A DNA stretch of 64,000 bases. Source: Mustelus asterias. Lineage: Eukaryota. The notes under the pieces were generated by a model. The model searched no databases, had not been told where the DNA came from, and was given only the letters and a program-made list of their open reading frames with translations. The translations under genes were made by a program, and so were the position numbers. This document shows, piece after piece, positions 1 through 64,000 of the stretch; the stretch's first letter is position 1; each line of letters opens with the position of its first letter. The stretch covers positions 11,036,001-11,100,000 of the forward strand of contig NC_135830.1 of NCBI RefSeq assembly GCF_964213995.1. The letters are read 5' to 3'.

Positions 1-51
1 CAACCACCAAGCTTATCTTTGGCAGTGGAACCAAACTCACTGTAGAACCCA
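1..51 (+). CDS. TRDJ: TCR J gene segment (last J-delta before C-delta), 5' end cut by window edge
   Basis: Frame from nt 3 reads TTKLIFGSGTKLTVEP (FGXG motif), followed by a phase-1 donor GTAAGT at 52-57. The RSS lies outside the window. Confidence 0.93.
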
Positions 52-3000
52 GTAAGTGAAACTATTTTCTGCATTTTGTGTCTGGTTATAGTTTTAAAAA
101 GTAATGTCCGATTCAAATACACCTGTAAAGAATCTTTGTCCTGTAATAGCTGCTGTTGAGTTGATTGGGAAGAGCAGGGGGCGAGAGGGGTGGAGTGAAA
201 AATTAAAATGTCCTCTCACAACAGCAAATTATTAGACTCCTACAACGATGGAGGAGACCATTAGGCGCATCGCTTTTGCTTCGGGAACAGTGGAGTCATC
301 GTCATTGTGTTTTACAGAACAGGAAGAGGCCCTGCGACCCATTGTGCCTGCTCCAGCCATTAAACCCCTATCTATTCCATCGCATTTCTCAAGACTTGGT
401 TGCAGCCTTATATGCTATGGCATCAATAATCTTTGGACTTGCAGAGGACCAGAGGACCAGGTCCCTCTGGTCCTCTGCACTTTCTCGCGTCCTACAGTTC
501 ATTGTGTATTCCCTTGCCTTGTGACCCCTCGCAAAATGCACCACCTCACACTTTTCAGGTTTAAATTCCGTTTGCTACTGTTCTACCTGTCTGACCAGCT
601 CGCCCATATCGTCCTGTAATCTTTGCAAATCAGTGACATTTAATCTCACACGAAAAACATGTGAGCATCCTTGGCTTGACTTTGTGTGAAATTTGTATAC
701 GCGCTCCCGAAAAAGTGCAAATTAAATGTCTTTATTCTGTCCTCCATGAGGTAAATATGGCTCAGCTGCTGCAATGCGAAGTTTCTGTCTTGAAAATTGT
801 TCCTGCACATTTACTAATCACTGCAGTGAGACACCCACACTCAGCAGTCTGTTCACTTACTGGGTTCAGCATGTGACCAGTAAGGATAAGCTTATTTAAT
901 GTCATTACCAGCTCTATGATGGACAGGGAGGCAGCATCATGTGGGAAGGCAATTGAGAACATTACACTGATATAATGAATTTGCGTAGCTGAATATCCAG
1001 CTCAGCTCGTCCTAAAATTGCAGTGTCCAGTCTTTGTAGCTCCAGTAGTGTCACATTGGACTCAAAAAATCATAATTTTATTTTTATTTCTTTGATGTGG
1101 GCATTAAATCAAATCAAATTAAATCAAATCCTAATTGCCCACTGGGCAATTTCAGGTTCCACGACATTGCTTCTTGGATCCAAAACATATTTCCTTCTCC
1201 AAAGGACATTGTTGATCGAAATGGGCATTTACAACACATGGCAGAAGTCCTTTTTCATTCGCAAACTTGGCAATAGTAAATTCACTTTCCACATCCAAGT
1301 CATTATGTATATTGTAAATAATTGTGACCCGAGCATTAATCGCTGAGGCACTCCACTTGTAACAGATTGTCATCCTCAAAATGCTCTTCTAATCCCAACT
1401 CTCTGTATCCTATCGATTAGCCAACCCTCTATCCATGCGAATATATTACCCCAAAAAGCATGAATTCTGAATTAGCCCTTTGTCCGAGATCATATTCAAA
1501 GCTTTTTGCTGCAAAGATAAGATACCAACCAATGAACGACAATGCTTTTTTAACGGCAATCGTCGATAGTTGCCGGAGTTTTTACTGGATGCTACACTTC
1601 GATCAATTTATTTGAAATTACTCCAAGTGCTGGGGCGGGAATTGAACCCATTTCTTCAGGGGAATTAGTCTGGGTCTCCGTGCTGCTAATCTAATGACAT
1701 TGCCATTTCGCTGCAACCATCCCACAATGTTGCATGAAGAATGTTTAGTGATAGTTTCAATCAAAAGTTTGTTACAGAGTCAGATATCACTGTGATTAAT
1801 TTCGTCTTGTGATCTTTATCAAAGAATTAACATTCAGTGCCATCATCCAGCACTTTCCTTCATGGACATATATAATATAGAGAAAGATAGAAAATAGGAG
1901 CACGGGTAGGCCATTCGACACTTAGACCCTGCTCTGCCATTCGACACGACCGTGGCTGAAACTGTAACTCAACACCATACTATCCCTCACCTCATAATTC
2001 TTGACACCTTTAGAGTACAGTAATATATTTCCTTTTAAAATATATTCACTGATTTCGCATCCACAAACTTCTGTGGTCGAGAATTAGTTTCACCAGCCTC
2101 TGAGTGAAGAAATGTTTCCTCATCTCAGACTTAAATGTCCAACCCTGAACACTGAAACTTTGATCCCTTTTTCTAGACCCCACCCCGTCAAAGGAAACAA
2201 CATCCCTGCATCCAGTCTGCTCATCCCTGCTAAAATTCTGTATATTTCAATGACATCGCCTCTCATGTTCTAAACTCCAAGTGAATACAGATGCAGTCGC
2301 CTCTCCGAAAACGACAATCCTGCCATCCTAAAAATCAGTCTGGTGTACTTTTTCTGCATTCTTTCTATTGCAAGTTTATTTTTTTCTTCGAAAGGAGACC
2401 AAAACTGCACACAATATTAGATTTCGTCAAAGAAGGATTGGATTTAGAAAATGTCTTAATGGAGGAAAGTGAGGTATTAAGTTGAAAAATATTTCCTGAT
2501 TTCGCTCCTGAAAGTCTTAAACATTAAACATCGTCTAAAATCTAATTTGCTTAAATCTTGGACTCCCCAACCAGCAGCAAATGTTCCTGTTTATCAACCC
2601 TCTCCGTTTGGGAATGATTAAGTCACTCCTTAACTAAATTCCAGCGTTTTAGAGTTAAACATCATCTACACTGTTAATCGGGTACTCTGAACATACATAC
2701 AGCTTACAGAGTAAAATTTCTTCTCCTCCTGCTCTGTTCAAGGAATTTTTAAATGCTGAATTTTAATTTTGTGAAAACCAGAACAAAAATGTTGCCGGTT
2801 CTGATTGCGGACTCTTCTTTATTTCAATCCTGATCTCAGATCTTCACATTCAAACATGAATATTAAGCTCCGAATATATTTTCGGTCTCTCAGTGTTTAT
2901 GCATTCTGTGTTCTTCACCTGGCTAAAGACTTTGAATAAAGACATTTGTTGATCAATCCTTAGTCTTAGCATATGGACATTTATAACCAACATGGTTCAT

Positions 3001-3234
3001 TGATTTTTAATTCTAAGGTGCGTTAACTTACATTTCCCTGCAATGAAAACATCCATTAGTTTTATCCATTCACAAAATATTAATATTTCTTTGCAATTTG
3101 ATGCTTCCAGCTATGCTGCTTACAATGCTGCATATTGTGTCATTTGCAAACTAGCATATTAAGCATTCTATCACATTCTATCATATTGTCTTAATAAATA
3201 CAACTATACTGCATATCATTCTGTATAGATATAT

Positions 3235-4515
3235 CTGTGTGTGTGTATTTGTGCGTGCGTGCGTGTGCGCGTGTGTGTTTGTGCGTGAGTTTGTTTGTAC
3301 GCCTGTATGTCCATACCTGCCTGTGTGACTGTCTGCGGCGTGTGTATGTATTCAAGTCTCGAATCAACATAGGAGCAGGTATTTGGCCCATCAATACTGA
3401 TCGAACATTCAAACTGATCATGGCACATTCACACACATTCACACACGCACCCACCCATACAAAAGCACACACAGAAACACACAAACACACGCACACTCAC
3501 ATTAATATTTTGTGACACACAAGCGTAGCATTTGCCTTCCTCATTGTTTGCTGTACCTGAATGCTAGCTTTTCATGAACAGGTCTCTCGAGAAGTCAACT
3601 CTTTTCAACCTCGCATCATGCAGGTAATATTCTGTATTTCTGTTTTATTTCCCCCAACCATAGTGGATAACTTCATACTTAGTTACTTTTTATCCCATCT
3701 GCCATGTCTTTGCGCATTCACTCAGCCTGTCCAAATCTCCTTGAAGCCCCCATTGCATCCTCCTCTCCATTATGTCTGTGCCATCAGCAAGGTTTGAACT
3801 ATTTTATTTGGTCTCCACATCAAGTTTCTGGGTGTGTTCCAGTCTCTGTGTTTGTTTCTGGGCATGTCTGTCTCTCAGTCTGATTGTCTCTCGATCTGTG
3901 CGTGTGTGTGTATGTTTGTGTGTGTACGCCTGTGTGCCCGTACGTCCATGCTTGCCTGTGTGAGTGTCTGCGACGTGCAAAAGTATTTCAGTCTCAAAGG
4001 GACATAAGAGCAGGAGTAGGCCATTTGGCCAAAAATAATGCTCCAACTTTCAAACAGATCATGGTACACACACACACACACACACACACGCGCGCTCACT
4101 CGCGCTCTCGCGCTCCTATTTGATTGCACAAATATGGAGCATTTGCCTTCCACATGTCTTGCTGTGCCTACATGCTAATTTTTGCTGACCCATGAACAAG
4201 GACATCCAGCTCTCTCTGGCAACAACTCTGTCCAATCTCGCACTGTTTAGGAAATACTCTGCCTTTCTGATGTTTTTTTTCCGCCAGAGTGGATAACTTC
4301 ACACATATTCAGTTTTATTCCATCTGCCATGTTCTTGCCCATTGACTCAGCCTGTCCCAATTCCCTTCAAGTCCCCCTTGCATCCTCCTCACCATTAGTT
4401 GTGCTCATCAGCAAGATTGGAAATATTTTATTTGGTCCCCAAATCCAGACTCTCTGTGTTTGTGTGTGGTGCTGGGTGTGTGTGTCTCTCAATGTCTCAG
4501 TGTGTGTGTGTGTGT
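3235..4515. repeat. Degenerate (GT)n/(CA)n tracts and old CR1 fragments in a two-copy tandem duplication
   Basis: Paired similar blocks about 600-660 bp apart, e.g. GCATTTGCCTTCC and CATCAGCAAG..TATTTTATTTGGTC. Confidence 0.6.
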
Positions 4516-4591
4516 GGAGGGGAGGGGGTGGAGGGGCGGGGGGGGGGGGGGGGGTATGCATGCTTCCAGATGCATGTGTGTGTCATAGTGT

Positions 4592-6258
4592 CATAGAATC
4601 ATAGAGGTTTACAACTTGGAAACAGGCCCTTTGGCCCAACTTTTTCATGGCGCCATTTTCTTAAGCCCGAAGCCAACCCCAAATGCCTGCATTTGGCCCA
4701 AATCCCTCTAAACCCATCGTACCATGTAACTGTCTAAATGCTTTTTAAAAGACAAAATTGTACTTGCCTCTACTACTACCTCTGGCAGCTTCTTCCAGAC
4801 ACTCACCACCCTCTGTGCGAAAAAAAATGCCCCTGTGGACACTTTTGTATCTCTCCCTCTCACCTTAAACCTATGCCCTCTAGTTTCAGATTCCCCTACC
4901 TTTGACTATCTAACTGATCTATGCCCCTCATTATTTTATAGACCTCTATGAGATCACCCCTCAGCCTTCTACGCTCCAGAGAAAAAAGTCCCAGTCTATC
5001 CAGCCTCTCCTTCTAACTCAAACCATCAAGTCCCAGTAGCATCCCAGAAAATCTTTTCTGCACTCTTTCTAGTTTAATCATATCATTTCTATAATAGGGT
5101 GATCAGAACTGTACACAGTATTCAAAGTGTGGCCTTAACAATGTCTTGTACAACTTCAACAAGACGTCCCAACTCCGATATTCAATGTTCTGACCAGTGA
5201 AACCAAGCCTGCTGAATGCCGTCTTCACCATTCTGTCCACCTGTGACTCCACTTTCAAGGAGCTATGAACGTGTACCCCTAGATCTCTTTGTTCTGTAAG
5301 TCTCCCCAACGCCCCACCATTAACTGAGTAAGTCCTGCCCTGGTTCAATCTACCAAAATGCCTCATCTCGCATTTGTCTAAATTAAACTCTGTCTGCCAC
5401 TCGTCAGCCCACTGGCCCAATTGATCGAGATCCCATTGCAATCCGAAATAACCTTCCGCACTGTCCACTATGCCACAAATCTTGGTGTCACCTGCAAACT
5501 TACCAACCATGCCTCCTATATTTTCATCCAAATCATTAATATAGATGACAAATAACATTGGACCCAACACTGATCCCTGAGGCACTCCGCTGGTCACAGG
5601 CCTCCAGTTTGAAAAACAACGTCTACAACCAACCTCTGGCTTCTGTGATTAAGCCAATTTTGTATCCATTTGGCTTCCTCACCCTGGATCCCGTGAGATT
5701 TAACCTTACAAACAACCTACCATGTGGAAACTTGACAAAGACCTTGCTAAATTCCATGTCGACAACATCAACTACCTTCTTGGCTATCCCTTCAAAAACT
5801 CAAACTCACAAAGCCATGCTGGCTGTCCCTAATCAGTCCTTGCATTTCTAAATGCCTGTAGATCCTGTCTCTCAAAATACGTTCCAACAACTTACCCACC
5901 ACAGATGTGAGACTCACTGGCCTGTAGTTCCCAGGCTTTTCCCTGCAGCCCTTTTTAAACAAAGGCACAACATTTGCCACCCTCCAATCTTCAGGCACCT
6001 CACCTATGACTAACAATGATTTAAATATCTCTGCTCGGGAACCCGCAAATTCCTCCCTAGCCTCCCACAATATCCTGGGATACACTTCATCAGTTCCCGG
6101 GGATTTATCTACCTCAATGCGCTTTAAGACTTCCAGCACCTCTTTCTCTGTTATATGTACACTCCTTAAGACATCACTATTTATTTCCCCAAGTTCCCTA
6201 ACAACCATGCTTTTCTCAACAGTAAAGACTGATGAGAAATATTCATTTAGGATCTCAC
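4592..6258 (-). mobile_element. CR1 LINE, 5'-truncated, internally deleted ORF2 (RT) fragment
   Basis: ORFs 5792-6208 (KSPG, YRPVSLTS, QHGF) and 5103-5597 (GVPQGSVLGP). 3' microsatellite tail near 4592. Confidence 0.9.
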
Positions 6259-7025
6259 CTGATAAATGTGAGGTGATTCATTTTGGTAGGACTAATTTAA
6301 ATGTGGATTACGGGGTCAAAGGTACGGTTCTGAAGACTGTGGAGGAACAGAGAGATCTTGGGGTCCATATCCACAGATCTCTAAAGGTTGCCACTCAAGT
6401 GGATAGAGCTGTGAAGAAGGCCTATAGTGTGTGGAGTTTAAGAGCCGTGGGGTTATGCTGCAACTGTACAGGACCTTGGTGAGACCACATTTGGAATATT
6501 GTGTGCAGTTCTGGTCACCTCGCTATAAGAAGGATGTGGAAGCGCTGGAAAGAGTGCAGAGGAGATTTACCAGGATGCTACCTGGTTTGGAGGGTAGGTC
6601 TTATGAGGAAAGGTTGAGGGAGCTAGGGCTGTTCTCTCTGGAGCGGAGGAGGCTGAGGGGAGACTTAATAGAGGTTTATAAAATGATGAAGGGGATTGAT
6701 AGAGTGAACGTTCAAAGACTATTTCCTCGGGTGGATGGAGCTATTACAAGGGGGCATAACTATAGGGTTCGTGGTGGGAGATATAGGAAGGATATCAGAG
6801 GTAGGTTCTTTACGCAGAGAGTGGTTGGGGTGTGGAATGGTCTGCCTGCAGTGATCGTGGAGTCAGACACTTTAGGAACATTTAAGCGGTTATTGGATAG
6901 GCACATGGAGCACACCAGGATGATAGGGAGTGGGATAGCTTGATCTTGGTTTCAGATAAAGCTCGGCACAACATCGCGGGCCGAAGGGCCTGTTCTGTGC
7001 TGTACTGATCTATGTTTCTATGTTC
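6259..7025 (+). mobile_element. CR1 LINE 3' fragment (same subfamily as the 34.6-38.8 kb element)
   Basis: ORF 6431-6943 LVRPHLEYCVQFWSP...IGSGIA*, and a TCTATGTT tail. Confidence 0.92.
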
Positions 7026-7028
7026 ACC

Positions 7029-7170
7029 CGTGTGTGTGTGTGTGTATGTATATGTGTGCGCGCGCGTGTGTGTGTATGTGTGTGTGCGTTTGTGTGCATA
7101 TGTGTCTATGCATGTCCGTCTATCTGCTTATATGCCTGGGCATGTGTGCGTGTGCATGTGAGTGTGTGAA

Positions 7171-7206
<36 letters not shown>

Positions 7207-7221
7207 GGAGAGAGAAAGAGA
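7029..7221. repeat. (GT)n/(GA)n compound microsatellite
   Basis: Directly visible. Confidence 0.9.
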
Positions 7222-7417
7222 GGCGTCACTCCTCAGCCTTCTCTGTGCCAAGCGAAAACGCCCTAATTATCCAGTCTCAGCATTCGGTAAATTCATGGAG
7301 AAACTCACATAGGGTTAAGAGATAGAAAAAATGCGGGTCTAATCGAATGGCTCAGCAGGTTGGAGGAGTTCCCTCTGTTGGATTCTGATCATTTCCTTTT
7401 ATTTATTAAATTTTCAG

Positions 7418-7729
7418 AGGCGAAAGGCCCGGTGGAGCCTAAATTGAGCGTCTTTTACCCGCCAGTGCCACGGGGAGCCACCGGCATCGACACAGCTGCA
7501 GTATGCTTGGCCTCGGACTTCTCGCCCAACGCAATCATGCTCTCCCTGTACACGGGATCGGGCCAGGAGGTCAATGTGACAAGATCCAGTGTCCTATTGG
7601 AGAGCGGGAATTACAGGAGCTCGGGTTTTCTCTCTTTCCGCCAATCCGAGAAATCGCCAAACATCACGTGCAAGGCATTTCACGATAATCGAAATTACTC
7701 AGTAAACATCCCGCCCACAGTTGAAATTG
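7418..7729 (+). CDS. TRDC: TCR delta constant region exon 1 (Ig C1 domain)
   Basis: Acceptor TTTTCAG (phase 1), donor GTAAGT at 7730. Reads AKGPVEPKLSVFYPP...AAVCLASDFSP...SSVLLESGNYRSSGFL...NITCKAFHDNRNYS. The SGxY and TCxxxHDN motifs resemble C-delta rather than C-alpha. Confidence 0.9.
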
Positions 7730-8517
7730 GTAAGTTTATTTTATTTTCGTTCACGTGATGTGGGTGTCGTTGGCTTGGCCAACATTTATTGCCCGTCCTA
7801 AACTGCCCTTCAGCAGAAGACATTTAAGAGTCACTTGCCGGCCAGACCATGTAAGGACGGCAGATTTCGTTCGCTGAAGGAAGTTAGTGAACCAGATGAG
7901 TTTTAATGATAATCGACAATGGTTTCAGGGTCATCATGAAACTTTTAATTCCAATTTTTAAAAAAATGTTCAAATTTCGCAGCTGCCATCCCCAGGTCAG
8001 CATTCTGGGTCGTTGGATTACCAGTCCAGTGACAATGCCACTGCGCCACTGCCTCCTCTCAGAATGTTTTATGACAGGAAGAACTTGCACTAAATATTAT
8101 CCATCCTCTTAACGACCTAAGGACTCTCGGTGTCATCGTCACTCAAAGTGTAGTCTTTTTGAAAGATTAGCTGACTAATGATTGACGGTCAATTATCCTA
8201 GTCTGGGGACTTCACTGCAGGAGTTCCTCAGTGTCTCAGGCCTAACCAGCTTCAGTTGCTTCATCAATCACCTTCAATCCATTGTAAGGTCAGAAGTTGG
8301 GATGTTCGCTGATGACTGAACAATTTTCAGCACCATTCATGACACCTCAGATCTTGAAGTAGTGCATTACAAATGCACCAATAGCTGGACAATACCGAGG
8401 CTTTGACTGACAAGCTGCAAGTAACATTTGCGCCACACATGTTCCAGGCAATGACCAACTCCAACAGGAAAGAAGCTAACAACCGGCTCTTGACATTTAA
8501 TGGCATTACCATGACTG

Positions 8518-8898
8518 AAACAAAGAACAAAGAAAATTACAGCACAGGAACAGGCCCTTCGGCCCTCCAAGCCTGCACCGACGATGCTGCCCGACTTAAC
8601 TAAAACCCCTTTCCCTTCCGGGGACCATATCGCTCTATTCCCATCTTATTCATGTATTTGTCCAGATGTCCCTTAAAACTCACTATCATATCTCCTTCCA
8701 CTACCTCCCCCGGCAGCGAGTTCCAGGCACGCACCACCTTCTGTGTAAAAACTCTGCCTCGTACGTCTCCTTTAAACCTTGCCCCTCGCACCTTAAATCT
8801 ATGCCCCCGAGTAATTGACTCTTCCACCCTGGGAAAAAGCTTCTAACTATCCACTCTGCCCATGCCTCTCATAATCCTGTAGACTTCTATCAGGTCAA
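8518..8898 (-). mobile_element. CR1 LINE 3' fragment
   Basis: ORF 8600-8827 TRGHRFKVRG...WNSLP, and an (AACAAAG)n tail. Confidence 0.85.
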
Positions 8899-9159
8899 CC
8901 CCCACTATCAACATCCTGAGGGTTAACGTTGCTCAGAAACTGGACTGGACTATCCATATAAGTGCTGTAGCTGCAAGAGAATGTCGGAGATTGGGAATCC
9001 TGTGGTGAGTAACGTATCTCCTCATCCCCCAAATTCTCTGCCCCATCCACAAGACATAATCATGACTGTGGTAGTGTATTCGCCACTTGCCTCGATGAAT
9101 GCAGCTCCAATAACACTCAGACATTTGACACGACCCAGGACAAAGCAGCTCCGCTTGAT

Positions 9160-9530
9160 TAACAGTGTGTTTATGAGTGTCACAAGTCGGCTTACATTAA
9201 AACTGCAATGAATTTATTGTGACAATCCCATAGTCGCCACACTCTGTGCCTGTTCGGGTACACTGAGGGAGAATTTAGCATGGCCAATGCATCTAATCAG
9301 CACGTCTTTCGGACTGTGGGAGGAAACCGGAGCGCCCGGATCAAACCCACGCTGACACGAGGAAAACGTGCAGACTCTGCACAGACAGTCACCCAAGCCG
9401 GGAATCGAACACAGGTCCCTGACACTGTGGGCGGGGGGGAGTGGAGGGGGGGGGCGGAGGGGAGTGGCGGGGCGTTGGGGGGGGGGGGGGGGGGTGGCGG
9501 TGCAGCAGTACTAACCACTGTGCCACTGTG
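9160..9530 (-). mobile_element. tRNA-derived HE1-related SINE with a G-rich insert
   Basis: Reverse complement of the core GGTTTCCTCCCACAGTCC and the head GCACAGTGGTTAG. Confidence 0.75.
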
Positions 9531-10450
9531 CGGCTCAAGCATTAAGTACTCTATTCACAAATATCCACTTCTTCCACCACCGAAGCACAATGGCAGCAGT
9601 GTGTGCCATCCACAAGATACACAGCAGTAACTCTCCAAGTCTCCTTCCGCTGAATCTTCCAAACTCACGACCGTTATCTTCTCGGAGGACAAGGGCAGCA
9701 GATACCTGGGAACACCATCATCTGGACGTTACCCTCCATGTCACTCAGCATCCTGACTTGGAAATGTTTCGGCAGTTCCTTCACTGTCGCAGAGTCAAAA
9801 TGGTGGAACTTCTTCCCTAACAGCACTGTGTGTGTACGTACCCCTGACAGACTGCAGAGGTTCAAGCAGGAGACTCACAACCATCTTCTGAAGGGGGCAA
9901 TTAGGGATTGGCAATAAATGCTGACCTGCCAGTGATGTCCACATTCCGTAAATGAATAAAAATAATAAGAGCTAACTATTATAATTCAGGGCAGTGTGCA
10001 GGACCCGTAACTGCTGGTACATCACCGAATTTAGGAACGTATTAAATACTAACCAGGGTAGTGGAGAATCCCGTTCCTCTGGAGAAATGCCCTGATATCA
10101 TTTAATCCACTGCAGAGCTGAAATCAGGCCTCGGTTTCACGACGTTTTCGGAAGACAGTGAAATACTGCACTGATGGAACGGCTCTGGATCCTGGGTTTT
10201 AATCCCTGATGGGGAATCTACCCTGCACTCTTTGAACTCAGAATTGGGACGAACTAAATGGCAGAGCTACCAATGTTTCTCCGTTGTGAATAATCAAGTG
10301 AACAAGTCCAATCGTGCTGTTTGATTCTTACTTTCTTCGTGGCTTTTGGTTATGACAACAACATTATTCAAAGTGATATTGAGAACAAACATGGTTACAG
10401 TAATGTCACTTGCTCACTTAATAAGTCAAATGTCATTTTTGCCCTTCCAG

Positions 10451-10513
10451 ATAAACCTAAATGCCCTACAGGTCGAAGTGATTCCTTGACAGAATCAAGT
10501 GACACGGAAAACG
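10451..10513 (+). CDS. TRDC: TCR delta constant exon 2 (connecting peptide with interchain Cys)
   Basis: Acceptor CCTTCCAG, donor GTATGT at 10514. 63 nt, phase 1/1, DKPKCPTGRSDSLTESSDTEN. No alpha-chain FETDxxLN motif. Confidence 0.88.
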
Positions 10514-10955
10514 GTATGTGCTTTATTCAACATTTATCAAAGTAAAATACTTGCAAATAGACGGATTGATAAGTGGACAAATAGGCACGGATACAGACCC
10601 GGAGATTGAATGATAAACATATAGTGAGATGGGGAAAAAGATAGATTGTCACACAGAGTGAGGGAGAGAGATATATCAATCGAGCGGGATAGCGAGAGAG
10701 GAGGAGAGGCGGGGAGAGAGAGAGAAACTCAGAGTGAAAGAGAGGTGAAGATAGATAGACAGGCAAGCAGACGGTCGGACGGACGGACTGACAGAGATGG
10801 ACAGACGGACGGACGGACAGGGATGGACAGACGGACGAAAGTCAAGCTGTTAGATAATGGAAAAAATATCACATTAGAGGTATACAGTTGTTTTTCAATA
10901 CCAAATCACATATCCATTAAACCAGATCTATCATTTGTTTCTCTTATTTTGGCAG

Positions 10956-11066
10956 ATCGACTGAGGGTGAACTTTTTGTCTTTGACGGTGATGGGGCTAA
11001 GAATTTTGTTTTTCAAGAGCATTGTCTTCAATGTCATGATGACGGCCAGGGTGTGGCTATTTTGAG
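10956..11066 (+). CDS. TRDC: TCR delta constant exon 3 (transmembrane/cytoplasmic, stop codon)
   Basis: Acceptor TTTTGGCAG. Reads DRLRVNFLSLTVMGLRILFFKSIVFNVMMTARVWLF*, with the alpha/delta-type intramembrane Arg and Lys. Donor GTAAGG follows one base after the stop. Confidence 0.93.
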
Positions 11067-11653
11067 GTAAGGTCGGTCACCTGAATGCGTGCCAAGAAAG
11101 ACAAACTGTGATGAACAATGACCATTGACGGGATTTCGCGAGGCCACTGTTAAGGCAGACGCTGAAACTAACCCGTGGAGTGAGCATTAACTTGGATGCA
11201 TTTAGACAAACGAACTCTTACTCCAGTGCCCCATCCTCATCGCTTTTCATCCCTCCCTTGCCACCGCACCACCGCCCCTCCCCCGCCCCCGCCGCCCCCC
11301 CCCCCCCCGCCCCCGCCGCCCCCCCCCCCCGCCCCCGCCCGCCAACCCCCGCTCCCAATCGCAGCCTTGACTTCTTAAACCTCTCCAGATTTTTGTTTAA
11401 TTATGGGTGTCACTGACTAGCCTAACTTTTTCCGCCCATCCCTTGGTCTTGAGCTGCGTAGCTCTTTCGGAGAGTCGGTGCAGACTCTATGGACCAAATC
11501 GCATCCTTCTGCACTGTCGGGGTTCTTGTGCAATTGCAGTGGCTTCTGAGAATATTATTGGAGAATGTTAATGGAGACCCTAAAGATACAAGGTGTTCTT
11601 TGCTTGCTGACTCTTTGATGTGCTACTACTGTTGCTCCTTCCATTCCAAACAG

Positions 11654-12750
11654 AACTGCATTGGACGATGAAATGGATTCAGGTGTGAAGTCATTGACTG
11701 GGGTATCAAAATCCAGAGGCTTCCTGATCAGAAGTTCCGCTTCAAGCAATTCAATCTCGCTTGTTTTAAATGGCGACTTAACTTTAAAAGATCCTCTTTT
11801 CGGTCACTTTTTTCCACTGTTATTTTGATTTGAAATTCGTGGTTCTGCGAAAATTCTACTGCTTATGCTACATAAACATTTCAATTATGCATTTCAGCAA
11901 CAGCGTGGAGCTAGCATTGACATGGTGTCTGCCTGCATTAGTGTCGGAGACATTTTTGAAAACAGCATTTTCAATTTTAGGACGTATAGAACTTCGATTT
12001 TTATATTCTTTGCTTAGAATAGTAGAATCCTATTCCGGAGAAAGCAGCCACTCAGCCCATAGTGACAATGGCAGCCCTTTACAGGGCAATCTAGGTAATG
12101 GCACCTCACATGTTCCTTTTGGTTGTTTTACTCTGGTAGTTATTTTAAACATTGTATTTTAATGCATGCAATTTAAGAGCGTAAGATACGTTAAATCAGC
12201 AAGGGTCTGATCGGATTTTCATCAAACTTTTAGATTGTTGCCAAGGTGATATTCTCTCTCCCGTACTTAATCTTGGACTCCAGATTTTCCTCCCAGTGCC
12301 ACGGAGGCACCAAACCCCAGCCTGTGCATCTGGGCCCTTAGAGATAATCGAGCCACCACTTGCCGCCGTGCAGAGCTTTATCATGACACGGCATTTCACA
12401 AGTAAGATGAACAAGAGTTTTTGAACATCTCGCCATGAGCTTAGCCTAAAATCAGGTTATTGCTCTCAAGTTATTTTACAGATGGGACATTCGTACACAT
12501 TTAAGACCATCCGGTTAGTCAGGGGAAGCGAGAGTTATGGGGCTAAGGTGGTAAAGTGGAGTTGAGGATAATATCAAACCAACCATGATTTCATTGAAAG
12601 GCGAAGCAGCTCCTGTGGGCCGAATGGTCTACTTCTACTCCTCCGTCTTATGCTCTTCTGGTTCGTTAATCACACCTTTGTGCATATCTGTCACCTTGTT
12701 ATTTTTTCATATGCATCGCTTATAATATTGAATAAATTTGCAGTCTTTAA
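11654..12750 (+). other. Candidate untranslated final exon (3' UTR) of TCR delta with polyA signal
   Basis: The donor after the stop implies a UTR exon. A pyrimidine tract plus CAG ends at 11653, and AATAAA lies at 12731-12736. Exon limits are a guess. Confidence 0.4.
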
Positions 12751-12924
12751 TGAAGGGTGTCTTCTGCTTCTTTGTTAACGCGATGGCAAGACATGCATTT
12801 GGTTTGGTTGACAGAGAGCTCTTGTAGTCGCGCAGCACAAATGGAGGCCACTGAGCCCATCATGAGGATACCAGCTCCCCATGGCAGATCCCGCCAATTG
12901 GAGCCAATTTATTTTTTAAAGTCT

Positions 12925-15900
12925 CTCATAGCAGGAAGGGCTTGGCTCTTAGTGAGCAATTAATGGAGGGGTCACCTGTGGTTGTCCCCCTCCAAAACAA
13001 GTATATTGCTTTGGATAGTGTGGAGGAGGATGACTCTCCAGGGGTAAGCCACAGTGACCAGGTCACTGGCACAGAATCAGGTTCTGTGGCCCGGAAAGGA
13101 AAGAGAGGAATTCGGAGAGCAATAGTGGTGGGGGATGCGTCGGTTCGAGGCACGGATAGGCGATTCTGTGGGTGCGAACGGGACTCCAGGATGGTAGTCT
13201 GCCTACCTGGTGTTGGGGTACTGGATGTCTCCGAGCGGATAGGAGGCATATTAAAAGGGGAAGATAAAGAAACGGATGTCGTTGTACACATTGGTGCAAA
13301 TGACGTAGATATGAAGAGCAGGGGGATCGTACGAGAGCAATTCAGGGAGTTGGGAAATAGGCGAAAAGGTAGGGCCTCCAGGGGAGCAAGAGCTGGGCTG
13401 CTCCCAATGTCTCGTGCCAGTGAGGCTAGGAATAGGGAGTTAATACAATTGAACGCTTGGCTAAAGGACTGGTCCAGGAGGGAGGGCTTCATTTTCCTGG
13501 ATCATTGGGAAGTTTTCAAGAGAGGATGGCACCTGTACAAGAAGGATGGGTCACAACTAAATTGGAAGGGCACGAATATCCTGGCTGGGAGTTTTGCTCG
13601 TGCAGTTCGGGTGGGTTTAAACTAATATGGCAGGGGGGTGGGGATCAAAAAATTAGGTCTACAAGTGTAGAGGCTGGGGACGAGCTTGGGGCCAGGACAA
13701 GGCTGGCAAAGAAGAAGAGCACTCTGGGGGAGGATGAACTCACTGGGCCTGGAGGTCTGGAGTGCCTCTACTTCAAAGCAAGGAGCGTAGCAGGTAAGAC
13801 AGACGAACTTAGGGCCTTCATGCTTACGAAGAATTTGGATGTAGTTGCGGTGACAGAGACTTGGTTGAAAGAGAGACAGGACTGGCAGCTGAATATTCCG
13901 GGGTACAAGTGTTTTAGGCGAGACAGAGGAGGGGCCAAAAGAGGTGGGGGAGTAGCAGTATTCGTTAGAGAACATATTACAGCGGTGCAGAGGGAGGACA
14001 ATTCAGAGGGGTCGTGTAACGAGTCACTGTGGGTGGAGCTCAGAAACAGGAAGGGCGCAGTCACTATGTTGGGGATATACTACAGGCCCTCCAACAGCCC
14101 AAGGGAAGTGGAAGAACGGATATGTCAGGAGATACTGGATAGGTGCAGGAAAAAATAGGGTTGTTGCAGTGGGAGACTTCAATTTCCCTGGTATAGAATG
14201 GAAATCGCTTAGAGCTGGGACTCTGAATGGGGAGGAATTTGTAAAATGCGTACAGGAAGGTTCTTTGGAACAATATGTAGATAGCCCGACTAGAGAGGGG
14301 GCTATACTGGACCTAGTACTGGGGAATGAGCCCGGTCAGGTCTTCAAAGTTTCAGTAGGGGAACATGTGGCAAATAGTGACCACAATTCTGTTAGCTTTA
14401 GGATAGCGATGGAAAAGGATGAGTGGTGTCCCAAGGGTAAGGTGTTGAATTGGGGGAAGGCTAACTTTAGTGGGATTAGGCAGAAATTGGCAGTTGTTGA
14501 TTGGGAGAGGCTGTTTGAGGGTAAATCCACAACTGGCATGTGGGAGTCTTTTAAGGAACAGTTGTTAGGGCTGCAGGACAGGCATGTGCCTGTAAAAAAG
14601 AAGGATAGGAAGGGTAGGATTCGAGAACCGTGGATAAACAGGGAAATTGAGGGACTGGTCAAAAAGAAAAGGGAGGCGTACGTTAGGTCCAGGCAGTTAA
14701 AAACGGAGGGAGCTCTGGAGGAATACAAAGAAAGTCGGAAAGAACTCAAAAGAGGAATTAGAAGGGCAAAAAGGGGTCACGAAATGTTCTTGGCAGACAG
14801 GATTAAGGAGAATCCCAAGGCATTTTATTCATACGTTAGGAACAAAAGGGGTGTCAGGGAAAAAATCAGACCTCTCAGGGACAAAAGTGGGGAATTATGC
14901 TCAGAGCCCAAAGAAGTAGGGGAGATCCTAAATGAATACTTTGCGTTGGTATTCACAAAGGAGAGGGATGTGTTGACTGGGAGTGTCTCGGAGGGGAGTG
15001 TTGAACCATTAGAGAAAATCTCCATTACAAGGGAGGAAGTGTTAGGTTTTTTAGAGAATATAAAGACTGACAAGTCCCCAGGGCCTGATGGAATCTATCC
15101 AAGGCTGCTCAGGGAGACGAGAGATAAAATCGCTGGGCCTCTGACGCAAATCTTTATCTCATCACTGGACACAGGTGAGGTCCCAGAGGATTGGAGGATA
15201 GCTAATGTGGTCCCGTTATTTAAGAAGGGTAGGAAGGATAACCCGGGTAATTATAGGCCGGTGAGCTTGACGTCCATGGTAGGGAAGTTGTTGGAGAGAA
15301 TTCTTAGAGATAGGATGTATGCACATTTAGAAAGGAATAAACTCATTAACGATAGTCAGCATGGTTTTGTGAGAAGGAGGTCATGCCTCACTAACCTGGT
15401 GGAGTTTTTTGAAGAAGTGACTAGAATGGTTGACGAGGGAAGGGCCGTGGATGTCGTCTCTATGGACTTTAGTAAAGCGTTTGACAAAGTCCCTCACGGT
15501 AGGCTGGTGCAAAAGGTTGGATCTCATGGGATAAAGGGGGAGGTGGCTAGATGGGTGGAGAACTGGCTTGTCACAGAAGACAGAGGGTGGGAGTGGAAGG
15601 GTCTTTTACCGGCTGGAGGCCTGTGACGAGTGGTGTTCCGCAGGGCTCTGTATTGGGACCTCTGCTGTTTGTGATTTACATAAACGATCTGGAAGAAGAT
15701 GTAACTGGGGTGATCAGTAAGTTTGCGGACGACACGAAATTGGCTGGAATTGGCGATAGTGAGGAACATTGTCAGAGACTACAGATGGATATAGATCGGC
15801 TGGAAATTTGGGCAAAGAAATGGCAGATGGAGTTCAAACCAGATCAATGCGAAGTGATGCATTTTGGTAGAGCTAATGTAGGGGGGAGCAATGCGATAAA

Positions 15901-16630
15901 TGGCAGAATCATAAAGGGTGTAGATACGCAGAGGGACCTGGGTGTGCAATTCCACAGATCCTTGAAGGTGACGTCACAGGTGGAGAAGGTGGTGAAAAAG
16001 GCATATGGCATGCTAGCCTTTATAGGACGGGGTATAGAGTATAAAGGTTGGGATCTGATGTTGCAGATGCATAGAACGTTGGTTCGGCCGCATTTGGAAT
16101 ACTGCATCCAGTTCTGGTCGCCACACTACCAGAAGGACTTGGAGGCTTTAGAGAGAGTGCAGAGGAGGTTTACCAGGATGTTGCCTGGTTTGGAGGGGCT
16201 TAGTTATGAGGAGAGATTGAGTAAACTGGGGTTGTTTTCACTGGAAAGACGGAGGATGAGGGGAGACCTAATAGAGGTGTATAAAATTATGAAAGACATA
16301 GATAGGGTGAACGGTGGGAAGCTTTTTCCCAGGCCGGTGGTGACGTTCACGAGGGGTCATAGGTTCAAGGTGAGAGGCGGGGGGGAGGTTTAACATGGAT
16401 ATCAGAAGGACATATTTTACACAGAGGGTGGTGGGGGCCTGGAATGCGCTGCCAGGCAAGGTGGTGGAGGTGGGCACACTGGGAACGTTTAAGACTTATC
16501 TCGATAGCCACATGAACGGAGTGGGTATGGAGGGATACAAAAGAATGGTCTAGTTTGGACCAGGGAGCGGCGGGGGCTTGGAGGGCCGAAGGGCCTCTTC
16601 CTGTACCGTATTGTTCTTTGTTCTTTGTTG
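12925..16630 (+). mobile_element. CR1 LINE, partial ORF1 (SGNH/GDSL esterase) plus frameshifted ORF2 (APE+RT)
   Basis: ORF1 12942-13625 (VVGDA, HIGAND). ORF2 pieces 13457-14158, 14169-15626 and 15551-16393 (TETW, GDFNFP, SDH, FADD). (TTCTTTG)n tail. Confidence 0.95.
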
Positions 16631-17360
16631 AAAAAAGCTTCTGACTACCCACTCTGTCCATGCCCCTCATAATCTTGCACATTTTTATCAGGTCACCCCT
16701 CAACCTCCGTCGTTCCAGTGAGAACAACGCAAGTTTCTCCAACCTCCCCTCATAACTAATGCCCTCCATACCAGGCACCATCCCGGTAAATCTTTTATGT
16801 ACCCTCTCCAAAGCCTCCACATCTTTCTGGTAGTGTAGCGACCAGAATTGAACACTATATTCCAAGTGCGGCCTAACTAAGGTTCTATAAGCTGCAACAT
16901 GACTTGCCAATTTTTAAATTCAATGCCCCGGCTGATGAAGGCAAGCATGCCGTATGCCTTCTTGACTACCTTTTCCACCTGGGTTGCCACTTTCAATGAC
17001 CTTTACACCTGATCCCTCTGCTATCAATACTCTTCAGGGTTCTGCCCTTTACTGTATATTTCCTATCTGCATTATACCTTCCAAAATGCATTACCTCACA
17101 TTTGTCCGGATTGAGCTCCATCTGCCATCTCTCCGCTCAAGCCTGTAACCGAACTATATCCTGCTGCATCCTCAGATGGTCCTCATCGCTATCTGCAGGT
17201 CTACCAATCCGCAAATCTACCAACCTTTGTTTCGTCTGCAAACTTACTAATCAATCCGGTTACATTTTCTTCCAAATCATTTATATATATTACAAACAGC
17301 AAAGTCCCAGCACTGATCCCTGAGGAACGCCACTTGTCACAGCCCTCCATTCAGAAACAC
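16631..17360 (-). mobile_element. CR1 LINE RT/C-terminal fragment
   Basis: ORF 16365-16910 YRTLVRPHLEYSVQFWS, and a GVPQG-encoding sequence near 17310-17335. Confidence 0.85.
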
Positions 17361-18039
17361 TTTTATTTTAGTGGTCTAACCATTATAATGCCGTCCCCTC
17401 ACTCACATCCTCCCCCACCCCCACCCCCCCCCCCGCCCCACCCCCCTCCCCAACCCGCCGAAAAATATGACAACGAAAAACAATGGAAGTTAAGGTAATT
17501 CCTGATAGGAATAACGAATTGAAGAGCTAACTGGTCACCTGGAAGCGAGAAGAACCCAAAAACGTTCCCAATACCCAAAGCGAAACGCTGCTCCTGTGCC
17601 TGGTTTGACTACATTGGCTGCAGCAGTGATTAGGGCCATTTGGAATGGGCTATAAACGTTAGCCAGGCCAGCGACTCCCACACACAATGTATTTGTTGCT
17701 TCACCCAGCGGTACGTGCATTTCCGGCAGTGCCAGAATGTATTTCCCATCCCGAATCACCATTGAACCGCGTGGCTTGCATTGACCATGGTGTTGTACTT
17801 GAAGTCTCATGTAGTGAACCAGATGGGTTTTAACAACAATTGACTCATGGTTCGATTGTTGAATTCCAGGTTGCTTTTATTGAATTCAGATTTCTCCAGT
17901 TGCCATGGCAGGAATTCAATCCTCATGTGTGTCCAAAGCTTTAGCCCTGGCTTTCTGGATTAATCGTCATGCCGTTACAGCACCCCTGAAGGGGGAGGGA
18001 GGAACAATTGATCATGGTGGGTTTTGTGCCCGTGTTCAC

Positions 18040-18372
18040 CATAGAATATAATAATAGAATCGTAAAAACCATACACTGCAGAAAGTGGCCGTTCGGCCCA
18101 TCGAGTCTGCACTGATTCTCCGAAAGAGAAATCAACCCAGACCCTCCCCTCTGCCCACGGTCAATCCACCTAACCTGCTCATCTGTGGGCACAAAGGTGC
18201 ATTTTGCCATGGCCAATCTACCCAATCTGCACATCCTTGGACTGAGGGAGACCAGAGCACCCGGATGAAACCCACGCAGACACGGCGAGAACGTGCAAAC
18301 TCAACACAGGCAGCCACCCAAGGCTGGAATCGAACCCGTACCTCTGGCACTGCAGAGCTAACCACTGTGCCG
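18040..18372 (-). mobile_element. HE1-type SINE (diverged)
   Basis: Similar to the SINE at 28411-28757 in reverse orientation. Confidence 0.75.
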
Positions 18373-19650
18373 AGGACTCTGGATGACTTGCCCAGAGACC
18401 GCTCCCCCGAGCAACAAACCCATAAAACTTTCGTGTGACTTCTCAACCTGTACTTGATATTTTAAGAGGAATGATCCAGCTCTCTAACAGGAATGGCACA
18501 AATTACACTTCTCAGTCTCGAAGTCCATGCTCTGAATTTCCTATCAGGTGTTGATTTTCTTTTGCTTCTCGGCAGTAGGGGGGTTAATCGACTTTGGCTT
18601 GCTTATTTTGATAGAAACTGTTGAGATAAAATGATACATGCGTTCACTGCTGATTGGGGGAACCAGGGTCTGGTTGACAAGGCGACCAACGGCAGCAGGA
18701 TGTGGGCCGAGTGTGCGGTTTCAGTCAAGAGGTCGCTGAGCCTCTCAGTTTACTCAAAGACCAGAACGTGTGGTTTAATCACCCGGGACTGGAAACTCCA
18801 GCAGCGAGGTGGCAGTTAGGCAGTGCGGGGGGAGGGGTGAGAGGCCAGATGTTGCCAACTGTCGACAAGCATGAATCTTTTCAGAGACTTTCCCAGCGAC
18901 TGAAGCTGCAGTAGATTTCTGCAGACGACAGTTCCAAAGGCACACAGGCATCTGAGAGAATAAACAATTATTTTCTTCGCCCTCTTTCCTATCTGTCCCG
19001 CAAAGGTTAAACATTCCGTCAGCTTCCACCCTCACACCGCTGGCCCCATTACCCCTCCGAACCCCCACCTCCCCACAACAACCGCCCCCCCCGCCCAAAA
19101 AAGATCATATATGTTTCAAAAAATCATCACTCAATCTTCTGCACTCCAATGGACTCTGTCCGATCTTTCCTGTATAACCCCATTCCAACTCCCCAATTCA
19201 GTCGAGCTTCCCCGCCTTAAGAAAGAAAATCTGCGGTCTTTACGCCGTCTGGCTTTCATGACTCCTGACACGCAGTATTGTTTATTCATTCATGGAACAT
19301 GGGCGTTTATTGCCCATCTCCAGTTGCCCTTGGAGGGCAGTTGACAGTCAACCACATTGATGTGGCTCTAGACTCACGTGTTGGCCAAACCAGGTAAGCA
19401 CGGCAGATTTCCTTCCCCAAAGGACATCGTGACCCAACTGTTTTTTTTCTGACAATTGGCAATGATTTTACTGTCATCAGTAGATTCGAAATTTCAGATA
19501 TTTTTATTGAATTGTGTTTCAAACACGGGACCCCAGAACATTAGCTGAGTTTTTGGATTGATACTCGAGCGATAATATCACTACGCCATTCCCTCCCCTG
19601 GGGAGATGGCCATTAGCAAACTATACTGTTCAAGGGAAATTAGCAAGAGC

Positions 19651-19840
19651 AACACAAAACCAGAAAATACTGGAAAAGCTCTGCAGCTCTGACATCATCT
19701 GTGAAGAGAGAATAGTGTTAGCGTTTCGAGTCCGGATGGCCCTGACGAATCGTCATCGAGACTCGAAACTTTGGCTCTATTCTCTCTCCACAGATGCTGT
19801 CAGACCCACTGAGATATTCCAGAATGTTTTGTTTTTGTTT
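19651..19840. mobile_element. Palindromic Penelope-like repeat
   Basis: Inverted arms flanking CTGACGA...CGAAAC at 19742-19769. Confidence 0.55.
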
Positions 19841-21069
19841 TGGATTATAGAATCCGCAGTAATTTGCGTTTCGGACAAGCAACAATTTTTGGCCTTGCGA
19901 ATAATACTGATAGCCCAATGAATGAAAATTATTGAGAAAGAATCCAAGAATTAACAAGTATCTGTTTAACCGATTCTTCAGGAAGCAACTATTAGTGAAT
20001 CAAATGAAAGTGTTGCACTCCAGTCAATCCTGTCACTCATCCGGTTCATACATTAAGGAACGAGGCAATTCGGCCTAACGAGCGCATGCTTGCTATCTCA
20101 ATGAGCTCAAAAAAACCCACTGCATTTGCCGTTGGCACATGTCCCTCTGCATGTTATACTTTCGATTTTGTAATCATTCTCTTTTGAAAGTCACCACGGA
20201 AATGTTTACTCTGGTCTTTGAGACAATGAATCCCAAACCCTAACAATTGGCAATGTAAACCCGACTTGCTCATCTTCGATTCCAGGAACAGTTCTTGCTA
20301 CGTCTCTTACACGTGCGCCTTACCAAGCCGCCGTGAAATTTTAATATGTATACAGTAACATACAGGCTACTGAGAAGTAGGAGTTGGTCACTTCCGGCCT
20401 GCTCTGCCAGTAAATAAGATTATGGCCGATCTCATTATAAGCTTCTGCCAACACTGATCACCTTTCACCCTCCTTGTTCACTAAGAATCTAGCTCCTTCT
20501 GCCTTTAAAAATATTGAAAGACTGCTTCCACTGCCTTCTGAGGAAGGGACTTCCAGGGACACATGACCCTCTGAGAGGAAAACCTCCCCACTCTTCCTCT
20601 CCTAAACGTGCGACCCCTTATTTGTAAAGAGTGCCCTTGGGGCTTCAGTGGAGCATTGCAGCAGGCTAAGGAGGGACTCGTAGGCAGGAAGAGTGAAGAT
20701 GAAAACAGGTTGTGCGTTGGAATTCTCGAAATGAGCCACGCATTTCTTTTCAGGGAAGAAACCAGCGTGAACGTAAGAGGCCAAAGTGCAGCATTTCTGA
20801 CAAAAACAGGAAACGCTGCTTGCATCATGCCAGCCAGTAACTGTGCAAGTGAGAAACCGAGTTAAGGTTTCAGATTGATGTCTTTGCATGAGGGCTGGAA
20901 GATGTAAGAGATGACGAGTTATTTATATTCTTCCGCCCTATGTGGTTGCTGCAGCCTCTCGCCTCTTGTCTCACTAAACATTTCAGAAGATAGCTAAATG
21001 TCGGCCACATTTCTCTAGGTCTTTTCTCACACATAGTCCAGGTTGTCGGCAGATTTCCTTTCTGAAAGA

Positions 21070-21460
21070 ACATAAAAACTAGAAGCAGGAATAGGCCATC
21101 TGGCCCTCCGAGCCTGATCCGCCATTCAATAAGATTATGGCTGATTTTTTCATGGGCTCAGCTCCGCTTACCCGCCCGCTCACCATAACCCTGAATTCCT
21201 TTACTGCTCAAAAATCTATCTTTACCTTAAAAACGCTTAACGATGTAGCCTCAACTGCTTCACTGGACAGGGATTTATACAGATTCACAGCCATTTAGGT
21301 GAAGAGGTTCCTCCTCAACACAGTCCAAAATCTCCTCATCTTTATTTTGAGGTCTTGTCCCTTAGTTCTAATTTCATTTGCTATGGAAACAACCTCCTTG
21401 CTTCTATCTTATCTATTCCTTTCATAATTGTATGCGTTTCTATAAGAACCCCCATTTTCT
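21070..21460 (-). mobile_element. CR1 LINE 3' fragment (related to the 24.0-26.5 kb element)
   Basis: AGCAGGAATAGGCCATC...CCGCCATTCAATAAGATTATGGCTGAT matches the 3' UTR at 24020-24085. Confidence 0.75.
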
Positions 21461-21985
21461 TCCAAACTCCATTGAGCATTGATACAGCATTGCTGCGCAG
21501 AATGTGCTTATGCAACAACGGATGACAGTTTTCTTAAGTTCTCTATTATTCAGCCGAATTTTCAAATCTGCATTTTTATTAATTAAATTTAAATTCCACC
21601 TGTCATCGTTGGTGGGATTTGAACTCGTGTTTCCAGAGCACCAGATAATACTTCCCCGAGCCACAGCCATTACCACGGTAAAATCACAAGGGCAGTAGAT
21701 ACCTGAGGACACCATCAAAAGGAGATTCACCCTCCAAGTCACTCACCATCCCGACTTGGAAATATATCGGCAGTTCCTTCAGTACTGCTGGGTCATAATC
21801 CTGGAATTGTCAGAAATGTATATCTTTCAATGAGATCTCCCATTCTTCAGAATTTAATTGAATGCACACCTCAATCTCTCCTCAAAGGACAATGCTTACA
21901 TCCCAAGTATCAGTCTGGTGAACTTGTGGTGCACCCCATCTATAACAAGTATGTTCTTTCTCGCCTTCCTATCTAAACCCAGATT

Positions 21986-22290
21986 GGCGGGACATTGACA
22001 TAGTGGTTAGCACTGCTGCATCATAGCACCAGGGACCCGGGTTCGATTCCTGGCCTGGGTCACTATCTGTGCGGAGTGTGCACGTTGTCCCCGTGTCTGC
22101 TTAGGTTTTCTCCGGGTGCTCCGGTTTCCTCCTACAGTCTGAAAGATGTACTGGTTAGGTGCATTGACCAAGCTAAATTCTACATCAATGTACTGGAACA
22201 GGCGCCGGAGTGTGACGACTAGAGGATTTTCACAGTGACATTATTGCAGTATTAATGTAAGCCTACCTGTGACACAAATAAATAAACTTA
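21986..22290 (+). mobile_element. tRNA-derived HE1-related SINE
   Basis: A-box-like AGTGGTTAGCACTG, B-box GGTTCGATTCC and core CTCCGGGTGCTCCGGTTTCCTCC. Confidence 0.8.
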
Positions 22291-22899
22291 AAAGTTATTG
22301 TTGAATGCAAAAATTCACATTGCATTCGGTGCACTGAGGGTGCTGGGTGGGGAATTGGATTGAACCCGTGTGCCCATAATATTAGTCTGGGACTCTCCAG
22401 TGACATGGTCACTGTCCTACGATCTCCACCTTCCAAATATGTTATTCAGATTTGAATTAATTATTGAGCAACCTATATGAATGCATGAACATTTCTGTTT
22501 CAGTGTCCAGATGCGCCCTACGTCCGCCCCCTGCTGACTGCCCATTGCACAGCGGGAACAGGCGGATGCCACGATTCTCTCTGTCTTTCCTCTGGATGAC
22601 CAGAGGTGCAGAAAATAATACAACTCAAACATTAGGCTGCAAACGGCAAGAACCATAAGTACAACTGCAGAGTCCAAAAGCAGAAAGAAAGGCACATTCT
22701 GGGCTGTTTCGACGGTTTCAGGACATGGAAATTGATCTGTTCTTATGTGTGCTGTAGATTTGAACCTAACGGCTCAGCGCTGAAAGAGTTAATCGAAAAG
22801 TGAGCATGCGATGAGCAGGAGCTACTGTAAGTGCTTCAGTGCAAGGGAGCCCCATCAGTAAGACCAGAACCTTGCAGTCATGGAGTATAGTGAGGAATC

Positions 22900-23650
22900 T
22901 CTCTCACTCTCTCTCTCAAGCACACATACTCTCACACACGCACATACACACACTCAAACAAACACGCACACAGAAAAACGCACACTCAGACATGCACACA
23001 CACTCAGGTAAACGCGCACACACACTCAGACAATCAGAAACAAACACACATACAAACACGCACCCAAACGCTCAGACAAATACACGCACACAAACACACA
23101 CCCATAGGCATACACACACACTCAGACAAAAATGCAAACTCTCTTAGACAAAAGCTGACACACACACAATCACAGACGTAGACAAAGACACACAGATTAC
23201 CTCAGGCAAAATGACACACACACATATATACACGCACACACACAGATACATACATGCACACAAGCACATGCATAGATACTCACACTGTCAGATAAACACA
23301 CACACAGGCGCACACACACACACATTGACAAGCAAACACAAACACACACTCTCAGACAACACAAATATACACACACTCAAACAAGCACATAGAAACACAC
23401 ACACTCTCATAGAGCAGACACAAATGCTCAGACAAACTCAGACACACATACACACACGCTGCCTTTCAGCTAAATACACACACTCAGACACACACAAACA
23501 GAATCTCAGAAATCATACACACGGATACACCCACACAGAGCCCCAGACAGACACACACATGCAGTATCAAAAGAACATGCAGAGAAAGATATACACTGTT
23601 GCTCAGGGAAAACAAAAAAACATACACAGACCCACACACACAGAAACAGA
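22900..23650. repeat. Degenerate (CA)-rich low-complexity array
   Basis: Directly visible. It generates spurious His/Thr-rich ORFs. Confidence 0.85.
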
Positions 23651-23992
23651 AAAAATAGAAACCGGAAAAGGCCTTTCGGCCTTTCGAGCCTTCTTCGCCA
23701 CTCATTATGATCATGGATGATCATCAAATTGAATATCCTGATCGTGCCTTCCCTCCAGATCCCTTGCTCCCTTTAGCCCCAAGAGCTATATCTAATTTCT
23801 TCTTGAAATCCAGCAACGTTTTGGTCATAATCACTTCCTGTGCTAGTGAATTCCACAGATTCACCACTGTCTGGGTGATGAAGTTTCTCTTCACCTCAGT
23901 TCTAAAGGTTTTACCCCTTATCCTCAGACTATGACCCCCTAGTTCTGGACTCCCCAGCCTTCTGGGATAATCTTTCTGAATTTACCCTGTCT

Positions 23993-26475
23993 AATAAGAA
24001 CATAAGAACATAAGAAATAGGAGCAGGAGTAGGCCATCTAGCCCCTCGAGCCTGCCCCGCCATTCAATAAGATCATGGCTGATCTGACGTGGATCAGTAC
24101 CACTTACCCGCCTGATCCCCATAACCCTTAATTCCCTTACCGATCAGGAATCCATCCATCCGCGCTTTAAACATATTCAGCGAGGTAGCCTCCACCACCT
24201 CAGTGCGCAGAGAATTCCAGAGATTCACCACCCTCTGGGAGAAGAAGTTCCTCCTCAACTCTGTCTTAAACCGACCCCCCTTTATTTTGAGGCTGTGTCC
24301 TCTAGTTTTAACTTCCTTACTAAGTGGAAAGAATCTCTCCGCCTCCACCCTATCCAGCCCCCGCATTATCTTAGAAGTCTCCATAAGATCCCCCCTCATC
24401 CTTCTAAACTCCAACGAGTACAAACCCAATCTCCTCAGCCTCTCCTCATAATCCAAACCCCTCATCTCCGGTATCAACCTGGTGAACCTTCTCTGCACTC
24501 CCTCCAATGCCAATATATCCTTCCTCATATAAGGGGACCAATACTGCACACAGTATTCCAGCTGCGGCCTCACCAATGACCTGTACAGGTGCATCAAGAC
24601 ATCCCTGCTTTTATATTCTATCCCCCTCGCGATATAGGCCAACATCCCATTTGCCTTCTTGATCACCTGTTGTACCTGCAGACTGGGCTTTTGTGTCTCA
24701 TGCACAAGGACCCCCAGGTCCCTTTGCACGGTAGCATGTTTTAATTTGTTTCCATTGAGATAGTAATCCCATTTGTTATTATTTCCTCCAAAGTGTATAA
24801 CCTCGCATTTATCAACGTTATGCTCCATTTGCCATATCCTCGCCCACTCACTCAGCCTGTCCAAATCTCTCTGCAGATCTTCTCCGTCCTCCACACGATT
24901 CACTTTTCTACTTATCTTTGTGTCGTCTGCAAACTTCGTTACCCTACACTCCGTCCCCTCCTCCAGATCATCTATATAAATGGTAAATAGTTGCGGCCCG
25001 AGTACCGATCCCTGCGGCACGCCACTAGTTACCTTCCTCCAACCGGAAAAACACCCATTTATTCCGACTCTTTGCTTCCTGTCGGATAGCCAGTCCCCAA
25101 TCCACTTTAACACACTACCCCCAACTCCGTGTGCCCTAATCTTCTTCAGCAGCCTTTTATGGGGCACCTTATCAAACGCCTTTTGGAAATCCAAAAACAC
25201 CGCATCCACTGGTTCTCCTCCATCAACCGCCCTAGTCACATCTTCATAAAAATCCAACATGTTCGTCAAGCACGACTTTCCCCTCATGAATCCATGCTGT
25301 GTCTGATTGATCGAACCATTTCTATCCAGATGCCCTGCTATCTCCTCTTTAATAATGGATTCCAGCATTTTCCCTACTACAGACGTTAAGCTGACCGGCC
25401 TATAGTTACCCGCCTTTTGTCTCCTTCCTTTTTTAAACAGCGGCGTAACATTAGCCGTTTTCCAATCAACCGGCACTACCCCAGAATGCAACGAGTTTTG
25501 ATAAATAATCACTAACGCATCCACTATTACCTCTGACATTTCTTTCAATACCCTGGGATGCATTCCATCCGGACCCGGGGACTTGTCCACCTTCAGTCCC
25601 ATTAGTCTACCCAGCACTGCCTCTCTGGTAACATTAATTGTATTAAGTATTTCTCCTGCTGCCAACCCTCTATCGTTAATATTTGGCAAACTATTTGTGT
25701 CCTCCACCGTGAAGACCGACACAAAAAACTTATTTAAAGACTCAGCCATATCCTCATTTCCCACTATTAACTCCCCCCTCTCGTCCTCCAAGGGTCCAAC
25801 ATTCACTCTAGCCACTCTATTCCTTTTTATATATTTATAAAAACTTTTACTTTCATTTTTTATATTAATTGCTAGCCGAGCTTCATAGTCTATCCTTCCT
25901 TTCTTTATCGCTTTCTTCGTCTCTCTTTTTTGTTTCTTAAATTTTTCCCAATCACTTGTTTCTCCACTATTTTTGGCCACTCTGTACGCAGCTGTTTTTA
26001 TTTTAATACTCTCCTTTATTTCCTTCGTTATCCACGGCTGGTTCTCCCTTTTCTTACAATCCTTGTTTTTTGCTGGAATATATTTTTGCTGAGAACTGAA
26101 AAGGATCTCCTTAAAAACCCTCCACTGTTCCTCAGCTATCCTACCTGCCAGCTTGCTCTCCCAGTCTACCTTAGCCAATTCATCCCTCATCCTATCATAT
26201 TTCCCTCTGTTCAAACAGAGGACACTGGTTTGGGACCAAACTTTCTCCTCTTCCATCTGAATCAGAAATTCGACCATATTGTGGTCACTAGACCCAAGAG
26301 GGTCCTTCACAATAAGATCCTTAATTCTACCTACCTCGTTACACAATACCAGATCCAAAATAGCTCGTTCCCTCGTCGGTTCCGTAACATGCTGTTCAAG
26401 GAAACTATCCCGACAGCATTCTAAGTACTCTTCCTCCATTCCACCCTTACCGACTTGAGTCTGCCAGTCGATGTA
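23993..26475 (-). mobile_element. Young 5'-truncated CR1 LINE with an uninterrupted 781-aa ORF2 portion, nested in an older CR1
   Basis: ORF 24094-26439 has SDH, YRPVSLTS, QHGF, GVPQGS and FADD. (AACATAAG)n tail. Older CR1 sequence lies on both sides (about 23660-23992 and 26476-27590). Confidence 0.95.
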
Positions 26476-27590
26476 TTTTTAGAATTTTATCAGTCTCTAT
26501 GAGATTCCCTCTCACTCTTCTAAACTCCACATAATATAATCCTAACTGACTTCGTCTCTCCTCACACGACAGACCAGGAATCAGTCTGGTAAATCTTCAT
26601 TGCCCTCGCTCTGCAGTAAGGACATCCTTCCTCAGATAAGGACACCAACACTGCACACAATACTCCAGTTGTGGGCTCACCAACGCCCTGTAAAATTGCA
26701 GTAAAATATCCCTATCCTTATACTCAAATCCTGTCGTTATGAAGGCCAGCATACCACTTGCCTTCTTTACCGCCTGCTGAACCTGTGGTGCTTTCTTTCA
26801 GCGCCAATACACATGGATGCCAAGCTGTCGCTGAATATTCACCGCTCAATTTATTCAAATAATAATCTGCCGTCCTATTGTTGCCTCCGAAGTGGATGAT
26901 CTCGCATTTGCCCACATTATACTGCATCTTCGATGCATATGTCCATTCACTCTGCCTGTTTAAATCAGGCTGAAGCATCGCTGCATCCTTCTCAGAGCTC
27001 ACCCTCTCACCTAACTTTGCGTCACCTGCAAATTGGAGAAAACACATTTAGTTCCCTCTTTGAAATCAATTATACACAATAAGAACAGTTGGGCTCCTAG
27101 CGTGGATCCCTGCGGTACCCCACTAGTCACTACCAGCCAATTGGAAAAACACTCATTTCTGCCAACTCTTTGCTTCCTATCTGCTAAGCAGCTTTCTATC
27201 CAGCTCAATACACTATCCATGCCACTTTTATGGTCGTACGCTATATGAGACCTTGCCGAAAGCATTTTAAAGTCTAAATAACCCATACCCACCAGTTTTC
27301 CTTGGTCACCTCTACTAGTTACATTCTCACACAATTCCAATAGATTTGCCAAGCATGATTTCCCCTTTGCAAATCCATGTTGACTTCGTCTGATTTTACC
27401 ACTGCCTTCCAAATGCTGAGTTATGAAATCCTTAATAATTGATTCGAGCAATTTCCTAGTTCTAATGTTCGGCTCTTTGCCTTATGGTTCACCCTATTTC
27501 TCTCTACCTCCCTTTTTGAATGGCGGGCGTATATTAGCTACCCTCCAATCTGTGGCGACCAGTTTAGAGTCTAAATATTTTTTCGAAAAT
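26476..27590 (-). mobile_element. Old degenerate CR1 RT fragment
   Basis: ORFs 27011-27451 (SQHGFAKGKSCL, GVPQGSTLG) and 26724-27047. Confidence 0.85.
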
Positions 27591-27829
27591 GCCCACAAAT
27601 GGATCAACTATTTGTTATGTTTCCCGCCTTCTTACTTTCACACTCTATTTTTTCCCTTCCGAATCAATTCCTGGGTCCTTTTGTGCTGAATTGAAACTGC
27701 TCCAAATTCTCAGGTCGATGGATTTATTTACCAATTTGTATGTTTCTTCTTCCCTTGTACGCGATGGCTTGGCCACAGTTCCCTTACCAGTCTTCCACAT
27801 CCGCTGTGCTAATATCTTTCTTCAATATC

Positions 27830-28143
27830 ACATAGGATCCCTACAGTGCAGAAGGAGGCCACTCGGATTATTGAGTCTGCACCGACCACAATCCCGGCCC
27901 TATTTCCGTAACCCAAATTATTTATCCTGTCAATCCCCTGACACGAGGGTCAATTTCGGATGGCCAATCAAGCTAACCCACACATCTTTGGACTGTGGGA
28001 GGAAACCGAGGCACCCGGAGGAAACCCAAGCAGACACGGGAAGAATGTGCCAACTCCACACAGGCAGTGATCCGAGTTCGGAATTGTACCCGGGACCCTG
28101 CCATTGAGGCAGCAGTGCTAACCACTCTGCCACCGTGCCGCCC
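27830..28143 (-). mobile_element. HE1-type SINE
   Basis: Reverse complement of the head GGGGCGGCACGGTGGCAGAGTGGTTAGCACTGCTG, plus the core. Confidence 0.85.
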
Positions 28144-28410
28144 CGCTTTAAGAAACAATGTACTCCATTTTTTTGCTTTCTGTCTGTCCTTCCTAAACAT
28201 CGAATGGCCCTCAATGTTTAGTTCCCATCCTTGCTAACCTTGGAGCCATGTCACCATAATGCCAAGTATATCATACATTTCTTTTTTTCAAATGTTCACA
28301 CACACACACAATGCGAGACCAACACACGCACACACACACACATTCAGAAAAACACACTGAGACAAGCAGACACAAGCAAACTCGCAAACGTACACACACA
28401 AACAGACAAA

Positions 28411-28757
28411 TGGGCGGCACCGTAGCGTAGTGGTTAGCACTGCTGCTTCACAGCTCCAGGGACCTGGGTTCGATTCCCAGCTTGGGTCACTGTCTGTGTG
28501 GAGTTTGCACATTCTCCTTGTATCTGCGTGGGTTCCCTCCGGGTGCTCCGGTTTCCTCCCACAGTCCAAAGATATGCGGGTTAGGTTAATTGGCCATGCT
28601 AAAAATTGCCCCTTAGTGTCCTGAGATGCGTAGATTAGAGGGATTAGCGGGTAAAATATGTAGGGATGTGGGGGTAGGGCCTGGGTGGGATTGTGTTCGG
28701 TGCAGACTCGATGGGCCGAATGGCCTCTTTCTGTACTGAAGGGTTTCTATGATTTCT
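28411..28757 (+). mobile_element. HE1-type SINE (young) inserted in a CA-rich array
   Basis: tRNA-like A/B boxes, conserved core and a CR1-like tail GGGCCGAATGGCCT...TTTCTATG. Confidence 0.9.
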
Positions 28758-29800
28758 AGGAAACAGTCACGAGCACACACACACAGAAACACACACACAG
28801 GATCTCACAAAAATCGATACAGGCAAACTCGCACACACAGGCCCATACACAGATATACTCGCTCAGACAAACACACGCACGCACCCACAGGCACACACAT
28901 ACTTTCTCTCTCTTTCAGACACACAGACACGCTGTCAGACAAATACATGCACACACACACACAGACACAAACACACACACGCATTTAGAAAAGTACAGAA
29001 AACATACACGCAATCACACAGGCAAATGCAGGCACACTTATTTCTGAGACGAACAGACACAGGAAAACTCGCAAACACAGAGAAACGCTCAGAAAAACAC
29101 AGGCACACACACACTCACAGACAAAGATACAATCACAAGAACACACTCAGACAAACACACACAAGCAAACTCTTGCACACAGCCATATACAGAGAAAAAT
29201 TCAGACAAAGAAAACATACACTCTCAGACATGCATGCACACACACAGTCACACTCGCTGGCAAATATACACACACAGACCCACACACAGCTGTACTATCA
29301 AACGAACACACAGGCACACACATACAAATTCACTCTGACGCAAACACACAGATACACACAATCTCTCAGACAAAACACACACACTTAGAGACAAACACAT
29401 AAGCACTCAGTCAAACACTCAGGCATACATACAATCACAGAAAAACACGTAGGCACCAACACACACACACAAACACCCAGGCAAACACAGTCACGCACAC
29501 AGAAACACACGCACACAGTCCAACATAGGCACACATATGATCTCAGTCAAGCAACATAGGCAAGGTTGTAAACTCACAGACACGCACTTTCAGCATAATA
29601 CACACACATACACACACATGAACAGACAATCAAACAGACACAAGCACACACCCACACACACACACACACACACGGACTCAGGCAAAAACAGTCACACAAT
29701 CTCAGAGAAATAGACACAAGCAAAGTCGCACATACGGACACATACTAATAAATACTCAGACAAAAGCAAACATACACACACTCTCAGATAAACACAGAGA
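28758..29800. repeat. Degenerate (CA)-rich low-complexity array
   Basis: Directly visible. Confidence 0.85.
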
Positions 29801-31199
29801 CTAACCAAAAAAAATCAGGATGGCGTCGGACCATAGCGACTTATTGCATGCTGTGCCCCGCATCTCTCTGATGTTATCTTTTACTCTCGGTCTTTGCTTC
29901 TAAAACTCTATTCTAATTCTTTTGAAATCTATAACAATGTTTCAATTAAATTGATCTTTCTCTACACCCTAGCTATGACTGTAACATTACATTCTGCAAT
30001 CTCTCATTTCCTTCTCTATGTGCGTGTAATGCCGTGTTTGTGAAACCTACCTTTCCACTCACGTAATGAAGGAGCAGCGCTCCGAAAGCTCGTGATTCCA
30101 AATAAACCTTAACCTGGCGTTTTGGGCCTTCTTACTGTTCTCTATGTGCGGTATGCTTTGTTTGTATAGCGCGCAAGAAACAATACTTTTCACTGTATAC
30201 TAATACACATGACAATAATAAATCAAATACAACAAAATCAAAAACATATACTCTCAGAAGAACACACAGAGACACACACACACAGACATACACACTATTA
30301 CGGACAGTCTCACAAACACAGAGACAGAGACCATAAAGTGTTGAGGTCAATTTCAGTTTACTCAACCTGCTGGGTAACGGAAGCAAACTTAAAACCAGTG
30401 TGTGGGTTTAATTGTGTAATGAGCTAATGTATAAATGTTTCACCATAGCCCAGGGTGGGGTTGTAGTTGATCATTTATCTGCTGTCTGTACCCCTGAACA
30501 AATGTCAAATTGGAGAGGTTATCAAGTTTGTATTATAATGTAATGATGTGAAACATGTGGGAGAAGAATTGGTGTGATAAAGGGTGGAAAACAAACTGGG
30601 GGATGAGACTGAAGCTGCTGTGCAGACTGAATAGTTCTTGTTGTGTGAATGGAGGGACACATGTCGGGACGGATGGAGGGAGGAAGGGATGGACGGATGG
30701 ATGGACCGATGGACCGATCGAGGGAGGGAGCAATGGATGGAGGGATGGATGGGGGTGAATCTGAGAAGCTGAAGATTAAATTTAAGAGGTTCCCAGTGTC
30801 ACTGAACAACTGACCTGGGTGTAGCCATTGGGCAGAGACTATGCTTGCTGCTCTTTCCCCTCCTGGCGCCAGGGGTCACTGGGACACTCCCTGCAGCTGC
30901 TGCTGCTGCTCATCACAATGTCACATCTTGGCCGTACCCTGGACCAGCTGCAGCTCTTTGGCGGAACATCAGGAGCCAGTGGTGGGGAAGGACTGGCCGT
31001 CCTATTTCAGTGACGTCACCACCAGCCCCGACACCCGCCGTTTATTTTAAGAAAAAAAACGACTGTTCAGAAATGGAGAAAGTGACTGAAATTCTGAACC
31101 AGACAGGCCACCGGGAGGTGATTTATATGTAAATAAAAATACAATTATTAATTTAATATGAAAGATGCCGAAGGCGAAACTGCACATGCGCCGTATGTT

Positions 31200-31630
31200 C
31201 TCTGCGGGAAGATGGATACAGAACAGGTTTAGCCATAGAAGACAGAGGGTAGCGGTAGAGGAGTGATTTTCTGACTGGAAGGCTGTGACTAGCCATGATC
31301 CACAGGGATTAGTTCCGGAACCTTTGCTGTTCGTAGTATATGTAAATGATTTGGAGGAAAATGTAGCTGGTATAATTGTAAGTTCACAGACGACACACAA
31401 ATGTGTGGAGTTGCGGAGAGTGAAGAGGATTGTCAGAGGATACAGCTACAGCAAAAGATAAACCGGTTGGAGACTTGGGCGGAAAAATGGCAGATGGAGT
31501 TTAATCTGGACAAGTGTGAGATAATGCATTTTGGAAGGTCCAATGCATGTCGGGATTATATAGGAAAGGTAGAACCCTTAGGCGTATTGATAAGCAGAGA
31601 GATCTCGACGTACATATCCACCGATCACTG
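31200..31630 (+). mobile_element. Degenerate CR1 RT fragment
   Basis: ORF 31401-31631 WAEKWQMEFNLDKCEIMHFGR. Confidence 0.8.
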
Positions 31631-32254
31631 ATAACATCAAAGGATAGCGGCTGAATGACAGAATCTCCAAGGTTCAAACCCGAAAAAAAGAAATAAGACG
31701 GTAGTGGGTTTAAATTTGTGATTCAAACCATGCTTGCGAACAGAGAGAAAATGTGCGACATGTTTTGTCCACAATTCCCAGTCTGGTGAGGTGACTGCGA
31801 GTAAATGGAAGAACACTGAACTGGGATATAATTAATGTCCTTATCGGGGCAAGGTGTCCTTTGGTGTTATTCACATCAGAAGAAAATCCTGATCTAGTTA
31901 TGGTAAGGCCGTAAAAGGTATCAGGAAACAACAAAGCTCTAAAATTACGCTCGAAATGACAGTGGCATTGTGGGGAAATTCAGTAATATTCGCAAAAAAG
32001 CATTCACACAAGCACGCTGTGTACCGACTGTGATCAAATGGACCGAGAAACGGAAAGGGGAGATGGGAAAGGGCTGGCCAATAATTGATACAGACTAGGA
32101 AATAACACCAAAGACAAAATGTCAGCTGACGCACCACGAACTCACTTTGGTGAATGCCTTCGCTCGGAATTATAATACATTTCTGTTACTCTCGCTTATT
32201 ATTCCTGTTTTTCGGGTGAGCGCGCCCTCTGCTGATCACTAACTGGAACTATCA

Positions 32255-32538
32255 GTGCGGTGCTTTTGTCTGGGATCCGCTCTTTCTCTGCAGCAGAAAC
32301 ACAATCGGAGAGAAGCGTCCTGGTGACATTTGAGGAACAGTGTTCCTTTGTACAAAGTAGGCAATATTTTTCCACATCCTCCGAGCTATAAATCCTCATT
32401 AAATATCTCGGAGTTTCGCTGGGATACAGGAACAGAGTAGAGAGAGTAGCTGTCGAGTATTTACAATCCAGCATTATGCTCTGTGCTTGGAGAACCCTTA
32501 ATTCAGATTGATCATTGGACACAGAATCATCACTATTT
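32255..32538 (-). pseudogene. Degenerate TCR alpha/delta V pseudogene
   Basis: DSVSNDQSELRVLQAQSIMLDCKYST...PSETPRYLMRIYS...LLSD. The WYxQ and YYC motifs are lost and no clean RSS is present. Confidence 0.65.
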
Positions 32539-33619
32539 CTGCAACAAAACACAGAATGTATCAAATATCTGGGAGTGAAAATAACACTTGGAACAAATAT
32601 TCCCCATTTTTTAGTTCGTTTATGTCTGTTTTGCTGCAGCTGTTTCTCTGATTGTATCTTCCTCTAAATCTATTCCTGATTCATTCATTTATATCACCGG
32701 TTCTTGCTCTGCTTAACTCCAGGTCTCGCCTCCAATTCCAATTATTCAATCCCTCTTGTTTTCTTCCCATATCTCCACCTACATTTCTCCCTTGTCTCTC
32801 CCTTACAGGTTTCAATAACAGATATCCCGCATAATGGACCATCAGCTGGTGCTCAGGTCCATCGTAATATTTTGATACTTTGAAAAAATTCCAGTAGTCA
32901 ATTTACATTCCACTCCATGGAAGTACTCCAGAATGTGATGCATGTTGCTGTTGTTAGGAGTGAGATTAATCAACAACTTGCAGCCAATGCACATAGTACA
33001 AATCATGTATATCCAACGCCCAGCATATCGACAGACATATCAAACACTCCCGCATTAATGTCAAATATTAATTTCCACACCAAATGCCGTTATTAGTCAT
33101 TTCCTTGGATATAATGAAACACAGGAGGAATTGCAACATTAAACCGACGGGTATGTTCTCGGTGCCAATATGAAATAATGGATGTCTATGTGTACATATG
33201 ATAGGGGAGATCTGAAATAAAAACAGAAAATTGCTGGAAAGACTCTGTGGAGAGAGAAACTGAGCTAAGCTTTTGCGACTTTGAAACTCCGAGTTGGCTG
33301 AGCGAAGGAGATAATTCTGCCTTTTACTGAAAAGGATATATGAAAATTCTGTCCCAAGGCAACTAATCGTAAACCACACATCAGTGTTGCATTTCTACTT
33401 TGTCCTCGGTGACGACATGAAAGATATTTACCATGGAAGTAATATATACGATTACTTATTCCATTAAACCTCCATTGACGTCATTCTCCTTTAATATTCT
33501 GGATCGAGAGAATGCAGAAACCAGGAAACGGCAATTAGTGGAATTGCAGCTTCCCGTTTTGATTTTAAGCGAGCAATTTTTGAAGGAGAGTGTTGACCAT
33601 AAAAAACAACTTTCGTTTG

Positions 33620-33924
33620 CATGGACAATTATCGGTGGAGTGTCTGCGATCTCTCAATCACAGCAGATATTAACACAAGAGTGACAATCGATTGAAATCC
33701 AATGAAATACAATCATCTGATGCCCTGGGAGCATCCGCTCGTTCAGCATGCAACAGAACCGTGGCCTGAAATTTGTCATTTCATCTGTTAGCAGAAACGC
33801 CACAGACTCTTCAAACTCTTCATTCACTCAACAAGACCTTTGACCAGTCCTAATGGAGACAGCACATCGGTATCAGGCGCTGGGGTGTGTTACTGTGTCA
33901 GTGAGTCACTGAGACACAAAACCC
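33620..33924 (+). pseudogene. Highly degenerate V pseudogene remnant
   Basis: ISQSQQILTQE*QSIEIQ*NTII*CPGSIRSFSMQQNRGLKFVI, then after a frameshift VSGAGVCYCVSE. A nonamer-like ACAAAACCC lies at 33916-33924. Confidence 0.45.
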
Positions 33925-34692
33925 GAACGTAGCAGATAAACTATCCATTTATATCCCGAGGTGATGAGAAGCTTTTTTTATTGGTCGAGGTTCATCCTAA
34001 GCAACTCCGTGATGAAGGACTCTGTGCTCTACGAGCTGTTCCCAGGGACAAACCGAGACAAGTACCAATTGCTGTTGGAGAATTTTCAACTCGGTAAAAT
34101 ACACGATTTGCCTTCCCGAAACGAGTTGATTTTCATGTGCAAAGAATTGTCCTCGATCGAGTGTTGCAGACAACACATTCCAGGGCACAGGACTACCGAT
34201 TGAGGGACGCACTAAACCTTGGGGCAGTTGCTGCAAAGGCGCAATGGGGAAAACGGCGACCTTTCGGCCATTGTGATCTGAGGGGAGCAGAACTCTATAT
34301 GAACGCCCCATGCTGTTGGACTCACATTGAATGAATGCAGTGAATATTACACCTCTCGCAATTCTACTGAAGCACCTGAGAGTGTAACTTGTTCAATGTA
34401 GACAACCTAAATGACATCGCCCTTCCTGTATTGACGATCTTGAAAGATGTATTATGTTCCATTGATTGCACTGAAGCTCTTCAATGTGCAACATTATCTT
34501 TGCAGAAAACTTCAGTATCACTGCACTTTCTGAAATGACCATTTTGCAACGTTCTGTAATGTTTCATTGAATGCGTTGAAGCGCGTCAGAGTGCAAAATT
34601 ATCTGTGTCCGAAACATAGAACATAGAACATTACAGCACAGAACAGGCCCTTCGGCCCACGATGTTGTGCCGACCTTCATCTGAAACCAAGA

Positions 34693-37600
34693 TCAAGCTA
34701 TCCCACTCCCTACCATCCTGGTGTGCTCCATGTGCCTATCCAATAACCGCTTAAATGTTCCTAAAGTGTCTGACTCCACTATCACTGCAGGCAGTCCATT
34801 CCACACCCCAACCACTCTCTGCGTGAAGAACCTACCTCTGATATCCTTCCTATATCTCCCACCATGAACCCTATAGTTATGCCCCCTTGTAATAGTTCCA
34901 TCCACCCGAGGAAATAGTCTTTGAACGTTCACTCGATCTATCCCCTTCATCATTTTATAAACCTCTATTAAGTCTCCCCTCAATCTCCTCCGCTCCAGAG
35001 AGAACAGCCCCAGCTCCCTCAACCTTTCCTCATAAGACCGACGCTCCAAACCAGGCAGCATCCTGGTAAATCTCCTCTGCACTCTTTCCAGCGCTTCCAC
35101 ATCCTTCTTATAGTGAGGTGACCAGAACTGCACGCAATATTCCAAATGCGGTCTCACCAAGGTCCTGTACAGTTGCAGCATAACCCCACGGCTCTTAAAC
35201 TCCAACCCCCTGTTAATAAAAGCTAACACACTATATGCCTTCTTCACAGCTCTATCCACTTGAGTGGCAACCTTTAGAGATCTGTGGATATGGACCCCAA
35301 GATCTCTCTGTTCCTCCACAGTCTTCAGAACCCTACCTTTGACCCTGTAATCCACATTTAAATTAGTCCTACCAAAATGAATCACCTCACATTTATCAGG
35401 GTTAAACTCCATTTGCCATTTTTCAGCCCAGCTTTGCATCCTATCTATGTCTCTTTGCAGCCTACAACAGCCCTCCACCTCATCCACTACTCCACCAATC
35501 TTGGTGTCATCAGCAAATTTACTGATCCACCCTTCAGCCCCCTCCTCTAAGTCATTAATAAAAATCACAAAGAGCAGAGGACCAAGCACCGATCCCTGCG
35601 GCACTCCTCTAGCAACCTGCCTCCAGTCCGAAAATTTTCCATCCACCACCACCCTCTGTCTTCGATCAGATAGCCAGTTACCTATCCAATCGGCCAACTT
35701 TCCCTCTATCCCACACCTCCTTACTTTCATCATAAGCCGACCATGGGGGACCTTATCAAACGCCTTACTAAAATCCATGTATATGACATCAACCGCCCTA
35801 CCTTCATCAACACACCTAGTTACCTCCTCAAAAAATTCTATCAAATTTGTGAGGCACGATTTGCCCTTCACAAATCCGTGCTGACTATCCCGGATTAATC
35901 CGCATCTTTCTAAATGGTCGTAAATCCCATCCCTAAGGACCTTTTCCATCAATTTACCAACCACCGAAGTCAGACTAACCGGTCTATAATTACCAGGGTC
36001 ATTTCTATTCCCTTTCTTAAACAGAGGAACAACATTTGCCACTCTCCAGTCCTCTGGCACCATCCCCGTGGACAGCGAGGACCCAAAGATCAAAGCCAAA
36101 GGCTCTGCAATCTCATCCCTCGCCTCCCAAAGAATCCTAGGATACATTTCATCAGGCCCAGGGGACTTATCGACCTTCAGTTTATTCAAAACTGCCAAGA
36201 CATCCTCCCTCCGAACATCTATTTCCTCCAGCCTTTTAGCCTGTAACACCTTCTCTTCCTGAAAAACATGGCCCCTCTCCTTGGTGAACACTGAAGAAAA
36301 GTATTCATTCATCACCTCGTCTATCTCTACTGATTCCATACACAAGTTCCCACCACTGTCCTTGACCGGCCCTAACCTCGCCCTGGTCATTCTTTTATTC
36401 CTCACATAAGAGTAAAAAGCCTTGGGGTTTTCCTTGATCCGACCCGCCAAGGACTTCTCATGTCCCCTCCTAGCTCTCCTGAGCCCCTTTTTCAGCTCAT
36501 TCCTTGCTAACTTGTAACCCTCAATCGAGCCATCTGAACCTTGTTTCCTCATCCCTACATAAGCTTCCCTCTTCCTTTTCACAAGACATTCCACCTCTTT
36601 TGTGAACCACGGTTCCCTCACTCGGCCATTTCCTCCCTGCCTGACAGGGACATACCTATCAAGGACACCCAGTATTTGTTCCTTGAAAAAGTTCCACTTT
36701 TCATCAGTGCCTTTCCCTGACAGTTTCTGTTCCCATCTTATGCCCCCTAATTCTTGCCTAATCGCATCATAATTACCTCTCCCCCAATTGTAAGCCTTGC
36801 CCTGCCGTCCGGCCCTATCCCTCTCCATTGCAATAACAAAAGACACCGAATTGTGGTCACTATCTCCAAAGTTCTCTCCCACAACCAAATCTAACACTTG
36901 GCCTGGTTCATTTCCCAGTACCAAATCCAATGTGGCCTCACCCCTTGTCGGCCTATCCACATATTGTGTCAGGAAACCCTCCTGCACACACTGCACAAAA
37001 AGTGCCCCATCCAAACTATTCGACCTACAAAGGTTCCAATCAATATTTGGAAAGTTAAAGTCCCCCATGACAACTACCCTGTGACCCCCACACGTATCCA
37101 TAATCTGCTTTGCAATTTCTTCCTCCACATCTCTATTACTATTTGGGGGCCTATAGTAAACTCCTAGCAATGTGACCGCTCCTTTCCTGTTTCTAACTGC
37201 AGCCCATATTACCTCAGTGTGCATATTCCCCTCAAAGTGCTTTTCCGCAGCCGTTAAACTATCCTTGATTAACAATGCTACTCCTCCACCTCTTTTACCA
37301 GCTTCCCTACACTTACTGAAACATCTATACCCCGGAACGTCCAACAACCATTCCTGTCCTTGTTCTACCCACGTCTCCGTAATGGCCACAACATCGTAGT
37401 CCCAAGTAGCAATCCACGCCCCAAGTTCATCCACCTTGTTCCGGATGCTCCTTGCATTGAAGTAGACACACTTCAACCCATCTTCCTGTCTACCTGTACC
37501 CACCCTTGACCTTGATACCTTCCCCAATATCTCACCACCCTCAACACTGACTTCCGGACTACAACTCCTTTTCCCACTCCCCTGACAAATTAGTGTCAAT

Positions 37601-37710
37601 CCCCCTGAAGAGCCGTAGCAAATTTCCCTCCCAGGATATTGGTGCCCCTCTGGTTCAGGTGCACCCCGTCCTGTTTGTAGAGGTCCCACCTTCCCCAGAA
37701 CGTGTTCCAA
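34693..37710 (-). CDS. CR1 ORF2 (AP endonuclease + reverse transcriptase), 1005 codons open
   Basis: YFNARS, ITETW, GDFNFP, SDH, YRPVSLTS, DFSKAFD, GVPQGS and FADD. The ORF-track start is TTG; there is no ATG before the APE domain. Confidence 0.93.
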   Translation of the reverse strand: MEHVLGKVGPLQTGRGAPEPEGHQYPGREICYGSSGGLTLICQGSGKRSCSPEVSVEGGEILGKVSRSRVGTGRQEDGLKCVYFNARSIRNKVDELGAWIATWDYDVVAITETWVEQGQEWLLDVPGYRCFSKCREAGKRGGGVALLIKDSLTAAEKHFEGNMHTEVIWAAVRNRKGAVTLLGVYYRPPNSNRDVEEEIAKQIMDTCGGHRVVVMGDFNFPNIDWNLCRSNSLDGALFVQCVQEGFLTQYVDRPTRGEATLDLVLGNEPGQVLDLVVGENFGDSDHNSVSFVIAMERDRAGRQGKAYNWGRGNYDAIRQELGGIRWEQKLSGKGTDEKWNFFKEQILGVLDRYVPVRQGGNGRVREPWFTKEVECLVKRKREAYVGMRKQGSDGSIEGYKLARNELKKGLRRARRGHEKSLAGRIKENPKAFYSYVRNKRMTRARLGPVKDSGGNLCMESVEIDEVMNEYFSSVFTKERGHVFQEEKVLQAKRLEEIDVRREDVLAVLNKLKVDKSPGPDEMYPRILWEARDEIAEPLALIFGSSLSTGMVPEDWRVANVVPLFKKGNRNDPGNYRPVSLTSVVGKLMEKVLRDGIYDHLERCGLIRDSQHGFVKGKSCLTNLIEFFEEVTRCVDEGRAVDVIYMDFSKAFDKVPHGRLMMKVRRCGIEGKLADWIGNWLSDRRQRVVVDGKFSDWRQVARGVPQGSVLGPLLFVIFINDLEEGAEGWISKFADDTKIGGVVDEVEGCCRLQRDIDRMQSWAEKWQMEFNPDKCEVIHFGRTNLNVDYRVKGRVLKTVEEQRDLGVHIHRSLKVATQVDRAVKKAYSVLAFINRGLEFKSRGVMLQLYRTLVRPHLEYCVQFWSPHYKKDVEALERVQRRFTRMLPGLERRSYEERLRELGLFSLERRRLRGDLIEVYKMMKGIDRVNVQRLFPRVDGTITRGHNYRVHGGRYRKDIRGRFFTQRVVGVWNGLPAVIVESDTLGTFKRLLDRHMEHTRMVGSGIA

Positions 37711-38516
37711 TTATCCACGTATCTGAAACCCTCCCTCCTGCACCATCCCTGCAACCACATGTTTAAGTGCACTCTCTCCCTGTTCCTCAACTCGCTATCA
37801 CGTGGCACCGGTAGCGTACCAGAGATGACCACATGTTTTGTCTTTGCTCTCAGCTTCCAGCCCAGCTCCCGAAATTCCTGTTTTAAATCCCCGTCCCTTC
37901 TCTTACCTATGTCGTTGGTACCAATGTGTACCACGACTTGTGACTGTTTCCCCTCCCCCTTAAGAATCCGGAAAACACGGTCCGAGACGTCACGGACCCT
38001 GGCATCCGCTAGGCAACAAACCATACTCGAGTCTCTTTTGCTGCCACAGAACCTCCTATCTATCCCTCTAACTAATGAGTCCCCAATAACTATTGCCCTC
38101 CCGCTCTCCTCCTTACCCTCCTGAGCCACAGGGACGGACTCAGTGCTGGAGATCCTCTCACTGCGGCTCACCACTGGTATGTCGTCCCCCTCAACCGTAT
38201 CCAAAGCGGAATACTTGTTGCTAAGGGGAACGACCACAAGGGATCCCTGCACCGACTGCTTCTTCCCAGCCCCTCTCACCGTCACCGATCTATTTTCATT
38301 CCTCGGAGTAACTGTATCCCTGAAGCTTCTGTCTATGGCCATCTCTGCATCCCTAATGATCCTAAGTTCCTCCAACTCCAGCTCCAGTTCCCTTACACGG
38401 TTTTGGAGGAGCTGCAGATGGATGCACTTCTCACAGGTATAATCAGCAGGGGCACTGACGTCGTCCCTCACCTCGAACATAGTGCAAGAGGAACATTGCA
38501 CTGCCTTCACACCCAT
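37596..38516 (-). CDS. CR1 ORF1 protein (CxxC-CxxC zinc finger, leucine zipper, SGNH/GDSL esterase), 306 aa
   Basis: QCSSC...TCEKC, LQNRVRELELELEEL, IGDSL, HIGTND and DGVHLN. Confidence 0.9.
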   Translation of the reverse strand: MGVKAVQCSSCTMFEVRDDVSAPADYTCEKCIHLQLLQNRVRELELELEELRIIRDAEMAIDRSFRDTVTPRNENRSVTVRGAGKKQSVQGSLVVVPLSNKYSALDTVEGDDIPVVSRSERISSTESVPVAQEGKEESGRAIVIGDSLVRGIDRRFCGSKRDSSMVCCLADARVRDVSDRVFRILKGEGKQSQVVVHIGTNDIGKRRDGDLKQEFRELGWKLRAKTKHVVISGTLPVPRDSELRNRERVHLNMWLQGWCRREGFRYVDNWNTFWGRWDLYKQDGVHLNQRGTNILGGKFATALQGD

Positions 38517-39883
38517 CCCCTCTCGATACCTTGCCAGTACCAGGTAGAAACAGCAAAAAATGAATTAACTCACCCCTGCTTGCCCAAGCCCTGTGAGCCA
38601 AAGCCCTACAGCTTTCACTCTGCCTCCTGCTCACTCTGCTGCCCGCTAACGACGCTGCCCGCTCAAAAGTGTGGCCTACTTTTAAACCCTCCAAAAACCT
38701 TCCCAGACTCCTGCTGGGCCCACTTCCTGTTTTAAAAAAAACCTCCGATTTCTTTACACAAATTTAACTTAAAATAAATAAATAAATGTAGTGAACAAAC
38801 CAACTGCCTTCTCCTCAGCCTGGTCCTGTGGAACAATGAGGGTTCATATAATAGATGAGGAGGAATTATTTCCATGGTCAACAGGTACGAGAGGATACTA
38901 ATTAAAGATAACTAGTAAATAGAAATGCTGGGGAAATATATGGTTATGTTCAAAGCGTGTCTTTATGATCTTCAAAACGCTGCCTCAGGGATTAGTGGAA
39001 ACACATACAGTAATAAATGGCTGGTTTCCGATTTGAAATGGACAAATGTGCAAGTCCATGGACATAGAATATGTAACTGGTCTGAAGGGACAGCTCTTGC
39101 AGACTAGAAGTACAAGCAACTTGGCCGAATGACTTCCTTCTGTGTCGATTTATCCAGTGATTCCATAAATCATATCCAATCCTAACTCCGGCATAAACAA
39201 TCGTTCCTGTAGCTATCTCTCGTCCAAAATCCTACAAGCATCCCCATAATAACAGCATGGGAGCACATTCAACATTTACACTGGTGTGCTTCAGGAAGAC
39301 GATTCTCACAATTTGTTTATGTGACGTTAATTATGGACAATAAATGATAGTCTTCCTATAGTCGCCGAAAGAGAAAAAATAAAACAAGCAACAAAAAGAA
39401 TAAAAAGGTGCCTCATTCACGTTTTCCTTTTGGATTTGTGTTTTGTTCGACCTCCCATTTCTCCTCTATTTCTGGCCTGCTTCGTCTCTGCCAGTTTCTC
39501 TCATTCACCATTTTCGTTTCTTTGCATCTCTCATCAAGTTCAATGGCAGCTTTCATGTCCGAATGTTATATGTTCCGAACAAGTGGCGTGAGGAGAGATG
39601 GGGCGGGGCTAAATTCCAAACACAGGCCCTGTCCAGAACAGTGACATGGTCAGATGGTGTAACAGGAACGAGAAAAACTATATCTGACCACTCAGACTCT
39701 TGTTAACAAGCTGCTACCCAGTTATCGCATTGCTACTTTATATTGGAAAATAATTTCACGAGACTCTTTCTCGCCTTCTGTTTCACCTTTCTGAACAACA
39801 GTCGCTTAATTTAAAGGATTACAATAGTAAATATATCCATATCTCCACACATGCAATTCAAAGACATCACCGGCCACGAAATA

Positions 39884-41256
39884 ATGAGGCTCTTTTTTTG
39901 TCATCTGGTTATATTGTGGCTGGTGTTCGGTATGGAAAACGATAACTTTCTTTTTGCTGGCAGTATTGTGATGTTAATGGACTCTCCACTCAGTGTTGAT
40001 TAAACCTTTCCATATATTTTATTCCAGGGCTGATTCAAGCAGATTCTGTGTCGCAACCCCAGATTGAACTGTATATTAATGAAGGCGATAGAGTGAAAAT
40101 GGACTGCAGCTACAGGACAACTTACAGCGATCCTGGTCTTTACTGGTATGGACAGCATACGGGCCAAGCTCCGCATTTTATTTTATTTTTTTCGGCCCAA
40201 CTTGTCCACGTCGCCCTTTTTTGAAACCCCGAAGCTCATGCCAATTGCCCGTATTTGGCCCATATCCCTCAATACCCATTTTACTCATGTAAGTGTCTAA
40301 ATGCTTTTTAAAAGACCAAATTATACCCACTCCACCACTATCTCTGGCAGCTTGTTCCAGACACTCATCACCCTCTGTGTGAAACAATTGCCCCGCTGAA
40401 CACTTTTGTATCTCTCCCCTCTCACCTTAGAACTCTGCCCTCTAGGTCTCGACTCACTTATCTTTGGGAAAATATACTGAATATATTGCTGATCTGTGCC
40501 GCTCATTATTTTATAGACCTCTGTAAGATCATCCCTCAGCCTTCTACGCTCCAGAGAAAAAAGTCCCAGTCTATCCAGCCTCTCCTTATAACTCAAACGA
40601 TCAAATCCCGGTAGCATCCTAGTAAATCTTTTCTGCACTCTTTCTAGTTTAATAATATCCTTTCTATAATAGGGTGACCAGAACTGTACACAGTATTCCA
40701 AGGGTGGCCTTACCAATGTCTTGTACAACTTCAAGAAGACATCCCAACTGCTGTATTAAATGTTCTGACCAATCAAACCAAGCATGCTGAATGTCATCTT
40801 CACCACTCTGCCCGCCTGTGACTCCACTTTCAAGGAACAATGAACTTGCACCCCTAGATCTCTTTGGTCTGTAACTCTCCCCAACGCCCGACCATTAACT
40901 GATTAAGTCCTGCACTGGTTCAATCTATCAAAATGCATCACCTCGCATTTACCTAAATTAAACTCCATCTGCCATTCGTCAGCTCACTGGCCCAATTGCT
41001 CAAGTTCCCTTTGCAATCGGAGGTAACTTTCTTTACTTTCCACTGTGCCACCAATCGTGTTGTCATCTGCAAACTTACTAACCATGCCTCCTATATTCTC
41101 ATCCATTTTGTATCAAGATAGAAGCAACAGAAGAGACGCAGCTTTTGCAAAGGGAAAATTGGAGGCCGGCCAGAGGAATGCAGAAAATAACTTTCCTTTA
41201 ACGATTACTCGAGCAGAAATCCAAGACACCGCTGTCTATTTCTGCGTGTTGGGAGA
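39884..41256 (+). pseudogene. TCR alpha/delta V gene disrupted by a CR1 insertion
   Basis: Leader 39884-39929 (MRLFFCHLVILWLVF, donor GTATGG). V 5' half from 40028 (ADSVSQPQ...MDCSYRTTYSDPGLYWYGQHTGQAPHF). V 3' half 41105-41256 (ILYQDRS...QDTAVYFCVLG). Confidence 0.92.
40190..41104 (-). mobile_element. CR1 LINE 3' fragment inside the V exon
   Basis: ORF 40321-40734 LYKTLVRPPLEYCVQFWSP. Same subfamily as 4592-6258. Confidence 0.9.
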
Positions 41257-41295
41257 CACAGAGGTTTAAAACTCATCTGTCGCTGGACAAAAACC
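41257..41295 (+). other. 23-RSS of the disrupted V
   Basis: CACAGAG + 23 nt + ACAAAAACC. Confidence 0.9.
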
Positions 41296-41940
41296 TCACC
41301 AAACAGAATTGGCACAGGCGATGTCTCTAGTTCAGTCTCTATCCACGACTCCGTGTTCACGGTTAATTTTCTCAATTCTATCGCCTGTACTTCAGAAAGC
41401 TGTGGTTCAAGTCTCCCTCCGAAGACCTGAGCGCACATTTCAGCTGCCACTTACACTGCCAGTGCTAATGGAGACCTAGTGTCTCCGCAGTGAATTGCTC
41501 AGATAAACTACGAAATAAAGGCTCCGACTGGCCTTTCTGGAGGATCTTAAACACTTCACCGCACTATCCTCTAAAGCAGGGCAATTCTCCAAGACATTTA
41601 AATCTCAGTCGACATCACTGCAACAGACGATCACGTTACGTGTGATCTTGCTCTGTTCATAGTGAGGTTTCCTACATTACAATAGTGACTTCACTGCAGA
41701 TTTGTCTCATTTTTATTGGGGGCAGGCTGGATGGGCTCGGCCGTCCTTCTCTGCCTGTCATTGTTGGCAGCAATAGTAAATATTACAACTCGTAGGCCTG
41801 TGCACATCTTTTTTCAGTTTCCCACTCAACACTCGCCCAAACAATGCCAATTGCCTGACTTTGTCTTAGGTCCGGCCCTGGAGTGCGGAGTTATCAAATA
41901 ACCTAACTGGGGTTTCTGTATCAATCCAAGGACAGCACCT

Positions 41941-44900
41941 GAACAAAGAACAAAGAACAATACAGCACAGGAACAGGCTCTTCGGCCTTCCAAGCTTGGC
42001 CACTCATGTGCCCACTGGACCATTCGTTTGTATCCCTCTATTCCCAGTCTGTTCATGTGGCTAGCTAGATAAGTCTTAAACGATCCCAGCGTGTCCACCT
42101 CAATCATCTTGCTTGGCAGTGCATTCCAGGTCCCCACCAACCTCTGTGTAAAATACGTACCCCTGACATCTGTGTTGAACCTTGCCTACATCACCTTGAA
42201 CCCGTGACCCCTTGCGTTCGTCACCTCCGACCTGGGAAAATGCTTCCCACTGTTCACCCTATCTATGCCCTTCATAATTTTATACACCTCTATTAGGTCG
42301 TCCCTCATCCTCCGTCTTTCCAGGGAGAACAACCCCAGTTTACCCAATCTCTCCTCATAGCTAAGACCCTCCATAACATAGAAACATAGAAACCCTACAG
42401 TGCAGAAAGAGGCCATTCGGCCCATCGAGTCTGCACCAACCACAATCCCACCCAGGCCCTACCTATTTACCCACTAATCCCTCTAACCTACGCATCCCAC
42501 GACACTAAGGGGCAATTTTAGCATGGCCAATCAACCTAACTTGCACATCTTTGGACTGTGGGAGGAAACCGGAGCACCCGGAGAAAACCCACGCAGACAC
42601 GAGGAGAATGTGCAAACTCCACACAGACAGTGACCCGAGCCGGGAATCGAACCCGGGACCCTGGAGCTGTGAAGCAGCAGTGCTAACCACTGTGCTACCG
42701 TGCCGTCCATACTAGGCAACATCCTGGTAAACCTTCTCTGTACTCTCTCCAAAGCCTCCACGTCCTTCTGGTAGTGCGGCGACCAGAACTGGATGCAGTA
42801 TTCCAAATGTGGCCTAACCATCGTTCTATACAGCTGCAATATCATATGCCAACTTTTATATTCTATGCCCCGTCCAATAAAGGCAAACATGCTATATGCC
42901 TTCTTCCCCACCCTCTCCACCTGTGCTGCCACCTTTAAGGATCTGTGGACTTGTACACCCAGTGTGTCTGTGTCTGTGTGTCTGTACTCCTGATGGTTCT
43001 GCCATTTATTGTATCGCCCCCCCTTACATTAGATCTACCGAAATGCATCACCTCGCATTTATCTGGATTAAATTCCATCTGCCATTCCTCTGCCCAATGT
43101 TCCAGCCTATCTATATCCTGCTGTATTCTCTGACAATGTTCATCACTATCCCCAACTCCAGCAATCTTCATGTCATCCGCAAACCTCCTGATCACACCAG
43201 CTACATCTTCCTCCAAATCATTTATATATATTACAAACAGCAGAGGTCCCAGTACAGAGCCCTGCGGAACACCACTAGTCACAGCCCTCCAACCGGAAAA
43301 AGACCCCTGCACTGCTACCCTCTGTCTTCTATGGCTAAGCCAGTTCCCCACCCATCTCGCTAGCTCACCTTTTATTCCGTGAGATTTAACCTTTTGCACC
43401 AGCCTGCCATGAGAGACCTTGTCAAACGCTTAACAAAAATCCATATAGACGAGACCCACGGCCCTTCCCTCGTCAATCATTTTTGTCACCTCCTCAAAAA
43501 ACTCAACCAAATTTGTGAGGCATCACCTCCCTCGTACAAAACCATGCTGTCTATCGCTAATGAGATTATTCAGTGCTAAATGCGCTTATGTCCTATCTCT
43601 AAGAATCATTTCTAACAACTTCCCTACCACGGACGTCAAGCTCACCGACCTATAATTACCCGGGTTATCCTTGCTACCATTCTTAAATAACGGGACCACA
43701 TTTGCTATCCTCCAATCATCTGGGACCTTACCTGTGTCCAGCGAAGAGACAAAGATTTCTGTTGGAGGCCCAGAAATTGCATCTCTCGCCTCCCTGAGGA
43801 GTCTAGGATAGATGCCATCCGGCCCTGGGGATTTGTCTGTCTTAATGTTTCCTAAAAAACCTAACACTTCCTCCCTTGTAATTGAGATTTCTTCTAACGG
43901 GGCAACACATCTCTCTGAGACAATACCAGTCAACATGTCCCTCTCCTTTGTGAATACTGATGCAAAGTATTTGTTTAGGATCTCACCTCCTTCCTTTGGT
44001 TCTAAGCATAATTCCCCTCCTTTGTCTCTGAGAGGTCCGATTCTTTCCCTAACAACCCTCTTGTTCTTAACATATGTATAAAATGCCTTAGGATTCTCCT
44101 TAATCCTGTCGGCCAAGGACATTTCGTGACCCCTCTTTGCCCTTCTAAGTCCCTGTTTGAGTTATTTTCTACTTTCTCTGTTTTCCTCCAGTGCTCCATC
44201 TGTTTTTAGCTCCCTGGACCTTATGTATGCCTCTTTTTTCTTTTTGATTAGACCCATAATTTCACTGGTTATCCACGGCTCTCGAATCCTACCTTTCCTA
44301 GCCTTCCTCTTTCCAGGCACATGCCTGTCCTGCAGTCCTATCAACTGCTCCTTAAAATACTCCCACATGCCAGATGTGGATTTACCCTCGAACAGCCTCT
44401 CCCAATCAACAGCCACCAAATCCTGCCTAATTCGGCTGTAGTTTGCCTTTCCCCAATTCAGTACCTTACCCATAGGACAACACTCATCTCTTTCCATTAC
44501 TATCCTAAAGTTTACAGAATTGTGGTCACTATTTGCCACATGTTCCCCTACTGCAACTTTGATGACCTGACCGGGCTCATTCCCCAGTACTAGGTCCAGT
44601 ATAGCCCCCTCTCTAGTTGGACTGTCAACATATTGTTCCAAAGAACCTTCCTGTACGCATTTTATAAATTCTTCCCCGTCCAGGCCCCCAGCCCAAAGCG
44701 ATTTCCAGTCTATGCGAGGGAAATTAAAATCTCCCACTGCAACAACCCTATTTTTTCTGCACCTGTCCAGAATCTCCTTACATATCCGTTCCTCAACTTC
44801 CCGTGGGTTGTAGTATACCCCCAGCATGTGGCCTGTAGTATACCCCCAGCATAGTGACTGCGCCCTTCCTGTTCCTGAGCTCCACCCACAGTGACTCGTT

Positions 44901-45670
44901 ACCTGACCCTTCCATATTGTCCACCCTCTGTACCGCTGTAATATGCTCCCTAACCAGCATTGCTACTCCCCCACCTCTCCTCGCCCCTCCTCTGTCTCGC
45001 CTAAAACACTTATACCCCGGAATATTCAGCTGCCAGTCCTGTCCTTCTTTTAACCAAGTCTCCGTTACTGCAACCACATCCAAGTTCCGGCAAGCATTAA
45101 GGCTCTAAGCTCGTCTGTCTTGGCCGTGACGCTCCGTGCATTGAAGCAGATGCACTCCAGACCTCCAGGCCCACTGAGGTCATCCTCCCCCAGAATGCCC
45201 TTCCTCTTAGATAGCCTTGTCTTGGCCCCAAACTCGTCCCAAGCCTCTATGCTTATTGACCTAATGTTCTGATCCCCACCCCCCTGCCACATTAGTTTAA
45301 ACCCACCCGAACCGCACTCGCAAAACTTCCAGCTAGGATATTCGTAACCCTCCAGTTTAGGTGCAACCCGTCCTTCTTGTACAGGTGCCACCCTCTCTTG
45401 AAGACTTCCCAGTGATCCACGAATTCGAAACCCTCCCTCCTGCAACAGTCCTTTATCCACGCGTTCAGCTGTGCAGTCTCTGTTCTTAGCCTCACTAGCT
45501 TGTGACATTGGGAGTAGTCCAGAGATCGCTACCCTAGAAGCCTTGCTTTTTAGCCTACCACACAACTCCCTGAATTGCTCTCGCAGGATCCCCCTGCTCT
45601 TTCTGCTGACGTCATTTGCACCAATGTGGACAATGACGTCTGTCTGGTTACCCGCCTTTTTTAGGATGCT
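41941..45670 (-). mobile_element. CR1 LINE (partial ORF1 + decayed ORF2) with a nested SINE
   Basis: ORF pieces from 45739 down to 42186 carry HIGAND, TETW, GDFNFP and GVPQGS. (AACAAAG)n tail. Confidence 0.93.
42376..42705 (-). mobile_element. HE1-type SINE with 6-bp target-site duplication
   Basis: TCCATA at 42370-42375 and 42706-42711 flanks a complete SINE. Confidence 0.9.
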
Positions 45671-46824
45671 TCCTGAGCTTAGTCCTATAAGAGGCTCGCC
45701 AAATCCTAGCGTGCAATATTTGACTGGACTCCAAACCACTTTCCCTCACTTTTAAGGTCATGTCTCATTAATCGGCTCAAGCTCTCTCCTCCATCTTCTA
45801 CTGATCCACATTCGACACAAAAGGGTTTTTAATAACCTCGTTTCTATTCTTTGAGCGAAGGAAAGTGAAATCCACAGTTATAGCAACCAGACAAAAAAAG
45901 CCTGATGAAATATATGCGTTCAGCTAAATTTTATCTGGCGGTTTAAAAAACATGAGCAATTGTTGCTGACAAATTGTCATTAAGAAAGGGGGAACGTGGC
46001 AGCATGAACCGCGAGATTTCCAGCTGTTATGGCTTACCACAAACAATTTTGTGCTGGTGTTTGGAGTTGAGGAGCAATTGTTGTAAAGCGGCGAGAACAG
46101 AGTATAAGATGGAGATCAACAATCATGGAGCTGTTGCAGTACATCATAACGCAATGAAATGCAATGCAAAACGGTTAAGCTCTGAAAGTGACCGGCACAG
46201 ACAGGTCATAGCGTTCCTAAATGATTTAAACGACAAGAGTCCTTGGGATTCCATAGCTGATCTGCTCTTTTACTAAAGAGTATTCAGGTTTTTTTTTTCT
46301 ACCAGTGTTAGTCTCTGAATACTGCTGTCAGGTTTCAGGGAATGCAAGTCAACAATTTGCATTTTGATGTAGCAGTTATGCAACATGGTAATGTTTACGT
46401 AAAGGCGCCAGTCCAGGAATTCAAATATCCGTGCTGATGATGTCAGCACATAGGTTGAATTCTCACCATGGCAGCGGGTGGAATTTAATCACTTCAACGA
46501 ATTAATAGAAACAATATGGAATTGACAGTAGGATAGTCGCAGTAATGGTGATAATTGGTTGTCACAAAAGGATCTGCTGCACCAAAATTTTTTGGGAAGG
46601 AAATATTGACCTAGTCTGGCCATTATGTGACTGCAGACACAGAAATGTGATTGCCCCTGAAATGGCCGAGCAAGGTAACTAGCAGGCACACCGGAATCAC
46701 ATGAAACAATTTTATTTTAAAAACTGTGTATTGAACGCATTAAATTCTCTTCAATATGAATGATCTTTTACTTGAAAGTAGGACTGATCTTTTCATGTTC
46801 TAATACATTCTTTATATCTGTGTT

Positions 46825-47000
46825 TTGGAGATCCAGCCACTGCCCTCTGGAGTGAAATTAAAAACAGGAATGGTAACTTCACAACGTATCTAAGAGAGTG
46901 CATGTGGTATCCATCATTTATACTGGTACAAGCAACAACTAGACACACAGCCCGAATTTACTCTGATGAAATGCACGAGCGAGTATTTAGATAAAGCCTC
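46825..47000 (+). pseudogene. 5' half of a degenerate TCR V pseudogene
   Basis: GMVTSQRI*ESACGIHHLYWYKQQLDTQPEFTL. The Cys23 position is CGT, there is an in-frame TAA, and a repeat truncates it near 47005. Confidence 0.7.
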
Positions 47001-47459
47001 AATCAAAGAAACAAAGATACATAGAAACAAGTCGGCCATTCGGCCCTCGGAACCCGATCCGAAATTCATTGTTATCAAGACTGATCACCAAATTCAATTT
47101 TCTGATTCCGCTTCCGCCCCCCCCCCCCCGCCCATATCCCTTGATCCCTTTCGCCCCAATAATTATACCTAATTTCTTCTTGAAATCACACAACATTTGC
47201 GTCCAGAGCCCTGACTTTCTCACGGCCTTTCGCTTATTTTTATTTCTGTCGCTCTCTATCCTTTTATTTACGTTTCCATGACTTTCTTCCTCCCTATTTT
47301 GTTCAATAACTCAGTCATGAAATATCGCTCTTTTACATCGATAAACGCTTTATTTCTGATTAAAATCGCACAGCTGTGAACAGTCGGTGGCGTTGTCTAC
47401 TGTCGCCAGAGGTGAAGATTTAGAATTCAGACACACAAGTGATGTGAAATTCCAGTGAT

Positions 47460-47498
47460 AGTTTCTGTACGGGGCCTGTATCAGTTTGTATCACGGTG
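47460..47498 (-). other. 23-RSS of the inverted V
   Basis: CACCGTG + 23 nt + ACAGAAACT on the - strand. Confidence 0.88.
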
Positions 47499-47806
47499 AA
47501 TGTTCAGCGCACAATAATACATGCCACTGTCACTCAGCTGTGCATCTGTCAGAGTTAAACTGTAGAAACGATTCGATGCTTGTAGTGTTGAAGATAATCG
47601 GCCTCCCACACGCCCAGCTTTCTCTGTTTCTCCTTCCGAATTCCTTCTGGTTAAAAAAAACAGCTCCTCCCCCGGTTTTTGTCGGTACCAGAGCAGGTCA
47701 TAGCGGCGGCTGTCTGTGGAAAACGAACAGGGCAACACCATGCGTTCTTCCTCCAAACATGATACCGATGATGCAAGCTGTTTAACAGCATCAGAATAAC
47801 ACAGTC
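47499..47806 (-). CDS. TCR alpha/delta V exon, open frame, inverted relative to C-delta
   Basis: Acceptor TTTGAAG (phase 1). Reads SDAVKQLASSVSCLEEERMVLPCSFSTDSRRYDLLWYRQKPG...LSDSGMYYCALNI. Confidence 0.92.
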
Positions 47807-49052
47807 CTTCAAATACACAATCAACAGAAAATAAATAGGTGTTTTGATATGGGGCACCATTAAAAAATCTTTCATCTCCTCATCATAATAGGCGGTGGCC
47901 CTTTGATATTATCGCGAGACAATTAATGGAGAAATTCAGCCAGGAATCCCACCGCGGCAGGATTTGAATACAGTAAAAAAAATCTGGAATTAACAATCTA
48001 CAATTAAACTATTGTCGATTGTCATATGAACCCATCTGGTTCACAAATGTTCTTTAGGGAAGGATATCTGCCGTTCTGAAATGGTCTGGCCTATATGTGA
48101 CTCCAGACAATTGTGGTTGTCTCCCTGCTGCCCTCGGGCAACGAAGGATGAGCAGGAAGTGCTGGCCAGCCAGCGACGCCCAGTCGCTTCAGGAAAAGAA
48201 TAAGAATGGAAGCCACGAATGAATGAAAGAAATGAGTGATTCAGCAAACACACATATCACGTATTGACAGATGACAGATTTATCATTTCCCCCAACCGCT
48301 ACTCTTTCTGCATAACCTGGAAAATATTTTCCTTCAAATATTCATCCTGTTTCCTCTAAGCAGTTACCATGAAATCTGCTTGGACCAACATTTCAAGAAG
48401 AAAATTCTTCCTTTGATTGATTTTCCCATTATCTTCAAACAACCTTCCCTGGTTACCCAGCTTTCTGTCTCTTGAAACAATTTACTCTGTCAAACAGTTC
48501 AGGAATATCAACATCGCTTTCAGGTCTCCTGTTACCTGCCTGTGTTCTGAGAAAGGGGTTCCCGTTACCCAGTGTGCCCTGAAACCTAAGGGCCCTGAAC
48601 ACAGAGACCGTTCCAATAAATTTCCCCCTTACCCTGCCCAAGACATTGCCGCCGTTCATTAGATTTGATTCCCATAACCGAACACAATACATTAAAAAAG
48701 GCCTGAGTATGGATACAGAAATATTTGACTTAATATCACTTTACATGTACACTATTCCTATTAATAGAGGTAAGAGTTGGAAATGTTTCCACAAACTTTC
48801 AAATTTGCTCTGACGCTTTCATAGCTTTGAATATATCCAATCCAATGTTTCGCTCTCTTCTCTGCCCCCTTTCAGCTACAACAAACTATTGTAAATCGGA
48901 ATAATCAAAGTGAATGTTCAAGAAAGAACATACATCCGTCCATCCTCTGTTATTCCCTTAATCGCCCCCAGCCTCACGTCTTTTTCTACATCCAACCATC
49001 CCTCGATATTATTTTTGCAAACCTGCGTTCCAATGCTAGTTAAATGACTCAC

Positions 49053-49101
49053 CGAGCTTCAGGAAAAGAATAAGAATGGAAGCCGTGAAATCCTGTGACA
49101 T
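49053..49101 (-). CDS. Leader exon of the V at 47499-47806
   Basis: ATG...MSQDFTASILILFLKL + G, 49 nt, phase-1 donor GTGAGT. In frame with the V exon across a 1.25-kb intron. Confidence 0.75.
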
Positions 49102-49416
49102 TTTTCTTTCTCAGAGTTGTATTCCCATGGGGTTTTAAAGTTTCCAAAAGGCGAGCTGGAATCGAACAGTTGGCAACGCACGAAAGATTCCTCTGTATGT
49201 CTGTGCAGTGTTTGTCTGTATGCTTCTATCAGCCACTATTTGTGTCTCGTTAATAAGGAGTGCAGACGGATTCAAACAGGAAGTTAATAGACTTGAATGA
49301 TCCGCGAGTGAAGCTGCCCTTACAATATGATAATGGAGGTGGTTCTAAAGTTGTACATTGAGACTCTAACTTCGAGGTTGACCTGCCCATGACAAAGTTT
49401 GATTGGTACCTATTGC

Positions 49417-49605
49417 CCTCTTTTTAGGTAAAACCAAATAAACAAACTCAAATTAAATCAGGACAAAGTAAAAGGGGCAGCTCCCCAAAAAGGAGGGGGA
49501 ACAGCCCGAACAGAAATCAAAGTACAAAGGAAACTTAAAAGCATCAAATTAAAATGTGATTATTAGGGTCAATAATGCACCCCAACCCCTGCGGTGCCCA
49601 GCGGG
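49417..49605 (-). mobile_element. Short 3' fragment of an L1-clade (Tx1-like) retrotransposon with a 16-bp TSD
   Basis: GATTGGTACCTATTGC at 49401-49416 and 49606-49621. The - strand encodes RWAPQGLGCIIDPNNHILI*. Family assignment is from recall. Confidence 0.55.
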
Positions 49606-49751
49606 GATTGGTACCTATTGCACAAACATGCACTCGTTCCACCACCGATCGACAGTCGCAGCAGTGTGTACAATGTACAAGATGCACTGCAGGAATTCAC
49701 CAAGGCACCTTAGCAGCAGCTTCCAAACCCAGCACTGCTATATTCTAGAAG

Positions 49752-49950
49752 ATGGGGAGATGCCGGCGTTGGACTGGGGTAAACACAGTAAGAGTTTTAA
49801 TAACACCAGGTTAAAGTCCAACAGGTTTATTTGTTAGGAAATGCCATTAGCTTTCAGAGCGCTGACGAAGGAGCAGCGCTCCGAAAGCTAATGGCATTTG
49901 CCACCAAATAAACCTGTTGGACTTTAACCTGGTGTTGTTAAAACTCTTAC
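49752..49950. mobile_element. Palindromic Penelope-like insertion with a flanking direct repeat
   Basis: 78-bp inverted arms at 49787-49864 and 49874-49951. CTATATTCTAGAAG is duplicated at 49738-49751 and 49950-49963. Confidence 0.65.
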
Positions 49951-50099
49951 TATATTCTAGAAGGACAAGGAGAGTAGGCGTATGGAAATTGCACCACAAA
50001 TCATCCTGATTTAGAACTATATGGGGCGTTTCTGACAAAACATTGAATATATTCAAGAGGCGGCTGACTAAAGCACGTGGGGCGAATGGGATCAAATGT

Positions 50100-50910
50100 T
50101 AGAACATAGAACAGTACAGCACAGAACAGGCCCTTCGGCCCACGATGTTGTGCCGAGCTTTATCTGAAACCAAGATCAAGCTATCCCACTCCCTATCATC
50201 CTGGTGTGCTCCATGTGCCTATCCAATAACCGCTTAAATGTTTCTAAAGTGTCTGACTCCACTATCACTGCAGGCAGTCCATTCCACACCCCAACCACTC
50301 TCTGCGTAAAGAACCTACCTCTGATATCCGTCCTGTATCTCCCACCACGAACCCTATAGTTATGCCCCCTTGTAATAGCTCCATCCACCCGAGGAAATAG
50401 TCTTTGAACGTTCACTCTATCTATCCCCTTCATCATTTTATACACCTCTATTAAGTCTCCCCTCAGCCTCCTCCGCTCCAGAGAGAATAGCCCTAGCTCC
50501 CTCAACCTTTCCTCATATGACCTACCCTCCAAACCAGGCAGCATCCTGGTAAATCTCCTCTGCACTCCTTCCAGCGCTTCCACATCCTTCCTATAGTGAG
50601 GTGACCAGAACTGCACACAATATTCCAAATGTGGTCTCACCAAGGTCCTGTACAGTTGCAGCATAACCCCACGGCTCTTAAACTCCAACCCCCTGTTAAT
50701 AAAAGCTAACACACTACAGGCCTTCTTCACAGCTCTATCCACTTGAGTGGCAACCTTTAGAGATCTGTGGATATGGACCCCAAGATCTCTCTGTTCCTCC
50801 ACAGTCTTCAGAACCCTACCTTTGACCCTGTAATCCACATTTAAATTAGTCCTACCAAAATGAATCACCTCACATTTATCAGGGTTAAACTCCATTTGCC
50901 ATTTTTCAGC
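50100..50910 (-). mobile_element. CR1 LINE 3' fragment (same subfamily as the full-length copy)
   Basis: ORF 50176-50895 is near-identical to the C-terminus of ORF2 at 34693-37710. Confidence 0.93.
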
Positions 50911-51277
50911 AAATGTTGTGGGGAAAAAAGCACGATTAGGCTGAGTGGATGATCAGCCATGACCGTAATGAATGGCAGAGCATGCTCGAAGAGCCAAGTG
51001 GTCTCCTCCTGCTCCTATCATCAATGCCTCTCTGATTCATAGCCGTGTCCCCAGATTGTTACTTGGATTACTAAACCTCTGGATTTCTAATCCAGTGATA
51101 ATACCTTTATGCCGCCGTCTCCCCAACTACAGTGAATAAATGTCGAACACCCTTCAATGAAACACTTACAGCAAAATGGCCAGCTATGGACGCGATTATG
51201 TTTCCCCGGGAAAACTAACATGCAAGGCAGGTAAAAGCATCACAGAAATATTTTGTATTATTTTATAGGTTCTGCAG

Positions 51278-51629
51278 AATCTGGTTTATCTGTGTCACAG
51301 AATCCATCTCTCCAAACCTCTACTGCTAAAGACACCATTACTTTAAACTTTGAATATCCGGGATTTTGACAACACGCACTCCACTGGTACCGTCACTCCC
51401 CAAGACAGACCCCAAAATACCTGCTTAAGAGACACACATCAGGCGAGGCGAGCAAAGAAAACGCTACGGGGGGGGGGGGGGGGAGAATTTCTGCTTCTGT
51501 CGATCCCCTTGAAAAAATCAGCCGGTTAACGATCTCCAAACTGCAACTGAGTGACTCCGCTGTGTATTACTGTGCACTGAGTGGGCGCACAGCAGTGATG
51601 CAGAACACGGTGAGAGCTGTACAGAAACC
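51278..51629 (+). pseudogene. NAR-TCR supporting V-delta paralogue, pseudogene, with defective 23-RSS
   Basis: SGLSVSQNPSLQTSTAKDTITLNFEYPGF*QHALHWYRHSP...LQLSDSAVYYCALSGRT. Cys23 is TTT (51349-51351), the CDR1 Cys position is TGA (51367-51369), and there is a G16 run. The RSS is AGCAGTG + 23 nt + ACAGAAACC. Confidence 0.85.
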
Positions 51630-51675
51630 TGAACATGGTGAGAAGTACAAGAATCTGTAACCCTAACCATGTTCA

Positions 51676-51836
51676 GGTTTTTGTACAGCTCTCTCCGTGT
51701 TCTGTATCACCGTGTCTGTAATTCTCACCATGTTCAGGTTTTTGAACAAATCTCTCCGTGTTCTGCATCACCGTGACTGTAATTCTCACCATGTTCAGGT
51801 TTTTGAACAAATCTCTCCGTGTTCTGTATCAGTGTG
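51676..51836 (-). repeat. Three tandem 23-RSSs (61-bp period)
   Basis: 51798-51836 CACACTG/23/TCAAAAACC; 51737-51775 CACGGTG/23/TCAAAAACC; 51676-51714 CACGGTG/23/ACAAAAACC. Confidence 0.93.
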
Positions 51837-52142
51837 CTGTGCGCTCACTCAGTTCACAGTAATACACAGCGGAGTCGCTCAATTGTAGTTTGAAGATCTC
51901 TAACCGGTTGCTTTTGACTGACGAATGGGTAGAAACAGAAATTCCGTCCCCGGCAACCTGTTTCTTATTATCCTCTCCTGAAGTGTGTGTCTGAAGGAGG
52001 TATTTCGGAGCCTGTCCTGGGGATTGACGGTACCAGTGTACTGTATATTGACAGTTCCCTGAATATTCACAGCTTAAAGTAACCGTGTCACCTGCGGCAG
52101 ACGTTTGGAGAGGTGAACTCGGTGACACAGTTGAGCTGGAAT
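51837..52142 (-). CDS. NAR-TCR supporting V-delta (leaderless, CDR1 Cys), open frame
   Basis: Acceptor TCCTGCAG (phase 1). Reads SSSTVSPSSPLQTSAAGDTVTLSCEYSGNCQYTVHWYRQSPGQAPKYLL...LSDSAVYYCELSERT. Extra Cys at 52051-52053. No leader exon was found between it and the J at 58977. Confidence 0.85.
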
Positions 52143-54338
52143 CTGCAGGATAGAAATAAAATGAATTGTTTCTTTAGCCACTGTTTACCCCGGGAAAACT
52201 TTTCAATCGGGTGAATACCTGTCTGTTGCGGTAATTTGTTTAACTGAATTTGTTTCAAAAAGCATTGATTATTGGAAATAAACAAGAGTGGCAGATCTTC
52301 AGACCTTTTTTCACAGAGAATTGCAGTCACCTGAAGTGAACAGCGAAAAGGGTGGTGCTGGGAGCTGATTTAACATTGACTTTCAAATGGTAATTGGGGG
52401 AGGGCGGGGGGGGGGGGGTGGAGGGGAGAACTTCTGGGACAGGACAATATTCCAGTGCCAAGGGGACCAAAGAAGGCCGAATGGGTACATTGGCAGCACC
52501 TTCAAATTATTGTCTCCATTGACAGAATTGTGTTTTGTTGCGGAGTATGATTCTATTTTTATTAGAAAGGTGCCAATAAATATATTGGCGAAATACGAAC
52601 CAGGAAACGAAATCATAAAGTTCACTCTTCTCCTCACATAATAATTTGCTGTCTAGGTTTCATTGCTCAAAGGACAATCAGCAGTTTTATGTCCCTGTAT
52701 GTATCAAGGTTCAGCACGGGGCAGAGATATTCGTCCGCATCTATTAATCCAAACTGACAATGTATATCCGTGGGTCAATGATCGACCTTTGGCCGCAGTT
52801 CAACACTGCAAGTTAATGTCTGCTATTTGTCTATTTCCGTCCATCGATTCTACCGTTTTACTTCTAGTAGAAATATTTGCAAGTTGATTTAGTTCTTTTT
52901 CTGCATCTGAGTTGTTTCCTGCCTGTTCTTCGTGGTTTCCAACCGTCATGAGAACTTGCACAAATTTCTCGCAGTTGTCGGTTGGGTTCAGCCTGTTCAA
53001 TTTCCGCAGTGGTGTTACTGTTACTCACTGGGCACTGTCTTCAGGGTATGTGAGAATTTCAATCCCTTTAGTACATTGGCTGATTGTCCTTTCCGAACAG
53101 AATTGTCTCAAAGTTTTACATTCTACACTTTCCACTTAAAACGAATAGGCCACTGGGCCCAGCTGGCCGAAGCTTGTTCTTGCCCCTTCTCCTCTCGAAC
53201 AGGAAATAACAATTTACATCCTGAGCTGTGTGTCTATTTATTCCTCTCTCCCGCCCATATTTTTCAAGCTTGCCATAAATTCATCACGCCGTTTCTCCAA
53301 ACAGCGACCTATACATTCTGATGTGTCTCCGTGTAAACATACCCGAATATTTCTATCTGTTCTGGTCATAATTTCATGTGTAAACGTCTCCTTGCTCTGG
53401 GGACCCAGGTTTGAATCCTGCCTCGGCAGCTGGTAGAATATGACTTCAATAAAAATAAAACCTGGAATTAATAATCTACTGCTGATCATGAAGCCATTCT
53501 CGATGGCTGTCAAATTCCATATGGTTCACTAATGTCCTTTAAGCAAGGAAATATGGCGTTCTTACCCTGTCTGGCCTATATGTGACTCTAGAATCACAGC
53601 AATGTGGTGGACTCTTAACTGATCTCTGAAATGGACGAGCAAGCCTCTCATTTCAAGGGCGAACAGGGATGCACAATAAATGCTGGCCAAGCAGCGACAC
53701 CCATGTCACACAAATGAATTAATTAAAAACCTTACTCCACTGAAGGATGAGTTTCTGCACATGGAGCTCCTAGAAACTAAAACACAATGTTAAATATTTC
53801 TCTGCTGTTTTTTCATGCCTTACAGGTCTGTAAGAGACAAATGGCAAAGCGTTCCTGAACTTTCGCTATCCATACACATTGTTGATTATTTATTTTCTCA
53901 GGAATGTGAGAAATGTAAGCTGATAATAAGATACATAAGAAATAGAAACATGGTAGACCGATCCATTTTGGGGACCCGCTGTCCAATTCAGGAAGTTTAG
54001 TTCTGATCATCAACCTCAATGAGAACTGCGTGCTCTATTCCAAAATCCATTGTTTCCATTAGTATTCAAGAATAGAATCTATGGAACGGTTCAGCATCCT
54101 CAGCCTCGACACAACCAATCCTTGAGGAACTGATTAAGCTTCAATGAGCACAATCCCATGTTTTCGAAATCGAGAAAATATAATGCAAACCGATTTATCC
54201 ACCGTCAGTGTTCAATATGTGGAAGAGTATGCAATTCAAAGTTTTCACAATTCTGCCAAAGCAGAAATTATCGACTATCGGATGAAAATAAAAATCAGGT
54301 AGGATATAATTATTGTTAGTCACTGATTGTGCAAGAAT

Positions 54339-57300
54339 GAACAAAGAACAAAGAACAATACAGCATAGAAACAGGCCCTTCGGCCCTCCAAGCCCGTGCC
54401 TCTCCCTGGTCCAAACTAGATCATTCTTTTGTATCCCTCCATTCCCACTCCGTTCATATGGCTGTCTAGATAAGTCTTAAACGTTCCCAGTGTGTCCGCC
54501 TCCACCACCTTGCCTGGCAGCACATTCCAGGCCCCCACCACCCTCTGTGTAAAATATGTCCTTCTGATATCTGCGTTAAACCTCCCCCCCTTCACCTTGA
54601 ACCTATGACCCCTCGTGAACGTCACCACCGACCTGGAGAAAAGCTTCCCACCGTTCACCCTATCTATGCCTTTCATAATTTTATACATCTCTATTAAGTC
54701 TCCCCTCATTCTCCGTCTTTCCAGGGAGAACAACCCCAGTTTACCCAATCTCTCCTCATAACTAAGCCCCTCCATACCAGGCAACATCCTGGTAAACCTC
54801 CTCTGTACTCTCTCCAAAGCCTCCACGTCCTTCTGGTAGTGTGGCGACCAGAACTGGGCGCAGTATTCCAAATGCGGCCGAACCAACGTTCTATGCATCT
54901 GCAACATCAGACCCCAACTTTTATACTCTATGCCCCGTCCTTTAAAGGCAAGCATGCCATATGCCTTCTTCACCACCTTCTCCATCTGTGACGTCACCTT
55001 CAAGGATCTGTGGACTTGCATACCCAGGTCCCTCTGCGTATCTACACCCTTTATGGTTCTGCCACTTATCGTATAGCTCCTCCCTACATTATTTCTACCA
55101 AAATGCATCACTTCGCATTTATCAGGATTGAACTCCATCTGCCATTTCTTTGCCCAAATTTCCAGCCTATCTAGAACCTTCTGTACCTTCTGACAATGCT
55201 CCTCACTATCTGCAAGTCCAGCCAATTTTGTGTCGTCCGCAAACTTACTGATCACCCCAGTTACACCTTCTTCTAGATCGTTTATATAAATCACAAACAG
55301 CAGAGGTCCCAATACAGAACCCTGCGGAACACCACTAGTCACAGGCATCCAGCCGGAAGAAGACCCCTCCACTACCACCCTCTGTCTTCTGTGACCAAGC
55401 CAGTTCTCCACCCATCTAGCCACCTCCCACTTTATCCCATGAGATCCAACCTTTTTCACCAGCCTTCCATGGGGGACTTTGTCAAACGCTTTACTAAAGT
55501 CCATATAGACGACATCCACGGCCCTTCCCTCGTCAACCATTCTGGTCACTTCTTCAAAAAACTCCACCAGGTTAGTGAGGCATGACCTCCCTCTCACAAA
55601 ACCATGCTGACTATCGTTAATGAGTTTATTTATTTCTAAATGCGCATACATCCTATCTCTAAGAATCTTCTCCAACAACTTCCCCACCACGGACGTCAAG
55701 CTCACCGGCCTATAATTACCCGGGTTATCCTTCCTACCCTTCTTAAATAACGGGACCACATTAGCTATCCTCCAATCCTCTGGGACCTCACCTGCGTCCA
55801 GTGACGAGACAAAGATTTGCGTCAGAGGCCCAGCGATTTCATCTCTCGTCTCCCTGAGCAGCCTTGGATAGATTCCATCAGGCCCTGGGGATTTGTCAGT
55901 CTTTATATTCTCTAACAAACCTAACACTTCCTCCCTTGTAATGGAGATTTTCTCCAATGGTTCAACACTCCCCTCCGAGACACTCCCAGTCAACACATCC
56001 CTCTCCTTTGTGAATACCGACGCAAAGTATTCATTTAGGATCTCCCCTACTGCTTTGGGCTCCAAGCATAATTCCCCACTATCGTCCCTGAGAGGTCCGA
56101 TTTTTTCCCTGACAACCCTTTTGTTCTTAACATATGAATAAAATGCCTTTGGATTCTCCTTAATCCTGTCTGCCAAGGACGTTTCGTGACCCTTTTTTGC
56201 CCTTCTAATTCCCCGTTTGAGTTCTTTCCTACTTTCTTTGTACTCCTTCAGAGCTCCCTCCGTTTTTAGCTGCCTGGACCTAACATACGCCTCTCTTTTC
56301 TTTTTGACCAGTCCCTCAATTTCCCTGGTTATCCACGGTTCTCGAATCCTACCCTTCCTATCCTTCTTTTTTACAGGCACATGCCTATCCTGCAGCCCTA
56401 ACAACTGTTCCTTAAAAGACTCCCAAATGCCAGATGTGGATTTACCCTCAAACATCCTCTCCCAATCAAGAGCTGCCAATTTCTGCCTAATCCCACTAAA
56501 GTTAGCCTTCCCCCAATCCAACACCTTACCCTTGGGACACCACTCATCCTTTTCCATCACTCTCCTAAAGCTAACAGAATTGTGGTCACTATTTGCCACA
56601 TGTTCCCCTACCGAAACTTTGAAGACCTGACCGGGCTCATTCCCCAGTACTAGATCCAGTATAGCCCCGTCTCTCGTCGGGCTATCTACATATTGTTCCA
56701 AAGAACCCTCCTGTACGCATTTTACAAATTCCTCCCCATTCAGAGTCCCAGCTCTCAGCGATTTCCAGTCTATACCAGGGAAATTGAAGTCTCCCACTAC
56801 AACAACCCTACTTTTCCTGCACCTATCCAGTATCTCCTGACATATCCGTTCTTCCACTTCCCTTGGGTTGTTGGGGGGCCTGTAGTACACCCCCAACACC
56901 TCAAACTACCTCAAGTCACATGAGCAGCCTGGGAATGGAGGGATACAAACGAATGGTCTAGTTGGACCAAGGAGCGGCACAGGCTTGGAGGGCCGAAGGG
57001 CCTGTTTCCTGTGCTGTACTGTTCTTTGTTCTTTGTTAGTGACTGCGCCCTTCCTGTTCCTAAGCTCCACCCAGAGTGACTCGTTACACGACCCCTCTGA
57101 ATTGTCCTCGCTCTGCACCCCTGTAATATGCTCTCCAACTAATACTGCTACTCCCCCACCTCTTTTGGCCCCTTCTCTGTCTCGCCTAAAACGCTTGTAC
57201 CCCGGAATATTCAGCTGCCAGTCCTGTCCCTCTTTCAACCAAGTCTCCGTCACCACAATCACATCCAAATTCCTCGTGAGCATTAAGGCCCTAAGTTCGT

Positions 57301-57740
57301 CTGTCTTACCTGCTACGCTCCTTGCATTGCAGTATAAGCACTCCAGACCTCCAGGCCCAGTGAGGTCATCCTCCCCCAGAGTGCTCTTCTTCTTTGCCAG
57401 CCTTGTCCCAGTCCCAAGCTCGTCCCCAGCCTCGACACTTGTAGACCTAATATTTTGATCCCCACCCCCCCTGCCATACTAGTTTAAACCCCCCCGAACT
57501 GCACTAGCAAAACTCCCAGCCAGGATATTCGTGCCCTTCCAACTTAGTTGTGACCCGTCCTTCTTGTACAGGTGCCATCCTCTCCTGAAATCTTCCCATT
57601 GATCTAGGAAAATGAAGCCCTCCCTCCTGGACCCGTCCTTTAGCCAAGTATTCAATTGTACTAACTCCCTATTCTTAGCCTCACTGGCACGAAGCATTGG
57701 GAGCAGCCCAGAGATGGCCACCCTGGAGGCCCTACTTTTT
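54339..57740 (-). mobile_element. CR1 LINE (end of ORF1 + ORF2) with a nested short CR1 3' end at about 56899-57035
   Basis: An 827-aa ORF at 54416-56899, APE N-terminus 56906-57283 and ORF1 end 57479-57721. (AACAAAG)n tail. Confidence 0.95.
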
Positions 57741-57819
57741 AGTCTAATGAAATGCCATCAACAACTATAAAATGATCTTGAAGATATTTGTGCCATGTTC
57801 CCTGGCACGAGCGGCATGG

Positions 57820-58156
57820 ACGGCACGGTAGCACAGTGGTTAACACTGCTGCTTCACAGCTCCAGGGACCTGGGTTCGATTCCCGGCTTGGGTCACTGTC
57901 TGTGTGGAGTTTGCACATTCTCCTCGTGTCTGCGTGGGTTTCCTCTGTGTGCTCCGGTTTCCTCCCACAGTCCAAAGATGTGCAGGTCAGGTTGATTGGC
58001 CAAGCTAAAATTCCCCCTTAGTTTCCTGAGATGCGTAGGTTAGAGGGATTAGTGGGTGGATTTGGGGGTAGGGCCTGTGTGGGATTGTGGTCGGTGCAGA
58101 CTCGATTGGCCAAATGGCCTCTTTCTGCACTGTAGGGTTTCTATAGTTCTATAGTT
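57820..58156 (+). mobile_element. HE1-type SINE
   Basis: CGGCACGGTAGCACAGTGG head, GGTTCGATTCC B box and TTCTATAG tail. Confidence 0.9.
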
Positions 58157-58976
58157 CCCGTTTTCCTGTCACTGCAGGTATTGGATCTGTCGCTGCAATG
58201 TTGGATTAACTCTCCCGCTACCTGATTCACATTTCCTGGAGCAGAGAGAAATCCTGTGCTTAGTGACTCCGCTGTTTCTCAGCGGAGGGCAGGAAGCAGG
58301 GTTCGGAGTGTCCACAATGTGTTTTTTATTCATTCTTGAGACATGTGCGTCATGGCTGACTGGCTGCCCATCCCTCGTTACCCAAGGGCAGTGGAGAGTC
58401 TACCACATTGCTGTGGTTCTGCAGCCACATATAGGCCAGACCAGGTAAGGATCACAGCTTTCCTTCCCTGAAAGACATTAGTGAACCAGATGGATTTTTC
58501 TAATAATCGACAATGGTTTCATGGTCATCGGTAGATTCTCAATTCCACGTATTTTTATTGAATTGGAATTCCGCCATCGGCCCTGGCGGGACTCCCCGAA
58601 TTCTCCTCTCACCTGGGAAGAAGCAGCGCCCCGAAAGCTTGTGATTCCAAATAAACCTGTTGGACTTTAACCCGGTGTTGTGAGACTCCTTACTGTTCCT
58701 TAAACCAACAATGGTTCAGATGGGGTCAGCTGACCCTCCTTCCCCATAGGATACCTATCCTTTGGAGACTCACACTGCTTCAATCCGGTCTCAAGGCCCG
58801 ACCCGATTTCAGTTTCTTATTCTGCTCCCAAGTCTAAATTTGCAAATGAAGAGCTTCCTTTGCGAACCACCCCGCTTCAGAAGCACAGCAGTGAAGTGTT
58901 ACTGATAACGAATAATAACTGATGGTGAACACTAACCAGGATAGTGAATAACACAAGGGGACTTGGAATCACTTAC

Positions 58977-59029
58977 GGGCTGTGACAGTCACTACCGCCT
59001 CAGACCCATCTGAAAATCTCCATTCACCC
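58977..59029 (-). CDS. NAR-TCR J segment (Ig-type, possibly decayed)
   Basis: GEWRFSDGSEAVVTVTA plus a phase-1 donor GTAAGT (58976-58971). It is directly preceded on the - strand by CACTGTG. Confidence 0.78.
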
Positions 59030-59068
59030 CACAGTGACAGAGCTCCCAGTCTGCCCAGCACAGGAATG
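59030..59068 (-). other. 23-RSS of the NAR-TCR J
   Basis: Read on +: CACAGTG (59030-59036) + 23 nt + ACAGGAATG (weak nonamer). Confidence 0.72.
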
Positions 59069-59228
59069 ACTGACACCTCAAACTACTGGGCAACCATTAC
59101 CGGACTGTCAGCTTTTCTCAATTATTCAGGGAATTTAGATCAATAATGAACTTGATTGTTTAAAAAAAACCTCATTGAATCAAACGGTGCCTTGTGACTT
59201 GCTGAGCTCCTGGAAAAATAGCCCAGGA

Positions 59229-62015
59229 ACAGAGACTTGGTTGAAAGAGGGACAGGAGTGGCAGCTGAATATTCCGGGGGACAAGTGTTTTAGGCGAGAC
59301 AGGGGAGGGGCCAAAAGAGGTGGGGGAGTAGCAGTATTAGTTCGAGGGCATATTACAGCGGTGGAGGGAGGGCAATTCAGAGGGGTCGTGTAATGAGTCA
59401 CTGTGGGTGGAGCTCAGAAACAGGAAGGGCGCAGTCACTATGTTGGGGGTATACTACAGGCCCCCGAACAGCCCAAGGGAAGTGGAAGAACGGATATGTC
59501 AGGAGATAATGGATAGGTGCAGGAAAAATAGGGTTGTTGTAGTGGGAGACTTCAATTTCCCTGGTATAGACTGGAATTCGCGTCGGGCTGGGACTCTCAA
59601 TGGGGAGGAATTTGTAAAATGCGTACAGGAGGGTTCTTTGGAACAATATGTAGATAGCCCGACTAGAGAGGGGGCTATACTGGACCTAATACTGGGGAAT
59701 AAGCCCGGTCAGGTCTTCAAAGTTTCGGTAGGGAAACATGTGGCAAACAGTGACCACAATTCTGTGAGCTTTAGGATAGTGATGGAAAAGGATGAGTGGT
59801 GTCCCAAGGGTAAGGTGTTGGATTGGGGGAAGGCTAACTTTAGTGGGATTAGACAGAAACTGGCAGCTGTTGATTGGGAGAGCCTGTTTGAGGGTAAATC
59901 CACATCTGGCATGTGGGAGTCTTTTAAGGAACAGTTGTTAGGGCTGCAGGATAGGCATGTGTCTGTAAAAAAGAAGGATAGGAAGGGTAAGATTCGAGAA
60001 CCGTGGATAACCAGGGAAATTGAGGGACTGGTCAAAAAGAAAAGAGAGCCGTATGTTAGGTCCAGGCAGCTAAAAACGGAAGGAGCTCTGGAGGAATACA
60101 AAGAAAGTAGGAAAGAACTCAAACGAGGAATTAGAAGGGCAAAAATGGGTCACGAAATGTCCTTGGCAGACAGGACTAAAGAGAATCCCAAGGCATTTTA
60201 TACATACGTTAGGAACAAAAGGGTTGTCAGGGATAAAAATCGGACCTCTCAGGGACAAAAGTGCGGAATTAGAGCCCAAAGAAGTAGGGGAGATCCTAAA
60301 TGAATACTTTGCGTCGGTATTCACAAAGGAGAGGGATGTGTTGACTGGGAGTGTCTCGGAGGGGAGTGCTGACCCGTTAGCGAAAATCTCCATAACAAGG
60401 GATGAAGCGTTAGGTTTTGTTAGCGAATATAAAGACGGACAAATCCCCAGGGCCTGATGGAATCTATCCAAGGCTGCTCAGGGAGACGAGAGATGGAATC
60501 GCTGGGCCTCTGACGCAAATCTTTGTCTCGTCACTGGACACAGGTGAGGTCCCAGAGGATTGGAGGATAGCTAATGTGGTCCCGTTATTTAAGAAGGGTA
60601 GGAAGGATAACCCGGGTAATTATAGGCCGGTGAGCTTGACGTCCGTGGTGGGGAAGTTGTTGGAGAAGATTCTTAGAGATAGGATGTATGCGCATTTAGA
60701 AATAAATAAACTCATTAACGATAGTCAGCATGGTTTTGTGAGAGGGAGGTCATGCCTCACTAACCTGGTGGAGGTTTTTGAAGAAGTGACCAGAATGGTT
60801 GACGAGGGAAGGGCCGTGGATGTCGTCTATATGGACTTTAGTAAAGCGTTTGACAAAGTCCCTCATGGTAGGCTGGTGAAAAAGGTTGGATGTCATGGGA
60901 TGAAGGGGGAGGTGGCTGAATGCGTGGAGAACTAGCTTGGTCACAGAAGACAGAGGGTGGTAGTGGAAGGGTCTTTTTCCGGCTGGATGCCTGTGACTAG
61001 TGGTGTTCCGCAGGGCTCCGTGTTGAGACCTCTGCTGTTTGTGATCTATATAAACGATCTGGAAGAAGGTGTAACTGGGGTGATCAGTAAGTTTGTGGAC
61101 GACACGAAAATGGCTGGACTTGCAGATAGTGAGGAACATTGTCAGAGGCTACAGAAGGATCGAGATAGGCTGGAAATCTGAGCAAAGAAATGGCAGATGG
61201 AGTTCAATCCAGATTAATGCGAAGTGATGCATTTTGCCGAACTAACGTAGGGGGGAGCTATACGATAAATGGCAGAACCATAAAGGGTGTAGATACGCAG
61301 AGGGACCTGGGTGTGCAAGTCCACAGATCCTTGAAGGTGACGTCACAGGTGGAGAAGGTAGTGAATAAGGCATATGGCATGCTTGCCTTTAAAGGACGGG
61401 GCATAGAGTATAAAAGTTGGGGTCTGATGTTGCAGTTGTACAGAACGTTGGTTCGGCCGTATTTGGAATACTGCGTCCAGTTCTGGTCGCCACACTACCA
61501 GAAGGACGTGGAGGCTTTTGAGAGAGTGCAGAGGTGGTTTACCAGGATGTTGCCTGGTATGGAAGGGCTTAGTTATGAGGAGCGATTGGGTAAACTGGGG
61601 TTGTTCTCACTGGAAAGACGGAGGATGAGGGGTGACCTAATAGAGGTGTATAAAATTATGAAACGAATAGATAGGGTGAACGGTGGGAAGCTCTTTCCCA
61701 GGTCGGTGGTGACGTTCAGGAGGGGTCATAGGTTCACGGTGAGGGGGGGGGGTGGGGGGGGGGGGTGCGGGGGATGGGAGGTTTAACACGGATATCAGAA
61801 GGACGTATTTTACACAGAGGGTGGTGGGGGCCTGGAATGCGCTGTCGGGCAAGTTGGTGGAGGCGGACACACTGGGAACGTTTAAGACTTATCTAGATAG
61901 CCACATGAACGGAGTGGGAATGGAGGGATACAAAAGAATGGTGTAGTTTGGACCATGGAGCGGCGCGGGCTTGGAGGGCCGAAGGGCCTGTTCCTGTGCT
62001 GTATTGTTCTTTGTT
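59229..62015 (+). mobile_element. CR1 LINE, 5'-truncated decayed ORF2, between NAR-TCR V and J
   Basis: ORF pieces 59407-61946 are near-identical to the 54.3-57.7 kb and 12.9-16.6 kb copies. TTCTTTGTT tail. Confidence 0.95.
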
Positions 62016-62191
62016 GGAACAGAGGCAGAGATGGAAGATTCTTATTAACGGCGAAAAATCTTGAAGAATTATAACTGATGGGAGGAAATTACAATGAAAT
62101 TAAACCAAATTGAAGTGGGAGTAACATCAACCCGAAAGGTCAAGTTACCGAACTTGGGAATTGCTGGGCATTACTTCTTCGATTGCCATGA

Positions 62192-62219
62192 GCTATTTGT
62201 TCTCCTCTCTTCCACTGCG
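62192..62219 (-). other. 12-RSS-like signal after the NAR-TCR V(D)
   Basis: - strand CGCAGTG + 12 nt (GAAGAGAGGAGA) + ACAAATAGC. The heptamer has one mismatch, inside the critical CAC. Confidence 0.65.
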
Positions 62220-62497
62220 GTATCCCATGTGTGTAGTTCCAGTTCTGAGCTTTGCAGTGTCTTCAACTCTCAAATCCCGATTTTCAAGTGAAAATGTCTT
62301 TTCTGCTTTGTTCACCGAGACAACAAATCTCCCTCCGCTGGAGATCCGCTCCCTGGTTGTCCCGGTCGGGGTTTTTCTAAAGAAATGGCCATTTTCGAAA
62401 TCATAAACTCCAGAGAAAACACAGATGATGGTGGGAGACTGACACTCCTTCCTGATCACCGCTGCCGGGCTCTGTGTCACTGACTGACTGAAACATC
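62220..62497 (-). pseudogene. IgNAR-like NAR-TCR V exon (FR1 Cys), pseudogene, probably germline-joined to D
   Basis: QSVTQSPAAVIRKECQSPTIICVFSGVYDFENGHFFRKTPTGTTRERISSGGRFVVSVNKAEKTFSLENRDLRVEDTA. It has the short CDR2-less VNAR-type core and an extra Cys at 62442-62444. The YYC region is deleted, causing a frameshift. Confidence 0.87.
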
Positions 62498-62645
62498 CTG
62501 GAAATTAAACACAGAGAGTTTATTGGACCACCAGAGCCGAACCATACAACGGCGTTAAAATCCTAGGCAGTGCCTGCAATAGGGATGGACTGGGGCAGCA
62601 CTTTATTCAATCCACAGGATGTGGGTTAATGTGATCGATACTCAC

Positions 62646-62684
62646 GGGTAAACAGATACACAGGGTGAAAACAAGGATTCCCAT
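62646..62684 (-). pseudogene. Leader exon of the NAR-TCR V
   Basis: MGILVFTLCICLP + GTGAGT. It is 39 nt (phase 0), which mismatches the phase-1 V acceptor, so it is probably damaged. Confidence 0.65.
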
Positions 62685-63319
62685 CGCTCTGCTGCCTGGA
62701 GATGATGATTCACATGACAGGGAGCTGGAGACTGCAGAGCTGGACTGCTTTGGGAGACTGGACATTAAAGCTGCACTGAAATTCTTCACACCCAAGCATC
62801 TGTAAATCAGGCCATGCCCACCGTTCAAATAAAGCTCAAGGATTTAAATGGGGATCCCAGATGTGAACTTTCAGTCAAAACGCCCGGGCAGCTAGAATCC
62901 AGAGATTCACCCCGCGACCGACAGTCGTGAATGCCATGCTCCACTTGCTCTCGACTTGATTATTTTTGTTATTAATTCAATGGATGTGGGCGATGCCAGC
63001 GAAACCTGACCAACTCGGCCCCCGGAAATGAATCTCAGACCTCAATAAAGCTACAGTTAAGCACGCTCTCTCGAGTATACTGACTGAGTGACTGATTTCA
63101 CTCGTCCATATTTAATCCTGTCTGCCAAAGAACTTCAGCTGTCCAGGGCCCTCATTTGAATCTGATTTAAATATCTGGCGGGTACATTAAGGATTGCGTC
63201 ACTGCCGGAAAACAAAGGAGAAGGAAGTGATTTTAACCAATTGAACCATGTGTGGGTCTTTGTCCTGTTTCGGGTTTGAAATTATAATCGAAAAGAGCGG
63301 TTCGGGCTCGGAAGCAGCC

Positions 63320-63365
63320 ATGCAGATATTCAGAATCTGTATTATGTTTGGGATAATTATTGTCG
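63320..63365 (+). CDS. Leader exon of TCR alpha/delta V
   Basis: GCAGCCATG context, MQIFRICIMFGIIIV + G, donor GTAAGG. Confidence 0.9.
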
Positions 63366-63454
63366 GTAAGGATGATTCCAATCATGTTCCATTCAGATTG
63401 GCGTTATATTTTATATTAACACGCGATTTTTTCTTGCTCCCAAACACATGACAG

Positions 63455-63768
63455 ATCAGAGTGATGGAGATTCAGTTACTCAGTCCCAGTCTTCAGAGAG
63501 CGGGAGAGAAGGGGAAACCGTGACTATAAAATGTACCTATCACACTACAGAAGAAATGTATTATGTCTATTGGTACCTGCAGCTACCAGCGAAGGAGCCC
63601 GAGTTTGTTGTGTGGAGACGGTCTTGGGATGTTGTGGAATGGAAAGGCTCGGCGTTAGGAAACCGTTTTGCTTCAGACCTCCAGCTGTCAGACTCCACCG
63701 CAAGTTTAACCATCATGGACTTGCAGACGACCAACGCTGCCATTTATTACTGCGCTCTCTCTGAGACT
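63455..63768 (+). CDS. TCR alpha/delta V exon, intact
   Basis: DQSDGDSVTQSQSSESGREGETVTIKCTYHTTEEMYYVYWYLQLPAKEPEF...NAAIYYCALSET. Confidence 0.93.
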
Positions 63769-63807
63769 CACAGTGATTGAAAAGAGTACCGACCCTGTAC
63801 AAAAACT
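63769..63807 (+). other. 23-RSS
   Basis: CACAGTG + 23 nt + ACAAAAACT. Confidence 0.95.
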
Positions 63808-64000
63808 GTCTTCCGATTGAAACTGCTGTTCCTGCCTGCTGAGGTTGTCGAGAATCTGGGACAAGTGCAATCACAATGAGGCTGCCAACCCTTCAAACAC
63901 ACACACAGAGGAATCCAATTAACCTCTGTCAACTGCTGCACTCGTAATCAGTAAACTAGAAGCTGCCTCAGCTTTTATTAATCTCGTCCCTGTATTAGTA

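What the first reader, a model, noticed from the sequence alone, without database searches (positions are those of the whole stretch)
13611..13645. Canonical -1 ribosomal frameshift heptamer at the CR1 ORF1/ORF2 junction
Seen: ORF1 ends GGT TTA AAC TAA, i.e. U_UUA_AAC (13616-13622) in the correct X_XXY_YYZ phase. A -1 slip enters ORF2 (FKLIWQGGG...), and no ATG lies between this site and the APE domain. The same heptamer abuts the ORF1 stop in the copies at 45295-45301 and 57482-57488. A G-rich tract (GGCAGGGGGGTGGGG) starts about 6 nt downstream. Established: UUUAAAC is the coronavirus slippery site, and downstream structures, including G-quadruplexes, can stimulate -1 slips. Inference: these LINEs make an ORF1-ORF2 fusion by programmed frameshifting. 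Alternative: an in-frame ATG at 13526, which is GTG in two other copies. I cannot check whether this is already published.
Basis: partly seen in the sequence, partly recalled or inferred. Interest (0 to 1): 0.7.

Follow-up and report, generated by a model that had tools for sequence, protein, structure and literature searches.

The report
Conserved frameshift site in CR1 retrotransposons
The commonest jumping genes of sharks, reptiles and birds carry, at the end of their first gene, the same slip signal that viruses use to push ribosomes into a second reading frame, which may explain how they make their copying enzyme; this is predicted from sequence, not yet shown by experiment.

Summary
Confirmed and much extended. 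T_TTA_AAC sits in ORF1 phase directly before the ORF1 stop in 3 of 4 CR1 junctions of the window; ORF2 runs on in the -1 frame with no conserved AUG. The fourth copy has two changes in the heptamer but is decayed elsewhere too. The site is ancient: 133 of 163 complete CR1-type ORF1 homologues (sharks, rays, frogs, lizards, turtles, crocodilians, birds) end Leu-Asn-stop, and 18 published consensuses from 12 vertebrates show the exact heptamer plus stop; six synonymous or variant spellings were never found at a junction. The -1 frame is often closed six codons upstream, which excludes the upstream ATG. No stem-loop or pseudoknot follows; a G-run starts 10 nt downstream in all four copies and six consensuses, the spacing of the protein-bound PRRSV stimulator. 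Best reading: programmed -1 frameshifting makes an ORF1-ORF2 fusion (0.8). Main rival: reinitiation after the stop (TAATG in a minority). A three-tier G-quadruplex is not supported. Ten literature searches found no such report for CR1, but the 1997 founding papers were unavailable. No experimental evidence.

The parts
13616..13622 (+). Slippery heptamer U_UUA_AAC, copy A, last two codons of ORF1
13613..13619 (+). Second, overlapping in-phase heptamer G_GGU_UUA one codon upstream (also in copies B and C)
13623..13625 (+). ORF1 stop codon directly after the heptamer
13633..13643 (+). G-run starting 10 nt after the heptamer; candidate stimulator
   Evidence: same register
12964..13625 (+). ORF1 of copy A (5'-truncated), SGNH/GDSL esterase, ends Gly-Leu-Asn-stop
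   Evidence: Lipase_GDSL_2 E 1.6e-4, below gathering score
13616..16393 (+). ORF2 of copy A in the -1 frame: 49-codon linker, APE endonuclease, reverse transcriptase; broken into three frames
13526..13528 (+). Upstream in-frame ATG; not conserved, rejected as ORF2 start
45295..45301 (-). Heptamer of copy B (about 85% identical to A); followed by TAATG
57482..57488 (-). Heptamer of copy C (about 92% identical to A); ORF2-frame TAG 6 codons upstream
37593..37599 (-). Matching site in copy D (66% identical family): two changes, ORF1 stop moved two codons up; G-run still at +11
34693..38516 (-). Copy D: open ORF1 (306 aa) and open ORF2 frame (1005 codons stop to stop) with no ATG from the upstream stop until 125 codons after the site

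Best explanation
Vertebrate CR1 LINEs with an esterase ORF1 express ORF2 by programmed -1 ribosomal frameshifting at the last two codons of ORF1. Most ribosomes stop at the codon after U_UUA_AAC and release ORF1p. A minority, with tRNA-Leu on UUA and tRNA-Asn on AAC, slip back one base and continue through a variable 43-49 codon linker into endonuclease and reverse transcriptase, giving an ORF1p-ORF2p fusion of roughly 1,270 residues at a low fixed ratio, as with Gag and Gag-Pol. Shown: the site, its phase, its conservation, the open -1 frame, the lack of a conserved start codon. Inferred: that slippage happens, the fusion, and the stimulator. The likeliest stimulator is the unstructured G-run 10 nt downstream acting through a bound protein or a weak two-tier quadruplex, perhaps helped by the adjacent stop codon.
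For: ORF1 ends Leu-Asn-stop in 33 of 45 first homologues, 11 of the other 12 lacking the C-terminus, and in 133 of 163 complete non-DGxHP homologues overall, against 1 of 9 DGxHP-type; named hosts include sharks, rays, frogs, lizards, turtles, alligator, birds. The solved zebrafish LINE esterase 4C1B ends at the same helix without matching the terminal profile positions. The residue before Leu varies among 11 amino acids but avoids those whose codons cannot end in U: 0 vs 7 at 60% clustering against 48 vs 32 in neighbouring positions, Fisher p 0.003; p 0.01-0.02 at the three other thresholds. DNA: exact heptamer plus stop at the junction in 18 consensuses from 12 species, heptamer without a clean stop in 2 more (read by eye); 0 of 21 hits to six variant spellings lay at a junction; all 4 junctions visible among 22 catshark rows agree, one cut by the sequence end. 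Two frame-broken homologues read Phe-Lys-Leu across the site, one running on into the endonuclease. A -1-frame stop lies 6 codons upstream in copy C and, in exact phase, in 4 consensuses. Third-position bias switches from ORF1 frame to ORF2 frame across the site (30/84 upstream, 26/99 in APE). Linkers of 49, 49, 43 and 44 codons all keep the -1 frame. Nine distant ORF1s end Gln-Gly-Asn-stop, which fits G_GGA_AAC (protein level only). U_UUA_AAC and G_GGA_AAC are among the most shifty heptamers on mammalian ribosomes (PMC5009743). In-phase canonical heptamers occur at 12 of about 3,570 other codons, none U_UUA_AAC.
Against: No experiment. No stem-loop or pseudoknot 3' of the site: z-scores -1.3 to +0.2 in 8 folds, no stem starting at +4..+16 and no long-range partner better than shuffles, no Rfam match. 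Copy D, the only one with both ORFs open, has two changes in the heptamer; it also deviates at 6 of 115 near-invariant ORF1 columns and 8 of 460 ORF2 columns, so decay is plausible but not proven. TAATG follows the site in copy B and 3 consensuses. Three homologues have Glu before Leu-Asn (P0029, P0213, P0214). The G-run is missing or shifted in about half of the consensuses, which are gappy. ORF1-less CR1 lineages exist (PMC13343379), so ORF2p need not be a fusion. Only the first 400 nt of each consensus were visible; no bird or turtle DNA was seen. Sequences are related by descent, so counts are not independent.
Confidence: 0.8

Rival explanations
1. Termination-reinitiation: ribosomes stop at the ORF1 stop and restart in ORF2, at UAAUG as in SART1 or without AUG as proposed for L1. 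ORF2p is a separate protein.
For: TAATG with the ATG in the ORF2 frame in copy B and in ScyCan_CR1-1a, SquAca_CR1-17a and -6c. Precedent in non-LTR elements (PMC3894237; PMC5009743). Copy D lacks the heptamer. It could coexist with frameshifting.
Against: The codon there is ATA, GTA, ATT in copies A, C, D and something other than ATG in 15 of the 18 consensuses. Reinitiation does not predict fixed UUA and AAC codons, a U before them, or ORF2 always in -1.
Confidence: 0.11
2. The motif is kept for another reason: the protein needs a C-terminal Leu-Asn, or the DNA/RNA word plus G-run is a binding site or internal promoter.
For: Leu could pack in the last helix. The same TTTAAAC-TA word occurs in the 5' UTR of two dogfish families, and two catshark consensuses begin at the junction. 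The G-run resembles a CACCC/Sp-type box (recalled).
Against: Synonymous spellings absent at junctions; related esterases end variably; an ORF2-only mRNA would lack a start codon (copy D has none for 125 codons); the phase to both ORFs is fixed.
Confidence: 0.07
3. ORF2 starts at an upstream AUG inside ORF1 (13526).
For: ATG in frame in copies A and C.
Against: GTG in B and D; in C and in 4 consensuses an in-frame stop lies between it and the junction; substitutions there follow the ORF1 frame only.
Confidence: 0.02

Closest known systems
Coronavirus ORF1a/1b -1 frameshift (IBV, U_UUA_AAC)
   Same: Identical heptamer and phase; downstream polymerase in the -1 frame (PMC5009743 passages).
   Different: No pseudoknot or stem-loop 5-9 nt downstream here; host is a LINE; stop codon abuts the heptamer.
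PRRSV nsp2 frameshift stimulated by nsp1beta/PCBP on a C-rich motif
   Same: Unstructured homopolymer-rich motif 10 nt 3' of the shift site (PMC7618472; PMC5009743).
   Different: G-rich rather than C-rich; no binding protein known; different heptamer.
Retroviral and LTR-retrotransposon gag-pol frameshifts
   Same: Structural protein in excess, enzyme as a minor fusion.
   Different: Non-LTR element, no protease, ORF1 is an esterase.
Dictyostelium TRE5-A / TRE3-A non-LTR elements
   Same: A review legend states that ORF2 needs a -1 frameshift (PMC5911963).
   Different: Unrelated lineage and ORF1; I saw no heptamer or stimulator described; I recall doubt about the fusion (recalled, unchecked).
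SART1 UAAUG coupling and L1 AUG-independent ORF2 translation
   Same: Same problem, ORF2 on a bicistronic LINE RNA; UAAUG occurs in a minority of CR1 junctions.
   Different: They give a separate ORF2p and need no slippery site.

Membership tests
Vertebrate CR1 LINE | ORF1 with SGNH/GDSL esterase | tested here: met
   Pfam above cut-off for copy D, below for truncated A; profile matches 4C1B at 3.5e-45
Vertebrate CR1 LINE | ORF2 with APE endonuclease and RT | tested here: met
Vertebrate CR1 LINE | 3' end in short tandem repeats, no poly(A) | tested here: met
   copies A and D end in 7-nt repeats
Vertebrate CR1 LINE | RT phylogeny places it in the CR1 clade | not tested
   assigned by ORF1 homologues and junction likeness to labelled CR1 consensuses
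Canonical -1 programmed frameshift | X_XXY_YYZ heptamer in upstream-ORF phase | tested here: met
Canonical -1 programmed frameshift | Downstream ORF open in -1 frame from the site, no own start | tested here: met
   exceptions with TAATG noted
Canonical -1 programmed frameshift | Conservation at nucleotide level beyond coding need | tested here: met
   copy D is an exception
Canonical -1 programmed frameshift | Stem-loop or pseudoknot 5-9 nt downstream | tested here: not met
Canonical -1 programmed frameshift | Transframe product or reporter activity | not testable with these tools
   needs experiment
Protein-stimulated frameshift (PRRSV type) | Conserved unstructured motif about 10 nt downstream | tested here: inconclusive
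   exactly 10 nt in 4 window copies and 6 consensuses, shifted or absent in the other gappy consensuses
Protein-stimulated frameshift (PRRSV type) | Trans-acting protein required | not testable with these tools
   needs experiment
G-quadruplex-stimulated frameshift | Four G3 tracts with short loops | tested here: not met
   0 of 4 copies; two-tier fold predicted in A-C only, -1.4 to -4.8 kcal/mol
SART1-type stop-start coupling | Conserved UAAUG | tested here: not met
   1 of 4 copies, 3 of 18 consensuses

The most novel reading that the evidence does not exclude
The dominant LINE clade of non-mammalian jawed vertebrates has used one -1 frameshift site since before the shark-bony fish split to fuse its lipid-binding esterase ORF1p to the reverse transcriptase, and the slip is driven not by a hairpin or pseudoknot but by a G-run 10 nt downstream (bound protein or small quadruplex). 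That would give a Gag-Pol-like architecture to a vertebrate LINE and a natural G-tract stimulator, which a 2016 review called anticipated but unknown.
Probability: 0.4. Interest if true: 0.92.

Novelty: new variant of a known kind. Interest (0 to 1): 0.82.

Why it matters
How LINE ORF2 is translated is an open question (PMC3894237). This gives a precise, cheap-to-test answer for CR1, the main repeat of sharks, reptiles and birds. If right, the active enzyme is an ORF1-ORF2 fusion, ORF2 start annotations are wrong, 'intact' CR1 counts should require the heptamer, attempts to assay CR1 mobility need the native junction, and the frameshift field gains a very old, very high-copy natural site with an atypical stimulator.

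Tried and rejected
Local and long-range RNA structure, Rfam: nothing. Three-tier quadruplex: absent. Splice branch point reading of CTAAT..CAG: too short, no pyrimidine tract, AG absent in crocodilian junctions (by eye). Search with ORF2 residues 1-160 of copy D: 2 hits, neither spans the junction. One search's first test included one internally truncated protein; one search replaced it with a completeness filter (172 of 304 kept; the filter drops some true Leu-Asn ends, one of the three Glu cases among them). Supplement of PMC4316615: 16 hits, the 2 passages shown were locus alignments; one of its two files could not be searched. GGGAAAC+TA search: 4 hits, none at an ORF1 stop. Taxa of most representatives, including the Gln-Gly-Asn clade, stayed unknown. 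The turtle CR1 paper of 1997 was not held; the chicken CR1 papers of 1997 and 2001 and Repbase notes were not seen. Viral and metagenome contig collections stayed unchecked; the prokaryotic genome, phage and plasmid collections were not used as they do not bear on this.

Full report
Setting. The window is repeat-rich vertebrate DNA; its ORF1 homologues with names are from sharks and rays at 51-69% identity. It holds many CR1 fragments, four of which span the ORF1/ORF2 junction: A (the finding), B (about 85% identical), C (about 92%) and D (66%, both ORFs open). ORF1 is an SGNH/GDSL esterase and ORF2 has endonuclease and reverse transcriptase domains.

Observation. All coordinates are right. 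A, B and C end ORF1 with T TTA AAC and a stop, and ORF2 is in the -1 frame. A second in-phase heptamer, G GGT TTA, overlaps one codon upstream. Inside the window alone the conservation is only suggestive (P about 0.06), although A and D still share 22 of 28 nt over heptamer, stop and G-run against 42 of 95 in the linker beyond.

Protein evidence. Of 45 homologues of D's ORF1, 33 end Leu-Asn, 1 Ile-Asn, 11 lack the end; the closest (87%) ends Gly-Gly-Leu-Asn, so D's different end looks private. Adding 150 representatives (of 2,133 hits) and 120 profile hits (of 166) gave 304 ORF1-like proteins, 172 judged complete: 133 of 163 end Leu-Asn and 9 Gly-Asn, while the 9 DGxHP-type esterases end variably. 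Named hosts are turtles, alligator, lizards, frogs and birds. A heptamer needs the codon before Leu to end in U; that residue takes 11 identities but Lys, Gln, Met and Trp never and Glu in 2 of 134 (3 by eye), though these are common in the neighbouring positions (p 0.003-0.02 by clustering threshold; relatedness is only partly removed). Two frame-broken proteins read Phe-Lys-Leu at the junction, which with Leu-Asn-stop fixes the heptamer in two other families. Three stop-mutated proteins show Arg/Trp-Gly-x-Gly in the register of the G-run.

DNA evidence. Supplementary Table 2 of PMC13343379 lists about 500 consensuses, of which only the first 400 nt are visible; I read matches by eye. Of 23 hits to heptamer+TA, 17 lie at an ORF1 end, 6 elsewhere; of 3 hits to heptamer+TGA, 1. 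These 18 come from elephant shark, catshark, dogfish, stingray, sawfish, bowfin, halosaur, coelacanth, bullfrog, bearded dragon, alligator and saltwater crocodile. Because that search is biased, I ran controls: anchors independent of the heptamer, a read of 22 catshark rows and six variant spellings (21 hits, none at a junction). No visible junction lacked the heptamer; two had it without a clean stop and one was cut. All three stop codons are used, and the next codon varies (ATG in 3 of 18). A -1-frame stop sits exactly 6 codons upstream in AllMis_CR1-6a, ScyCan_CR1-1a, HypSab_CR1-6b and SquAca_CR1-17a. One catshark consensus reads open in -1 from the site to the endonuclease (by eye); several others do not, but these consensuses visibly lack bases.

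Start codons. The ATG at 13526 is GTG in B and D and is cut off by a stop in C. In D the 1005-codon frame has no ATG until 125 codons past the site, about 80 residues into the endonuclease. So ORF2 cannot in general start at an AUG.

Stimulator. No hairpin, pseudoknot stem, long-range partner or Rfam family. The G-run starts at +11 in all four copies and in six consensuses of alligator, crocodile, sawfish and catshark; it is at +7 to +10 in several others and absent in about three. It has the highest G4Hunter window of element A (1.72) but only a weak two-tier fold. The spacing equals that of the PRRSV C-rich motif bound by nsp1beta/PCBP, which is a resemblance, not a test.

Mechanism. Shown: site, phase, deep conservation, open -1 frame, no conserved start. 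Inferred: tandem slippage, an ORF1p-ORF2p fusion of about 1,270 residues, a role for the G-run. Confidence 0.8; reinitiation 0.11; other constraint 0.07; upstream AUG 0.02. Copy D is the main loose end: decay explains it (6 of 115 invariant ORF1 columns changed, within the 1-20 range of other single copies), but two hits in seven bases is somewhat unlucky.

Literature. Ten searches found no report of frameshifting in CR1. Seen as term passages only: PMC5009743 (first 300,000 of 449,034 characters; 'CR1' 0), PMC13343379 ('frameshift', 'overlap', 'slippery' 0; plus supplement parts), PMC11303007, PMC4120745, PMC2734521, PMC3894237 ('frameshift' 0 in each), PMC2612034, PMC6609765, PMC4255032, PMC11835228 (first 300,000 characters; mentions unrelated), PMC5911963, PMC7618472; PMC4316615 supplement search only. 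Others were listings. Frameshifting in non-LTR elements is stated for TRE5-A/TRE3-A and HeT-A. The library lacks most subscription papers, including the founding CR1 descriptions and Repbase notes, and bioRxiv supplements were closed, so an earlier passing mention is possible (my estimate about one in four). The labels CACCC/Sp box and the doubt about the TRE5-A fusion are recalled, not from a call.

Verdict. A real, clade-wide feature, most likely a -1 frameshift signal with an atypical stimulator; new variant of a known kind; interest 0.82.

Noticed in passing
window 56914-57037: A 124-nt CR1 3'-end fragment is nested antisense inside the endonuclease region of copy C.
   Followed up: no
window about 57470-57478 (-): Copy C has one extra G in the G-run, which puts its ORF2 out of the -1 frame; slippage or sequencing error in a homopolymer.
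   Followed up: partly
window 34693-38516 (-): Copy D keeps both ORFs open over 3.8 kb yet has lost the heptamer; probably untranslatable for ORF2 if the model holds.
   Followed up: partly
window 13627-13656: An out-of-frame ATG in good context starts two bases after the ORF1 stop in copy A and opens only nine codons.
   Followed up: no
P0074, P0077, P0088, P0092, P0096, P0099, P0103, P0128, P0273: A distant ORF1 clade ends Gln-Gly-Asn-stop, fitting G_GGA_AAC; three others end Phe-Phe-Arg, perhaps a U-run site.
   Followed up: partly
P0008, P0224: CR1 ORF1 proteins deposited as Pseudomonas and Klebsiella SGNH hydrolases; likely vertebrate DNA in bacterial records.
   Followed up: no
PMC13343379 Supp. 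Table 2, SquAca_CR1-18 and -3: The junction word recurs in the 5' UTR of two dogfish families.
   Followed up: no
PMC13343379 Supp. Table 2, ScyCan_CR1-14 and -1b; AldAff_Crack-2: Two catshark consensuses begin at the junction (possible truncation pile-up at the G-run); the halosaur 'Crack-2' has a CR1-type esterase end and junction.
   Followed up: no

Follow-up and report, generated by a model that had tools for sequence, protein, structure and literature searches.

The window, a stretch of 64,000 nucleotides from the shark Mustelus asterias, opens on its plus strand with the last J-delta segment of a TCR cluster (1..51; TTKLIFGSGTKLTVEP), whose 12-RSS lies just left of its border, followed by a constant gene composed of an Ig exon (7418..7729), a connecting-peptide exon (10451..10513) and a transmembrane/cytoplasmic exon (10956..11065). 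The assignment of this gene at 7418-11065 to C-delta in an initial sequence-only reading is borne out by the presence of 12-D-23 segments in sibling clusters, by the location of the alpha loci elsewhere and by two rearranged NAR-TCR proteins, which run into a constant region homologous to that of the window. Its identity as C-alpha was rejected based on the presence of seven J segments and a D-derived 23-RSS and the absence of a long D-less J array. Two other loci with dozens of J segments carry the other type of transmembrane exon (68-74% identical) and constitute the alpha loci. The database label 'alpha-like' on the window gene is automatic, and a search with Pfam PF09291 for C-alpha, run without a positive control, yielded no match. 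Downstream of C-delta, we have also observed a V gene split by a repeat (40030-41295, plus strand), a V gene fragment (46850-47010, plus strand) and an open V with a 23-RSS (47460-47800, minus strand).

Further downstream, the minus strand harbors a cassette whose parts, consisting of a leader, a V, a 12-RSS, a 23-RSS, a J, a supporting V and another 23-RSS, were all located where the sequence-only reading had placed them. It starts with a leader exon of 39 nt in phase 0 (62646..62684, with its ATG at 62684), defined by alignment with eight paralogues, in which the TATA-like motif on its 5' side reads CATATAAA compared to CATGTGAA in the window. The succeeding V exon (62220..62497), characterized by alignment, PDB search and trees, is a pseudogene fused to a former D; it contains the FR1 cysteine of the a-b loop within KECQS and, with GHFFRK replacing WYRK, is devoid of the canonical tryptophan. 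Its 12-RSS (62192..62219, minus strand) carries the heptamer CGCAGTG instead of the CACAGTG of intact paralogues and is homologous to the 3' RSS of NAR-TCR D segments. A repeat of 2.8 kb (59235..62015, minus strand) with a 9-bp target-site duplication (CTCTGTTCC) separates the V from the 23-RSS of the NAR J (59030..59068, plus strand; CACAGTG-23-ACAGGAATG, with the nonamer ACAAGAATG in paralogues) and from the J itself (58977..59029, minus strand; GEWRFSDGSEAVVTVTA), which contains DGSE where paralogues contain DGSG. The intron between J and supporting V, which spans 6.8 kb in the window compared to about 2-3 kb in paralogues, contains a second repeat (54340..57746, minus strand); both repeats are reverse-transcriptase-like and we take them to be of the LINE class. 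The leaderless supporting V-delta (51837..52142, minus strand; private residues DGISVSTHSSVKSNRLE) is, as originally claimed, still open, for 101 codons, and has kept its CDR1 cysteine in SGNCQY. It is followed by three tandem 23-RSS at a 61-bp period (51676..51836, minus strand; starts at 51836, 51775 and 51714), and such arrays, with two to five or more copies, were found behind every supporting V seen, paralogues included. On the plus strand, a mirror-image supporting-V pseudogene (51270..51633) shows a CDR1 cysteine codon turned into a stop, a frameshift and a damaged heptamer, and the NAR V and J of this mirror arm are absent from the window. The out-of-phase leader, the two extra tandem 23-RSS, the mirror pseudogene and the two LINE-like insertions go beyond the initial reading. 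An ordinary, intact-looking TCR alpha/delta V with leader and 23-RSS (63320-63807, plus strand) lies in a back-to-back arrangement with this leader of the NAR V.

Between 51500 and 63000, three RSS of a strict definition were observed, whereas 200 Markov resamples contained 0.11 on average and never reached this number. Since this excess is accompanied by the recurrence of the same anatomy in paralogues, the cassette is not a product of chance. The J donor and the supporting-V acceptor are both in phase 1, and the proposed in-frame junction is recovered from the sequence, where a J ending in GCC C ahead of the donor GT and an acceptor AG ahead of AT TCC would be spliced to encode VTVTA-H-SSSTV. 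Both cysteines of the proposed interdomain disulfide, one in FR1 of the NAR V and the other in CDR1 of the supporting V, are present.

Identity and orientation of the cassette

The assignment of the cassette to NAR-TCR is supported by a PDB search and by trees, where its first V groups with NAR V and not with ordinary TCR V. In the PDB search, VNAR or NAR is named in 27 of the best 30 of 34 matches and a TCR V in none, and it is this search that provides the link to IgNAR, of which the trees contained no row. Two trees, with 34 and 19 rows, place the NAR V among NAR-TCR V sequences (99) and the second V among supporting V sequences (95, in the 19-row tree), with both domains apart from ordinary V in either case. 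The two domains share 73% and 74% identity with a white shark protein, which corresponds, by description only, to an entry labeled NARTCR V(gj) in Table S1 of PMC12227049. A PDB search with the supporting V returned generic antibody fragments only, and a homologue search for short proteins gave four uninformative matches. The leaderless nature of the supporting V was also upheld in a scan of the whole 6.8-kb intron, which detected no leader-like exon in its vicinity and only three weak candidates, all more than 2.2 kb from its acceptor; as controls, the leaders of the NAR V, of V63 and of an upstream V were recovered. As in the described NAR-TCR, whose traits include a cysteine in the a-b loop, the absence of the WYRK tryptophan and a leaderless second V with a cysteine in CDR1 (PMC1845163), the locus thus combines a leader, a NAR-type V with both features, its own J, a leaderless supporting V-delta with CDR1 cysteine and a C-delta.

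The heptamer of the supporting V is found at a distance of 51.85 kb from the nearest J-delta heptamer on the opposite strand. Within the established 12/23 geometry of recombination, this V would therefore be usable only by inversion. Distance and orientation are thus in line with the proposed inversion of more than 50 kb towards D/J-C-delta, except for its target: the adjacent cluster contains seven J but no free D, so that the join would lead straight to a J with a 12-RSS. In this cluster, the D has previously been joined to a pseudo-V that lies 12.2 kb upstream of the window, in a joint that is trimmed and contains no N bases. Because the nearest unjoined counterpart of this pseudo-V is set apart by a 1.6% difference and a 1.5-kb indel, a germline origin of the joint is, by our own estimate from the sequence, somewhat likelier than a somatic one. 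On another contig (C401), D-delta is joined to a supporting V of the kind found in double cassettes, 99.9% identical to an unjoined copy, which illustrates that RAG reaches this V family, a statement on access irrespective of orientation.

In humans, TRDV3 and TRBV30 are V segments located 3' of C in opposite orientation. With such inverted V segments behind C-delta or C-beta, which are also noted in PMC12227049, the cassette shares its position, its orientation and a predicted use by inversion only, whereas it differs as a whole two-V unit that is located about 52 kb away in a V field facing both ways. The inverted position is not peculiar either, since reverse-strand NARTCR V genes past a TCR constant gene are tabulated for white shark, where seven NARTCR entries are listed past the TCR-alpha C entry, four of them on the opposite strand and one germline-joined (Table S1 of PMC12227049).

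Upstream of the cluster, a stretch of about 98 kb (C71:10.926-11.024 Mb) is an inverted paralogue, with 98-99.8% identity, of a region 6.3 Mb away on the same scaffold (C71:4.704-4.783 Mb). A fully joined VH-D-JH exon with YYCAWQTSLPATNFVDFWGPG, found 37 kb upstream of the window (L028:2625-3304; paralogue at C71:4.728 Mb), is disrupted by a fragment of its own leader region in inverted orientation, and the stretches fetched contained no constant exon for it.

Fusion of V and D and pairing of cassettes

The deletional V-J join proposed for the cassette is sound in its geometry, with a 12-RSS facing a 23-RSS, but a direct V-J arrangement departs from the NAR-TCR standard of this genome, where seven mapped canonical cassettes follow the order V(22/23)-12D12-23J. 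The direct layout instead marks a subfamily with fused V and D segments. The interval between RSS and J in the window aligns with the D-to-J interval in all three canonical cassettes compared (z 10-22) and with none of their V-to-D intervals (z -2 to 1). Judged from these alignments, the 12-RSS is the 3' signal of a D segment. An origin of the 12-RSS by a shift of the heptamer inside the 23-spacer of the V itself was ruled out, since its flank corresponds to the D-to-J interval. The fusion is common to 32 copies, with the heptamer reading CACAGTG in 12, CACAATG in seven and CGCAGTG in three of them and being dead in the remaining ten, and in many copies the V coding end is fused to D with retention of the D 3' RSS, as expected for a germline-joined VD-J configuration.

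By analogy with shark Ig clusters, which are partly germline-joined as VD-J (PMC4279169) and which similarly contain V and D fused in inherited DNA with one join left, although in an Ig and not in a TCR, it appears likelier that V and D have been joined by RAG in the germline. The fused 12 nucleotides (CACATGGGACAC) also resemble a remnant of the V heptamer and spacer, with the full V coding end followed by CAC and ATGGG, as at the start of heptamer and spacer in every canonical V signal aligned. They lack the GT found at the end of free NAR D segments, and no matching free D was detected among the mapped canonical cassettes or in a pattern search of one D family. Consequently, the fusion would also be compatible with a plain deletion of genomic DNA that reached from the V heptamer to the D. 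However, the break of the fusion coincides exactly with the V coding end, the D 3' RSS is whole, the 5' end of the fused piece is equally reminiscent of D starts such as CAAATGG and the locus contains other clean and trimmed coding joints, one of them common to three diverged clusters. We regard a deletion as possible but rather doubtful, and favor germline joining by RAG. In a NAR-TCR cassette on C173 (L065:5071-5135), the D is already joined to its J with both ends trimmed, in an event of either germline or somatic origin. Just upstream of a NAR-TCR V on C111 (1.001-1.020 Mb), we found about 19 kb of a CA-rich satellite with more than 100 CACAGTG heptamers.

A second feature of these cassettes concerns their arrangement. 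All four fetched pairs show a face-to-face layout of the type NARV-J-STV><STV-J-NARV, and the coordinates of the 40 scored among 69 candidates reveal at least 12 face-to-face pairs. By comparison, the window cassette is the one arm that survives from such a double cassette, with the pseudogene at 51270-51633 on the plus strand as leftover of the second arm.

State of the cassette in the window

The NAR V, described as decaying in the sequence-only reading, is indeed damaged, but this description understates its condition, since no fewer than four independent lesions have made it a complete pseudogene, consisting of a leader frameshift, a 13-nt deletion, the CGCAGTG heptamer and the LINE-like insertion. 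With 39 nt and phase 0, compared to 43 nt and phase 1 in the intact members among the eight aligned paralogues, the leader by itself puts the V out of frame. The deletion at about 62258 has removed ATYY and shifted the second canonical cysteine (YYC) out of frame, so that the N-terminal frame is broken twice. As a full pseudogene, the window copy is thus unable to make a two-V chain, and its sequence identifies it as a dead member of the NAR-TCR family and not as the source of an expressed two-V delta chain. The same lesions are found in two near-identical copies, located at C71:12.33 Mb and on C111 (98%), and the window shares 99.6-99.95% identity over 60 kb with C71:12.27-12.33 Mb. The lesions are thus older than these duplications, and they are best explained by a cassette that was carried along with its lesions in segmental duplications.

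The supporting V shows dN/dS values of 0.29-0.55 against eight open paralogues, compared to 0.20-0.35 among four canonical ones, with no clear sign of current selection. RNA contigs from four runs, aligned to the intact arm of a paralogue, match only small portions of the two V exons, show differences of the paralogue type and contain no V-J or splice joint, a result that speaks neither for nor against expression. No transcript was found that displays splicing of J to the supporting V or a product of inversion. The open frame could reflect continued use, if a working NAR V or VD of another cassette were to join its J, or if the exon were spliced into another transcript, and selection would in this case keep it open. 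The open frame, the intact acceptor and the three 23-RSS in all three copies, the presence further along the scaffold of VD copies with intact 12-RSS on the same strand and a dN/dS below 1 are all compatible with such use. However, the three copies are 98-99.9% identical and thus constitute one recent sample, the NAR J of the window contains DGSE and a weak nonamer, the branch of the supporting V is longer than those of its canonical counterparts and its dN/dS takes in a functional past. We thus consider continued use to be quite improbable.

C-delta miniclusters and related receptor loci

Throughout the assembly, the C-delta Ig exon (90-100% identity), the transmembrane exon and the D-delta 3' signal were each identified 19 times. 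Three C-delta copies, at 7.14, 11.04 and 12.27 Mb, reside on the scaffold of the window, at a distance of 6-11 Mb from the alpha locus of this scaffold, and the two J-alpha/C-alpha loci of the assembly (C71:18.43 Mb and C546:242 kb) are both separate from the C-delta units. D-delta is free in 13 of the 19 units and joined to a V in the other six. An identical joint of a supporting V to D-delta is found in three diverged clusters (C119, C436 and C96; L102-L104) and was therefore inherited. The flanks of D and J form 14, 12, 9 and 7 types at 99.9, 99.5, 99 and 97% identity, with 75-80% identity between types at the lowest. It is thus likely that at least seven to nine of the 19 C-delta genes are real, and a part of the copies might be duplicates that arose somatically or in the assembly. 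In several clusters (C110:954.9 kb, C71:7.102 and 12.241 Mb), VH-like V segments with a 23-RSS, which we assume to be TAILV-like, were observed between D-delta and the NAR-TCR cassette.

A more radical interpretation would treat the neighborhood and the 19 copies largely as assembly products, including haplotigs, collapsed repeats and lymphocyte DNA, with only one to three real C-delta genes and a somatic V-D joint upstream of the window. Such an origin would be consistent with the location of 16 of the 19 copies on unplaced pieces, with the identity of several D-J flanks at 99.7-100% and with the near-identity of the window to C71:12.27-12.33 Mb over 60 kb. It would also agree with two contigs, C401 (L094) and C850 (L095), where different V joins are found on an identical D-J flank and the first of which starts 560 bp ahead of its V, a pattern expected of somatic products; both resemble somatic products of the 12.27-Mb cluster and possibly originate from captured lymphocyte DNA. 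These observations are countered by the seven types of D-J flanks at 97% and nine at 99% identity, by C exons that differ by up to 10%, by three copies with different upstream architecture on one 20-Mb scaffold, with no N gaps in the stretches fetched, and by the 1.6% difference and 1.5-kb indel between the joined V and its nearest unjoined counterpart. Moreover, in the sevengill shark Heptranchias perlo, two different C-delta gene models (P0010 and P0039) reside on one contig, and the duplication is thus not confined to Mustelus asterias. An origin of the copies largely from the assembly is therefore unlikely, and we favor a genuine multiplication of C-delta.

Repeated D-J-C-delta miniclusters constitute an antibody-like layout that is not expected for a TCR. 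The TCR alpha/delta locus is termed a translocon in PMC12227049, which, with a Table S1 that makes no claim to completeness, gives stingray and catshark a single C-delta entry apiece, with C-alpha directly after it, in contrast to the 19 D-J-C-delta units apart from two J-alpha/C-alpha loci in the Mustelus asterias assembly. A literature search, weak and mostly conducted at title level, listed no paper that describes more than one C-delta gene in a shark. Compared to the described NAR-TCR, the window has no free D in the first rearrangement and instead contains a V-D fusion with a 12-RSS, its N-terminal V is dead, it retains a double-cassette remnant and it is inverted behind C-delta. A closer parallel to the repeated units is found in the TCR-mu clusters of marsupials and monotremes, with the order Vmu-Dmu-Jmu-Vmuj-Cmu, which have been termed the sole TCR with a germline-joined V (PMC7615758). 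Both systems contain repeated clusters, two V domains and a pre-joined supporting V, which in the shark is the V-D on C119, C436 and C96; the shark clusters differ by an N-terminal V of NAR type instead of VH type, by several J per cluster and by an independent origin.

Collectively, we are confident that the window contains a pseudogenized NAR-TCR cassette, with V and D likely pre-joined in the germline, which lies in inverted orientation 52 kb behind one of numerous D-J-C-delta miniclusters. In an intact member, a first RAG-mediated join would connect the fused VD with its 12-RSS to the 23-RSS of the NAR J by deletion, and a second would connect the leaderless supporting V with its 23-RSS to the 12-RSS of D-delta or J-delta, which, in the orientation found here, would necessarily proceed by inversion. 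Splicing of leader, VDJ, supporting V and C would then generate a two-V delta chain. In the window copy, any inversion would result in an out-of-frame, non-productive allele. With less assurance, but still on balance, we favor the broader proposal that TCR-delta, once a single translocon, has become an Ig-like family of seven to 19 self-contained miniclusters of the type NAR V-D-J - supporting V - D - J - C-delta. This family would be independent of J-alpha/C-alpha and would draw on dozens of double NAR-TCR cassettes that are orientation-proof, and germline RAG activity would have edited it repeatedly (as VD, supporting V-D and DJ). It would thus constitute a convergent shark equivalent of marsupial TCR-mu, with the window showing one cluster and one dead cassette.

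On its own, the cassette is a dead member of a known receptor and ordinary as a pseudogene; its relevance lies in the view that it offers onto a multiplied and partly pre-joined TCR-delta locus. NARTCR V genes that are scattered, inverted and germline-joined have been tabulated before for white shark, and it is the multiplication of C-delta that is the less expected part. If true, repeated C-delta miniclusters that contain pre-joined segments would soften the line between cluster and translocon organization that separates Ig from TCR, and they would provide a living parallel for the emergence of TCR-mu from TCR-delta. They would also make it possible to test allelic exclusion in the presence of many delta loci and RAG-mediated joining by inversion across distances from 50 kb to megabases.

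What the first reader, a model, noticed from the sequence alone, without database searches (positions are those of the whole stretch)
62192..62256. NAR-TCR V appears germline-joined to D, ending in a 12-RSS
Seen: after TGC AAA GCT (CKA) there is no V heptamer or 23-RSS. Instead, 28 extra nt (CAGAACTGGAACTACACACATGGGATAC; QNWNYTHGI, open) run into CGCAGTG/12/ACAAATAGC, which is 12/23-compatible with the J. I see no separate D between V and J. Established: germline-joined VD/VDJ genes occur in shark Ig clusters and are attributed to RAG activity in germ cells. Inference: a pre-joined V-D or V-D-D in a T-cell receptor cassette, with a partly hard-wired CDR3 and one remaining join. I do not know whether this has been reported for NAR-TCR.
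Basis: partly seen in the sequence, partly recalled or inferred. Interest (0 to 1): 0.85.

Follow-up and report, generated by a model that had tools for sequence, protein, structure and literature searches.

The report
Decayed NAR-TCR V with 12-spacer signal
This is a broken copy of a shark NAR-TCR variable gene from a subfamily that carries about ten extra bases and a 12-spacer recombination signal where its relatives carry a 23-spacer signal, as if a D segment had been fused to it in the germline.

Summary
The letters are there, on the minus strand, but the reading needs three corrections.

1. TGC AAA GCT is out of frame with the V exon. Compared with intact relatives, 13 nt (the ATYY codons) are missing. 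The leader and V-exon splice phases do not match, the heptamer is CGCAGTG, and a 2.8-kb LINE lies between V and J. This copy is a pseudogene.

2. About 18 of the "28 extra nt" are native V coding. Seventeen relatives run 5 to 8 codons past the Cys and then straight into CACAGTG; three of them read on to a nonamer about 23 nt further. One ends ...YWYYT. Only about 10 nt (CATGGGATAC) are extra.

3. The 12-spacer signal is real for the subfamily. Paralogous contigs in this species and in a second species read CACAGTG at that place. It is the only 12-spacer match in the window (0.45 expected). The J has a 23-spacer signal, and no D lies between V and J. The same tail occurs in a Mustelus asterias gene model and in one ENA ORF.

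A germline V-D join, old and copied many times, is the best explanation (about 0.55). No matching free D could be examined. This scan noted the same wiring at eight or more other places in this genome. No held paper reports it for NAR-TCR, and the primary papers were not readable.

The parts
62646..62684 (-). Leader exon (MGILVFTLCICLP), donor GTGAGT at 62645. It is 39 nt (phase 0); intact relatives need phase 1 (LP|R...).
   Evidence: Sequence read. Compared with P0003, P0029 and P0031 N-termini. The 1-nt shortfall is inferred from the protein models.
62230..62497 (-). NAR-TCR V exon, native coding up to ...AAC TAC ACA. It has the a-b loop Cys (KEC) and FFRK without Trp. A 13-nt gap relative to homologues lies at 62253-62256, so Cys104 is out of frame.
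   Evidence: ORF. tblastn in two frames. 83% identity to P0031. Native V ends of relatives.
62220..62229 (-). Extra 10 nt, CATGGGATAC, between the family's normal V coding end and the 12-RSS heptamer. Putative D remnant.
   Evidence: P0080 ...CKARYWYYT|HSD (heptamer) versus P0002 ...CEAQYWYYT|HGTPQW and window ...NWNYT|HGIPQW. D origin is inferred, not shown.
62192..62219 (-). 12-spacer RSS: heptamer CGCAGTG (62219-62213), spacer (62212-62201), nonamer ACAAATAGC (62200-62192).
   Evidence: only 12-spacer hit, 0.45 expected. table 3: at 62218 paralogous contigs read the base that makes CACAGTG (X1 253.5 of 280.2 depth, 5 contigs; X5 136.3 of 136.3, 4 contigs).
62225..62231 (-). Heptamer-like CACATGG at the position of the family's normal V heptamer, 24 nt from the same nonamer (nested signal).
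   Evidence: scan. Position compared with H-S-D read-throughs.
62016..62191 (-). V-side part of the V-J spacer. No D-type RSS pair.
   Evidence: Homologous to the P0002 read-through flank. Covered by paralogous contigs in organisms A and B (records 3, 26, 27, 28).
59229..62015 (+). 5'-truncated CR1-like LINE inserted between V and J. GGAACAGAG is repeated at 59226-59234 and 62016-62024.
   Evidence: blastn to other copies in the window at 92-93% identity. The repeat was read.
59069..59228 (-). J-side part of the V-J spacer. No D-type RSS pair.
59030..59068 (-). J 23-spacer RSS: nonamer CATTCCTGT (5 of 9), 23-nt spacer, heptamer CACTGTG (59036-59030).
   Evidence: Sequence. P0003 reads this heptamer as 'SLW'.
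58977..59029 (-). NAR-TCR J coding, (G)EWRFSDGSEAVVTVTA, donor GTAAGT from 58976. The second Gly of the G-x-G motif is Glu.
   Evidence: tblastn of P0003, sequence, J of P0029/P0031 RFTDGSGTVVTVSA.
51837..52142 (-). Leaderless supporting V-delta exon (acceptor cctgcag), Cys in CDR1 (CEYSGNCQY), open frame.
   Evidence: Pfam V-set 2.7e-16. Closest in sequence to the supporting V of P0059.
51676..51836 (-). Three tandem 23-spacer RSSs (61-bp period) behind the supporting V.

Best explanation
The stretch is the 3' end of a dead copy of a NAR-TCR V segment. It belongs to a subfamily whose V segments carry about 10 extra coding bases and a 12-spacer RSS, where other NAR-TCR V segments have a 23-spacer RSS directly after the same coding end.

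The simplest origin is one RAG-type V-to-D coding join in an ancestral germline, starting from V-23 | 12-D-12 | 23-J. That join removes V's 23-RSS and D's 5' 12-RSS. It leaves V + D remnant + D's 3' 12-RSS facing the J's 23-RSS about 330 bp away, with no free D. The joined cassette was then duplicated and kept in several shark lineages.

In intact members, a single V(D)-to-J join would complete the NAR V exon. Its CDR3 would start with a hard-wired ...YWYYTHG(T/I). The J then splices (phase 1) to a leaderless supporting V-delta, which rearranges separately.

In this copy that path is blocked:
- a 13-nt deletion puts Cys104 out of frame
- the leader and V splice phases disagree
- the heptamer is CGCAGTG
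- the J has lost a Gly of G-x-G
- a 2.8-kb LINE separates V and J

Shown: the anatomy, the lesions, the 12-RSS in paralogues, the canonical V ends of relatives (with a 23-spacer in three), and presence at full genomic depth.
Inferred: that the 10 nt come from a D, and that RAG made the join.
For: - V family identity: leader, Cys in the a-b loop, no Trp in 'WYRK', and a linked leaderless V-delta with a CDR1 Cys. These match the features quoted in PMC1845163 (passages). Identity to the Mustelus asterias model P0031 is 83%.
- Canonical relatives: 17 proteins read 5-8 codons after Cys and then H-S-D or ...TQ*, which is CACAGTG (P0001, P0013, P0028, P0037, P0044, P0045, P0050, P0056, P0057, P0058, P0060, P0065, P0067, P0077, P0078, P0079, P0080). 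P0056, P0077 and P0080 read on to a nonamer about 22-23 nt later. P0080 ends CKARYWYYT|HSD, the same coding end as the extended P0002 (CEAQYWYYT|HGTPQW).
- Extended type: the window, P0002 and P0031.
- 12-RSS: unique in the window, 0.45 expected. Paralogous contigs in organism A and all 4 contigs of organism B read CACAGTG at 62218 (table 3).
- The J has a 23-spacer RSS. No RSS pair lies in the V-J flanks. The LINE is flanked by a 9-nt repeat, so nothing was lost there.
- Germline: exact contigs X1 record 1 (61990-62331) and X3 record 9 (61987-62349) show 0 differences. X1 exact contigs have uniform depth of 26.7, 26.4 and 27.3.
- Precedent: partly (VD-J) pre-joined shark Ig clusters (PMC4279169 passages), RAG-like germline joining (PMC2193156 abstract), and IgNAR type III D1-D2 fusion (PMC4622739 passage).
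Against: - No free D with a matching sequence was seen. No DNA of a split cassette could be read (look-up of encoding contigs closed).
- The first bases of the extra stretch (CA) equal the start of a heptamer. This is a mild coincidence under a clean coding join.
- The extended tail is not congruent with the V-body tree. P0002 sits in a starred clade with canonical-ended V segments, away from the window and P0031. This needs gene conversion, or reflects a poorly resolved 84-column tree.
- J segments of canonical-type and extended-type cassettes have the same length before DGSG (19 nt). The reciprocal 'DJ-joined' reading noted elsewhere in the scan therefore gains no support here.
- Among 78 other proteins examined, only 2 show the extended tail (one more begins alike and then departs).
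- There is no RNA evidence; no listed run is on record as RNA.
- Pfam finds no domain in the truncated 82-aa window V at E <= 0.01.
- That nurse-shark NAR-TCR has a D rests on a secondary quotation ('separate VDJ gene rearrangements') and on recall.
Confidence: 0.55

Rival explanations
1. RSS swap without a D. An ancestral D-less cassette (V-23 / 12-J) underwent a germline hybrid joint, which inverted the V-J spacer. This put the J's 12-RSS on V and V's 23-RSS on J. Under this reading the 10 extra nt are junctional additions, not D.
For: The result (V-12 / 23-J, no D, a few extra bases exactly at the V coding end) is the same as observed. Both cassette wirings are noted elsewhere in this genome by first readers (unchecked). 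J lengths do not differ between the two wirings.
Against: Ten added bases is long for a germline junction. Secondary sources describe NAR-TCR V domains as made by VDJ rearrangement. The orientation of the spacer was not tested.
Confidence: 0.2
2. The 12-RSS is fortuitous. The true signal is the V's own decayed 23/24-spacer RSS (CACATGG-24-ACAAATAGC), and the cassette simply lost its D.
For: CACATGG lies exactly where relatives have their heptamer and keeps CAC. Its spacing to the nonamer is 24. The copy is a pseudogene anyway.
Against: Paralogues and a second species have a perfect CACAGTG at the 12-spacer position. The same H-G-(T/I)-P-Q(-W) read-through is kept in P0002 and in Mustelus P0031. 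The J is 23-RSS, so a 24-RSS V could not join it. The 12-spacer match is unique in the window.
Confidence: 0.06
3. One reading: a private germline V-D or V-D-D join of 28 nt in a usable cassette with one join left.
For: The 12/23 logic and the absence of a D hold.
Against: 18 of the 28 nt are native V coding. The Cys is out of frame and the heptamer is CGC. The structure is shared by roughly ten paralogous copies by depth and by other species.
Confidence: 0.04
4. Somatic rearrangement or assembly artefact captured in the assembly.
For: The tissue of origin is unknown.
Against: The same sequence appears without a difference in contigs of two samples, at the same depth as the flanks. The same architecture occurs in other genes and species.
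Confidence: 0.02

Closest known systems
Partly germline-joined (VD-J) immunoglobulin clusters of sharks
   Same: V fused to D-derived bases. The remaining 3' signal faces the J, and one somatic join is left. The fusion is attributed to RAG activity in germ cells (PMC4279169 passages; PMC2193156 abstract).
   Different: Here the fusion is in a T-cell receptor delta-linked NAR-TCR cassette, not an Ig cluster. The D remnant is only about 10 nt and was not matched to a free D. The trait is old and multi-copy, and this copy is dead.
IgNAR type III cluster (germline D1-D2 fusion, nurse shark)
   Same: A NAR-type V system with a germline fusion that removes one rearrangement step and restricts CDR3. 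Joining differs between species (PMC4622739 passage).
   Different: That fusion is D-D in an Ig heavy-chain cluster. Here it is V-(D) in the TCR locus.
Marsupial TCR-mu germline-joined V (V-mu-j)
   Same: A three-domain TCR chain in which one V domain is pre-assembled in the germline (PMC3457774 passages).
   Different: In TCR-mu the supporting V is fully joined, probably by retrotransposition. Here the distal V is only partly joined and keeps an RSS.
Canonical NAR-TCR V segments (doubly rearranging NAR-TcR, Criscitiello et al. 2006)
   Same: Leader, a-b loop Cys, no Trp of WYRK, dedicated J spliced to a leaderless supporting V-delta with a CDR1 Cys (PMC1845163 passages).
   Different: Canonical members read straight from the coding end into CACAGTG (17 proteins), with a nonamer about 23 nt on in the three that read that far. 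This subfamily has +10 nt and a 12-spacer. The 2006 paper itself was not readable.

Membership tests
NAR-TCR V gene segment | Own leader exon and V exon | tested here: met
   ATG at 62684, donor at 62645, acceptor at 62499-62498. The splice phases do not match (inferred).
NAR-TCR V gene segment | Cys in the a-b loop and no canonical Trp of the WYRK motif | tested here: met
   ...RKECQSP... and ...GHFFRKTP.... Features as quoted in PMC1845163.
NAR-TCR V gene segment | Linked downstream J spliced to a leaderless supporting V-delta with a CDR1 Cys | tested here: met
   J at 59029-58977 with donor. Supporting V at 52142-51837 with acceptor and CEYSGNCQY.
NAR-TCR V gene segment | Sequence kinship to annotated NAR-TCR-type models | tested here: met
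   83% identity to P0031. Groups with P0029/P0031 at 84/81 support. 75 models found.
Functional V segment | Open frame through both canonical Cys residues | tested here: not met
   Cys104 is out of frame and 13 nt are missing. Pfam gives no hit for the 82-aa remnant.
Functional V segment | RSS heptamer beginning CAC | tested here: not met
   CGCAGTG in this copy; CACAGTG in paralogues.
Germline-joined VD segment | Split relatives with a V-23RSS at the same coding end | tested here: met
   17 read-through proteins reach a heptamer. P0080 has the same ...YWYYT end. A spacer of about 23 is seen in P0056, P0077 and P0080. This is protein-level evidence only.
Germline-joined VD segment | Extra coding bases followed by a 12-spacer RSS, and no free D before a 23-RSS J | tested here: met
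Germline-joined VD segment | Extra bases match the D of split cassettes, and the 3' flank matches DNA 3' of that D | not testable with these tools
Germline-joined VD segment | Present in germline (non-lymphoid) DNA of several animals | tested here: inconclusive
   Exact contigs appear in 2 of 3 samples laid for organism A, at flank-like depth. Tissues and individuals are not on record. In X4 only a paralogue covers 62218.

The most novel reading that the evidence does not exclude
A whole subfamily of NAR-TCR cassettes, conserved across at least two or three shark genera, was rewired by germline RAG activity from V-D-J to a one-step V(D)-12RSS / 23RSS-J design. This would give a semi-invariant, partly hard-wired CDR3 on a T-cell receptor. 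It would be the first germline-joined TCR segment in cartilaginous fish. It also carries a nested 12/24 double signal that could let the same V pair with either kind of partner.
Probability: 0.4. Interest if true: 0.7.

Novelty: new variant of a known kind. Interest (0 to 1): 0.5.

Why it matters
Germline joining by RAG is documented for shark immunoglobulin clusters and is used to argue that RAG still reshapes genomes. Finding the same process fixed, duplicated and conserved inside the TCR delta locus would extend it to T-cell receptors. It would predict a NAR-TCR subset with a restricted, inherited CDR3 start, which repertoire sequencing could test.

For annotation there are three practical points. 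NAR-TCR V segments natively run up to 8 codons past the Cys. Two signal types exist. RefSeq gene models of these loci splice out of and into RSS heptamers. This particular copy is a pseudogene and has no function of its own.

Tried and rejected
- Germline VDJ in basking shark, rejected. P0003 looked fully joined, but its 'SLW' is the J heptamer read through, so the model is a splicing artefact.
- Primary NAR-TCR papers were not held: Criscitiello 2006, Ott 2021, Deiss 2019, Criscitiello 2010. Whether they describe the D, its RSSs or any joined gene is unknown to me. Supplements were not consulted.
- Literature searches for a germline-joined NAR-TCR. I read passages in PMC12227049, PMC1845163, PMC3457774, PMC6795676, PMC5931798, PMC3149040, PMC4279169, PMC7615758, PMC2275272 and PMC4622739. 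None says it.
- Two first regexes for V bodies failed or missed rows. still missed 23 of 78 proteins, and I classed those by eye.
- A likeness between the J-RSS spacer (reverse strand) and the canonical V-RSS read-through, as a hybrid-joint test. It holds only with a gap that breaks the RSS geometry, so I dropped it.
- A shared 'KLS' after the nonamer in P0002 and P0080. Too short to mean anything.
- The motif TGGGAYAC also fits the start of basking-shark J segments (WWDT...). J lengths are equal, so it does not show a DJ join.
- A third protein search with P0002 added only P0079 and P0080.
- The search of protein representatives, structure prediction and RNA tools were not used because they do not bear on the question.

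Full report
WHAT IS THERE

The feature lies on the minus strand. A NAR-TCR V gene runs from a leader exon (62684-62646) through a 147-nt intron into a V exon that starts at 62497.

In the exon's frame the product is ...VTQSPAAVIRKECQSPTIICVFSGVYDFENGHFFRKTPTGTTRERISSGGRFVVSVNKAEKTFSLENRDLRVEDTAKLRTGTTHMGYRSGREENK*. It has the hallmarks of NAR-TCR V that PMC1845163 quotes from the original description (passages):
- its own leader
- a Cys in the a-b loop
- no Trp in the WYRK motif

Downstream on the same strand are two further parts:
- a J (coding 59029-58977, donor GTAAGT)
- a leaderless supporting V-delta (52142-51837) with a Cys in CDR1 and an acceptor site (Pfam V-set 2.7e-16)

A TCR constant exon and transmembrane exon lie on the plus strand at 7360-7758 and 10955-11062. 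The transmembrane exon is 36 of 36 residues identical to the Mustelus asterias model P0074, whose V part resembles the window's supporting V-delta. The cassette is therefore inverted relative to C.

THE OBSERVATION

- TGC 62256-62254
- 28 nt at 62247-62220
- CGCAGTG 62219-62213
- 12-nt spacer
- ACAAATAGC 62200-62192

With heptamer <=1 and nonamer <=2 mismatches, this is the only 12-spacer signal on either strand of the window. Simulations expect 0.45. The same thresholds find six 23-spacer signals, five of them just 3' of V-like coding sequence; I did not examine the sixth (41257).

THREE CORRECTIONS

First, the Cys codon is not in the exon's frame. tblastn of P0002 gives one HSP in the V frame that loses similarity after ...EDTA, and a second HSP (62259-62158) in another frame from the Cys on. 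Counting codons, 13 nt (the last base of the Ala codon, T-Y-Y, and the TGC overlap) are missing.

Second, most of the "28 extra nt" is ordinary V. Searches returned 80 proteins. They include 75 gene models or ORFs of the NAR-TCR type from Cetorhinus, Carcharodon, Heterodontus, Mustelus, Scyliorhinus, Pristiophorus, Rhincodon, Hemiscyllium, Stegostoma, Chiloscyllium, Pristis, Amblyraja and others.
- Seventeen read 5 to 8 codons beyond the Cys and then H-S-D or ...TQ-stop, which is CACAGTG read through.
- Three of these (P0056, P0077, P0080) read on to a nonamer about 22-23 nt later.
- P0080 of Chiloscyllium punctatum ends CKARYWYYT|HSDRPRLPVAQKL.
- P0002 ends CEAQYWYYT|HGTPQWNGEGQIPK.
- The window ends CKAQNWNYT|HGIPQWKRGEQIA.
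The native coding end is therefore at ...ACA (62230). Only CATGGGATAC (62229-62220) is extra.

Third, a heptamer-like CACATGG lies at the old heptamer position, 24 nt from the same nonamer.

IS THE 12-SPACER SIGNAL REAL?

Yes, for the subfamily. Contigs of four public runs were laid on 61950-62900 at 80% likeness.
- At 62218, paralogous contigs of the window's species (coded organism A) read the base that turns CGCAGTG into CACAGTG (253.5 of 280.2 depth, 5 contigs in X1).
- All four contigs of a second species (organism B) read the same.
- Contigs 85-90% alike cover the tail, signal and flank (62016-62243, and up to 62258) in both species.
- Summed depth over the tail is about ten times that of the exact contig. 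This is a rough sign of about ten similar copies.
- The V body is deeper still, so other copies end differently.

The Mustelus asterias model P0031 carries the same tail (CKAQHWYYAHGTPQ), and its V body is 83% identical to the window's.

The J has CACTGTG with a 23-nt spacer and a weak nonamer.

The spacer between the two signals holds no RSS pair. It is about 330 nt once the LINE is removed. The LINE occupies 59229-62015 and is flanked by GGAACAGAG on both sides.

GERMLINE STATUS

Exact contigs span the V end in two samples (X1 61990-62331; X3 61987-62349; 0 differences). They have the same depth as neighbouring exact contigs (26.7, 26.4, 27.3 in X1). In the third sample (X4) only a paralogue is listed over 62218. 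Tissues and individuals are not on record, and no run is on record as RNA.

THIS COPY IS DEAD

- The 13-nt deletion puts Cys104 out of frame.
- The leader exon is 39 nt (phase 0), whereas the acceptor used by relatives needs phase 1 (LP|R-C-F-S-Q; inferred).
- The heptamer starts CGC.
- The J reads DGSEA where 73 of the 75 models have a Gly or Thr-Gly pattern. One Heterodontus model also has E.
- A LINE lies between V and J.
- The Mustelus model whose supporting V best matches the window's (P0059) also has a damaged V end that reads through the nonamer.

EXPLANATION

The anatomy is what a germline V-to-D coding join would leave, starting from V-23 | 12-D-12 | 23-J. Partly joined VD-J clusters, and RAG-like joining in germ cells, are established for shark immunoglobulins. 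IgNAR type III has a D1-D2 fusion.

I could not test the key prediction, which is a free D matching the 10 nt. A germline hybrid joint that swapped the signals of a D-less cassette would give the same picture, so it is kept as the main rival.

Results against a simple story:
- P0002 carries the tail but sits in another V clade together with canonical-ended V segments.
- J lengths are the same in both wirings.
- Only 2 of 78 other proteins show the extended tail (P0059 begins alike, then departs).

EARLIER NOTES OF THIS SCAN

First readers noted the same wiring (V(D)-12RSS facing 23RSS-J, no free D) at eight or more other places in this genome, and the reverse wiring at two. These notes are unchecked. 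The depth data agree with several copies.

NOVELTY

Five full-text searches and passages from ten papers gave no report of a germline-joined NAR-TCR (and the paper-reading runs). The primary NAR-TCR papers and all supplements were not readable, so prior description cannot be excluded. I class this as a new variant of a known kind. This instance is ordinary (a pseudogene), while the subfamily trait is of moderate to good interest.

Noticed in passing
window 51676-51836 (-): Three complete 23-spacer RSSs in a 61-bp tandem repeat behind the supporting V-delta. First readers note longer arrays elsewhere in this genome.
   Followed up: partly
window 51271-51594 (+): A second supporting-V-delta-like exon with an in-frame stop, tail to tail with the first. 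It is closest to the supporting V of Mustelus P0029/P0031. No NAR V or J for it was found in the window.
   Followed up: partly
window 7360-7758 and 10955-11062 (+): TCR constant and transmembrane exons. The transmembrane exon is 36 of 36 identical to Mustelus asterias P0074. The NAR-TCR cassette lies 41-55 kb downstream in the opposite orientation, so its use would need inversion.
   Followed up: partly
window 59229-62015 (+): 5'-truncated CR1-like LINE, 92-93% identical to copies at 13853-16622 and 54347-56898. It is flanked by a 9-nt direct repeat, GGAACAGAG.
   Followed up: yes
proteins P0003, P0028, P0029, P0031 and others (RefSeq models): Automatic gene models of NAR-TCR loci splice from inside the V heptamer (GT of CACAGTG) to sites in or before the J heptamer. 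This produces false 'joined' proteins with motifs such as THSD, SLW and ITV.
   Followed up: partly
tree: The extended tail occurs on two different V-body lineages (window/P0031 versus P0002). This hints at gene conversion or exchange of 3' ends between cassettes.
   Followed up: no
window 63448-63807 (+) and 47460-47756 (-): Two ordinary TCR V segments with 23-spacer RSSs. The one at 63769 has a perfect heptamer and an 8 of 9 nonamer, and sits head to head with the NAR V.
   Followed up: no
window 62549-62674: Contigs in three runs of organism A skip 124 nt spanning part of the leader intron and leader. This is a paralogue or allele difference, not the intron (table 5).
   Followed up: no
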